A stretch of DNA of 64,000 nt. It comes from Eutreptiella sp. 'Long Island Sound 2002'. Taxonomy: Eukaryota; Protista; Euglenida. Positions 1 to 64,000 of this stretch are shown here, in pieces. The notes beneath the pieces were generated by a model that was given only the letters and a program-made list of their open reading frames with translations, had not been told where the DNA came from and made no database searches. The translations under genes were made by a program, and so were the position numbers. Positions within the stretch are counted from its first letter, which is position 1. Every line of letters begins with the position of its first letter. The stretch is from assembly GCA_964036045.1 (NCBI GenBank), contig OZ038378.1, positions 145,638,001 to 145,702,000 on the forward strand. Direction: 5' to 3'.

Positions 1-802
1 CTCCGAATGTCAAACTCCTCGTCAGTTGGACAGTCAAACAAGACAAAGCATGTTCAACGCCAATAGGCACCTTTGTGTAGGGACACGCGTGCAGATAAGG
101 CCAGCGTACCTTTAGGAGTAGGAAGGCCAGGCTCTGCCCTTTGGCAGAACCGGCACTGCACTCAACGATGGCACGACAGCTCAATTGGTGGTCCAGCGGC
201 GAAATGCAAAATGCGCGTGTGTGCACCATGCGACGTATACGTGACAACTTCGCTTCAGATTGGTGTAGTCGGTCCAGTCTACCCAGTCTGTGAGACAGTT
301 TTCTGGCCAAATAGGCTCCGCACACAGAATGGAGGTCAGAACCCAGAACCCTGGGCGGAAAAGGGCCACCCATAGGGATGCAGTTTGTTCTCTACCACAC
401 TTTCCCCACACTGAGACTACCGTTCTTCTGGGTCAGCTTGTGCATGATGATTGCGGACAATTCATCACGTGCCACGTAATGACTCCTGGCCTTCCCCGCC
501 CTGTCCAACCGTGGGTGCATGTGATGGACACTCCAAACCAACTCCCTGGCATGCCAGGCATGCCAGCAACACCGCTTCCCCGGCCACTTGGTGCACGATT
601 TCAGGCGACTGCAAAAAGTTTTTGAGGGGATGTTGTTGAATTGTTCTTTACAGTCCAGCTCTACAATAGCTCTCATACAACCGGTTACAACGACCCAAAT
701 GTGGTACAAGCAAATGTAAGAAGCTCATCGGAATTTCAGTCACTAAGTACTGCGGCAACTGTATTGCAGCACCCACACCCACACCCACACCCACAACCAC
801 AA

Positions 803-842
<40 letters not shown>

Positions 843-941
843 CACGATACACAGCACAGCAATAGTGGCTGGGTGCAAATTCTCGTCAGTTGGATCATCA
901 AACAACAAGCTAGCCGGCTGCTTGTCTACTGAGCTGGTACG

Positions 942-1384
942 CAGTCTAACATTAGAAAAGAGGAGGGGGTTCAAAGGGGGAGGGGGGGGGGGGTGTTGGC
1001 CAGGCCCTGAATGATTGTTGTTCATTCTTGGAGGCTTATGGATATTGCTATTCATTGCTGGAGTCTTCCGGATGGTTGCTGTTCATTCTTGGAGGCATTG
1101 GGATAATTACTGTTCATTCATGGCGGCTTTTGGATGGTTGCTGGGCATTTTCAGGGGCTTCTAGATGATTGCTGTCCATTCTAAGACGAGACCCAGCGAG
1201 ATGACCAACGTGACAACGCATATTGCTACCCCACATTAGCGCCAAAGGCGCCCGAGAAAATTTTTTCTGCATTTTGCTTGGCACCAATTGTCACAACATT
1301 AGAAAGGGGGGGGGGGGGGGGGCAAGCGGGGAAGGGGGGAGGGGGGCTCCTCCTATGGTTATTGGCCGTTCTAATGTAAGCCTG
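942..1384. mobile_element. hAT-type MITE (443 bp)
   Basis: Left end CAGTCTAACATTAGAA; right end reverse complement CAGGCTTACATTAGAA. Flanked by ctggtacg / ccggtacg (7/8 match, 8-bp TSD). Confidence 0.75.
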
Positions 1385-1427
1385 CCGGTACGTCTGCCGA
1401 ACCCTTGTCCAGTTTATTCCATCCAGC

Positions 1428-1576
1428 CTCACACACCCACACACCCACACACCCACACACCCACAACCACACCACTTGCGCGGACGACGCGACAAACAGG
1501 CACTTACAAAGGCGCCGGTCGTCAGGCCATCTGAAAGTCAAAGGGAAGCCATGATCATGGGCGGTTAGGCGCCTTT
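1428..1576 (-). mobile_element. Short (GT)n-tailed retroposon, copy A
   Basis: Minus strand starts CG|AAAGGCGCCTA, contains CCTGACGA and GTGCCTGTTTGTCGCGTCGTCCGCG, ends in a GT-rich tail; clearly similar to 53636-53753. Confidence 0.6.
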
Positions 1577-1578
1577 CG

Positions 1579-1582
1579 CACA

Positions 1583-1661
<79 letters not shown>

Positions 1662-1759
1662 CGTGAGGAGATCAAGCGCACAGCAAGAGCAGAGCACTGA
1701 TCGTCAAAACAACTCATGAATTCAACATCAAAGCAAAGTCATGGAGGCTAGGCCCCTTT
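1579..1759 (-). mobile_element. Short (GT)n-tailed retroposon, copy B (diverged)
   Basis: Minus strand CAG|AAAGGGGCCTAG...ATGAC...TGACGA, then an 80-bp (GT)n tail that abuts copy A. Confidence 0.4.
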
Positions 1760-1926
1760 CTGACGGACAGTGACGATGAAGGGCAAACAGGTTCCACACA
1801 GGGTGCTTCATATGAGTGCCTTGCATCATCATTGACCGTCCCGAGTTAACTATATGGGCACACCTCTTGCAGCAGCACTTGCATGCCCCTGTGACAACAT
1901 CTAGATACGGTATGTGGCGCCTGTGG

Positions 1927-1948
1927 CACGCACGCACGCACGCACACA

Positions 1949-1980
<32 letters not shown>

Positions 1981-2018
1981 CGAACGCACGCACACACACA
2001 CACACAAACACACACACA

Positions 2019-2061
<43 letters not shown>

Positions 2062-2089
2062 ACGCACACACACACACACACACACGAAC

Positions 2090-2145
<56 letters not shown>

Positions 2146-2146
2146 G
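1927..2146. repeat. Compound (CACG)n/(CA)n microsatellite
   Basis: Visible directly; source of the spurious HT/CV ORFs. Confidence 0.95.
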
Positions 2147-2504
2147 CTTTGCGATGCCCAGCAGCATTTGAGGCCAAGCACTGGGCTATTGGGACCAAAT
2201 CACTGCTGTCCACGGTGCCCCACACTGAAGGACTCCCGCCTGAGTGCCCACCGCCGTCGATGCTTTGTCAAGTGCCATTGGTCTCCTGTCCTGCACATTC
2301 ACAGGAGCTGAAACCGCCGGTGCTTGCCTTGTTCTGCGGGGGGGAATTCTGTGTGATTCTTACGCTCAACCCCAAACACAGCACCCTCAAAGGCATGCTG
2401 CAGGATCCGGGTCAGCAAGTGGTACAAGGAACTAGCCCTCTGGACGCAGCTCTCGTCAGGGGGTGCCGTAATGAAAAAAAAAAAAACTCGGAGTGTCCAA
2501 TACG

Positions 2505-2575
2505 CCCTACGATGGCGGTTGGTGGGTAACCGATGGCGGTTGGTGGGTCACCAATGGCGGTTGGTGGGTAACCGC
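2505..2575. repeat. 21-bp tandem repeat, about 3.5 copies
   Basis: Unit cgatggcggttggtgggtaac with minor variants. Confidence 0.85.
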
Positions 2576-2855
2576 TGGGGGTAACATGCGGACATAAAAC
2601 AGACCAAAAAAAAAAAAAAGAAGCCAAACACAGTCCTGGGGGTAATATGCAGACATAAAAAAGACCCAAAAAGCGAAGCCAAAAAGATTTCACACACTGG
2701 GAATTGAACCTTGGGGGTAGAGTTTGGTACAACTACCAACTAAGGTACCTCAGGATCTGGTATGTTCCCACCATCAGAGAGTGGATGCCATAGTAAAAAA
2801 AAAAAGGCTGAGCGTCCTTATGGCACCCCCTGGCTCTCATGCAGGGGCTCCACAC

Positions 2856-3049
2856 CTGAATTCCATCCGGAGTCGGGTATTTCACGCGCGTCAACAGCTT
2901 GACAGTCTTCGTTGGGACCGTGCTCAGCAACTTCTCACTGAACTCATACACATCTTCATCAAGAGAAATGGGTTTTCTCATTGTGATCTGCAGGTACTCA
3001 TGGAAAACTTTTAAGCAGTTCACGACTGTGATCTGAGCACCCTCACCAT
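2856..3049 (-). CDS. Dicer-like gene exon: probable Dicer dimerisation (DUF283) domain
   Basis: cccag|AT...CAG|gtgtgg, 194 nt. Joins exon 4564-4718 in phase 1 to give MHLVGYGEGAQITVVNCLKVFHEYLQ...VKYPTPDGIQ, resembling the DUF283 start (GAxLTxxxAxxLLxxYC). Confidence 0.6.
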
Positions 3050-3351
3050 CTGGGTGTTGGTATGGATGCAGCCCACTACAGACATGAGAGGTGTTCGTGT
3101 ATGGGGTCGGCAGGTTTCCCCAGTGGGCGGTGGATAACAACCGTGGATGATGGAAATGCCACCACGGCGGACAACAACGGCGGACGACGCGGACCACAAC
3201 GCGGACGATAACCCCAGGCATAGCGGCCGGCGACAACAGCGGATGAGGCGGATGGCACGTTTGACAACGCTAGTGGACGACACACAATGGTCCATGCTGT
3301 CCGCTGTGCGTTCAATCAACGTTGAACGGGTCATTGGAAGACCAGTTTGGG

Positions 3352-3546
3352 GGGGCGTTTTCGCACAGCGCCAATCATTACGTTGTCTATCCCGGGAACA
3401 CCCCTGCAAACCACCCCCCTACAGAAGTGTGCATGATCCATTCAAAACAGCGTCGGGGGGGGGGGTGCAGAATTCAGGACCCTGGGACCCGTGGCTACCG
3501 GTGGTGGAAAGCAGCCTACTTTTCGCACAGCGCACGGTGCGCCCCC
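3352..3546. mobile_element. Dispersed MITE-like repeat with GGGGGCG ends
   Basis: Second, inverted copy at 43846-44139; internal TTTTCGCACAGCG repeats; ends GGGGGCG...CGCCCCC. TSD unclear. Confidence 0.6.
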
Positions 3547-4563
3547 TTTATCCGCCTGAGCCCTTCCCCCATTGAGCCGACACACTCGGACCCATCCTGG
3601 GACCATGAGTCCTGCAACCAGGTCCCTGGAGGGAGCTTCAGATCATGGGGGTTTGCGCAACACCAGCCCTGGGACCAACGGGCACAAAAAACACAGGAAA
3701 CAGAAGGAAACACGGATGTTGTCCTCGGCACTTATCCCGCTGCGTATTGGCAGGCCCCGGGGTGCAGTCGTATGCCACCTCAGGGGGTCGATGGATGGAT
3801 CGGCCCCCGTGTACAAAACTAAAGGAAACAGGTGGTTCGGCAACCTCCTCCAACCACCTGCCTAACCTCCTCTGGGGCCACCTCCGAGGTGCCTTCCCTT
3901 CGAATGCATCCCTGAATGGCCGCAATGGGTCAGGTGTGGAGCCGCCACTATTGCTCCAGCCGCGCCTGCCCCACGGCCTTCATTGCTCTCTCTCAGTTCA
4001 TCACATGTTCGTCCCTCCAGTGGCCTTGCTTGTGTTCCAAACAGTTCCATGTCCCTGCCTCCCTGGCTGGGGTCAGAGCTGTGGGCCTCAGGTTCTGGGC
4101 TTTACCGTCTTGGGACACTGCACACATGATACCGAGTCCGGGTCGTGGCGTGTATGTGGTGTTCCATGTTTGGGTTTGCGTTACCATGGCTGTGCTTGCA
4201 TGTGCTGGCCCCTCTTGGCCACACACCCTTGGCTTCGTGTTCCCGGGATCATGGAGGGCTCGCGGTGCGAGAAGTCAGAGGTTAGCCAGTTTGGTTGCTG
4301 CCACCAACCCTGGCAAGTCTTGGCGGTCCTTAGGGGGGGGGGGGGTTTGGGGCCCTTGCCAGCCCCGGCCAACCCACCCACCCCCCCCCACATCAGACAA
4401 ATTTGCCTCCGGCAGAAAAATGGAATTTATCAAAGGGGCCGGCAATTTGAGGCCAATTTTAGGTCCACAAACTTTGTTTTCGGCCTCTGCCCCAGCCCTC
4501 AATCAATAGCCTGACGGGGGGGGGGGGACCCCGGGGGGGGCCATCCGAGGGGGGCAGGCGCAC

Positions 4564-4718
4564 ACCCGACGAGGTGCATGGGCACGGCCGCGTGCAGCAG
4601 GTCCTCCGGCGTGGCCGCCAGGGCCTCGTCCGGGGCCCCGGCGGACCGGAGCCCCTCCCCCACGGCCTCGGCGGCGGGGTCGTTGTCGAAGTAGAAGACG
4701 CGGGCGGCGCGGCGGGCC
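4564..4718 (-). CDS. Dicer-like gene exon: end of helicase motif VI and linker
   Basis: ctcgtccag|G GCC CGC...; phase-2 join to exon 7928-8080 gives HVHAGGRARRAARVFYFDND (cf. QxxGRAR); high GC3. Confidence 0.8.
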
Positions 4719-4958
4719 CTGGACGAGAGGGGGCAGGAGGGGATGCGGGAGCACGCGGCGCGCGACGGGCCGCGCCACGACGACCGCGGCGGACGACATC
4801 GGGGCACACGATTGGAGGCTCGAGGGCTCGGCCCTGAGGCGGGGGGCAGACAGTGCGCCTCTGCAAAACCCAACATCGCCGACTCACGAACAGGCGGGGC
4901 CGTGATGGCGGACGCGTGTGAGAGGGAAGCGCACGCGTCGAGCGGTCCCCCCCTCCCC

Positions 4959-5253
4959 CCGGGATGTCTGAAGGGGGGAAGGGGGGGGGGGTGTAAAGGG
5001 GGGTTTTGCTGGGACCCCCCCCTCCTCCCAGGGTCCCCCTATGGTCCCCGCCGAAGGCGGGCTGAACATTTTGAAGCGTAAATCCTCTTGGCACCTAAGG
5101 CGCCGAAGCAAAATGTTGGCTGTCAGCCTCAAACATTGGAAGGGGAGGGGGGGGTTGGCACAAGGCCTTGGTGGTTGGCTCTGTTAGCCTGTTAGGGTCC
5201 AGGGGGGGGGGGGTAATTCCTCCTGCGGCGTACGGCCGGTCTACTAATCCCCC
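4959..5253. mobile_element. GC-rich MITE family A copy (ends degenerate)
   Basis: Body (ggtccccctatggtccccgccgaagg...ttggctgtcagcctcaaacatt) recurs inverted at 53112-53424 and 62033-62373. Confidence 0.7.
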
Positions 5254-5442
5254 GCCCATCCCCATCGGCACGCGCCACGGCCCCGCACACACGCGCATCC
5301 CACACGGTCCTCCCACAAAACGGGACCCCGCCCGAGGGCGCGACCTCCGCAGGGGGGGGCCGGGAGGCGCCGGGGCCCCAACTCAATGCGGTCCGCCCTG
5401 CGCCGTGGATAGGGGCGTCGCGTGTGCACGCGCGCGGGAGCC

Positions 5443-5622
5443 ACACACACACACACACACACACTTGTGCAGGAACCAAACGATAAGACCACTGTTACTT
5501 AACACGAGCACTGCGGATCGGATGGCACCCAGAACACCTCGTCAGGCCAATGAGCAATCAAAACAGCACAAAGCAGGGCAAAGCATTGAAGCTGTCATGA
5601 AGTCATAAGGCTAGGCGCCTTT
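5443..5622 (-). mobile_element. Short (GT)n-tailed retroposon, copy C
   Basis: Minus strand CAG|AAAGGCGCCTAG...TTTGCCCTGCTTTG...CCTGACGAG...(GT)n. Confidence 0.5.
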
Positions 5623-5791
5623 CTGCAATGATACAAGAAACAGGGTACGGGACTGTTTGATATCATCCGCAAGGAGTCACAGGCAAAGAATCAGGCACCC
5701 TGATCGTGTATCACTAACCTAGGAGGGGAAGAGAATGACACCGGACGTCGCAGCAGTCCTTTCATGCCCAGGGAACCCTGTTGACACACAC

Positions 5792-5823
<32 letters not shown>

Positions 5824-7927
5824 GGATCGCCCTCGGGGACGCGGTTCATGAGGGCACGGCAGCGGCCGTCACACCCACTTCCTCATGCCACGACCGGGGC
5901 CTCCGGGCGGCCGCAGTGCAGCGGGGGGGGGGGGGGAATGGCCCTGCGCGTTTGAGACCGAAGGCAACGGAGGCCCCACATCGATGCGGCGCGGGGCCTG
6001 GCTGCCCCTTGAGCACATGCGTCCCTTTGGAGGGAGGGGGGGAGGGGGAGCACAGGGGGCCCCCCAGAGGACCTGCATCACATGACGACCGGGGGGACGT
6101 CGGCGGGGGCCGTCCCTTTGGGGCGGGGCATCACTTCTCGGGGCACACTTTCTGGTCTTTGTAAGTGTATGCCCCCCCCCCCCTGTGGGTGCCGTTTGTG
6201 CGTTAGCGGCGCCCCACGCCCCACGCCCCCCCCCCCCACCACCACCACCGCAGGGCCTTGGCGGCACACCGCCTGGGCGGTGAACCCCCCCCCCAACCAC
6301 CAGCAAAACACCCGCGCACGCGGCACCCCACCGACGGGTACCGCCCGGTGATCCAGAACCCCCGGGGCCCCGTGGTGCACTTCCCGCGTCGGCGGCGGTG
6401 GGGAGGAGCACCCCCTGAACTCCGCGGTCTTGGGACGGATGATGTCTGGGGCATGCCGCCGCATGGGAGGGACGCCGAGGGGCAGCAGCAGCACTCGTGG
6501 GCAGGAGGACGACTGTCCAACTCTCACGCAGTACAAACGACTCCCCCCTGGCGGTTGGGGGTGGCTGAGCGGGGCCCCCCATCCTCTCGCCCGCCCCCTT
6601 CACTCGCCACCCCCCCCCCCCCTCCAACGCGTGGAGGACCCCCCCGGGCCGGCGGGGCGCCCCACACACGCACGCCCACGTGCAGCGCTACGCTGCATCG
6701 CGGAGTCATAACCCCCATTTTGCCGCCGAATGGAGCGCGTCGCATGTCCCATCCGTCGACTGAGGCCCTCAGCCGCACCTTCACTCGGCCGTGTTCTGTC
6801 GGCCAAGACCTCCTCAAAAAAGGGGAACACGTCGGTACCCCCGGAACGCCCACCAGCACACAGACCCCGTCTTCACGGCACAACCCCCTCCCCCGCGTGC
6901 CGGTCTGCGTGGGGCACCCCAGAGAGACCCCGCCCCCGAGCCTTGGGGGGCAGAGCCTTGGGCAACCTATCGCAAGCAACTGACCAGCCATGAGTTCTGC
7001 ATCTTATGCGCCGGCAAGTGGTTGGTCAGCAGTGTGACTGCACATGGGAACGCTTCCTGCGTGCTGCAGGCGCCGCATGGCAAGGGTAATTAGCTTTAGT
7101 GTACACTGTCCAAGAAAAATACACCGGAACAAAAAAATTCCGGGCACGTTGATCTGTTGACACCATCGCTCTCTACAAAGTGAGAGACTACGGCCCCGGC
7201 TCAACGTGCTGCATAGTATGCGCCGGCAAGTGGTTGGTCAACAGTGTGGCTGCACATGCCTGGCTGTACCAGGACCCCACTGAAAATCACTGTGGATTGA
7301 GTGGGGGCTATCCACAAAAGAATTAGATGCATCATTCTGGTACATGACTATGAAACTAGGGTTGAACCATTGCAAAGTGGCAATTCTGAAAATTGTACAC
7401 TTTATTTTTTTTTGACGGCAATTTTGACATTTTGCTATCTCATCGTCTGCAGCGGGCGGCGCCTAGTGGCCGATCGCCATTCGCTGCCCTTGCCTTTGGA
7501 TCCTCTCCCCCCAGCGGCGGTGGTGCCCGTCGGCCTCTCACCCCTCCTGTGCCCTTCCTCTGCTTCCTTGCCCCATCCCCCGAGCCTTGGGGGGGAGGGG
7601 GGGTTTGCACAAGGCCTCGGTATCTGATTGTTTGCCGTTGACGGCGCCCATTGGCCTCTCGCCACTGCTCATTCTGACCCTCTGTGGGCCCGAACGTGTG
7701 TTGGTTGTGTCCACGGAGCCCCCGGATGACTTGTCCTGTTTGACGACTTCGGGGGGGGGGGGGGGGGTGACCCTCGCCGACGCTCTGTCAAGGACTTCAA
7801 CGACCGCCCAACGGGACAGCGATGCCACATCCCCAGATCCGCCCCGCCCCCCCCAGTCCCCGGCCGCGAGGCGGCACCGGTCGCGGGGGATGGGGCCCGG
7901 CCAAACACGAGGACGGGGGTGCGAGAC

Positions 7928-8080
7928 CTGCCGCCCGCGTGGACGTGCTGCCTCGTGGTGAGGAACTTGTCAAAGCGCACGACCACGGCGCCGTCCGGGA
8001 CGGCGAGGCCCTCCTCCAGCGCCGCGGGGGCAACCGCCAGCGGGACCACCTGCTCGCGCCACAGCCTGAGGTGCTCGTTC
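7928..8080 (-). CDS. Dicer-like gene exon: helicase C-terminal motifs V-VI
   Basis: cgcgcag|G...AG|gtctcg, 153 nt. NEHLRLWREQVVPLAVAPAALEEGLAVPDGAVVVRFDKFLTTRQHVHAGG matches the Dicer pattern LLVATSVLEEGLDVPxCNLVVRFD...YVQSRGR. Confidence 0.85.
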
Positions 8081-8101
8081 CTGCGCGGCGAGGGGTGAGC
8101 A

Positions 8102-8320
8102 CAGGGATGCATTAGGAAGGGAAGGGGCCTCAGAGGCAGTCCCAGAGGCGGTTAGGCAGGCGGTTGGAGGAGGTTGCTGAAGCGGTTGGGGGCGGTTACT
8201 GTCGGGTACAAATGCCATTGAAGCTGGCACTTGGGGTCAGGGGGACAGTGGCTGGGCATAGGCTGGGCGCCATGGAGGGTTGGGGGGGGGGGGTACCCCC
8301 CCCCTTCCAACGCATCCCTG
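8102..8320. mobile_element. hAT-type MITE family B (219 bp)
   Basis: TIRs CAGGGATGCATTAGGAAGG / CCTTCCAACGCATCCCTG; TSD ggtgagca / gttgagca; same-length inverted copy at 60978-61196; partial copy near 3835-3914. Confidence 0.85.
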
Positions 8321-9337
8321 GTTGAGCAGGTGCCGAATGGTCGCATGTGCCACTTGGCGAGCGGCCCCCAGGGGAGCACCGGGCGAGTGTGCCCACAACA
8401 CAAGTGCGGGTTCCTCGGCTCACGAGGTCTGACCCCGTTGGAGCCCCCCCCCCCCCCCATTCTCCTGACCTGGCCCGGGTACCTGGGCACCCGGTCGACC
8501 GCGTGAAGGCCCACCAGACCTGCCACTGGTGTCCGCCAGGTCAGCCGTGACAGGAGTTGGATCTACTGACTCGGACATGGGGTGCAGCTGGTTCCTACTG
8601 AGTTCCAGGTGCGATCAGAACAGATGTGACGGAGTGGCACATGATGCGGGGCTGATCCCTAATGAAATTCAATTCCCCTGCCGGACGCTAGTGGTATGTC
8701 TGAGCCCCCCCCCCCCCCCCGGCACCCTTGGCTCTGAAGGGGCGCTGCAGCGACGGCACTTGCAGACCACTCGCCGTCAGGACCGGGTCCTCCGCCACCG
8801 CTCGTCGTTTCACTACCCCATCCCACAAAACCCCCCACCGGGCGGCATCTGCAGAGGGCACGCCAAGGCGACCGTTCAGGGGCACTTCGGGGGCTTCGAG
8901 GGTTTGTGAGGCGTTACCGGGGGCTGCGACGGGTCATGAGGGACCGGCGACGGTTGCGGGCGGTTGCGAACGGCTGTTGGGGGGTCGGGAGGGTTGTGGA
9001 GAGTGGGTGGAGTGCGAGGGCTTCTTAACGGGCCTGGGCCGTTCACGGGCGTGACGTGCTGGGGGGGCCCTTGTGGACGGGTGCCGGGAGGCAGCTGCGG
9101 CGGCAGCGGGTGAACCCCCACACGACGCCCCTGACCCCCCTTCACCGCCCGTCAGCGACCCTCAACGCCCCCCCCCCCCAACCTCAAGAAGCTTCGCAAT
9201 CTCGACACCCCCACGACGCACAACATCCCCTTGACAACACACTGCCGCCCTCCGCACCCCCCCACATAACCCCCCCCCCCACTTATAACCCCCCCGATGG
9301 TCGTAGCATTGCGGATTGGTTGAGGGTGCGGGGGGGG

Positions 9338-9537
9338 NNNNNNNNNNNNNNNNNNNNNNNNNNNNNNNNNNNNNNNNNNNNNNNNNNNNNNNNNNNNNNN
9401 NNNNNNNNNNNNNNNNNNNNNNNNNNNNNNNNNNNNNNNNNNNNNNNNNNNNNNNNNNNNNNNNNNNNNNNNNNNNNNNNNNNNNNNNNNNNNNNNNNNN
9501 NNNNNNNNNNNNNNNNNNNNNNNNNNNNNNNNNNNNN
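9338..9537. other. Assembly gap (200 N)
   Basis: Run of N. Confidence 1.
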
Positions 9538-10013
9538 GAATGACCATGGCCTTTTCCCGTTGAGTGGCCCCACTGCTGATGCAGGAACAACAATGTGCTG
9601 CGCTGAGGTCCGCTGCAACCCCCACCCCCAAAATGGGAGCCCGACATGGCACTAGCCCCATCAATTGCACCCACAATCCGTTCCCGCACAATATCTTCCG
9701 CAGCCGGAGGGGGCGGGTCCGAACTGAGCGCGGGGCAGCGGCCATCTCACTTCCCCCTCAGGTGCGGTGTGCCGGCCGCTTGGCACTTGGGGGGGGGGGG
9801 GTGTCAACGACACCTCCAACACCTCCCGTTTCTGAGCTCAACAAGTCGTCAGCGTTTGGGGCAGTCAGCCCCAACTGCCGGCACGGGAGGTCGGCCGTGT
9901 CAAAGATGTGGGCCTCAACAACATGTGGGGGGGCCCTGGTAGATGTGTTGTGGGCCCCATCAATGATAGAGCCCACGTTGCCCATGCTGCCCAGGCCCAC
10001 GGCGCCCCCCCCC

Positions 10014-11137
10014 CAGGGACTTGCTTGAGCGGGGGGGGGGGAGGGGGGGAGGGGGTCCAGGGGAGGGGGGGGGGGTCCAGGGGGGAGCCCCCCCCCCCCT
10101 GTCGGAACGTACCTAGTCTACAGGGAACAGAAAATTTATTGGGCAACGAACCACTCAGCACATGGAAATGTCATCTTGTTGGTAGCAAACAAAGCCAGTT
10201 CATCATTGCAGGTCAATTCAGGGTTCCCTCATCTAATCAAGACACAACAAATACAACAAAGCGGGACATTCACCATCTCATGCCAACTCACAGTGATCAT
10301 GGTCAGTCAGAATTAGACTCCCCTGAACTGGAGCCTCCATCTGTAGTGGAAGTGGAGCTGGAACCTGATGATGATGAGGAATCTGAGTCACTGCCTGAAT
10401 GGGAGACATCAGACAAGTGTTGCCATTGGCACACTCAAAAACAGTGTGGCACATGCCTTTTGTGCCTCATTGTATGCTTCTTGTCTCTTCCGGCCAGTGA
10501 TCCTATCTTTAAACCTAAAATAAAGCAGCGCGTCGATTACGTCTTTGCGTTTTGCGCGTGGCGACGGTTGGACTGGGGAGCAGAAATACACTGACAAAGA
10601 GCGTTGGGTCATGGCAATCTGCAAGACAAGGAACGCAGAGTACACATAAAATGATAAGTAAACAGTGTGTGGCGTGCGCCCAAGGCGCCGAGAAATTTTT
10701 TCCCCGTCACCAAAAAAAGTTCCCAAAACCCAGGTTTTCAGCTGCACTTGAGCTGAGGGGGGAGGGGGGGAGGGGGTCCAGGGGAGGGGGGGAGGGGGTC
10801 CAGGGGGGAGGGGTCCCCGAAGGAACTCTGGGCTATGTCACGTGTGCACTGGCGGCAACAGCACAAAGCGCAGAAAGAAAATGGGCTCGTCAGTGGCCTA
10901 TAAGACCATAGGTACCTTTCTGTCGCAAGACAAGAGACACGAAGATGCCTGTGGGTGGGCCACAGAGATGCGAAACAGTGGGTGTGCAGCGGTACGCCAT
11001 CGGCCGACGCTATGCTTTACCCACCGGACCTGTAAATTCGACCTATTTCTGAGTTCATAAGACAGGGAAAGGTGATGGGCCCTCCTAACCCTAACCCCCC
11101 CCCCCCCCGTCGGAATGAAAACTAAAGCAAGTCCCTG
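10014..11137. mobile_element. 1.1-kb element with hAT-like TIRs and mixed internal sequence
   Basis: 13-bp perfect inverted ends CAGGGACTTGCTT / AAGCAAGTCCCTG; poly-C flanks make the TSD uninformative. Confidence 0.5.
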
Positions 11138-11827
11138 CCCCCCCCCCCCCACCCGCACGCCCGAGGGTTGCAATAGCACATGGACTTTGGACAGCTTAGT
11201 GCGAGCCATTGAACTCGGCCGAATGTTGTGCAACGACAAGACCTTTGCGGACGCCGCCCGCATTGAGGCCCAAGCGCCCCCTACATCAAACAATCAAAAT
11301 CAGACAAAAATCGACCTGTGCATCGAGCGAGAGGGAGGGAGGCATGCACCGCCATCTTTCATTGTAGATAAAAGTCTTGTGAGCGGGCGGTCACAGCCAC
11401 TCCTGCATTCGCCACTACTCACCCGCCCGCCCCTATGTGCAGCGCACCGCTGGGGGTCGGCATCCATGTCAACTCGGGGCGAATGTCATTTCCTCCGGAA
11501 CCCCCAAAACCAGCGCGCGCACCCGGACGTCCACACCGACACTACTCCTGAGCCTGGCAGGCAACCCCCCGCCCCCCCCCCTCCCCACTTTTACGCCGGG
11601 GCCCCGCGCCCCCTCCCGAGCAGTGCATTCCTCCCCCGATTCGCATCGTTCATTCTTCGCACTCCTTTTTCGAAGGGATGTGCCTTTGCGTTGGTTCGTG
11701 GCCCCGCGGCATTGCGGACCGGACCGGCCGCGAAGTCCGACGCGGCAAGCGCCCGGCAGAAAGACATGACACAGACGTGCGCACGCGCGACGCGCGCGGC
11801 GAGGGGGCGGGTACGGCGGGGGGTTAC

Positions 11828-12092
11828 CGGATGTGATGCGGCATCGTCGTCCCCACGCCCGTGACGGGGACGGCCCACAGGTCCCCGTACCACAGGTTCA
11901 GGGTGTGGGCCAGGCAGTGTGCGGCCATGGGCTGCCCCGCGAAGATGATCCCCTGGAACGCGGCCCCGAGCTCCTCGCGCTGCCTCTGCAACAGCTCCAG
12001 CAGCACGGTGACCTTGGGGTGGACCTCCATCGGCTGGGCGCCGGGGTCCGTCTCGCGCTCCTGCAGCGCCGCTGCGAACTGCTGCACCGTTT
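11828..12092 (-). CDS. Dicer-like gene exon: start of Hel2 (motif IV)
   Basis: cccgcag|AA...CG|gtaacc, 265 nt. HPKVTVLLELLQ...FQGIIFAGQPMAAHCLAHTL...VTGVGTTMP matches PKVxxLLxxL...RGIIFVExRxxAxxL. Confidence 0.85.
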
Positions 12093-13860
12093 CTGCGGGA
12101 CACCCATCGCGACGGGTGCGACGCGCGCGCACCACCCCCCCCCCCCCCCCCCCCCCCACACGCCCCACCACGCCCCCCGCGCCGCCCTGCCCCGGCACAA
12201 CACGCCGTACCCCGTACGCAAGCACGCCCCGATGAGACGCCGCCGCCGACGGGCTGCGGGTCACGCGCGACACAGACCTGTGGCACGGCGCTGCCGCGGC
12301 CGCCCTCCCGGAGGCCCGGTGCCGGGGGGCGATCCGCGCGCAGGACTGCACCACGGCTCCGGTGGGGGGGGGGGGGGGTGCGGCACCCGTCGAATGGCGC
12401 CGGCCGACCAGCCCCTCATGCCCCAATCGCTGTGGGGCGGTCGGGCGTGGGGCGACCAGGAGCACCGACGTGTCGGTACCCAAGGCATCCAAAGGAATGC
12501 GATCGGCCCCTGTTCCTGTTTGGCCTGAAACAGCCCGTTTCCCGTCCGAAAACGGGGGCGTTTTGGGCCAAATCGGTTTAGAAGAGGGACCGGCATTTTC
12601 ACACGTCGGTGAGATAGACCCCGGGCCCGGGCTCAGTTTCAAGGCCGTTTCATGCAGGTCTCAGACCGTATGCATAAGCCCCCCCCCCCCTGTGTGACAT
12701 TCCGTCGGGTTGTTGTTCCTTTACGGGGCCCTGGACAGTCACCCGGTCTTCCCTTCGCATGTTGCGTTGGGTCGCTGCGTTCTGTCGGCCGCTGTGGCCG
12801 GTGCTCCTGCTGGTGTCGCTTCCGCGTTTGTGGAGCCCAGTGGTTACCCCCCCCCCCCCTTGGGGGGCAGCGTTTTCCCACGATGGAGCCAAACTTGGAA
12901 ACAATCCCAAAACGTGGCAAACCGCACGAAGTTGGCACATTCTGAATGTCCCCGAGAGCGTTGGGTCCCTTGAGAAGCCCGTGCCCCGGGACGCACTGTG
13001 CGTGTGGGGTGGGGTGGGGGGTGGGTGGGGGGGGGGGCATGACCGCAGCACTGGGTCACCGGACAGAGTATCGCGGGTCTTCAAGAAGGGCCCGCATCAC
13101 GCCACGTGAGCCACCGCAGGAGCACCCACCAGCACAACCAGACGCATCCTGCATCCCCCCCACGTCAGCCGGCCCCGCCTCCACAATGCGCACCCTCTTG
13201 GGCATCCCCAGACGCCCCGAGGGCAGGCGTCCTGGTCACGGTCACGTCGGGCAGCGGCGAGGCGACTAAGTCCCCCATCCTCAACGTTCGTGCGGCCGGC
13301 ATTTTTGCACGTCGGTGAGATAGACCCCGGGCCCGGGCTCATTTTCAAGCCCGTTTCATGCAGATCTCAGAACGTATGCACGTACCCCCGTCCAGAAATC
13401 CAGGTGCATTCTGGATTCCGCAGTAGTGCGGATGCCTGCTTGTCATAGCAGAAGGTTCAAGGGCGAGAGGCCAATAGGCGCCGCCACAGGCCAACAGAGC
13501 CACCCACCAAGGCCTTGTACCAACCCCCCCCCCCCCCGTGGGACACTCAGTGGGCACAAATGAGGCGACAAGGGCTCCGACCCCAAAAAAATGCACAAAG
13601 TTTCCAGGATCGCAACCGTCCCCGAGAGGCATTTGTCGTCACAGATGCGGCGCACGTTGCAGCCCCGCCCCCCGTCCGAGACCCCGGTCCCCTTCGGGAT
13701 GTTGGGGGGTCGGCGGGGGCCACCGGCCCGCGAGTCGCGGGACCGGGGCACGTGCGCTGGGCCGCGATGCGGGGGTTGGGGGGGACGGCCGAGGGGGATG
13801 ATGGGGGGCGCGCTGCCCCATGCCCTGCCCCCCAGGCCCCGCCGCCCGCGCGGCCCACAC

Positions 13861-14170
13861 CTCCCAGGCCCTTGCCCCTCTCCGGCCTCGCGTGGGCCAG
13901 GTCCCGGAGGAAGCGCTCCATGTGCAGGGGGAGGCACTCGCGCACGTAGAACAGGAATGGCGTGGGGCCCAGGTCGCGCTGCACGGCCTGGCCGGCCGCG
14001 ATCACCCGCGCCTCGTTCCCCACGAGCGCGCGGAGTTCGTCCGGCACCCAGGCCAACGCGTTCTGGAGCCTCTCCTCCACCCAATCGTCGAGGTTGTGGT
14101 CGGACTCGGGGTACGGGACTCGGTAGGACTCGGGGACGGGGCAGTCCTGCTCCGGGCGGTGTACATTGGC
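13861..14170 (-). CDS. Dicer-like gene exon: Hel2i insertion domain
   Basis: ctgcag|GCC...GGA G|gtgtgg, 310 nt. ANVHRPEQ...QRDLGPTPFLFYVRECL contains HVxxP and xLGP features; phase 1 matches the next exon. Confidence 0.8.
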
Positions 14171-16159
14171 CTGCAGACGGAGGCGCAGCCCGGGGACCAC
14201 CACTGCGGCAAGGGAAGGGGACACGGGCACGGCAACGGAAAGGTGGTGGGGAGGAGGTCCCCGACCGCATCGGAACGCGGTGCCACTGCGCGCGGTCCAG
14301 TGCGGACAAACCCGTACAAAGGGTCTGACTTTTGGTCTGGTGCACACTGCAACAGTTTTGAGATATTTTGTGCTTTTGTGGCACCACGGTCCGGTTCCCC
14401 AACAAAACATGCAAGTGACGTACCGAGCAACCAATGAAATGTCCTGCGCTGAAATGACCCTTTCTCCCAGCCATTATGCCTGATATGGGGTTTCTTGGGA
14501 CTCATTTGAATAGTGAGACCATGCTCTATCCAGAAAAAAAGGGTTTGAAGATTTTTCATCAGTTTTGACTGCGCAGTTGCCCACCCGCAGCACTGGGCCA
14601 CCGGACGGAGTATCGCGGTTTTTCAAGAAGGGTCCTCTTCACGCCACGTGAGCCACTGCAGGAGCACCCACCAGCACGACCAGATCCCTCCCGCATCCTC
14701 CGCCTGTGGCTGTCCCTGCCTCCATGATGCACACCCTCTAGGGCATCCCCCTACTCACCGTCTTCACCGCATCTACTTTCTGGATCACGCCAACCATGCC
14801 TCTTGGGACCCATCATTGCCCGGTCTGCCGTGCGGGTGTTCGAGAGGAGCAACTGCATGCTCGTGCAACCATGCTACCATCCCAATGGGGGGGGCGGTTT
14901 CTTGGAGCAAACGCCTTATCACAACGTCCCACTTCAACGAACATGTTTGTGAGTTTCGCGGAGCGATGGCACCTTCACCAGGTATGAGCAAAATACCAGT
15001 CGCCTCGGAGGACGGAGTGAAAGCCAAAGGCTGCGTCTCCACTGGCTGGAGTTCACCATGATCCACCCGAAATGATTCTCTCAATCTGAAAGCGTCATCG
15101 CTAGCAAAAGCTCGGCCTGTCTCCTCTGACACAAGCAACAAAGCACTAGATCGTCAGGGAACCAAATGGCAGAGCCCGCACATAGCGGATGCCGAACAAA
15201 ACCTGTGCAACTGTCAAAGTCGGGAGCACGTGTGCGCACTATACCATGGGGGGCGGTCCATACCCGCTACACCACGACTGCTACAACATGGTTGCCATCC
15301 CATGACTCCCATAACGACCAAACCGTGGATGCTCTACCACACCACTGTTATGCACTTTGGTACCGTGCAAAGACCTATTGGCGAGCACACAAAGCCCGGG
15401 CGCTGATCTGACGCAATCTTCACATGTGAACAAAGCATTACCTCAGAAACCATGCACAAACCAACCAACAAACAAACAAACTCACTAATAATGCATCAGA
15501 ATGGCACGAGCGGGTGCAAAGTGCGCAGCACGAGCCAGCCCAAGGGCCATCCCGAAGTCCCTGCCCTCCCCAACCAATTGTGCTACAAAGCGCGCTGGGA
15601 GCGGATCTTCTTTGTAGGCCCCTTTGACGCACGCTATGGAGGCCACCACTAGTTCCGGGTAAAAACCCTTGTCGGCTCATCCACGAACAATGGAGGCCAT
15701 CTTGGTTTGCATGTGTGGTTCTTTCTAGGCATCCGTCGGTGCTTTTCGTGTGACCATGGGTAGTGTCGACTGCAACACTGATCTCGCGTTCAATGATTCT
15801 CTATCTGCCCATCTGTCCCAGATTTGACAAGACCGGCTGTGGGTGGGGGGCCGATGTTGAGCGTCTCATGTGAAAACCCGAGTTTGGTGATTATTGGCTG
15901 AAGAGGTGCCGGCCGAACGCACCAAAGGATGAGCCTCCCTGCGTATTCACCTGCCTCCGGTGTTGGGCTTTGGTCGCGACCAACGTCCAGCTCATTGAGG
16001 TCATGGGAAAGAAGGCATGATTACGTAATTATGTTATGGGCACCTCGTAACTACCCCCCCTACCGTGACCATCCCTTCGCAACAGCGTCCACAACCTCAA
16101 TAGGCCGCTGCCCCCTGTGTTATTGTGTGCACACAGCCGAGCTGCTCGTGAAATTAACA

Positions 16160-16272
16160 ACACAACACACAACACACAACACAACACAACACAAAGTACA
16201 ACACAACACAACACAACACAACACAACACAACACAACACAACACAACACAACACAACACAACACAACACAAT
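16160..16272. repeat. (ACACA)n pentanucleotide microsatellite
   Basis: Visible directly. Confidence 0.95.
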
Positions 16273-18622
16273 ACAAAGTGCTCAGCACCTTGGGTAGATT
16301 CTTTTTCTCTATTGTAAATATGCCTCTGTCCTTCGGTGAACCTCGCATGGGAGCAATGTTTTGTGTTTCTTCGGCGGGGGACCGCCATGCCTTAAAAAAC
16401 ACAACACAACACAACAAGAGCTCAAAGACCCTGTGGATTGAAATGTCCATTGCATGTCTTTAATGGTTGAAAATGACAACACAAAGCAAGCTTGATGCAA
16501 AACGAAGTTCTTGGTGCACAATCAAGATCATCAATGAAAGCAAAATACCATGTCACTACAAAGAACAAATTGCAACAAACCTTTGCAAAGAATCAAATGA
16601 TGGTTCCCAAAAAATTGGCTACTGTCCACACAACATCCACATCATCAACTTGTCACAATCCAAATCGGATCGGGTGGTGGTAAAACCCCCCACCCCCACC
16701 CCCAAAATGGACCGGACCATGGATCACGAACACAAAAAAAAACTGGTCCCCCCACCCTTCCTAGTCCCCCGCGGTTACGGTTTGGTTCGGTCACCCGAAC
16801 CAAATCATTTTGTGGGTGTTTGATGAGTGCCAACGTGCAGCTCGCAACCATCCCTTCGCTCACATCCTCAGGAACCATCCCAAAGGGGAAGCGCGGGCGT
16901 ATCCTAGGCCTTACCGGGTCATTTAGCATGTGGGGACACGAAGCAAAATTGGTGTACAGGGAGGAACTCATGTAGGTTGGGGAATACCTCCATCATCTCT
17001 TGTCAATGAATTTGGTAATTCGGCGAAAGCACATGCAATCTGTGAACAACAAGAGACAACAAGAGAGAGGCTCATGAATTTGGTTTTCGAGTTTCGCCTT
17101 CATGCCCCGGTCTTAATGGGCTTAGTCAAGGCAAAGCTTCGCGTCAGACGCTTTATGGGCTAGTTCGTCACACTTCTTGCATGGACTTATCTGTTTGCAT
17201 CATACATGTTTGTGGCTTCCATGATGTTCATTGCTCGCCACGGACGAGATTTAACAAGATCCTTGCATGACATTGGTTCCGCTTATTGCATTTCGTACCA
17301 TAGCGAGTTGAGAGTGAATTACCACCGATGTCGATATGCTTCTCAACACCGCAGCCATATGGCCCCCATTTGTTGAAAAGAGCTCACGTGGCCTTATCGG
17401 ACATGTAGCGTGTGCAAAACGTCACATTTTGCATGGGTTTGGCGGCGAGAGCTATTTGTTTACGAAAGGACACAATGTGATTGTGATGCAAAAGGGTCGA
17501 ATAAGCACGTGTGCGCGCACATTGGTTTGCCCCTTTGAGTCTCACAGTGTTGATTGTGCTCTTGTTAGTCCATTAGCCAAACCGTGTCCCTGTCCTCCGG
17601 TGTCAAAATCTGTGCATAGTTGTTCATGGCGAGGCAGCAACAACATTTCCCAAAAAGATTGTTAATGCACAAAATGTTTGAATTGCCACAGCCATGTTCC
17701 ACCTTTTGTGGTGCCTTTAACGAGCTTGCTTCGCTAAGGCTCTACAAGCTTGTCGCCACCAAACATGTATTGTTATGCATGCTTTGGCGTGACAAACACA
17801 AGTTCATTCATTGCATATTCCTTTTTTCTGCAACAATAATGATGACATGCTATTGCAAACAAGCATGGAGCAAAACCCAATGGATAGAGCAGCGTGTCGA
17901 GTGCGCGCAATGCAACGATTTGTACTTTTCATCGCTATTGAGGGTAATGCACATGTGATCATGCTTATCGTCCTTGCTTGTCGTAGTTTTGGTGAATCAA
18001 GTGTCTGAACACGTGTCGTCAGGGTTGATTGGGATATTTGAAGACAGGATTGCCGTGTACAGATACGCCAATCAATCGCCGTGGTAACCAAATGACACTT
18101 TGCGTCACAACGTCCCTTGAACATCCGTCCCGTGAAAGCTTGCAAACGACACCAAACTGCATTTAAATCAACAGTGAAGACGGACTTGATAACAGCGAAA
18201 CACGGAATGGAGTGCGTGTTGCAAGTGATTCTGTTGTTGAGGAGAACTCTGCGTGTGCTTTCTTAGATTCTACTTTGTGGCCTCGGTTTCCTCCATGACA
18301 TCTTCACAAGCCTTATTGTACTTTGCATTTATGTGCATCACAATGCATAGAGATGTTGTCAAAAGTACTTCACCTTGGCACATACCCCAGTGTTGTGACC
18401 ACATGCTCTCAGGCGATTTGCCGCTGAAATACATTTGGTAATCACTGAAAGCATGTTGCATGAAGTGCAAGGAGTGCGACAGAAGATATTAGCTTCCAAT
18501 AGCGGCCCGTGGCATTTCGTCCACCGTGGCCCCGGGATATGGCTAAGCAGATACGGGCCCGCAGGCAGATACTGTGGATACGAGCACGCGCGTCAAATTT
18601 CAGACCTGCAGATCCTAGCTAG

Positions 18623-18717
18623 CAGAAGCCGCCCCCATGGCATTTTGCGGTCGCAAAATGCCGGCCGATAGGCCGGTCATTTTGCGACCGCAAAATGCCA
18701 CAAGGGGGCGGCTTCTG
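18623..18717. other. 95-nt nested palindrome
   Basis: Stems of 14, 23 and 6 bp around a GATA loop; each 23-bp arm is itself self-complementary. Confidence 0.9.
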
Positions 18718-18789
18718 AAAGTTTTAATATAACAGGGGGCGCATTGCTTTGTTTTCGTTGAATATTTTCTGCCTATGCTGGCATTCCGA

Positions 18790-20290
18790 CTGTCTCAATA
18801 GGTTTTTGTCTCCGTCCGAATGCTATTTTAGAGCTGATTAGGTCAAAACCAATCGCGAAGTTCCAAAGTTTTGTTCAAGTGGTGAAAGAAAAGGCCAAAA
18901 ACAGTTGAAGTAGGTAGAAGAAGCATCCAAATGTGGTTTTTTGAGTCCTCCCGGTGTTTTTCACTCTATTCAATGGGCTTTTGTATCCGTCCGAATGGCA
19001 TTTTCGTGCTAATTAGGTCAAAACTAAGCATGAAGTCCCAATGTATTGATCAAGTGGTGTTAAAAAAGGCCAAAAGCAGTTGCAATAGGTAGAAGAAGCA
19101 TCAAGATGTGGTGTTCTGAGTCCTCCCCGGTGTTTTTCATTCTATTCAATAGGCTTTTGTCTCCCTCCGAATGGCATTTTAGTCCCTCCAAATGGCATTT
19201 TACTGCTTCTTAGGTCAAAACTAAGCATAGAGTTCCAAAGTTTTGTTCAAGTGGTGTTCAAAGACAGTTATAGTACGTAGAAGAATCGTCCAAATGTGGT
19301 TTTCTGAGTCCCACCCGGTGGTTTTCACTCTATTCGATAGGCTTTTGTCTCCCTCCGAATGGCATTTTAGTCCCTCCGAATGGCATTTTAGTGCTGATTA
19401 GGTCAAAACCAATCGCGAAGTTCCAAAGTTAGAAAAGGCCAAAAGCAGTTGAAATAGGCAGAAGAAGACTCCAAATGTGGTTTTTTGAGTCCCACCTAGT
19501 GTTTTTCACTCTGTTCAATAGGGTTTTGTTTCCCTCCGAATGGCATTTTAGTGCTAATTAGGTCAAAACTAAGCATGAAGTTCCAATGTATTGATCAAGT
19601 GGTGTTAAAAAAGGCCAAAAGCAGTTGCAATAGGTAGAAGAAGCATCAAGATATGGTTTTCTGAGTCCCTCCCGGTGTTTTTCACTCTATTCAATAGGCT
19701 TTTGTCTCCCTCCGAATGGCATTTTAGTCCCTCCGAATGGCATTTTAGTGCCGATTGGGTCAAAACTAAGCATAAAGTTCCAAAGTTTTGTTCGAATGGT
19801 GTTCAAAGACAGTTGTAGTACGTAGAAGAATCATCCAAATGTGGTTTTCTGAGTCCCCCCCAGTGGTTTTCACTCTATTCGATAGGCTTTCGTCTCCCTG
19901 CGAATGGCATTTTAGTCCCTCCGAATAGCACTTCAATGCTGATTAGGTCAAAACTAAGCATAAAGTTCCAAAGTTTTGTTCGAGTAGTGTTAGAAAAGGC
20001 CAAAAACAGTTGCAATAGGCAGAAGAAGCATCCAAATGTGGTTTTCTCAGTCCCGCATGGTGTTTTTTCACTCTATTCAATAGGCTTTTGTCTCCGTCTG
20101 AATGGCATTTTAGTGCTAATTAGGTCAAAATTAAGCATTGAGTTCCAATGTATTGTTCAAGTAGTGTTAGAAAAGGCCATCGAAAGCTACAGGGGCTACA
20201 AAGGGCATGCAAAGGTGGTTTTTTTGAGTCCCTCCGATTGTTTTTCATTCTATTTGGAAGGCCCTTGGCTCCCTCCGAGCGATGTTTTAC
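18790..20290. repeat. Tandem array of eight 160-197 bp units
   Basis: GGTCAAAA anchors at 18841, 19016, 19213, 19401, 19561, 19758, 19946 and 20123. Confidence 0.9.
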
Positions 20291-21473
20291 TGGGTTTTAG
20301 CTTGAACCCATAGATTTAGCTCAACTGTTAAATTGGCAACTTCACTACGGAGGAGTTCGGAGCCGGTGAGATCCTGTTCTGCTTCGTTTTGGGTCATATG
20401 TGAGTTGCGTAGTTGGTTTTTGATTGACGGGGCCAAACACAGCATTTGGCGGTGGATTGTGATTTGGATTGAAATGACAAAGGTAGCATCAACCGTCAAT
20501 TTACCTTGAATGTCACAATAGCAACTACGCTGGGGAAGAATTGGAGGGAAAAAAACGCTTTTTGTTCGTCTTTTCGGTCACATGAAATATGTTCCCGAGT
20601 ATAGGAGCCGAGATTAGTGTTTACCTACGCATTGTAGGTGGATCAAGATTACAATGTTAGCATCTACACTGAATTTAGCTTGAATTGCAAAGTAGTAACT
20701 TCACAACGAAAAAGTTGGATGATAGTAGTGCTTTCTTCCAGCTTGTATGCAATGTGACGCGCCAAGTTTTGAGGTGAGCAGCCGCAAGGTATGTGTAATG
20801 GTTGATTGTGGGTTAGATTGAGATGATAATGGTGCCAGCTAGCAATGTTTTAAGTTGAGTATCAAAGTGGCAACTGCACGGAACACAAGATGCAGGTTGG
20901 GGAAAGCCTGTAGGATGAGTTTAGTCTGTGAGCTGCAACAAGCTGCTGTATGTACGTATGTGAAAGCTTCTGGAAGTCGTCAAGCATTCGAGTTTACAAC
21001 ATGTTTATATTTTGTTTACACTGAAGATTCGAACACAGTGCTACAGGTTGTCTCGCTATCAGTCAGATCGCATCCAATTTGCCAGTTTGGTCGTCGTCGT
21101 CGGCAATTATCCGCCGCCGCTTGGATCTGCAGGTCTGAAATTTGACGCGCGTGCTCGTATCCACAGTTTCTGCCTACGAGCCGGTATCTGCTTAGCGGGG
21201 TGCTTAGCCATATCCGTGGCCCCGAGTCCGGGAGGGTCGCGGTCCTCTTCAGGTCGCGTGGGAAGGTGGCTAAATGGGTCGCGGGCGCTGTGGTATTGAG
21301 GCCAGATCCACGTGCTGTCACCCTCCTAAAGTCCCTCCATGCAAACATGGGCCCATGTCACGGAATGTAAGGGAATTCAAACTTGAAGGATAAGTCAAAG
21401 CTTCAAAAAATAATTGGCGTTCACCACATTTGGTGCAGAGTTGTTGCCGTTGTGTGTATGTGCGCGCATGTTT

Positions 21474-21512
<39 letters not shown>

Positions 21513-22316
21513 TGTGGGCGCGCGGAACCTGTCGCCCTTGTCCAGGCCCTTCTCTGCAGTTAAACACAGATTTGTTTGCAGAGGTGCGGCAGTGATGGGC
21601 AAAATTTTTTCGCAGTCTGCGTGTCTTGCAGGTGGCTGCCTTGTGAAAACTGGCGACTGGTCGTGTTGGTTTCCTCTAGCAGAAGGCTTTCTGGTGCTCC
21701 TCACACCAAACTTCGAACTCGCTGAACGGTGGGGAATCCCTGAAAATTTTGCTCCCCCTCGACTTCCCTCAAAATGTCCCCCACCAGGGCACATGGCACT
21801 GTGTGTGGTGGGTACGGGTGGTTGCTTTTGAGTCATCTTGTTTGGGTAACCAGGCTGCAGGAAAAAGAGTCCGGATGCTTTGACATCTTCACCCAGCGCC
21901 CAACCCAGCACAACCAGACCAACCCAGCACAACCACAGCACAAAACAACACTCAAGGAAAAAGTGGTCGCAACTGCTCTCCCGGACAGACATGTTGTTCA
22001 CCCCCGTAATGCAGCAGCAAATGAGGGAAAATGATATGCACATCTTAGGCAACCATGCCGAAGGGTGAGGGGCCTGAATTTCGCAACGCAGCCTGGGCCC
22101 TCGCGTGCCCTCTATTCCTCAGGTCCCACTAATGGACCGAAGCTCGGAACCACTTTTACCTATATCCAGAGCAATTTAGCAACATTTAGAAGTATGCAAG
22201 CCGCACGTTGTTCTGTCGCTGATGCAGTTGCTGATGCAGCCCTAACACTAAACTGGCTCATGCTTTCAGGGGTAACACCAAGCGTAGCAACTTGAAGTGG
22301 AGTAGAAGCTCGATAT

Positions 22317-22469
22317 ATGCCACGTGAAATGGATACCTGGAGCAAAACGACCAGTGGCAAGAGGAACCAGCTGGGGATGAATATGTTCCGACAGCAATCA
22401 GTTCCAAGGAACTTTTGGAGCAATTTCACTGTAACGGTGCCGCGACACGTGACCACGTCTAAAAATGTG
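22317..22469 (+). CDS. PX-domain gene exon (candidate first coding exon)
   Basis: MPREMDTW...FTVTVPRHVTTSKNV|gtatgg; in-frame stop at 22293. Upstream exons (e.g. about 21630-21810) are possible but unproven. Confidence 0.6.
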
Positions 22470-22550
22470 GTATGGCACAGTGCTGCTACCCTCTTCCTGT
22501 CTGTTGCTGTGTTCGGCTGCCACTGCACGCAATTTTTGCTTTTTTTGCAG

Positions 22551-22652
22551 GCTTACATCATCGAGTGCACTGTTGAGTGTCGGAAGGTGAGTAGTGCCTT
22601 CGGCTGGACCGTGGCTCGGCGATACTCGGATTTTGTCGCTTTGAATCAACAA
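22551..22652 (+). CDS. PX-domain gene exon (RRYSDF motif)
   Basis: ttttttgcag|GCT...CAA|gtgtgt; AYIIECTV...WTVARRYSDFVALNQQ. Confidence 0.9.
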
Positions 22653-23030
22653 GTGTGTGGCCCCTGTGGTGCGCGTGAGCGGGTGTCATGCGGTGCAGCC
22701 ACAATGCACAGTGCGCGCTGAATGAATGTGGGCAGGGAAGCGCAGATAGCGGCCGGGTCGTTTCACCATTTTGACCAAAGGTGTACGTGCTTTGGCCGAA
22801 ATGAAGCATGCAGAACTCTGTCGGTGAGAGAGCACCTGGCAAAGAGACAAAACAAGCATGAAGCAGAGTCGCAAACATGTTGTCAGCAGTTGTCATCTTC
22901 AGTCATGTTTCGTGTTGTTTAGAACGCCTGAAATGCGTTTGCAGGGTGTCGTCCACACCGTTCCTTGTTCTACTCCGCACGTTTGATGCTAGTTTTCATT
23001 CACCGGTTTTCCTTTCTGCGGTGCCATCAG

Positions 23031-23145
23031 GTATCTCTGCTCCGCCGAATGGCTTTGTTACAAGCTGAGGACACGGAACAGGACTCCTCTGGTGGCAAAT
23101 ATGACGTGGATGCAGTCCACCTTCCCGAAATCCCTCCGTTCCCAG
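23031..23145 (+). CDS. PX-domain gene exon (proline-rich loop)
   Basis: catcag|GTA...CCA G|gtttgt; ends LPEIPPFP; phases match both neighbours. Confidence 0.75.
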
Positions 23146-23507
23146 GTTTGTGAACGTGTTTTCGCGGCAACATTCGCTGCTTGTGGGCTTAGCAAGCGAC
23201 TCTTCTTCATGCACAGGAGCAAGCCAGTCTGCATTGCCAGTGTACCTGCTCTCGACGCCCTCGAAGGCCGAGGGGGAGGCAGGGGTGCGCAGCTTCTTCC
23301 CCATCAAGAACATGAAGCAAGGCGTTGTACAGGAAATGATGCGTGGCGCCAGTTGAGCCCTTTTCAAGTGTCTGGCTGTCCCTGTTGAGGGGAGTGGACC
23401 CCAACCAACCCCCCGTCACCCATGGTGGCAGATAAACTATGGCCTGGGAACATTCTGCGATTTTCACTTCACAACAGGACTTTCCTGTGACATGCATCCG
23501 TCGTCAG

Positions 23508-23606
23508 GTACGCACTGGTTCTGCCGCACGAACAACGATGAAAGCCGCATCGAACTGCGGCGTGCGGCTTTGGAAGAGTTTCTTCAGAATCTTGTGGCAA
23601 TTGAAC
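23508..23606 (+). CDS. PX-domain gene exon (C-terminal helix)
   Basis: gtcag|GT...GAA C|gtatgc; DESRIELRRAALEEFLQNLV matches IExRRxxLExFL. Confidence 0.9.
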
Positions 23607-25711
23607 GTATGCCCTCATGTCTGTGGGTCTGGCGTGTGTTGCCCCCCGGCTGCTTCCGTGGACCATTGTCTCGTCGCGTTGCGCATATCTGTCATTCATG
23701 TGTTGTGGGTTTGGGCCCTGGTTTTTTGTTTTGGGGGGGCTGACACACATGTGGGAAGTCCAGGCAAAACAGTGGGACGGGTGCCGGGTTCCCTCGCGCA
23801 GCGACGTCCATCCCTCGGAAGGCCCACGCAACAACAGTAACAGCGTGCCATCCTGAATCGGCCGGTGAGGCTAGTCACAGGATTGGTCTCGCCAGGACCG
23901 GGGGGGGCTTGGCATGACGCTATGGTGTATTGTTCTCGTCTGCAGCCGGCGGCGCCTACTGGCCGATCGCCACTCGCTGCCCTTCCCTCGGACCCTTTCC
24001 CTCGGTCGGTTGTGCCAACCGGGGGGGGGGGTCTCCTTCCAGACCGAAAGGCGCCTATGGTACCACTGATGAGGCTCTTGTTTTGATCTTGCACGTCTGC
24101 CTGTCCCCACCAGACAGCAACTCAAAAAGACTCCGTACGGGGGGGTGCCTGCGCTTGTAAGCCCCACCTGAGGTTCCGGCAAGGCCTCCGCCCTTTGATT
24201 GATCCACTGCAACCCGTGCATGGCAGTGGTCTAGCAATTGACCATGGGTGGCACCGGTGGTGAATAAGCCACCCCTGTGGATTGCTATGCCAATGCGGCA
24301 CAGGCCAGCTTCTGTGCGAAACGAGAGCAGTTTGAAAGCCAGCGTCACGTCCTTTCTGTCCGGCTGTGACTGCTCGAGGCCGGTGGTGTCCGGGAAGTAC
24401 AGTTTTGCGGGTCAAAGCCGAACGCCATTCCAGTCCCATTGCTCAACATGCCATCACTGCCCCGTGGTGCCCGCTCCCCTGCAGTTGCCGGCAGAGGCTA
24501 CACATGCATGACCATGAATTCAGAGGGTGCACGTGGCCAGCGCTGGTGATGTGCCCAGTGAGTGGCCAGGGAATTCCGGGGTGCTGGGCCAGGCATTGCA
24601 CCCTGGTGTGAGCCGGAACGGGCTGGCAAGCGAGGCACTGCGGCCATGCGAGAGGGCCGGGGACCCAGGGGGGATTGGTGCCGTAAGGGGGGGTGTAAAG
24701 TAGGCCAAACAGTTTTTTCACTGAATACAAGACAAATGATGCCTCTGACTGACTGACAATAATATTGAGGGTTGCATCAAGTGTTGTACCCCTTCAGTCA
24801 AGAAAAAGATGCTTCAACAACCGAGCCCCCAGCGCGGGGGGGCGCGGTCCAACCATCCCAGTCCCCTCCACGCCCTCTCTGGACCCTCGGGCTGATGACC
24901 TTGGGGCCTTGAACCACCACGACCAGACCGGAACAGGGGTGGGTGGTGGGTGTATGCTCACCTGATTGGAGCTTGAATAGAATCATCAGAGGCACAGCAA
25001 CGGACCCATACCCTCGGATCAAGAGGAACATCTGTTTGGGATCCACAGCACTGATGGCTCGCAGGGTTCTTACCATGTTTGGCTGACTGTTGGGTTCAGA
25101 GGACAGCAGCAACGGGGGCGGGTGGGTGTTCCTTGGGCCAATGTGAGGCAGTTGCTCCCGCGGCAACTGCGACGCGACGTGTCAAGAACTGAAATGGTGC
25201 GCGTCACGCTGACCGTGGCAGCTGGGCGTAGCACAGATTGGAGCGGCTCCCCTGTGTCCCCGCTCCATCCATCCATCCGGATAGAAGCATGATACTCATG
25301 CTCTCTGGCCCAGGTCAATAGCTGTCTGATCCGTGGGATTGATGACGTACGGGATTCTATTTTCCCCCTGGAGCTCGGTGCCGAAGGGAGGCATTGTAGC
25401 AGGGCGGTCTGAAAGGGTCTCCTTTTTCTCCTGCGCCACCTGTTTAGGACCGTCGGAGGGGCAGTCAACCCATGGAAGTTTGCAGTGCAGGTGGGAGTTT
25501 GGCGGACGGGATCCCACTGAGTCAGTCCATATCTATTCACACCATCAACCGTTTTTCATCCAATAGGGAGGGCCATAGCCATGCGGCCAGCACCCGAAGG
25601 ATATCCAGTGCATGTAGTCGCCATTGGATCCCGCTTTGTCCTCCTGCTTTGACGCTCCGTTTGTACCTTCTTCTGCCCGCCTGCCCGCATTTTGGCACCA
25701 TTTGTTCGCAG

Positions 25712-25830
25712 CATTCGTCAGAGGGACGGTGGTGGAGGAGTTCCTGCGATTCAAAGATGTGCATTTGATCGCCAAGCCGTTGCGGCTCGTTGTTCCTCTG
25801 CCCATCCAACGGAGGCTCAGGAAAAAGCAC
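25712..25830 (+). CDS. PX-domain gene exon (end of domain)
   Basis: ttcgcag|CA...CAC|gtgagc; PFVRGTVVEEFLRF completes the PX pattern; phase 1 join. Confidence 0.8.
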
Positions 25831-26624
25831 GTGAGCCCCGATTGCATGGGTACTGCTCATCTTTCGCTTTCGGCCTGGCTGGCGACTGTGGTGTCAGTCA
25901 TGGTGGTGATAGTGGTGGGAAGGTGGGGGGGGGGGTGGTTTTTTTTTTTGAGGAAGGCAATGGATGGAGCGATTCAAGATTTGGGGAGGTCATATTTCAG
26001 GGAATACTTGTCACTCTCCATGGAGGTCAAGACAGGATATCTCCATGGACATTTATCAGCACAGGGGAGAATGGTTATGCAACAGACAAGTGTCCCAAGC
26101 ATAACCAGCAGTTAGAGCAAGTTTGAGCAATGTTTCACTCCACATCTTGCTACAACCTCTCGTGCCCATTCCAAAACCAGCGCACAGGATGCACATGTGC
26201 AGCAATGAACCCACAGTGCAACAGAACAGACATGCATATTGGATTGGCAGCCAACCAGTACTCTTGCCAGTCAGTCCCTGTGTGTGCGACGTAATCTGGG
26301 GACTTTTTTTTGCTGTACCCACAAGCAAAAAAAGAAAAGTGAAAGTGATGCACCAATGTCACAACCACATGGGACAAAATTGTTGGTGTGTGAAGCAAGG
26401 GTGAAAGGCAAAAAGTTGATTTTTCTTTCTGGGTTTTATCCCCCCGCCCCAACCTTGGAGGTAAAAGGGGGGGTGCTTCGTGGGGTACATGGAAATCCCA
26501 ATTGCTTGTGGAAATGATGAAAGACCTAACCTACGAGTAGGTGTGCGAACACCAAATCAAATCATTTGTTTGGCAGCTTGCCGATGGACCGACCGGGTTG
26601 CACCCATGGCAGCCACCAAAAGTT

Positions 26625-26880
26625 AGGCTGCACCCACAAACAGTTCAGTCGGCTCCACCAAAAAACAGGCCACACCCACAAACAGTTGAGTAATGTCCTC
26701 TGAAAGTTGGGTCATGCCCACAAACAGTTGAGTAATGTCCTCCGAAAGTTGGGTCATGCCCACAAACAGTTGAGTAATGTCCTCTGAAAGTTGGGTCATG
26801 CCCACAAACAGTTGAGTAATGTCCTCCGAAAGTTAGGCCGCACCTGTGAACAGGTGAGGAATGTCCCCCGAAAGTCAGTT
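26625..26880. repeat. 42-bp tandem repeat, about 6 copies
   Basis: Unit tgcccacaaacagttgagtaatgtcctcygaaagttgggtca; the four central copies alternate T/C at one site. Confidence 0.9.
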
Positions 26881-27795
26881 TGCAGCTGCAATTGGTTGTC
26901 TAATTTCTGTCGGACATTAGGGCGCAGCTGCGAAAAATTGCACAACTGACACCCAATAATTCAGGGAATCCTCTTTGGGTTGCACTGCACTCACCAACAG
27001 CTGCCACTAGGCACAAACCATTCAAAGAAACCATGAAGCATGTGTCCATAATTTCTAGGGCATGAGGAAAAACAGCACAAGGAGGGGCCTCCCTCAACAA
27101 CTTGTGACTGCCGAAGGAGGCGTGTGAGGGGCTTCGGGCACTTACGGGGACAACATGGCCCATTCCCATGCGGCCCCGTGGATGGTGATTGCTGTTCGGG
27201 GGGTTCGCAAGGTCCTGGTCCCGTATATTCAAATTGCTGATGATAAACATGCTGGAGTGTTTACATTTCACGCCACTCCCATGCCCATATTTGCTACACG
27301 CTGTCTTCAAGAAACCACTTGTTCTTGGGTGAAAATAGTGTGGAGTGCACCATGCTCCATTCGCATTTCATACCATGGCTCCGTTGCTTTGCCGATGCCA
27401 AAAGTACCCAAAATGTTTGTGGGGGAAACGTGCTTCACTTTCATCCAGCGGTGCCCATCCTGCCGACTCGCGACAAGAGGTAGGCAAGGACATACGTTGG
27501 TTGCTGGGTCGTTTTTCTAGGGGCGCAGACGTGGCAGTGGGGTCCATCCTCGCAGACCAATCACAAGACAATGGGGCAAACTGGGAAGCATATTCAAAGG
27601 TAGCCGTGAACCCAATTGGGAACCCAGAGGCAAAAAGCCAAACTCGGCTAAGAAATGAGCTGGATCCCATCAATGGACTACCACGGTGTGGTTTTTGCGG
27701 ATGCTGCATTTGACTTGGATAGGATTGAAGTGGGGATTTGGGGCAGGTTTTTTGGGGGCCAGGTCCTCCACTGCTCTGCACCTGTCTGCACTTAG

Positions 27796-27847
27796 CACGA
27801 GGCTGAGGTGGAGTTAAAAGCAGCCATCAACGATGATCAGAAAACCG
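27796..27847 (+). CDS. Tentative exon of the plus-strand gene
   Basis: cttag|HEAEVELKAAINDDQKT G|gtgata; phase-compatible with 28971-29066; no homology support. Confidence 0.35.
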
Positions 27848-28970
27848 GTGATATCAGAGGCCTCATGGGTGACAAAGGCAATAAATTTTTACCCGTTGAG
27901 AATTTGGATAGTCTCTGAGGTACACCGAAAAACAAAGCCGCGCAATCTTCGCCGATGCCACCTACCGCGTTGGAATCAAACATGGTTCTACCAGCAGTGG
28001 GAATGACCATCCATAACCATAAAATCCAAAAATTCACACGCAAAACACAGCACACGTCTTCAAGGCATATTGCTTATTCACGCCTGTTTGTTGTGACAAC
28101 GAAGGTTCATGATGCAGAACCATGGAGACTCGAACAGAACTTCGCTGGGCAGGAGGGCAGGACCTGCATGTGCCCATGGGCTGGGAGGGCGGGTCCAGTT
28201 CAGAAATAACAACAACAACAAAGCTGGCAAAACAAACCAAAGCATGTATGGTGTACGACTCGTTTCCATTTTCCACTAAAAGCATTAATGGGTGTTTCAC
28301 ACACAAAGCAACGCACAGGTCTTCAGGCATTTTGCTCCTTCACACCTGGCGTCTTTGCTCCCATACCCCGTGCCCCCCTGATGTATCCACAGACACGCCA
28401 GAACCAGGAGCAAAGAAACAGTGCTGGCGAGGAAAGTCGGATAGCACACTCAAGCTGCCGGTACTGCACCAATGAGGCATGACTCCAGATTGAGTGCTGC
28501 CCCTTTACGACCCTTAGGAAACCTTAACACCCAAACAGGTGCAGGCAACTCAGGGAAAGCCTGCAAGGCCAGAACCCTGTCATGTCAGCTTGATGCATTG
28601 TGCATCAATACAAGAAAAACAGTCCACAGGGTTCATGCCCCCTGTGACCCATTCAAGGTACACCGTGGAACGGAGGCCAAAAGAAAGTGGTCCCCGCAGA
28701 TGCCTAATCTGGCGTCTTTTCCGAAGAGGATCATAGGTGCAAATTCAAGGGAAACATCCTTTTATTGCGTACTGACTGATATTATTGACTAATTTGCCCC
28801 TGAGTAACTGTCTCGATGATATTATTTATCATTATTAATGATCTCATTGAGACAGTTGCTTGCATTACAACCCCCCCACCCCAAGAGTGAAATCAATTTG
28901 CCAGTCTTCATGCAGCGTCTTGTGCATGCACCACGTCGTTGTGTCCATCCCTGTCTTCGTGCCTGTCCAG

Positions 28971-29066
28971 CGGACATCACAGCGGAGGTGTCCATCACCA
29001 TCACCGGGGCTTCACCGACACACAAAGATGAAGGCCTCAGCTTCTTATCCACGAGTGCTACGTGCG
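28971..29066 (+). CDS. Tentative exon of the plus-strand gene
   Basis: cctgtccag|DITAEVSITITGASPTHKDEGLSFLSTSATC; 3' boundary uncertain. Confidence 0.4.
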
Positions 29067-29994
29067 GTGAAGAGTTGCCCAGTGAACTATTTGAAAGGGT
29101 CCCAGAGTTGCGGGAGGAGGGTGATGGCATCCTTGTTTTTGCCTGAGCCTCGTCCTTACAATTGTGGGCCATGATCGAACAGGAGCACTGGGCGGTGGTG
29201 TTGGAGTGCGCCCCGACTGGCACAGGAGCCTGTGTGGGGCGTCGTCGTGTTGTGCTGGCAGAGCTGCGCACAGGGCTGGTTTTTTTTTCTTGCAGTCCTG
29301 TGTTGCAGGGCTGTGGGCCTGGCGTTGATGTTGGTGTGGGTGTTGGCAACTTGGTGTTTGGGTGCTTGCGGACCCTGAATGACTCTGTTTCTTGTCACAT
29401 GTGACACTGCGTTTTCCCAATGAGTAGTGGTACCATGGTGTCTAGGGCATTGACCCTCCTCTCTGAAGTCCAGGAGCTCTTAGTGCAAGGCTGTGTCGCG
29501 CAATGTCAGAGTACCATGTGCCACAGGTTTCATCAAAACTCCCCCACAACGGTCCTCTCCCCGTTGCCCCCTCTGTGTCATGCATACACCTACAGACAGA
29601 TGACCTGTCAGCAACTGGCTGAACGTTGCTGTGCCTTGTTGGACGTCGTAGTTCCCCAGATAGGTGTTCATGCTTTTTTGTAAATCTGTCGTTCTTGGGT
29701 TAGATTGTGTGTGGGTGCTCACAGGTGGCTTCCAGCTGTTGCAGGAAAAAGCATGCTCCCTCAGTGTGCTGGCCCCTACACCATCATGCATAAACGTGCA
29801 CACCGGGGTGCATGCACCAACAGTGGGCCAGGTCAACAGGTGGTGATGACCACAAGGGTGGTTCTTGTCATGATTCAGTCTGGCGTTCATAGGTGTGGTT
29901 CACTCTATGTGAACTCTCCCTAGCAGCCCCAGGTTGTTGCAATGTTAGTGGCATACCCCCTGAATCGACCTCCAAGGTGGCCCCATGCACCAAG

Positions 29995-30046
29995 ACAAAC
30001 AGACAGCCAGTCAGTCAGACAGACAGTCAGACAGACAGTCAGACAG

Positions 30047-30080
<34 letters not shown>

Positions 30081-30081
30081 A
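29995..30081. repeat. (CAGA)n microsatellite
   Basis: Visible directly. Confidence 0.9.
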
Positions 30082-32376
30082 GTTGTATATATTTTTTTTG
30101 GGGGGGGGGGGGGCAGTTAGTGAACCTCAGTGCATGCATGCTGTATGAACTCAAAATGTAGCCCTCTCCCTCTTGCCAATGCGCCAGACTGGCTTCAGTC
30201 CCAAGATATCTGTTGATTAAGTTGTACCACCTGCCAACAAGGCACCGATGCCTCTTGCGGCTGAAGATCAGATATGGGCGAGACCCCAAATTGTGTCCAG
30301 AGCAGTCCTCATATTTCTTGGCGTCTGTAAATTGATTGTCCAATGAAGAGGTAACGTACCCACCATTTGAAGGTGGTGCTTGCCATAATTCGGTTTTCAG
30401 GTTGCGGGTAAAGACCACACAGTTGACCCCTACCCCTTGCAGCTCCTGAATCATGCATTATTGCACCCCCCTAAAACATGCTGCACCTGAAGTACACAAG
30501 TACATGTGTAGACAGACCGATAGACACACGCAGCATACACACAAACACAATGCACACACCAGCACCATATCACCCGTGTTTTACAACAAACCAGAGGAGC
30601 TTTCAAAGGTTTTGCAGCGATACGTTTGCAACCTATTTGCTGAGCTGTGCAGAGGTTGCTGCTGTTGAATACTGCCTTGGTAAAATTCAGTGAGGGCTTC
30701 ATGCCTTTGAGCAAGCTCCCTTTCCCCCTACCCCACACTCTGCTGGAGTCTGTTGTGCAGAAAAATTGAAAATTGTGATTTTGTGATGGCATTTTGCCAT
30801 GCAAGCCTGAAAGCAGTTGCTTCTCAGTCAAGCGCCTTTGATTGGACCTGTTCTAGCAGAAGGTGTCGGACGGCTCTGTCAAGCAGGGGAACTCTTCTGA
30901 TCACGCTGAATGTATGTCTGTCTGTCTTCTTGTATATACCAAAGCTCGTTTGTCTTGTTTCGAGCAGTGTATGCCAGATCCGCTTTTCCACCACCCCTGC
31001 TGCTCTACATAGTCTGGCTGGTTTTAGATTTCACCGTCATGGCAGACATCCTGCCTTGATAGTGGTACTGCCACTCAGTAAGGGCCTCAGGAGCGGTTCT
31101 TCATCCGCTTGGAGGCTTGCTCAGAGCAGGAGATGCAACTCAAGCACAAACCCACCCCCTTTCTTGTTTCAGTCGTGGTGGGATCTGGCATCTGTCACCG
31201 CAAAGAACCCATTTTGGCAGCAATTGGGAGTCATTCAGCGCTTGGCATATGCAGCAGACAATTGCTCTTGGATGTCTTGCCATATCCTTTGTTAGGCATG
31301 ACAAGCATAAAAACTTGTTCGCATGTGGGGTCTGCACCTTAGAACTAAGAGAAAATATCTCCTCGGAAAATGAGATATCTTGTCATCTCTGGGCTTTCTG
31401 GTCAAGGCTGGCGATGACGTTGATTGTCAGGCAGTGCTGTCTTTCGCGAGTGGCACCTGTTGTTAATAAGTACTTTAGGTGTTCCCCGGAAATGCTCAGT
31501 GGCAGGTTTGCAGTTGATCAACGGCGTTTGATGGTTGATTGCCAAGACCAGTTGCTGGTTGGTTGGTGCTCCCTTAAGCTGTTGGTGGAGCAGAATCTGA
31601 GACATGTTTTGTGTTTTGTTTGGTATTGAATAGTGGTAGCCAGTTTTAGCATTGGGACTTCCTGCCGAGCAATGCAGGACACGTACAACACGGTGAGCGT
31701 CAGCATCAGGGGGACCGATTCCTCTCTGTAGACCAGCCAAGCAGGTGAGTCTCCGAGGTGCTGGACAGGTGGAAGCAGACTCGTAAGGGGCCCAGGATGG
31801 CCTGGATGGTGCATTGATTACTGTCAAGGTGCCATGAGAACGACCAGGGACCAGGAGGTTCTTGGTAGACTGCAGGAGTTCTCTAGAAGCGCCTGAACCG
31901 AAGGGCGCATATCCTATCCTGAGTGCAGGGGGCCCACCGAGGCTTTACCAGGCACACATCATTGCCGCTCTGGTGGAAACAAGTCCCCTCAGGGGCTCAG
32001 CAGGGGCAGAGTTGAGCAAGAAGCACATTTCAGTCATGCCCACGTGCAGTATTTTGAGGGCAGAGGGGTGCAGGTTGTATGCATAGAGTAAGCAACACCT
32101 GAATTAGAAGGCAGCGGGCAATTGTAAACAATTCTGCAGGCCGATTCAAGTAACTGCGATACGAAAAAGAGCGGACGCTCACGTATGCTCCAGCAAGCAG
32201 GCACCTGGAGCACATTCTATTGGACCAATTGTGATAGATATCATTTGTGGCGGACGTAGAGAACGCCCTAGCCCTTTTGGTCCATGGGTTACGGAGAGCT
32301 CCCGGCACCTGAGGGGAAGCACCTCATGCAGCTTGCGCGCGGTGCGGCTATTTGGCGAAATCTGAGGCGAAACCTT

Positions 32377-32575
32377 GTTGTGTTGTGTTGTGTTGTGTTG
32401 TGTTGTGTTGTGTTGTGTTGTGTTGTGTTGTGTTGTGTTGTGTTGTGTTGTGTTGTGTCGTGTCGTGTCGTGTCGTGTCGTGTCGTGTCGTGTCGTGTTG
32501 TGTTGTGTTGTGTTGTGTTGTGTTGTGTTGTGTTGTGTTGTGTTGTGTTGTGTTGTGTTGTGTTGTGTTGTGTTG
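32377..32575. repeat. (GTGTT/GTGTC)n pentanucleotide microsatellite
   Basis: Visible directly. Confidence 0.95.
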
Positions 32576-33432
32576 CCGTGTTTCTTTCTCCCATCACCTT
32601 GGCACCATGTGCCTGACTCAATCATCAGGGCGCTGATGGTGCTGTGTGTGCTTTGTGTTGCCTGAAAAGGACTCTCTTTTGGAGTGCAATGCTTGTACCT
32701 ATCAACACCCCCCACATGTGTGGATGAACATTTGTGGCACAAGTGGCAGAGGAAGTGATCATATTGTGCTGTTGATGGTTTGTGGTACATATCGGCGTTT
32801 ATACACTTTTTGTGGCCAATGGGTTTGGTCTCTTGAGGGGCCATTTTGGGAGAGGGTAAAATCAGGACGTTCCACCTGTAATGGCTGCACACACACAAAG
32901 TCACAGGGAGGGATAAGCTCACAGTAGTTGAATCATACCAAACCCATTCTTGAAAACGTTTTCAAACCATTTGCAAATATTGGACAGTGTTGTGTGCATT
33001 TTAGCACCGGAGATGCACAAAGTGCTTTGTATGTTGTCCATGTTGCATGTTTGGTCGCGGGGGAGGCATGGAACAACATGTCACAAGTGCAGGCTGGTTT
33101 GGGGGTACGGTTCAAAGGGAATTAGTTTGGACGTTTTCTGGACAAAATGGCGTAAAAGCAGCACGCATTGCGCGCCAGCAGAAGGATTCCCTTTGTAACC
33201 AACGTGCCATCCATCCGAAATATTCTTGGGAATCCCTGCCCCACACAGCCCTTGAAGAGCAGTATTGACCACTCTGACCCTCACGGTGGTCAGATCTTGC
33301 GAATTCCATTGCACTCCGGTGGGCAGGCAGCACAAATAAGAATGCACTGCATTTTGCCTGGTGGAATGATGTAACATAACACAGCACATTGCAACACATC
33401 ACAACACAACACACTGCAGGAGAGCATACCAC

Positions 33433-33565
33433 AGTACAACACAACACAACACGACACGACACAACACAACACAACACAACACAACACAACACAACACAAC
33501 ACAACACAACACAACACAACACAACACAACACAACACAACACAACACAACACAACACGACACAAC
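33433..33565. repeat. (AACAC/GACAC)n pentanucleotide microsatellite
   Basis: Visible directly; inverted relative to 32377-32575. Confidence 0.95.
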
Positions 33566-35790
33566 GCACCACAACACCCCAAGAGCATGCCATCTGATAA
33601 TACTCTTGAAGGCAGTGCCTACTGTGGTGCATCAGCCCTCTGCTGCACAATGATGCTTCGGGGGCAGTGGTTGAGGCAGGATTCAGGCTGACTCGACCCA
33701 GCCCCCCCACCTGACCCTTGTACACAACTTTTGTAAGGACGTAATGGGTGTATTTCCGAGTTTCTAGAGACTGCATGGGACGAGGTAATCTAGTGTGTAA
33801 AGACAACACGCCACAATATGCAGTGCAACAACCTCACACCTGGAAACACCATTTTGCATCCAACTGTCAGACGCAACACAGCACAGTTGAACAATCATCT
33901 GCCACACGTGCCTGGCGATCGAAACGGCACTGTATACATCTCTCGTGATCAAGAACACATGCCTATTCAACCTCAGCAGTGGGTGGATTACATTGGCTTC
34001 AGCTGTGGCCATTGTTTTTCCCATGCATCTCATGGTGTGCACAGCCGATGGCCAAGCAATCATTCCATCACCATGGATCATGCATCATTGTTTATCAGGA
34101 GGAAGAGGTGTGGTTTGTGACGTTACAAGCAAGTGCTTCTGCAACCCCCCACCCCCCCTTGTGCCTTTTCCACCCCCACTATCCCACAGCTGGTCTGTGC
34201 TGACGGTTACCAGAGTCACTGTCACTCCACTAGGTCTACAGGGATGAATACTGGTGGAACATGCACTGTGTTGGGGGTGGGGGTCAGTTGTTTGTTCCTG
34301 GCCACTTGCAAGATCTTCAGTCACACCATGCCACAACCGCTGCACTGGCTCAGGCCACTCGACTAGTGCCTTTCGGCGCCTTCTCCACACAAAGGCTCTT
34401 GCAAAGATGACCCAGGCAATACAGCGCCCTAAGGATCAGCCGGTTGGTGCGTCTGCGCTTTCTCGGCATTCTTTGGCACCGCCCAGAAGTGGTCAGCGTT
34501 TGCCCCCCTGCCCTCTCCACGACTTGTATAAACTCCCCCAAGGCCTATGCAGCTTCTCCCCCACGCACCCTGGCTGCGGTCCAGCTCCTCCATTGTACCC
34601 CCTGGAGGACTGTGGTGCACAGTGTTCAGCGCATAGTATTGAGTTCCCATTGAGTTCCCACCCCGTATGCACATCACTGCTTTGCATGCACAGCTGATGG
34701 TACGCATTCAAATGGGCACCAGAGTTGCAGCCCATGGATTGGGGCCGCGGAGAATTTCTCCTTGCTGCAAAGTTTAGGACATGTTGCTTTGTGGAACTTG
34801 TGCCGGCTGAACACCGCTGCATGTTCATGAACCAGACCCTCTCACACTGCTCTTGGACCGCACCTTTTAGTCGTGTGTCAGGTCCGTGTCAGGTCCCTAG
34901 GCAGGCAGACGTAGTTGTAGGACTTGTGCCAACCCTTGTTCATCGCTGGCTGTACTTTTACTGCTGGCATGATGGGGTGCACTGTGCAGAAAATGCCCCC
35001 CTTGAGGGGGCTGGGGAGTTGTCAAGACCTGTGGCTTGTGCGAATCCCCCTCCCCATTCTTGCAGCATGAACGGATCTTCACCATTTGGCCTGGCCAGAT
35101 TCCGGCTTCTTGGCTGATCCTCCGTGTTGTATCCCCTGATCAGACTTCCTTCCTCTGGGGCAGCAAGACCTCTCCGGCGTCTGGGGTGCACGTGTGCAAA
35201 GGCAGGGGCCTACGTCTGCACACCGCTGTGGTTCTTACGCACATGGTGCAGACTAGGATTCTCCCCTACATTCTCGAGGACTTGGAACTCCACCCGGAAT
35301 GGAGGGTTTGTTTGTGCAGGAATGGATGATCAGATGCTGTGCATGTTTGAGATTCTGCAAAAGGCCTGCATGCTGTGCAATTATGGTGTGCCCTCCCACC
35401 CCCCGCATGCAAGGAAAGTTCAGACTGCACTACCATTAGTGCACCACAAAACAAGACAAGGATTAATGTTAAATTGCGGAGACTGCCAAGACACATGTCA
35501 ATGATGGGGATGAGGGCACATGAAATGTTGCTGCATGGCATTGTGGCATTGTGGCATTGTCATCAATCATACTACTTCTTAGACATTTCCCCTGGGTGCA
35601 TTTGGTGACCGAAAATTGAACCAACAGGATCGTGGCCGAAAAATTGGTCAGTAGATAGCAAAGGCGCACCAAACAGTGCAGCAGTTTGCCCACGCCAGAA
35701 ACCTGTGTGTTCCAGCCCTTTCCACATCCACCTGTGAACAGATCTTGTGAATTTGAAATCTGATGGTAATGTGTCCTAATTACAACCAAC

Positions 35791-35824
<34 letters not shown>

Positions 35825-38800
35825 CAAAAACTGGTCTCCATTGCCCGTGGCCAGATATGTGAAAAACTCATATGGACAGCATGTTTGTTGCGATGGTCAT
35901 TAGATTTAATCTCACCTTAGGTCTCCTGCAAGTCCTGTAGAGTGGAAGGAAAAAGAACCAAAATTAAAAATGACGGCATGATTGGTTAGCTTCTCAAATA
36001 GGAGTTGTGAAATGAGAAGTTGAAGTCAAAGCCAACGAAAAGCAACAACGAGATGTTCTATTTTGGTGATCATAGATGATGTATGTCCTCACATGAAGAA
36101 CGGACAACCTGCAACATGTGCCACAGGTCAAAGTCTCGCTGACCATATTTTTGGTCAGCTGACGGTATTTTTGGTCAGAGGTACGCTGTCCAAATTTTAG
36201 GTCAAAGTTGCGCTGGCAGATTTTTGGGTCAGAGTTGCGCTGTCTGAATTTTCTGTCACAGTTAGCCTAACCGAATACCCAATCAGATCTGATCTCCATA
36301 GCCGCACACATGTGCCAAAAACCAACGATTTGATGATACAGCATGTTTTCCTCCCTGCATTGTGGTTGCAGTGTGACTACCTCAAGCGCCAACAAGAATG
36401 GGCACCACCTACACGAAGTCTATGGCTATGGTTGCAGCAGGTGTACATATATATACGAGCACTCCGATTTGTTCATAGTGACACTTTTGGACTTATGCAG
36501 CGCTGGACTTAAAAAATATATGAATTGATAAGCTGGGTTGTATTGTTCACTGAATTAAAATCACATCACATGTTGAGGTACCCGGCAACGAGGAGGTTGA
36601 TTGCCTCACCAATTCTGCCAAACTTTTGCATCCGGACAATAAGAACCGAAGCACACTTGCACTTCAAACCATTGCTGCACCTTGGTACACCCAATGTCTC
36701 AAAAAGCCTTGCAGTGAGTGGCATAAGAATGCCCACTTGTAGCTCACCTAGTCTACAAAAACTTTTTTTGAACAGTCCAGTATCGATAATTGTTCGAGAT
36801 TGTTCTAGAGCTTCACACCCATAGTCTACATTGTGGGCCCTACCACCTACCCGCCGTCCTCACACAGAGGGGGCATAAGGTTACTAGGCCAACCGACTAT
36901 GCATACAACGCCCCTCCCCTCGGGCCAATTGTGCCTTCACGACGCAAGGGGTGGGGAAGGTGTGTGCCGTTAAGGTATCCTTAGGCAGATTGTCACCCAC
37001 ATTTTGTTGCAACAAGATGCTGCAGGTGCCTCCGTGTATTGACGCACTCCGCAATCACTGCTAGGTGCCTTGTCGCCCCACCAAAGTAAGCGCGTGTCCT
37101 TGTGTCGTCCTCCTTGGCACCATTTCATAGCCTGCTGTTGTTGGTTCATGACTACGTTTTGTAGGTGCATGCTTTGCACAAGGTTTCCTTTTGTACGGTC
37201 GACAGGGTGAAGATGTAGATTGCGGATGCACCACCATCGGTGAGGGGCCTCCAAAGGAAGGTCCAGGCACCGACAAATATGGGTCTAGGCTGTCCCCGTG
37301 ACATGTTGACCAATCTAAGCCATGTGTCATGGGGGAAACAATTTTTTGAAAATAAGACTTCCTGGGGGCCACTTGCCTCGGCCTCTCTCTGTCGGATGCC
37401 CCTGACTTCATTGACTTCATTGACAGTTGGGCCAATCCGGAAAGTACAAGATTGGATATGACAGAGTAGTGCACGTGTTCTTCTTGTTACTTGCCCTATT
37501 GTATGGAGGTGGTTTGGGTGGGTTTCCGTTCTAGTGGCGTGCAATCTGCATGCATGCATGCATGCATGCATGCAATGCACAAACATTGCTAGGCTAGTGC
37601 ACCACGCTCTTTGTCTTGCGAAAAGGAGATAATTTTCTGTGATGCCCTGCTGCCAAGCCCCCTATGTTGAGTATAAGCTAGCAAGTTTCCCCTCTCTCAC
37701 ACTGAGACTAATGTTCAGGCCGATGATCAGTCCTCCTACATACCATGTGGTGAGGGTTGCACACTCTGAAAGTCAACCAAAAACAAGACTGATATGTAGG
37801 CATATGATCGTTCTATTGCTTTGGTTTTTGAAATTCCGATGCATGTAGAGGGGTTTTTTGTGCATCTATCCATTGTTTGCTATTGAAGTATCCCTCCATC
37901 TTGCAAATCCCAACCTTTCCACTCACCTGCACAACCATCAGCCTGCCAACACAGATAAACAAAAGTAGAAAAACGAGGTGTAGATAATGTGCAGTTGATA
38001 TGCAAGGTGGTGTCCAGCAAGTGGCATTTGTGCTTCAAGGCATAATGTGCACTGTGCAACAACACCACATTGCTACCGGTTTTTGTGTAGGAAAAGCACT
38101 CAAAGTCACCTTACACACTGCAACAGCCCTCACACCCCCAGCCCCTTGTCCAAGGCATGTAGGAAACCCAATTGGTGGAGGCGCCTAATGGCGCATTTGG
38201 ATGGCGTGAACTATTTGTGGTGGCGCCTGACAGCACCATGCTGGACTGCATGGACAAAATGTGTCACGGCTCCGCCGGGTTGAGACATGAAGTCCTGTTG
38301 TGGATGTCAAAGTGATGCTGGAGAGTGACAACCATCGTCGCTCTATGGCCAGGCTACTGTTTTGCCGGACAAGGAACTTCCGGAGGGGGACGACCAGCGT
38401 CGATCTATGGCCAAGACATGTAGGGTTTCGGACAAGACTTTCCAGAGACAGAACTGCGCTGTGTGGGAGGCGTGGGAGATGTATGTCAGCGAATGATGGG
38501 CAGTGAAAGGCGTCCCTCGTGGACGTAGAGCGCAAACAAACAGCGCGGTTCAAAACCGAATACTGCAAAGGAGGGACATGCGGAAAAATGATGGCAATCG
38601 CGTAGCACATGAGTTTGCCAAAGGAATCTCTGCGGGGAACATTTGATCCCGCTGCCATGCCCACAAGGAGCAACCTTGCAGTGCGTCTCCATACAACAAA
38701 CAGTGAGGGTGGTGGCCTCACAGACTCCACCATTCTGGGTCAATGTGCCTTTGGTTGAGGGTCTGTGGCATGGAATTAGGATGAGGGGACATTTGGCCGG

Positions 38801-39956
38801 GGGTGTGACGAACGATGCTTAATTCTCTGCACCTTCCACTGTCCCAATTGAATTACTTTCTGTGCAGGCAGGTCCTGTCCGCATACATGGACTCTGTGGT
38901 AAGGAAACACAGGACTACGAGCGCATGATATACATGGAGATTGTGCATCATAGCTGTCAATGATGCTTTGGTGTGTCCAAAGCAACTAAAGAGCCTTGTT
39001 GCATGTCTGCTGGTATCATGGCTGTGTGGAGCGCATCTCTGCATAGCTGGAGCAGTGAAAGGTTGTGCACAACATTTGGTAGGTGGACAGTGAGTGAGGA
39101 GAGTTGCATGAGACCATTTGGTATTGGTGTACATGGGGCAATTTGTAATATCAGCCTGATGGATTGTGAGGGAATGTTCGTGTGCTGGAAAAACTAGAAA
39201 TAAGGCGCGTGGATGGGATTGTCATGTTGTGGCATGGCATTGGAAAAGGGTGGATTGTCCTTGTAGCAGGGGGCGCAGTGACAATCATGACACAATAGCT
39301 CAAAATCATTTGAGTAAACACACATCAACATCACACACACACACCAGCAGCAACAACCCAGCTTCTGCAGATTTCTTTCCGTTTCATCTAAACCGGGGAG
39401 CCCTAACAAAATGCTATGTGTTGATACGTCCAGCCAACACCAGACATGGCATGCACAGCAGACACATAGGATGCTGGCAACCCAAGTATTAAGTCGTACA
39501 AATACAAGGATAGCCAACAGTCTGGCTGCCACAGTGTGTGCTCCCCAGTTTCAGTTGAGCATAGGACTGTCTCCTGCATCATCTTCCCCCGTTCTCTAGG
39601 ACTCTCTCCTCTCAGTCGCCATGGGCTCCAATGCCAATTCAGCAGGCACTGTGCAGCACAAGGAGACTGCCCACCCACCCACACCGCAACAAGTGAGAGC
39701 GCAGTGAATTCAGGTAATCCTGGAAGCAAGAAGGCCGCAAGCCACAAACAAGCCAGGGGACTGTTGCCTAGGCATGAGAGAACCACAAGCGGGATAGGAT
39801 ACCGCCATTGAAGCACATGCAACAGGCCAAACGCAAAAAATATTCCCTGCCATCTCAGCGTGGCGTGCCACATTTTTGTTTGCCCTCATGTCTCCTCCTT
39901 CCCCATCCCTCATGCCTGTGGCTGCTTCCCTCAGACATGGCAATGCGCTGTTGCAG

Positions 39957-40087
39957 GCAGCTGGTCCCTGCCATTGCGCCTCGGCTGGGCCCCTGGTCGG
40001 GCCGTGCATGCTATGCCGCTGCTGGCACTGATTACAAGGAGCCTCCTCTACCATCCATCACACGGGATGTCATCCCTCCGCCGCGAC
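39957..40087 (+). CDS. Tentative exon
   Basis: gttgcag|...|gtatgt; SWSLPLRLGWAPGRAVHAMPLLALITRSLLYHPSHGMSSLRRD; phase chain with 40820-40967 and 43381-43478. Confidence 0.4.
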
Positions 40088-40819
40088 GTATGTCTGCTCT
40101 GCTCCAGCAATGGGAGTTGCCTCTGTCATGCAACACCGTTCAGTTCAAGGCTTGAGCAGGCTCCGTTGCTGCACAAGCACAGTTTTGGGACTCCTGCTGT
40201 GCGGGATGCGTGGGGCATGTTTCAGGCAGTGTTTGTATGCCAAGGCATGTTGATGTGTTGCATGGGGCACAGCAGCTGCACACAGACCAGTGTCACTGAT
40301 TTTATGACACTGGGGGGTTTTTTCTTTTGGGTTTATGAACGTGTCCTGCGGGGTGCATGCTTTGGGCTAGGTGTCCCCTTGTGGGCCTGTTGTTTTCCAC
40401 TCCAGGCGCATTCTGTGGGGGTTGGTTCTGGGTATGCTTCCCTCGCATGCGGGGCGTGCACGGGGCAAAACACTGCCGCTTTGTCCACACTTCGCGTTGC
40501 TGTGGATTTGTAACGCATTGCTTGGAATATTTCCAGGACGTATCAGGTGCACTTGGGGATCCTACATGCCTCTGTGAGCCTGTATAGTGGAACGCACGCG
40601 AGAAAAGATGGACGGTGGGAATGCCGTCCACACAGTGCAAAGTTTTGTCTTTCAGCAACGATGCGAACCCTAGTTTTGGCCCTTTCCCACAAGTTACTGG
40701 GATTTTTAGTGTATATGTTCTTTTGAAAACATGCATTTCATAGGGTTTTTTTCTGAAAAGGGGCTAGAAAGGGTGTTTGGTCATGGTTGAGGGGTCCGGC
40801 CCACACAGTGTTCACACAG

Positions 40820-40967
40820 CTGCTTTGCAACCACGTTACTCCTCCCGGCTTCATGAAATGTGGCACCAGGGACCAGAGGCCAGATTGGAGCTTAAGTCAT
40901 TTGCCCTATGCACAAGAGGCTGCAGGGCATCCCCTGTGGCAATGGATGCAGGGACACTGGCCTTCGG
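40820..40967 (+). CDS. Tentative exon
   Basis: cacacag|LLCNHVTPPG...LWQWMQGHWPS G|gtgatc; supported by phase consistency only. Confidence 0.35.
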
Positions 40968-41414
40968 GTGATCCAAATCTGTGCATTGCAAATCCTCCTC
41001 CCGGACTCTCAGCCATTTGCACAGACAGTCACTATGTGTTCCTCAACTATGTGTTCCTCAGCGCAACGGGAGCAGCATGTAAGTGGAAAATACCTGGAGA
41101 GATCGGTAGTTGTGGCCCCGTTTCCAACGGGGGGGGCGCGCGGCGGGCATCTTTTTTGACCCGTGCCCCACCGGTGGCCTTTTAGGGGTTGCACTAAGGG
41201 GGCGCACTTAGCAGCTATTTGGGCGCCTGGCTGTACTAGAGGCCCATACTTTGAGATACTAGGGGCATCATTGTGACCCCTAGCGTAGGTTTTGACTTCT
41301 GATTTTGTCCCCTTTGTTGGGGACCCCCGAGAATGCAGGGGTGACGTAGCATTTCCGCCCTCTTTTGGGCCCCAACCTTCCAGTGCTATTGAGGAAACCG
41401 TGACAGTCTCTGAA

Positions 41415-41560
41415 TCCACGCTGTGTTGCGTGGCCCCTTGAGTTGGGGTTCGGGACTCTCAATCCATGCTTTGTTGCGTGGCCCCTTGAGTTGGGGTTAG
41501 GGACTCTCAATTCACGCTTTGTTGCGTGGCCCCTTGAGTTGGGGTTAGGGATTCGCAATC
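41415..41560. repeat. 48-bp tandem repeat x3
   Basis: Unit cacgctttgttgcgtggccccttgagttggggttagggactctcaatc; one more copy near 57400-57450. Confidence 0.85.
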
Positions 41561-42152
41561 CACGAGAATGTAGGGGTGCCATAGCATTTCCACCCTCTTT
41601 TGGGCCCTGGAGAAGGCAGGGGTGAGGCAGCCACTTCTGATTTTGTTCCCTTTTGTTTGGGGATCCCCGAGAATGCACACGGCGCAATGCAACAATTTAA
41701 ACTCTTTATACAATCTTCGTTACGCTTTTGCTTTGCGTTGCGTTGCGTTGTGTTGTGTTTACACAATTTTGCATCCGGAGGCAAGTCCGCAACCCCCCCC
41801 TACAGACCATGGGAGCATGTCCTACCTCATGTTTGGACTCACCAAAGCAAGTGTGTGTGTTGTGTTGCCAGAAGCGCTCCACCGTCGCAGTTTTGTGATG
41901 AGTGTCAGCGCTCCACCGTCGCAGTTTGTGATGAGTGTCAGGAGCACTATTGTACTGAATGTATTGACACCCACACTTGTGGGACCAATGTTGTTTGTTA
42001 AGTACAATACAAATGACATTTGGAGTTGTTGAATTCACAGCTATTGCTTTATTATGCAACCTGCTTTGTAGGGAAGGTGTGCAGCCGTGGTCTACTTGGG
42101 GGGCTTCTCCATGAGAGAGTAAATCTGACGCTGAAGTTGGGATAGTTAATAG

Positions 42153-42356
42153 AAAAGTAGCGCGCCGGGCAAACATTCCCCCAATGTCCTCCTTTGGGAG
42201 ATGCTACTTGAACTTCTTGATGCCCCCCGTGGCTGTGTCAAAATTTTCAAGGTGCCATCGCACGTGAATATCTCAGGCAATAATGAGGCAGACCGCCTTG
42301 CGGATCTGGGACGTCAGTCATTGCTACACCAGCAAAAGATTAGACCAGTGTGCTAA
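42153..42356 (+). pseudogene. RNase H C-terminal fragment, probably retrotransposon-derived
   Basis: NVLLWEMLLELL...VKIFKVPSHVNISGNNEADRLADLG matches RNase HI NxDLW...VxxHxxxxGNExADxLA; upstream frame closed at 42150. Confidence 0.8.
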
Positions 42357-43380
42357 ACACACCACCATGCAAAAAACGCAAGCTCACCACCCTGCATGAA
42401 CTGCAAGAGGTGGCACAAGATTTATAGTTCTCACCGGTACACCATGCACTTTCGGATACAGTCTCAGAAGCCTCAGAAGCGTAGACAGACCTCACACAAA
42501 GACTGGACCCCCTCACTATCATCCTGCAGCATTTCAAAGTAATCACACTAATTAGACGGTCCTCAGGGACGGGCTTGTGTTTACACCGGTTGGGCTTTTC
42601 TGTTTCCCTGAGTTCAGGCCTCATGAGCGAGGACACCTCCGAGCTCAGGCAGCCCCTGCTCACATTTGCATGTTTATCCAAAACTAACCTTTCCACAACC
42701 ATGGTGTGGCCGAATGAGTGCCAAATTTTGCGCCAGGAAAGTGGTTCGTTTAAAGTGCATGGCACACAATGGAACTGTGCAGATTTCAGTCATCGTCGTG
42801 GACTGTGCTCTAAACCAGCAGATTTTGCGCCACCACTGCAGGGACCCACATTGTACATCTTTGTATTGAGATAGTGGAGCACCCCAACCAAGAAGGCGAT
42901 ACCTTCTTGGTTGAGTGTCTATAGCGGGGACATTTAGTCTATCAGAACCGACCATTGATCCCCCAAAAACTAATGGGAACGTCGGCTGGTCGATCCAGCA
43001 AGACACCCACAGGGGGAGGTAGCCGAACGGCATTTGAGGCAACTGGAACCGTGGCACCCTGCAGCTGCATTGCACGCTGCTTTGTTGTGTGTGGCCGTGC
43101 TGGCCGTTTGTTATATGGCCCATCACCGGGGCATCTCTACCGACCTACCTGAGATTTACTGCATGTGCACGCAGTGTGCATGCACCACAAAAACATTGCC
43201 CGTATAAATTGGTACCCAGCTCTGGCTTAAATGAGGGGTCCATTGACAAATGTGTGTTCAGTTGCATGTCATGTAGCATCACAGCATCATGAGTGAACTC
43301 CACTTCGCCCATGCACACCTGCGCTGTCGTGTGCTTGGTTTTTTTTTTTGAGGCTAGCATTGCCCCCGTATGTTTGTCAG

Positions 43381-43478
43381 ATGGCCTCAACAAGGATTTG
43401 TTTTTAAGATTCATTGGCCCAGATTGTGACGCTCATGCTAGCAGCATTGAGAGCTGGGAGAAGCTGTTTACTATGAAG
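43381..43478 (+). CDS. Tentative exon
   Basis: tttgtcag|AT...AAG|gtgtgc; GLNKDLFLRFIGPDCDAHASSIESWEKLFTMK. Confidence 0.5.
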
Positions 43479-43845
43479 GTGTGCCTGTGCAGGGATGAGC
43501 GCTGGCTGATGAGCCCCTGATGTGTGCTCACATGCAGGAACCTGCACCAGCTCGAGTGCAGCAAGGCTGGGGATGTACATGGAAAACCTGAATGAAGTTT
43601 GTCAAAGGATTGGTTTAATCCCGTTGCTGCATCTTCAAGAGTTTTAGATATGCCAGGCACTCTAAAAGGCCAGTCTGCCCTCCCGTTTGAGCCGACAGAA
43701 ACAGTTTGAGCAAAGTAGGCTCGGTACAGACCATGTTATGGAGGCACTGATATCGAATCAAGGGCTGCTAGTGGTGGTGGGGTTGCATGGACACTTAGAT
43801 ATGATATCATGTGGGGATTGGGAAACCCATCAACCATTGGTCTTA

Positions 43846-44139
43846 TGGGGGCGCACCGTGCGCTGTGCCCGCGCTGTGCGAAAAGTCGGCTGGTTTTCAC
43901 CCCCGGTAGCCACGGGTCCCTGGGTCCTGAATTCTGCACCCTACAGCCCCTGCTGGTACAGGGATTTTTTGTTTTAGTCTGATGCTTGCCATGGCTCCCA
44001 GGGCCCTGAATTCTGCACCCCTGATGCTGTTTTGAATGGATCATGCACGCATCTGTCAGTGGGTGATTTTCAGGGGTGTTCCGGGGATAAACAACGTAAT
44101 AATTGGCGCTGTGCCCACGCTGTGCGAAAACGCCCCCCA
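43846..44139. mobile_element. Inverted copy of the 3352-3546 repeat
   Basis: Shared segments; one internal block (about 45 bp) is duplicated in this copy. Confidence 0.6.
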
Positions 44140-44741
44140 TGTGCATTAGGTTTCGTAGAAGCACGCGGCCATGAAGACTGGCAGCCCGTCTGGTGAGCAT
44201 GTGCAGTTGGTCCGCATGCGGGACAAGCGGGGCACTGGGTTTTACTCTAAGCCCATGCAGGAGAAATGCCCTCTGACCAAATCACGCTACCTGGTGAAAC
44301 CGTCATTTTCAGTGCTTCAGGCGGCGCCTGTGCAGTGCGGTGGGGGTACCACACCGGCTGTATGGCATTGCGTGTGTTCTTGGCATTCACAAAGATTTCG
44401 ATGTGGCCCAAAAAGCCTTTGTGGTAAAACTGTGGGATCTCAGACCAAAGACTGCAAGCAGGCACGGGGGGGACGTCTCCTCGGTCCCGGTACGCGACTC
44501 CCCCCCCCCCCCCTCCCCCGCCCCCCCCCCCCTCCCTGCCCTCCGGGCCAACTTAGTTGCCAAGGGTCAACAGCTACTGGCCATACATATAGTGGCGCCG
44601 AAGGCGCTTGAAAATTTTTTTTCATTCCCCTTGCCCATTTTGTCCACTTTGCACCCCAACATTATCCTTGAACCCAACCTTGACTCTAATGCCCACCCCA
44701 ACGCTCAGCCTACTCCTAACCCTACCCCCAAACCTTTCCCT

Positions 44742-47700
44742 TGACCCTAACCCTAATCAAGACTGAATATTGGGACCGAGCTGGTGGGGGAGGGAACATT
44801 AGATATGAATGGTGAGGGACATCAAGAATGATTCACACATTGATGGCTCTTGACAAAGTGAAATGCACCTGAACCCCATCACCACGAGGCCCACTTTCAA
44901 GGCTTTTTGGACTTCTCAGGGGCCAAAATGCCCCAAAATGGGCTCAAAATGGGCTCATTTCACCCTTTTGTGCACCCCATATGGTCTAGGATGAGTTTTG
45001 GAAAAATGTGTTTTTGACCCATTTTTGACCCATTTTTGGTCCCAAAACAGCCCATTTTCAAGGCATTTTAGGATTTTCAAAGGACCAAAATGGGCCACCA
45101 CAAACTCAAAACAGTCCAAAAACACTTGTTTTACCATCGCACATGGTCTAGGATCATTTTTGAGAAAGGTCATATTTTTGCCCCTATTGGACCCTGTTGA
45201 CCCATTTGGGTACCCACTTGTTTGGGCTTGAGCTTGCAGCTTGCCACAGCCTAGTGGGCCTAGGTATTGGGGTCTAGGCGTCCGTTTGAGCAATTCTGAG
45301 GGGTGGAAACCACAAAACGTGGGGGGTTGCGGGTGGAGTAGGTGCCCTCGGAATCGCATTTTGAGCCATGTAGCCAAAGATATGGCCTATTCTTGGTTTG
45401 TGGCTGCCGGCATTTGGAGCTTCTTGGGGCCTGTTTGGGCCGCTTCCGCGGCATATCATGGAGTTAGAGGGCCGCAAAGAGCTCGTTGACACGGGGAAGT
45501 CAAGCAGCACGTGGAGTGTACCCACCGTTTCCCTTCGTTTGGCCGTTTTGAATGTGTTCCAGGGCATTTTTGGCCCAAAAATGGCTGTTTTTGGCCCTAA
45601 ACTGCAGTTTTTGAAACTGAGGTCCGCCACTTGCGAATCCCGTTCCCGGCCGCCACCGTTGAGTTTCTTGCTCAAACTTTGTGTGATTGTACTTCACACC
45701 CATAGGTATCATCCACCAAAATTTCAGCCGAATCTGAAGCACCACAACGGAAATCTGATTTTTACCCATTTCGCGCGTGCTGCTGCTTGCTGCTTGCTGC
45801 TGCTTGCTGCTGCTTGCTGCTGCTGCTGCTAAACCTGGTAGGTCCACCCTAGACACTAAAAAGGGTTATAAAACCAAGACTGGTTCCACCAGCTCGGTGA
45901 CCCTAACCCTAATCAAGACTGAATATTGGGACCGAGCTGGTGGGGGCGGGAACATTAGATATGAATGGTGAGGGACATCAAGAATGATTCACACATTGAT
46001 GGCTCTTGACAAAGTAAAATGCACCTGAACCCCATCACCACGAGGCCCACTTTCAAGGCTTTTTGGACTTCTCAGGGGCCAAAATGCCCCAAAATGGGCT
46101 CAAAATGGGCTCATTTCACCCTTTTGTGCACCCCATATGGTCTAGGATGAGTTTTGGAAAAATGTGTTTTTGACCCATTTTTGACCCATTTTTGGTCCCA
46201 AAACAGCCCATTTTCAAGGCATTTTGGGATTTTTGGAGGACCAAAATGGGCCACCACAAACTCAAAACAGTCCAAAAACACTTGTTTTACCATCGCACAT
46301 GGTCTAGGATCATTTTTGCGGAAAGTCATATTTTTGCCCCTATTGGACCCTGTTGACCCATTTGGGTACCCACCTGTTTGGGCTTGAGCTTGCAGCTTGC
46401 CACAGCCTAGTGGGCCTAGGTATTGGGGTCTAGGCGTCCGTTTGAGCAATTCTGAGGGGTGGAAACCACAAAACGTGGGGGGTTGCGGGTGGAGTAGGTG
46501 CCCTCGGAATCGCATTTTGAGCCATGTAGCCAAAGATATGGCCTATTCTTGGTTTGTGGTTGTCGGCAGTCGGAGCTTCTGGGGGCCTGTTTGGGCCGCT
46601 TCCGCGGCATATCATGGAGTTAGAGGGCCGCAAAGAGCTCGTTGACACGGGGAAGTCAAGCAGCACGTGGAGTGTACCCACCGTTTCCCTTCGTTTGGCC
46701 GTTTTGAATGTGTTCCAGGGCATTTTTGGCCCAAAAATGGCTGTTTTTGGCCCTAAATTGCAGTTTTTGAAACTGAGGTCCGCCACTTGCGAATCCCGTT
46801 CCCAGCCGCCACCGTTGAGTTTCTTGCTCAAACTTTGTGTGATTGTACTTCACACCCATAGGTATCATCCACCAAAATTTGAACCAAATCCAAAACACCA
46901 CGACGGATTTCTGATTTTTACCCATTTCGCGCGTGCTGCTGCTTGCTGCTTGCTGCTGCTTGCTGCTGCTTGCTGCTGCTGCTGCTAAACCTGGTAGGTC
47001 CACCCTAGACACTAAAAAGGGTTATAAAACCAAGACTGGTTCCACCAGCTCGGTGACCCCAACCCTAGCCCTAATCAAGACTGAATATTGGGACCGAGCT
47101 GGTGGGGGAGGGAACATCAGCTATGACTGGTGAGGGACATCAAGAATGATTCACACATTGATGGCTCTTGACAAAGTGAAATCAGCTTGCAAGTGAACCC
47201 CATCACCACGAGGCCCACTTTCAAGGCTTTTTGGACTTCTGAGGGGCCAAAATGCCCCAAAATGGGCTCAAAATGGGCTCATTTCACCCGTTTGTGCACC
47301 CCAAATGGTCTAGGATGAGGTTTGGAAAAATGCGTTTTTGACCCATTTTTGACCCATTTTTGGTCCCAAAACAACCCATTTTCAAGGCATTTTAGGATTT
47401 TCGGAGGACCAAAATGGGCCACCACCACATCAAAACGGTCCAAAAACACTTGTTTTAGCGTCGCACATGGTCTAGGATCATTTTTGAGAAAGGTCATCTT
47501 TTTGCCCCTACTGGACCCTGTTGACCCATTTGGGCACCCACCTGTTTGGGCTTGAGCTTGCAGCTTGCCACAGCCTAGTGGGCCTAGGTATTGGGGTCTA
47601 GGCGTCCGTTTGAGCAATTCTGAGGGGTGGAAACCACAAAACGTGGGGGGTTGCGGGTGGAGTAGGTGCCCTCGGAATCGCATTTGGAGCCATGTAGCCA

Positions 47701-48240
47701 AAGATATGGCCTATTCTTGGTTTGTGGCTGCCGGCATTTGGAGCTTCTTGGGGCCTGTTTGGGCCGTTTCCGGGACATATCATTGAGTTAGAGGGCCGCA
47801 AAGAGCTCGTTGACACAGGGAAGTCAAGCCGCACATGAAGTGTACCCACCGTTTCCCTTCGTTTGGCCGTTTTGAATGTGTTCCAGGGCATTTTTGGCCC
47901 AAAAATGGCTGTTTTTGGCCCTAAACTGCAGTTTTTGAAACTGAGGTCCGCCACTTGCGAATCCCGTTCCCGGCAGCCACCGTTGAGTTTCTTGCTCAAA
48001 CTTTGTGTGATTGTACTTCACACCCATAGGTATCATCCACCAAAATTTCAGCCGAATCTGAAGCACCACAACGGAAATCTGATTTTTACCCATTTCGCGC
48101 GTGCTGCTTGCTGCTGCTTGCTGCTGCTTGCTGCTGCTTGCTGCTGCTGCTGCTGCTAAACCTGGTAGGTCCACCCTAGACCCTAAAAAGGGTTATAAAA
48201 CCAAGACTGGTTCCACCAGCTCGGTGACCCTAACCCTAGC
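44742..48240. mobile_element. Head-to-tail trimer of 1.16-kb non-autonomous units with 13-bp subterminal inverted repeats
   Basis: ACCGAGCTGGTGG at 44775, 45931, 47093; CCACCAGCTCGGT at 45886, 47042, 48213; periods 1156 and 1162 bp; each unit has a GCT/GCTT microsatellite. Confidence 0.85.
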
Positions 48241-48600
48241 CCTGCCCCTAGCCCTAGCTCTCACCCTAGGCTCGGGTTAGAATGAGTGTTGGGGTCCAAA
48301 ATGGAGAGCAATGATGTGGCAAAAGCAGCCATGAACGAAATTGGGGGGATCTTGTGCAGCCCAATCAACATGGCTGGCATGGCCAAACCAACTGGCTGCA
48401 AAGGTTAGGGTTAGGTTTATGGTGATGGTATGGTTAGAGGGAGGGCAAGGGGAGGTAAGGGGAGCCTGTGCCCCCCCCCTCCCCCCACGCCCCCCCCCCC
48501 TCACCACCCCAAATCTCCCCACCTGGACCCCCCCCCCAACCGACCCTCCCAACCGCCCCCCCCCCCCCCTTCGCCCCTCCCTGAACCCCCCCCTTCCAAC

Positions 48601-48631
<31 letters not shown>

Positions 48632-49333
48632 GGGGGCCTTCGGCCCACTTCTACTGGGGGGGGGGGAGTCGCGTACAGAAGCGAGGAGACGTCCCCCCGT
48701 GCAAGCAGGCAATGACACAGGAGGAAGGGACCCAATGCAGGGGAAAAGTGCAGCTGCCACTAACACAGTCAAATAGGTATTTTGTTAAGTACACAGATGG
48801 ATCAATTCGAGAGTTGCTAGGACCGATGTCACTTTCATAGTGGCTTGTTTGGGAAACTCACCTACACCATTCACAACGGAACATGCAAGTGGCCGAATGC
48901 TTTGAGGTGATATTTGCAAAAGAAGGAATTGCATCATCACCACCACCACCACCACCATCTGCCGCCGCCGCCGTTGTTGTTGTCATGGTCGTCATCATCA
49001 TCATCGCCGCTGTCGTTGTCGTTCTCGTGGTCATTGTCCTCCTTGTGGTGGATGTCCTTGTGTCACCAACTTCTTCGTGTTGTTGCTGTTTGATGTTTGT
49101 ATCTGGTCTGTGCAATCAATCAACCACACTCAGCTTGGTGAAATGTTGCAGGTGCCCTTGTCAAGTTTTCAAATTGTTTGTTTCACATCTCCCAGTCTGA
49201 ACAGCACCGTGGACAACACAAGGGACGTTACCAGGCACTGTACACCTCATGTCTATACCTCACATGGCCGGGCGCTAGGCCCAGCAATGATGTGTCTTTT
49301 TGCTGCTTTTCTTGTCAATTCCATTGTTCGCAG

Positions 49334-49392
49334 TATCAAGATTTCATTGATGTGGGGTATCAACATGCTCAGGCCATGCGGATTGTACGATG
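49334..49392 (+). CDS. Probable exon, resembles the end of a patatin/NTE-like domain
   Basis: gttcgcag|TAT...TG|gtatgt; YQDFIDVGYQHAQAMRIVR resembles FDEIxEVGYQHG; phase 2 joins 50795. Confidence 0.5.
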
Positions 49393-50043
49393 GTATGTTT
49401 GGAATGTTCACTGTTTTCTTGCCGCATTCAGGCCCTTGCCTGCAGTGCCAGTGCCGCCCACAGTGCACAGTATTGCCATCACTGCCAGCCTCTCAGTGTG
49501 GGGGCTTTCTGCATGTGTCCGCGCTGTTGGTCCCAGGGCCCCGTGCTTTTGTGACAGTGGTGGCGTTGTTGTGTGGGTTGGCCTACTGGTGGAAGTGATA
49601 TGGGGGGTGCAAGGACAAGAATGTTGACCAAAACCCACACACTGTCTGAAAATCCCCCAAGTGCATGCCATAAATCACAGGCAAATTGATTTCCTGTGGG
49701 AAATGGGCATTGCGTACCAGAGTGTGCACCAAACCATGTGAGCCCAGCCAACACCCCAACACACAAAAGATGGGCAAAGCTATTGATTTGTGAGCCAGCC
49801 ACACGGCGCCGTGTGGGCAATGGGCGTGATGTTGATGAAACCATTTGAAGAGACAACGAAGAGCAACAAAGGGAACAAACACTTCTGAAATGGCCGTGCT
49901 GTCCGCCTGTGCACCAGTTTTACCAACACCCTTGGGTGGCCACTGTCCTCCTATCTGCACTGCACTGCTCACACCTGCACCTCTATCTGCCTCAGCATGC
50001 ACAGCGTCCCGCTGCCACTCACCAGACCTCCGCGCACAGCCTA

Positions 50044-50647
50044 CAGGGGGGGGGGATTTAGTAGCTGAAGAAACCTGTCTGGAAAAATTTAGTACGCCCA
50101 ATTCTGGCGCAATTTTCCCCATCACTTTTAACGATTGTGGCGGAATTTTTCCGATATTTTGTTTTGGACATCAAGTTCAAAATTTGTACCCTGTGCTGGG
50201 GGGGGGGGGCGGTGATTATCTGTGTCTGTAGGTACAGAGCTGGGGCAATTTGTTTTCTGCGAACTGCCCGACAACAATGTTTCAAGGAAAATGTTGGGGG
50301 GCCACAGCAAAAAATACCCAAAAGGAATGGCAAAAAGATAAAGAGCAATGCCCGAGGACTCCAAATTGGGGAGTTACGACCAGGGTCAGCGGCTGGGGGC
50401 AATCAGTAACTTGGATGCCACTTGCAGTGCCGGGAACTGTGTGGACCTCAGCAAACTAGGCCCTCATCACAACTTTTCCCCAAGTGGTGTCCCCCTCAGC
50501 AAGGAGAGCTGACCTTAGGCCTTGCCCTTCACCATGGAAAAGTGTAGCGCAATTTTTCCCATCACTTTTAACGATTGTGGCGGAATTTTTCCCGCACTAA
50601 ATTTTTCCGGACAAAAATGTTCCCGCACTAAATCCCCCCCGCCCCTG
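50044..50647. mobile_element. Tc1/mariner-type MITE (604 bp)
   Basis: TA|CAGGGG...GATTTAGT ... ACTAAATC...CCCCTG|TA; imperfect TIRs of about 50 bp; TA TSD. Confidence 0.8.
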
Positions 50648-50794
50648 TATGCGTGCAAGGGCTCTCTGTGTTTGCCCTTTGCTGCATCTGGGGCCCTGCT
50701 GCCCCTCTGTTGGAACCTGCAACCTGCTGCTCTCCTGTGACTTTGATGTCTCTGACATTTGTGGATGCTTTCTTGTTGCTCCCGTGCGTTCCAG

Positions 50795-50905
50795 GGTGGA
50801 GTATTACAAGCGGGGCATGTTGCCTGTCTTCCGTTGGAGGCGGCCTGTGAAGGTAGTCTTGAAGGAACTGATGAAGAAGAAAAAGGCTGCAAACAAAGGT
50901 AGAAG
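50795..50905 (+). CDS. Probable exon, Lys-rich
   Basis: cgttccag|G...AG|gtgagg; VEYYKRGMLPVFRWRRPVKVVLKELMKKKKAANKGR. Confidence 0.55.
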
Positions 50906-53111
50906 GTGAGGCCGGCACGCATTCTTTTCGTGCAGCGCTTCTGTTGCAACGAGATGACATAATCACGGTTGCCAGACTATTGCTAACCCTCTGCTGCACA
51001 TTTTTTCATAACCTCTTTGTAATTCCCGCAACACTTAGGGGGAGCACTTGACACGGCGCGCGCGCGGCACAGCTATTTTGGCGACGTCCGAAAGGTGTTG
51101 TGTTGCCGTTGGGATTTGTCCTCCTGCGCGGGGCACTTATTTGAGACTGCAAAGGGCTGGAACGGGCCTTGGGCCGTTTCAAAGATTGTGAAGTGGGTGC
51201 CAATTGTATTGTGCACTTGACTGTGCCATGTTTTTTTGGGGGAAGGAGGGGTGTGTGTACAATTGTTTGTGGGCAAAGTGCTTGCGCTCTTGAGGGACCA
51301 TTTGGGCGTGTGCTGGCCCACACTGTCCCGGGGACGGGCCACCGCCAGAGGGCATGGTCCACGACTGACGGTGTGTGGGGGGGGGGGGTCCTGGTGTTGA
51401 GCGGAGGCTGCCAAATGGACATGGGGGTTTGGGGGGCTGGGGCCCCGAGGGGTGAAAAACCAGCATGTTTTGTGATTGCTTCCCTCACCTGCCCTGCACG
51501 TCAGTCAATTCGCATTCTGTCTCGTACTGTCAAACATCTCCGGACAGTCCATGTACAGCTCTTCCCATGCAGCGCGGGGCGCGCGCGCACTGCCCCGTAC
51601 CAGAAGGACCACCACATGCATTGCTTCAACCCCAGCAAGTTGGCGGGGTGCTCTCCATGACCTCTGATGGGCAAACTGTGTCAGGGCCCAGGAATCCCAT
51701 CCATGTTGCACACCAGGGTTGCAGGCATTTTGCTGGTGGTGTTGCGGCTAGCCCTGTGCCTTGAGCAACAGGACCTTGGTGGGTGGGGGATCAAAGCATG
51801 AAATGGGACCATCATACAAGAAACATGATTGGTGGACCACGTGCCTGGGCTTCCATGGCAGTTAGTGAATCAATGGACTCCTGATTGATGACGAAGATCC
51901 AAGCCGTCTTCATCGCTGGGGCGCGGTGACCAACCATTTCATGGAATTCCGCAGCCAGCGTACAACAGCCGCCCCTGAAGTGATCGGGGGGCATCCATTA
52001 CCAATGAGGGCCAATTTTTGTGGGGGATAATTTTTAAGGGGCAAAAATACGCGCAAAGATGTGTTGTGTAATTGTTAACCCCAACTTTTCAGGATTTTCG
52101 AGTCTTTGTCTGCCCACGTACAACCGATGTGCCGCGGGGGAGCGCGGGGGAGCATATCCCCAAGGTGGATGTTGTGATGCAAATGGTGGACTGTTATGCG
52201 GTCTGAAGTAGGCATCTGGAGGGGAGCGTTAGCGCGCCGGGCATCTTTTTTTGACCATTCCCCACCCGTGCCTGTTTTTGCCACCACCTCCCGTGTCCAA
52301 GAATTTGGCCCATCCTTTGCATCCAGTTCATGGCAAGGGTGGTGGTTGGAGGTGGTGGGAGTGACATTTTGTGTTGTTGAATTCTCATATTTCGGCTTAT
52401 GCAAGGTGCCTTGCAGAGAAGGTTTGCGGTCTAGTGCGGTGTACTTGGGGTACTTCCCAAGGTGAGGGTAAACTTGGGGCTAGAGATAAGATACTTCATA
52501 CAAAGGTAGCGTGCCAGGCGCGCGCAGGGCAAACATTCCCCCTGGTTGTCCTGTATTTGCCAGAACCTTATGGATCTTGTCGAACCCCCCCCTCCCCTAT
52601 TTTCAAGAAAAGTTGCATAGTTTTCCGTAAAACTTCTTTCTGAATATGTTTTCGCCAGCACGCATTTTGGCCCACACTGATACGGTTTTTGTGTCAACTG
52701 TGCAGCACCAGGCCGTTTTGAGCATTCTCAAGGGCTGCGCTGTCATGCAGTTGGGGCCGTTGCGTTGGGAAATCGCGTATCCTACTCCGGGGCGGGGGGG
52801 GGGGGGGGGGTTGCCATCAAGGCTGAATGAGTCTGCCAGTCCGTACTGACAGGTGTACGTACATGTTTGCCTTTGGGGTGGGGAATCCTCCACTTGTGGA
52901 TGCGTGGGGGGGTCAATGGAGCCCCAAGAACTAGGGGGGGGGCGGGGGGGGGCAATTGACGGGGACCATTATGTCCATTGGCACCAAATGTGCGAGAAGG
53001 ACCCTTGTGTCTATGGTGGCCTACCACAAAACTGTCCATGCTCATGGGGCCGAGGGGATGCAGTGCGAGGGTGTGTGCACAGCAGCCTGCCATCAACCCC
53101 TCACCCTACCC

Positions 53112-53424
53112 CAGTGATGTATTACAACGGCCGTACACCGTAGGAGGAGGGGGGTACCCCCCCGACCCCCCCTACCTCCCTCCCCTTGGACCCCCCCTCC
53201 CCCCCCCCCTCCTCCTCTTGTAATGTTTGAGGCTGACAGCCAAAATTTTGCTTCGGCACCTTCGGTGCCAAGAGGATTTACGCTTCAAATTTTTCGGCCC
53301 CCCTTCGGTGGGGACCATAGGGGGACCATAGGAGGAGGGAGGGTCCGGCTGAACCCCCTCCCCTCCCTCCCCCTTCAGACCCCCCCCCCCTCCCTCCCCC
53401 CCCCCCCCTTCTAATACTTCCCTG
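53112..53424. mobile_element. MITE family A copy, hAT-like ends
   Basis: Ends CAGTGATGTATTACAA / TTCTAATACTTCCCTG; flanked on both sides by the 15-bp direct repeat cccctcaccctaccc. Confidence 0.75.
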
Positions 53425-53610
53425 CCCCTCACCCTACCCCCAGGGAGTCATCACCCAGCCTATGTGGGATGCACGGCACCGGGGCAGGAGTCACAGGATG
53501 CGCACGGCCCTCGGGAGTCACCCCTGGGCCAGACCTCCTTCTTCTCCTCCGGTGTAGACTTCCTTTCAGGTGCGTGGTTGTGTGTGTCGGGGGTGCGTGC
53601 GCGCGTGCGT

Positions 53611-53635
53611 CTTTCTGAGTGGCTATTTTTTTTCG
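53611..53635 (+). other. Relic euglenid spliced-leader sequence
   Basis: CTTTCTGAGTGGCTATTTTTTTTCG vs the Euglena SL ACTTTCTGAGTGTCTATTTTTTTTCG (24/25 over the aligned part). Followed by AAAGG rather than GT, so not an SL RNA gene. Confidence 0.85.
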
Positions 53636-53753
53636 AAAGGCGCCTAGTGTAGGCGGGACATGCTGCCTTTGTTCTGCTTTGCACCTGACGAGATCTGGTG
53701 CACTCAGGCCGCCTTTTGCTGTGCCCTGTTTGTCGTGTCGACCGCGTGTGTGT
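53636..53753 (+). mobile_element. Short (GT)n-tailed retroposon, copy D (SL-capped)
   Basis: AAAGGCGCCTAG...CCTGACGAG...GTGCCCTGTTTGTCGTGTCGACCGCGTGTGTGT; similar to copies A and C. Confidence 0.6.
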
Positions 53754-55229
53754 CTGACTGATCCTACCCGGATCCTAACCTGAACCGAACCGTCAGCCAA
53801 TTATCAAAGGTGGCCATCTATGTTGCTGGGTTGGTGATGGTGGGCATGATTGGCTCTGCCTCGTATGTCATGCGCCATGCCTTTGCTGCCACAGTGGGGC
53901 GTGTTTCACAATATCCAGATACCTCGTTTGGGAAGGTCCCACATCTTCGCCAGTCGTGCTGAAAAGCGCCCCAGTCTCTATGCAAACGGTGATATTGGTG
54001 CCTTCCAATCAGGCAGGAGGGGCTAGAGGCTGCACACCGTGTGCCTGTGCATCCTGCCATGGCTGTATCGTCACAGGATGCAGGGGACCGGGCTGCATCA
54101 TACTGTGGGGCCTGCCACGGATGATGATATGACAGCAGAACACTGGCGAAGCTGGCTTTACACTCCCTTCATCTTGTTTCGAGCAGATTTGACCCTTTGG
54201 CCAAGGGGCCACGGTGGGGCTGTGCCTCCTGGACCTGGGACTCCCTCCACCTGGGCCTCTTCGCTTTTCAACTGCTTTGGGGGGGCGCAAACGCAACCTT
54301 CTGGAATGGATTTCGTTTATATATTCTGACCATCAAAATGACTAAAACACTTGTGTACAAGTTGTGTTACACCCTGTTTGCATGCTGGTTTGCTTGCAAG
54401 GAGCGTGAAAGGGGGGCGTTGGGATGCAGACCTAGACCTCCTTTCACCCAGTCAGAACATCCTCCCCCCCCCCCCCAACCGTGGTTCTATGGAAAAGTGA
54501 TGGATTTAGCTCATCCTCGCTATGTGTTATGTCCGCTACCACATCACTGTGTTGGACAATCGCAGCATTGGACAGCTCTGATCCTTGATTCTGAGAGTTT
54601 CTGGAGTGCCTTCTGGTGAGAGGGCTTTGCCAGCTTACCATGGCCTGGACCAAAAAAACAACAACAAAACTCAACAGGCAGATTGTGTAAGCATTCTTCC
54701 CTGTAAAGGATAAACTACCTGGGTACCCTAGGTAGAAGGCCAGAGGCTGATCGTAGGCTAGGGTCAGGACTGAGTTCAGTTCCGTCATGACTGATGGAAC
54801 CGGCAGAAATGAATTCGCGCTTTACAAACTCAAGTCCCACATGCTGCATTGTACACCAGGTGTTTGGACACGACTGGATAGAAAATCCTTTGCTGCTTAG
54901 AAGCCTCACTGCAGCATCACAAACCGCAATGGTATCACTGAAGAATGTCGGTTCCAGGCCATTTTTTCTGTTTCACGATTTCAGCCACGCCATTTGCCTT
55001 CCCCCCTGGATTGCAGCTGCCCTCCACACCGGATCATGCCATCGAATGGTGCAATGAACTTTTGGGATGCACAAAATCGAATGCAAAACTGGGACCAGGA
55101 GACATGAATTGTTGCATTGTTCCGTCTGTGGATAGCTGGAGGCTAAAGGAGAACAAAATCAAGGCAAAATATAGTCAACAAGCGCGGGGATGTAAGGTGG
55201 AAGTACTGGAGCGGTGTGCAGTGCATGTT

Positions 55230-55445
55230 GTGTGGGATGCAGTGCACGGGGAGCACAGCGATAAGCCGCCGCGATATTCGTTTGATTCAGCTCACCGCCA
55301 CATGTCTCTCCCTGACCCCACCATTGTCATCGGGGACCTGAATGCCGCCCCTACTGCAGACAACCACAAAGGGCCAGCCACGGCCACCGACCTAGCTCCA
55401 CATGCACCACAACCTCTGGATGCGTCAACAAGGCACCACACCTAG
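55230..55445 (+). pseudogene. Decayed AP-endonuclease fragment of a non-LTR retrotransposon
   Basis: PTIVIGDLNAAP matches the APE GDxN motif; downstream frames contain stops. Confidence 0.6.
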
Positions 55446-58400
55446 AGCACGCAGCTGTGCCCTATACATGATGCCACCAAAATTAGAATCAAGCCTACTA
55501 GGCGCGTCTGCAGGCTGCAATTCAGCTGGAATCTGGTGCACCTGGTCCACCAGACCATGTTGGTGCAAAAGTTAGATAATTGGTGCAACAGGGACTGCTG
55601 GTGCCACAGCCAGATACACGCCCGGGATTATACAAGTTGGGACTATGGCCCAGTGGTGGGGGGGGGGTTGGATACTAGAGGAGAATTTGCCCATTGTTTG
55701 TTGTGCTTTGTATTGTGTGATCTTGTGTTTGCCTCTGAGGGTGCTGACCGCGCGGTGCGCGCGGTGCAGTGTCAGCCCGGCGCGCACTAAAAGTTGCTGA
55801 AACGTGGCCAGTGTGCACTGTGTGCAATGGTTGGGTGATGCTATTGGTGTGCATGGGTAAAGCACACTTTGGGGGCATTATCTGGGGGGAAGTGGTGATC
55901 ATGCATGCACAAACGTTTCCCATTTCAATGTATTTTCTCCGCGTCCCTGACCACCTTCCGAAAGGTTGTACATTGCACTGAAGCGTTGCATCCTCTGATG
56001 CCTGCGGTGCGCGCGGTGCAGTGTGCGGTGTGTTTCAGCACCCTCTCTTTGTGCCTTCCAAACAGGGGATCACACATTCGACTGCTTTGTACGGTTTGTT
56101 GAGAATTTGTTTTATCCCCGCCACCTACCCACCCCACCCGCCTTTTGTGCAGGCGTACTGCTGCGAGATGGGTGATGATCAGTGCGTTGTGGCATTCGTG
56201 TTTTGTTGACATTGTGCAATTGCTTGTAGGTTGTTTCCTGGCAATTGCTTGTGGGTTGTTTCCTGCCCCGTACACGGATATTGTTGTTACCGTGGGCATG
56301 TCCAAGTTTTGATTTAGACCACTGCGCCTTGGCCCGTGTGTTTGCACTCATGTATTGTTTTCATTTGTGGTCATCAAGGGAGGGGGGGGACTTCATGTTG
56401 TTGACAGGTGGTGGCGTCGTGCCTGTGCTTTGCACTGTTTTGCCCGTGGGCCTCGCCCAAAAAGGTTTCGGAAAACCGCCGCCTCGTGCCGCCCCAATTT
56501 TTCTCCTTTCACTCCTCAGCAAGCCGTGGGCCCGTGTTGGTCTCCCTGCCCTGCGTCCATTTGCACCGCTCCCCTTGTGCGCACTGTACTCTCGGCCGTG
56601 CTGCGCCCCCAGGGCCCTCTTTCGGGCTTCCTACCCTGCCCCCATGCCTCCCCACTGCCGCCCTGCTGCCCCGTGCCCATATTCCCTTCTCCTGTCGGCT
56701 GGCTCACCACACGCTCTACACCACCCTGCTTGACCCTCCTCCCTAGCACGCGCACCGACGCCACATAGTCATTCTTTCTGCGCTTTGTGTTCGTCAAGTT
56801 GGGTGGCCGGCGCGGGTGAGGGGGTCCTGAGGCCACCTGTGGCGGTTCGTCGTGCGCGGGGGTCAAGGCCCGCATACCACTGTGCCTTGCAGCGCACGGT
56901 GGTTGGGTAACGCCAAGGGCCCTCAGCCGAGGCTCTGGTGATCCCCGCCCAAGGGGGATTGTGTTGCCTATAGTTGGGGCGTGACCAGCGACTTGGAGGT
57001 CCACCGGGAGGGGTTAGGTGGGGCCAGGGTGGGGTCAACCCAGGAGGTCCTCGTTGTCCTTGTCAACCATGGCCTCGAGGTCTAGGGCCATGTTGAGGTC
57101 CACGACCTGCACGCGGGCAGGCTCCTCTGTTTGCGGGTAGAGGGCCTCCGGCTCGTCCGCTGGGAAGCGCCTCGGATGCCCATAGGGAATGCCGTGCACG
57201 CAGTGCGCGTGCAGTGCGAAGTTTAGGATGTGGCATATTTGAGTTGTCAACCATTTTTGCCCATTTTCAACCATTTTCCCCTATTTCCTCCCCCACATGG
57301 GCGTTAGCGCACGGGGTGCGTGCCGGGCATCTTTGAGGGAGCGTTATCTTGGCCCTTCAACCTTCCGGTACTATTGAGGAAACCGGGCCAATTATCCAAT
57401 TCACGCTTTGTTGCGTGGCCCCTTGAGTTGGGGTTAGGGACTCACAATCCACGCTTTGTTGCTCCCAAGGATGCATTTGAAGAGAAGGATGCATTTGAAG
57501 AGCAAAACCAATGTGCAAGGTCCGAGCAATACAAAGAAACGATGATGCGAATGTCAATGGGATTGTTGTAGGAAGTAAACAATGTGTTGCGGTCCGTTGC
57601 ATTGCACCTTTGTATGCGTTCATGCCTCACCCATGTTTGTTGCCAAATGTCAAACGGGCACCCTGAGCCTGGTATGTGGTGATACAACTTCAAGGTGTCT
57701 GCTGCGGAACTGCTGTATTTCGTGCTATGTTTGTAGAACACACATGCCATGTGACCTTATGCCCGGAACCTCCGCCGATGTTACATGTGTGCATCTTGCA
57801 TGCCCTTGCATAGTTGTACTTTACAAGGCTGGTTTGCTTGTTCATAGCGACAGTTGATTACCAAGTTGAAGGTAGTTTCGTTGTTCTCATGTGGGCTTTG
57901 CTGCTTCGCCGTGCTACGAGACAGGTGAGAGGTATTCTTGGGTGAGTATCCGAGCCTCTACGTGCGCAATATGCACGCAGTGCGCACGCAGTGCAAGAAC
58001 TTCCCCATAGGAGCCCCGTGCGGTGTGTGACCTGCTGGGAACGTTGGAGGGTGTGGCACTCAAACAGGGCACACTTTGTGCCCCCCCCCCCCCCTCCCAG
58101 CACCAGGCTCCCCTGTGATTGTTCAGGGCGGGTCACCAGTGTGTCATGCAGGCGTCCCCAGTGAGGGCCGTTCTTCTTCCACGATGATTGGACCGTCCAA
58201 TGATTGCAAACGGGTGTTCAATGAGGCATCCGTTGCGCCGTGGTGCCATGCAGAGGTCCATTTTGAGGTGAAAATGAGCCATTTTTCAAGCAGGTTCAGG
58301 CATCATGTGCTCCATGCCCCCCCCCCCCCCCCGAACACGCTTTAACCAGTCTCAGCCCCCAGCCCCCTGCACTGTTGTCTGTTTTTCTACAAACTAATTC

Positions 58401-59011
58401 TTCTCAACTTAATTACGTCTCCCCCCCCACCCCCTTGGCCCCCAACGTGCCACCCTCCCCCCGTTGATGCCCCTGAGGCATCTTCGGTGGTGCGCGGTTT
58501 CCTCACACTGCTAACTGACAGTCCCCTTGCCCCCGGAGGGGAAAGCAAGACATGCGCACAAAATGGGCGTGGCACACACACAGAAGGCCGTGTTTATTGT
58601 GGAAGGGGCCTCATGTGTCACTTTTTCTGGCAGGAACGTTCGGCCTTGAAGAGCTGGACATGCCCAACAGGGGGCCACTGGAATGGGCTCCCCTGCTGCT
58701 GGTTAGGGTGCAAGCTTGGCTGCCACCACACCTGAGGGTTTGGCATCATACTTGGCAGCACCTTTGGCAGGGGACTCGGTAATGGGTTGGGCAGGGGGGT
58801 GGAGCAAAAAGTTTGCCCCAGGAACATCTCTCGTAATGGACCACCTCTCATCAAAAACATTTGCCATACTCCCATACTCCGTACTCATACTCCACGAGCA
58901 CTCTTTGCCCGAAGTGACACGGCATCCAATTCACTATCACTGCTTTCTTCCACGCCGCTCGGAAGACCACTGTCAGTGCCATGAGACATTCCACATCTGA
59001 ATCAGTGGTCC

Positions 59012-59302
59012 CCCCCCCCCTCCCTCCCCTGTCTAAGCTATGGTTGCTTCTGGCGCCGTTTCGTGGACAATCTGTGGCGGCGCCTCCGGCGCCGTATTCA
59101 TGACAATGCACTGTGATTTCCTGCTGGTGGGATACCGGGGGTGACGTCCATCGTCGTCCTATGGCTAAGCTACGGTTGGATACTGGGGGTGACTGCCATC
59201 GTTGGATTATGGCTAAGCTACGGTCTTGTCTAAGCTACGGTAGGCGTAGGGCCCGTATTAATTCCGTACTTTTGCGTAGCTTAGACATGGGGTAGGGGGG
59301 GG
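59012..59302. mobile_element. MITE-like element with CTAAGCTAYGG repeats
   Basis: TGTCTAAGCTA at 59030 and its inverse at 59277-59287, with C-rich and G-rich outer flanks; two 48-bp tandem units at 59130-59225. Confidence 0.55.
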
Positions 59303-59477
59303 AGCGTCACAGGCAACACTTGACCCTGGATTTGGTGCAGGACCCCCCGACCCATGACTATCCCCATCTACGGACCACCGATGGTCACCCAGCCCCCCAT
59401 CAAGAGGACGAGGGCTGCGCACGCCCTGCCTTCGACAGTGCCTGCTTTGTGGTCCATCTGCCCGCCCGCGTTGGACG

Positions 59478-60536
59478 ATGGAGGTCACGGACGCGGTGAA
59501 CGCGGCACAGGAATACGCCGACGAGATCAAGAAGTGCACCGCGGAGATTGAGGCCACGCTCGGGAAGTTGGACGACGAGCACGACTTTGCACGGCAAAAG
59601 ATTACGGAGCACTTCAACAAATTGGCCCTTGAGCTGGACAACCGGAAGAAGGAGCTGTTGGATGACTTGGCGAAGCTGAAGGAGTACAAAGCCCGGCGCC
59701 TTGGGGAGCAGAAGACGGAGCTGGCCGCGGCGCTGGACACGCTGCACGAGGCCGTGATGCACGTCAACCATGCGGTGCAGGACAACCACCCCGAGGACGC
59801 CCAGCACTTCGTGCAGCAGCTGGAGAAGGTCCCTCGGCAGCAAACCCCCATCCCCTTGGTCGAAACAACGAAGTTCCAGTACACGCTGGACAGTAAGGGG
59901 GACGTGGAGCGCCTGAAGGAGTTCGGGTTCCTGGACTTCAAGCCGCACGTCACCGGCATCACGTTCGCGCACCAGAGCGACTTCGACACGAACGGCGTGC
60001 TGTACTGGATGGGGTGCAACTACGGCACCAAGGCCTACCAGAACCCCGCGGACCTTGGCCTGGTGACCGTCGCGGCGTCCAGCTGCGAGTACGGGCAGGT
60101 GAACCACGCCGTGGCGCATGACTGCGCCGGCGGGAAGCACAACACGTTCATGACCCAGTCCGCCCCGGGCTCCTGGCTCACGGTGTACCTCGGGGTGCAG
60201 TACGTCGTGTGCCCCACGGCGTACACCCTCAAGAACTGCGTCATCAACCCGTGCCACGCGCTCGCGAACTGGGAGTTCCAGGGCAGCAACAACGGGACGG
60301 CGTGGGACACGCTGAAGTGCCACGCGGACGACAAGATGCTGCTGCCGGCCCGCGGGAGCGTGCACACGTGGGCGATCGAGGGCTGCACCACCTTCTACAA
60401 CCGGTTCCGCATCCTCATGACCGGCCCCAACCAGCACACGCAGCCGCACGCCAAGTTCCACTACCTCATGCTCTCGGGCATGGAGATCTACGGGTTTGTG
60501 GAGAAGACGCCGTGGATGGAGCCTAACCCAAAGTAG
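59478..60536 (+). CDS. Intronless protein: TRIM-like coiled coil plus HECTD1-like galactose-binding/discoidin-type domain
   Basis: 352 aa, strong GC3 bias. N-terminal helical heptads (ITEHFNKLALELDNRKKELLDDL); C-terminal DFDTNGVLYWMG...NPA...NWEFQGSNNG..W..L..H...RFRILMTGPN...LSGMEIYG. Confidence 0.92.
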   Translation: MEVTDAVNAAQEYADEIKKCTAEIEATLGKLDDEHDFARQKITEHFNKLALELDNRKKELLDDLAKLKEYKARRLGEQKTELAAALDTLHEAVMHVNHAVQDNHPEDAQHFVQQLEKVPRQQTPIPLVETTKFQYTLDSKGDVERLKEFGFLDFKPHVTGITFAHQSDFDTNGVLYWMGCNYGTKAYQNPADLGLVTVAASSCEYGQVNHAVAHDCAGGKHNTFMTQSAPGSWLTVYLGVQYVVCPTAYTLKNCVINPCHALANWEFQGSNNGTAWDTLKCHADDKMLLPARGSVHTWAIEGCTTFYNRFRILMTGPNQHTQPHAKFHYLMLSGMEIYGFVEKTPWMEPNPK

Positions 60537-60977
60537 GTAGCCCCTTGGGCTGTGACAAAACACGGCACGTGCGCTGGAACCATGCAGTGCGTTGACTGCC
60601 CTGTGAAGTGTACATCGCTTCATCTGAACTTTGCGCAGCAGAAACTGTCGTTGGAACTCATGAGATGCCTGGATCCCGGTGTGTGTGGCCGGGGAAGCAG
60701 TGGAAACCACGCAACATGGCTGTGGATGTCTTGAGCGGCGGTGGGCGGCGCGCGGCGGTGGCGGCGGCCCCCGGTCGGGGGTTCGGGGTGGCGGCAGTGG
60801 CCCCGCGAGGCTGTTCCACGGTCTGCCGTGTGCCATCACGCGAGGGGCCTGCCTCCCTTGCGGTCGACGATGTGCGATGCCCTGGGTACTTCGTGGGGGT
60901 GTTAAGGCACGGGGCATCGCCCGGTCTGTGCTGTTCCCAATGTGAGCGAACGGCTGGCCCCTCGCGGGAGGCGTGCC

Positions 60978-61196
60978 CAGGGATGCATGGGGGGGGGGGG
61001 GGGGGCACCCCCCCTCCCCCCCTCCAGGGCGCCCAGCCTATGCCCAGCCACTGTCCCCCTGACGGCAAGTGCCAGCCTCAATGGCATTCGTAACCGACAG
61101 TAACTGCCTCCAACCGCTTGGGCGACCTCCTCTAACCGCCTGTCTAACCGCTTTTGGGGCCGCCTCGGAGGTGCCTTCCCTTCTGATGCCGCCCTG
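60978..61196. mobile_element. hAT-type MITE family B (219 bp)
   Basis: Inverted copy of 8102-8320; TSD ggcgtgcc / gccgtgcc. Confidence 0.85.
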
Positions 61197-62032
61197 GCCG
61201 TGCCTCAGCCGTTGGTGGTGTGTTTGGGTTCGACGCTCTGGGGCGCAGTGCGGGGCTGGGCCGCACGCTCGCAAGCTCCCTGACCAGAAGCCCCGTGCAC
61301 TGCAGGCCTTGGGTCGTGCACTGGACTGCCTATGCGCCCGGTGCTGCTCCGCCTGCCCCTGACCACTGTGTGCCCGGGAGGGGGGGGGCCCGGGGGGGGA
61401 TAAGGGCATTCCATGGCACAACCCCCCTTTGTGCTGCACAGCGCCCAGGGGGAGAACACGGTTGATCTCTGATCGGGATGCCCCAGGAGGGCCGGGGGAT
61501 TCTTCCAGAACCCCTGGGGCCTGCCCTCAGGGGCCGAGGGGCTGGGGGGAGGGAGGGTCCAAGTTGCCTTGCCCTCGCCTGACTGTGCGGCACCATCCCC
61601 CCCCCCCCCGATCACACCCCCGCACAGCGAAACCCCCCCCTAACCCCCCCCCCCCCCAAAATGCTTTAAATTGTGGTCCGGAAACGGTGGAGGGGGTTCA
61701 TCATGTTCTCCGATTTCCGAGACCCCCCCCCCCCCCGCACCTCCCCCAAGTTTGCCCTCTGCACGTTCTGCCTTTCCTTTTCCCCCGAGGCGGATGGGGA
61801 AGGGCCCCAGGGAAGCCCCGACTTGCTGCATCCAAAGGCCTCTGCCCTGCCCGAGAAAGGACTGACTGAGGCCTGAGCGGACACCCGGAACAATGGCTGG
61901 TCCACAGCGGCCGCGAATGTGGCGCTGCGGGGCCATCACGGAGGACATCGCCCAATGCGGCGTCTCGAGTTCTTGGGCCTGGAACCCCCGGCAGGACCAC
62001 AAGTGGCAGCTCAGGACAGGGAGACCCAAGAC

Positions 62033-62373
62033 CAGAGATGTATTAGAAGGGCTGTGCACCGTAGTAGGAGGGGGGGTACCTCCCCTGACCCCCCCTACCT
62101 CCCTCCCCTTGGACCCCCTCCCCCCATCCCTCCTCCTCTTGTAATGTTTGAGGCTGGCAGCCAAAATTTTGCTTCGGCGCCGAAGATTTACGCTTCAAAA
62201 TTTTTCGGCCCCCCTTCGGCGGGGACCATAGGGGGACCCTGGGAGGAGGGAGGGTCCGGCTGAACCCCCCCCCCCCTCCCTCCCTCCCCCCTTCAGACCC
62301 CCCCCCCCTTCTAATAGTTTGCATTTGTTTGCCTTTTAATTAGGTCACACCCCCCCCTTCTAATACTTCCCTG
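62033..62373. mobile_element. MITE family A copy, hAT-like ends
   Basis: CAGAGATGTATTAGAAGG / CCTTCTAATACTTCCCTG; flanks cccaagac / ccggagac (6/8). Confidence 0.75.
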
Positions 62374-63833
62374 CCGGAGACCGATCCCTGCCGGAGACCG
62401 ATCCTGTGCAAGATCCCTATCAATATCGATGGGCAGTTCGGGTCGAACCGGCAGCAATTCAGTGGCCACGGTCGGCAGTTGGCGGCCCCTCCTCTCTGCT
62501 GAGGTTTCTCTGACTGGCTTCCAGGCTGACCATGCCCTGAAGCTGGAGTGGCCACGGTTGATTGGCTGGGGGTGGTCAACCCCCCGTGGGCAGCGGTGCC
62601 GTCCGGTTGTGGGTTCTCACGGAGGAGCGTTCATGTCCGCCTCAAGTGCGCCACGATCCAAACCCCCAGAGGAACTCCTTCCACCGGCCCCTCACATGCA
62701 CTTGACCTTTGGACACCCCAAGCGCTCCTGCGGCGCCAGTTTGCTCCCCTGGTCCATTTTCATCGGAGATTCTCAAAACAGGACAGGCCAAAGTCCCACT
62801 GACCCCGTCCACTGAGCACCAAGTGTCTGGGACTCCACCGGACCATCGCGGCGGTCCGCTCCGCTTGAGTGACAGCGGGTGGTCATGGCAGGCCCTTACG
62901 GGCAGCCTTCCTCCCCAAGTGCTGGTCCCTCAATCCCGCTGTGTTTCACAGAGATACCCACCGTAAGGGCCTGGTGGGCCGGGCAAATCCTCCTCAACTC
63001 TGCAGTCAACCTCAGCAGGGGCCTAGACCTGAAAAAGCTCCCTCGCTAATAGCAGCTTCGTTGCAGTCGCCCCAGCCCTGACCATAATTGACCTCTACCC
63101 TCAATTACTGCGCCTCCATTCACAAGCGTTGCCAAGACGGTGAGAGGGTGGCTCACTGCCCCTAACCCTGCGACCAGCCTCTGCACACCAGCGGTTTGGA
63201 CCTTAAAGGCGTTGGTCTGGTCGGTGGTAAACTTTGGCGGGAAAAATTCTATTGCCTATCGGCAAGACACCTCGAAGAGGGAGGGAGCACAGTCGGTCAA
63301 TCAATCAGCTAGTCACGAAGTCATTCAGAAGCCACCCATCCCCCCTCCAACACCCAAACAGGGTGAAAAACACATATAGAGGGGCCTTTACGTAGGATAT
63401 TTGATCCTTGTGGATGGTCAGAATGTAAAAAAACAATCAGTTTCGGGGCTGGCGTGAGTGACGGACTGACAATTGTCTTTCTGCGATGTTGTGTGCATGC
63501 ATGTCCTCTTTTGTGCCCTTGTCCTTGTGCCACTGTTGCTATCTGATTTGTAGTCTGTTATTTTGATCATTCGTTTGCTGTTTATCCCAAGGCATGATAG
63601 TTGATGTCCAACCTCCAACCCCTTGTAAAATCATTATTTTGCCCACTGAGACGATCCCTGGATGGATTTTCTGAGTCTGAGGCCTCTATCCCCTGAAACT
63701 GGATATCACTGTTTTGGAGGGGTGGGGGGTTGGGGTGGCGGTGGGGGTGGGGGGTCAAAAGTTTGTGCTCAGAAGGGTTTGAACGAGGGTCAGATTGGGT
63801 AGAGCTGACAGGTTGGCCGGCACTGCTGGCAGT

Positions 63834-63915
63834 TGGCCGACCGGGAATTGAACCGCCGACCTACACGACCTACACGCCTGTGGTCAGCTGCATTACCATT
63901 GACCGCTGCTTGTTC
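63834..63915 (-). other. tRNA-like (A/B-box) sequence, possible SINE head
   Basis: Minus strand GCGGTCAATGGTAA...GGCGGTTCAATTCCCGGTCGGCCA; the T-stem pairs poorly and GTGTAGGTC is duplicated, so not a functional tRNA. Confidence 0.4.
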
Positions 63916-64000
63916 TGACAGGCCTGTTCTGTCAGTGGAGTTTGCGTCGCAGTGCCTGTGCAGTGATGAAAACGGGGGCTTTGGCAACGTCCTGCAACCG

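Follow-up and report, generated by a model that had tools for sequence, protein, structure and literature searches.

A spliced leader joined to the 3′ module of a Eutreptiella retroposon family: a probable retroposed copy of a trans-spliced RNA

Introduction

Retrogenes tagged with a spliced leader (SL) were reportedly described in dinoflagellates by Slamovits and Keeling in 2008. Dinoflagellate genes with a DNA-encoded SL at the 5′ end are interpreted as SL-tagged retrogenes (PMC5585692, PMC6050394, PMC12014239). They represent the closest published parallel found for the locus described here; in the literature searched, SL-tagged retrocopies were encountered for dinoflagellate genes, and neither for euglenids nor for the 3′ module of a mobile element itself. 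The same literature, in which absence is no proof, yielded no description of Penelope-like elements or of SL-capped retrocopies in Euglena.

Other described systems bear on the locus as well. Non-autonomous retroposons can be mobilised in trans via a shared 3′ end, as in SINE/LINE partnerships and microsatellite-tailed elements, and the U6-L1 chimeras of mammals are template-switch products of a non-LTR reverse transcriptase. In trypanosomatids, the elements SLACS, CZAR, and CRE1 insert into SL-RNA genes, and the SIRE element of T. cruzi donates trans-splice acceptors. Chlamys and Naiad, Penelope-like elements with an N-terminal GIY-YIG endonuclease, show a strong insertion bias for microsatellites, (CA)n included, where target-site duplications are unreadable; canonical hammerheads are said to be missing from this clade, for which trans-splicing is not reported (PMC8557442). 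Hammerhead ribozymes of Penelope-like elements and of retrozymes are known from Cervera and de la Pena (2014, 2020; cited in PMC8557442).

Structure of the SL-bearing copy

The DNA analysed (the window) is a stretch of 64,000 nucleotides from contig 1 of the 2.28-Gb genome assembly of Eutreptiella sp. 'Long Island Sound 2002'. On its plus strand, positions 53,611-53,635 correspond to positions 2-26 of the 26-base euglenid SL and match it at 24 of 25 bases, the sole mismatch being a G for T at 53,622. The SL-RNA genes of the same genome, which read SL and then GTAT...CGCTCC, were used as the canonical reference, and they bear out the statement of the initial annotation that such genes continue with GT. 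In the window copy, which carries 25 of the 26 SL bases, this GT is absent along with the SL-RNA intron: the leader ends with its exon (...TTTTTTTTCG), AAAGG opens the body, and the letters at the junction are tC TTTCTGAGTGGCTATTTTTTTTCG and then AAAGGCGCCTAG without a gap. Rereading of 53,611-53,635 agreed with the 24/25 match and the direct joining to AAAGGCGCCTAG that had been proposed. When up to three mismatches were allowed, the SL 24-mer occurred once in the window versus 0.00 expected, and AAAGGCGCCTAG with up to one mismatch occurred five times versus 0.17 expected.

Directly 5′ of the SL lies a degenerate G/T-rich microsatellite (53,571-53,610, plus strand; 75% G/T in the 24 bases before the SL), presumed to be the remainder of a (GT)n target site. 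The SL is followed on the same strand by a body of 110 bases (53,636-53,745), the 3′-terminal module of a retroposon, and by a short (GT)4 tail (53,746-53,753). The body contains the conserved CTGACGAG core at 53,685-53,692, which consists of a hammerhead-like CUGANGA plus G. A divergence of 6-7% from the nearest relatives indicates that the copy is not young. It is, in our assessment, very probably the retroposed cDNA of a trans-spliced RNA.

A short-read contig from run X1 spans 53,421-53,694 with no differences, taking in the SL together with the unique flank on one side and part of the body on the other, and indicates that the junction is no long-read chimera; X1 may, however, be the source sample of the assembly itself. 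This bears on the possibility that the copy is an artefact, i.e., an assembly or cDNA-contamination chimera, or a single event spread by DNA-level duplication. The highly repetitive genome and the uncertain independence of X1, the best DNA match source, leave some room for it, but the X1 contig crosses the junction unchanged, at least 27 contigs carry the exact junction, which recurs between differing flanks at no fewer than 90 places, and SL length and T-run variants vary among the copies, making such an origin exceedingly improbable.

The RNA libraries, consisting of assembled contigs that cannot show 5′ ends, contain both the family and the window locus. Their contigs cover 53,427-53,641 and 53,706-54,370 with no differences, and the unique stretch 54,680-55,600, covered by the DNA-like run X1, has no RNA-library contig. 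The locus probably belongs to a transcribed region. The contig over 53,427-53,641, from library X4, includes the non-SL flank and represents read-through transcription or carried-over DNA of the locus, not mature SL-RNA. Contigs 100% identical to window 53,427-54,370 were present in the estuary metatranscriptome runs X4, X6, and X7, suggesting that this habitat is home to the organism or to a strain very close to it.

Other family copies in the window

Four further family copies were located on the minus strand of the window. The first, an AG-type copy of another subfamily (5,465-5,625), has its CAG acceptor at 5,625-5,623, its body at 5,622-5,465 with the core at 5,545-5,539, and a (GT)n tail at 5,464-5,441; its body and that of the SL-capped L033 are 97% alike. 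The second AG-type copy (1,660-1,762) consists of CAG followed by AAAGGGGCCTAG with a mutated core, and a 70-base (GT)n at 1,659-1,590 comes after it. In both copies, a pyrimidine-rich tract and CAG were found where the SL would sit, in line with the acceptor that the initial annotation had suspected at this position. The third copy (1,461-1,576), preceded by (TG)n GCG and located inside the (GT)n tail of the second, is 5′-truncated at or near the junction and may be of either type. The CG before it had been taken for the last two SL bases; as it is indistinguishable from a microsatellite variant, it was discarded as evidence. Among the 100 genomic CG-type copies listed, (GT)n directly before the CG was seen in only one. 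The fourth copy (1-74; AAAGGTGCCTATTGG... CTGACGAG) runs off the start of the window and is preceded by CAC, not CAG.

Genome-wide distribution and position of the junction

What can be read directly from the assembly is the products themselves, with the number of copies, the exact joins, and the flanking sequence; all match counts given here are lower bounds. The 21 bases of the SL 3′ end were present at at least 3,608 places (control, 0); at at least 1,476 of them (control, 0) GT follows, a number inflated by a repeat family in which the SL is followed by GTGTCTTTTTGTCC, beginning with GT. More than 2,100 genomic SL 21-mers have no GT behind them, and SL-RNA genes made up only 8 of the first 30 SL places, the others being SL fused to various repeats. 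The SL 3′ end plus AAAGGNGCC, i.e., the exact SL-body junction, occurred at at least 90 places on contigs 1-27 and three small ones (control, 0), in many subfamilies and with different flanks. A scan of metagenome contigs for the same junction gave 0 matches, to which little weight is attached.

AAAGGCGCCTAG was found at at least 3,590 places (control, 45), preceded by AG at at least 2,268 (control, 1) and by CG at at least 694 (control, 3). In the AG-type copies, the AG closes a pyrimidine-rich tract exactly at the position of the SL-body junction. Among the first 100 listed of the 694 CG-type places, approximately 28 were SL fusions with T-run variants (5 to 9 T, or point changes), approximately 55 read CAG, then ACCTTTTGCG or ACATTGGCG, then AAAGG, and six had the SL fused to AC..., not AAAGG. 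Extrapolation from these 100 places suggests approximately 200 SL-capped copies genome-wide, T-run variants included, or approximately 5% of the family.

In the ACCTTTTGCG and ACATTGGCG subfamilies, the AG is placed 9-10 bases further upstream, and since the SL is fused to the first bases after the AG there as well, the junction follows the AG. This shift is the strongest single argument for trans-splicing, both against an inherited SL head (discussed below) and against template switching, in which a reverse transcriptase that had begun on the unspliced RNA of the element would have moved over to an RNA bearing the SL. Template switching is established for non-LTR reverse transcriptases, and SL-RNA and SL-capped mRNAs are abundant. 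However, such jumps would join at variable positions, and a jump onto SL-RNA would put its 3′ intron part next to the element, whereas the observed joins always connect the exon end to the first base after the AG, following the AG when it moves. Template switching is therefore considered very unlikely.

An identical 21-base upstream context (GCTGTTCTCCACAG ACATTGGCG AAAGG) was common to many copies, four of which are spaced at approximately 1.85 kb at G000:C1:156621272-156626876. Copies with this GCTGTTCTCCACAG context look like a young subfamily, possibly in tandem arrays.

Retroposon character of the family

Among 30 sampled SL-capped copies, 24 kept 24-26 bases of the SL and the others were 5′-truncated within it, and in 25 of the 30 the 24 bases before the SL were at least 80% G/T. 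The upstream (GT)n was the tail of a preceding full family copy in only 1 of 30, a test that heavily truncated predecessors escape. On the 3′ side, a GT run of at least three units started at a median of 117 bases after the junction in SL-type copies (present in 27/27) and 118 bases after it in AG-type copies (35/37). For the window's subfamily, there were 736 first-look candidates, of which the 40 scored were 89-93% identical over all 117 query bases (the body plus the first 7 tail bases).

In related copies, the same body was found behind polyY-CAG, and the conserved 5′ region ends in the pyrimidine tract and CAG. Many copies are 5′-truncated at differing points with (GT)n immediately upstream. 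One long copy (L081:205-1618) begins right after (GT)n, and four other long copies start aligning there. The element unit in the window's subfamily is approximately 1.4 kb, its last 100-160 bases being the body, which ends in the (GT)n tail. Within this long form, a 215-base segment (L081:714-929) alone matches many other places at 74-75% and is possibly a repeat in its own right, which the element either shares or carries nested within it.

No long ORF was present in the long form L081:205-1618. In addition, for seven AG-type copies from other subfamilies, the ORFs lying upstream contained no retroelement Pfam domain, and neither reverse transcriptase nor GIY-YIG, the sole Pfam trace being one sub-threshold EF-hand match. 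The window itself holds no intact retroelement ORF, its three longest ORFs giving only a weak F5/8 type C match, and a GIY-YIG scan of the genome detected candidates in long open frames, none of them near the listed family copies. Furthermore, an Rfam search of the window copy and of 20 longer copies reaching 200-250 bases upstream of the junction gave no match to a SINE head (tRNA-, 7SL-, or 5S-like). The constant 3′ end, variable 5′ truncation, and simple-repeat tail are those of a target-primed retroposon, and the truncation, the (GT)n tail, the landing in (GT)n, and the lack of an ORF indicate that the family behaves as a non-autonomous retroposon. The target-site duplication is unreadable because both flanks are (GT)n microsatellite.

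Recurrent origin of the SL-capped copies

SL-capped copies turn up in many of the body subfamilies. Of 28 such copies, at least 7, the window copy included, had an AG-type copy as nearest sampled relative (0.90-0.98), compared with 0.77-0.89 for any other SL copy. Even near-identical SL-capped pairs differ in flanks and SL lengths, indicating separate insertions, and insertions with differing flanks were observed in several lineages. These relationships indicate that SL-capped copies arose recurrently.

The alternative would be that the SL head was inherited, one ancestral SL-body fusion or SL-RNA-gene head having founded a self-propagating SL-headed lineage. The mutual identity of 97-99% within the SL-capped groups L034/L045/L051, L037/L040, and L041/L049 would fit such descent, as would other families of the genome that begin with the SL in all sampled copies. 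Against it, SL copies are scattered among subfamilies with AG-type copies as nearest sampled relatives, they form only the small minority of the family estimated above, they have no upstream sequence able to drive transcription, and the junction moves with the AG in other subfamilies. An inherited head is accordingly regarded as unlikely.

The preferred reading, i.e., retroposition of a trans-spliced RNA, would proceed as follows. The source would be a non-autonomous retroposon family with a pyrimidine tract and CAG inside the element before the body. The element transcript would be trans-spliced at this internal AG, and the 26-base SL would replace everything upstream. A reverse transcriptase supplied in trans would recognise the 3′ module or its (GU)n tail, use a nick in a (GT)n/(AC)n microsatellite for priming, and copy the short RNA up to its capped 5′ end; the resulting order would be (GT)n, SL, body, (GT)n. 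From these products, we infer a mechanism of target-primed reverse transcription, together with the enzyme and an RNA intermediate.

The initial annotation had proposed that the window copy was transcribed, trans-spliced, reverse-transcribed, and reinserted, and this is supported by the exact junction at the places counted above, by AG-type parents that carry the acceptor, and by the tracking of the AG by the junction. Its further proposal combined two parts: the trans-spliced RNA of a mobile element is supported, but no sign was seen that the family must cycle through trans-splicing, given that the SL-capped minority has lost the acceptor and the upstream part. For the same reasons, the SL-capped copies are read as by-products, not as the propagating form, and most likely they were dead on arrival.

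SL fused to other sequences in the genome

Several unrelated repeat families also begin with the SL and, together with the abundant SL 21-mers that lack GT, this indicates that retroposition of SL-capped RNAs is general in this genome. The family with GTGTCTTTTTGTCC behind the SL (L012, L013, L015, L016, and L029) contains a 486-aa open frame without a Pfam match. At L008 (G000:C1:440227-443247, minus strand), the SL is followed by an A and a hammerhead-like string (CTGATGAG, a GGCC hairpin, GAAAC), and behind that string lies an open frame of 461 aa that contains an OTU cysteine protease domain. L010 and L020 have the SL joined to a repeat whose 445-aa open frame contains a C-type lectin domain, possibly an SL-tagged retrogene family. 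Moreover, three SL units stand in a row at L011 (G000:C1:1041249-1044269, minus strand, near 1500), namely a full SL, AC plus an SL with one change, and the 18-base stump AGTGTCTATTTTTTTTCG; this row resembles a stack of relics left by successive rounds of trans-splicing and retroposition.

Hammerhead-like core at the acceptor

The core region shows a fixed order: G|AAA at the junction, the 8-base palindrome AGGCGCCU, an A, and a hairpin closing directly on CUGA(C/U/A)GA. Among 96 copies, the core letters were CTGACGA in 74, CTGATGA in 17, and CTGAAGA in 5. The letters of a hammerhead core, i.e., CUGANGA, GAAA, and a cleavage triplet NUH, are all present, and helix I lies next to the core with covariation support from the same 96 copies, many of which are close kin. 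Pairing at its positions 1-3 was 0.97, 0.98, and 0.95, versus 0.87, 0.75, and 0.49 with shuffled partners, with compensatory changes at position 2 (C-G 48, U-A 40) and position 3 (C-G 42, G-C 41). By its motif order, the module would be a permuted hammerhead, helix III of which would need a dimer.

For helix II, the upstream sequence of the element offered no contiguous pairing and the SL no more than 1-2 pairs, and anti-SL or cis arms directly after the core were at background level. No Rfam hammerhead match was obtained at E up to 1-10 for the window copy, longer copies, or the variant module described below, and the fold was not unusually stable (z-score, -0.31). Because neither a cis nor an SL-based helix II was found, no Rfam model matched, and the folding energy was ordinary, the module is not filed as a ribozyme. 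A box C/D snoRNA reading of UGAUGA...CUGA was also rejected, with no match reaching the gathering score in the window and only chance-level snoRNA matches, located off the module.

A variant module is located at 24,047-24,073 on the plus strand, comprising CCG, AAAGGCGCCTA, the palindrome TGGTACCA, and CTGATGAG. The palindrome between AAAGGCGCCTA and CTGATGAG is a second loopless one, a GGTCT...AGACC hairpin and the CCG lie before AAAGGCGCCTA, and an Rfam search of 24,047-24,073 gave no match. In addition, the bodies of many subfamilies contain short ATG-started frames of 8-13 codons that end at the TGA of GGCCTGA; as these frames overlap the helix I hairpin, they may be a side effect of pairing.

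After SL joining, a C-G closing pair of helix II is possible in 95% of the copies versus 2% before. We give little credence to the idea that trans-splicing would be a working step of the element, in which the acceptor G would be G12 of a permuted, dimer-forming hammerhead core and the SL would supply the C; if true, a split ribozyme would be activated by the leader of the host, or processing of the element's RNA would be changed by it. For the window's subfamily, the tests described above lend no support to a ribozyme completed by the SL. In a weaker version, the thousands of AG-type copies may provide host genes with trans-splice acceptors that are already made and scattered through the genome. 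The finding provides a natural test bed for any function of the hammerhead-like core at the acceptor.

Implications and comparison with known systems

On the preferred reading, the SL-capped copies form a genomic record of euglenid SL-bearing RNAs having been reverse-transcribed and reinserted, in which the unspliced parent and the spliced product of one element coexist in thousands and hundreds of copies, respectively. They would mark functional trans-splice acceptors without recourse to RNA data, and they suggest that some reverse transcriptase in this organism acts on short RNAs via a 3′ end with a (GT)n tail and has (GT)n microsatellites as its targets. Furthermore, the process helps to explain how a 2.3-Gb genome came to be filled by SL-bearing repeats, the SL copies outside SL-RNA genes numbering more than 2,100.

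Like non-autonomous retroposons of the SINE/LINE type, the family is short and ORF-less, with variable 5′ truncation, a simple-repeat tail, and thousands of copies; unlike them, it has no tRNA-, 7SL-, or 5S-like head in the copies searched, and its short form is also made by trans-splicing at an internal acceptor, not by 5′ truncation alone. Insertion into microsatellites is shared with Chlamys and Naiad, and the present genome has GIY-YIG domains in long open frames, but no ORF for a reverse transcriptase or GIY-YIG was linked to the family. With the hammerheads of Penelope-like elements and retrozymes, the core has in common the CUGANGA, the GAAA, a palindromic short helix III needing a dimer, and a core-adjacent helix with compensatory changes. 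It differs in its permuted order, in the lack of a detectable helix II and of an Rfam model match, and in a GAAA that begins with the splice-acceptor G.

As with SLACS, CZAR, CRE1, and SIRE, a mobile element of Euglenozoa is here tied to the SL system. In contrast to SLACS, CZAR, and CRE1, however, the copies are found in microsatellites rather than in SL genes, and they carry the SL, up to its exon boundary, at their own 5′ end. Dinoflagellate SL-tagged retrogenes agree most closely, as in both cases a DNA-encoded SL at the 5′ end marks the reverse transcription and reintegration of a trans-spliced RNA. Those retrogenes are protein-coding and often bear stacked truncated relics, whereas the Eutreptiella sequence is the non-coding 3′ module of a euglenid mobile element, with (GT)n flanks and with acceptor-bearing unspliced parents still present in thousands of copies.
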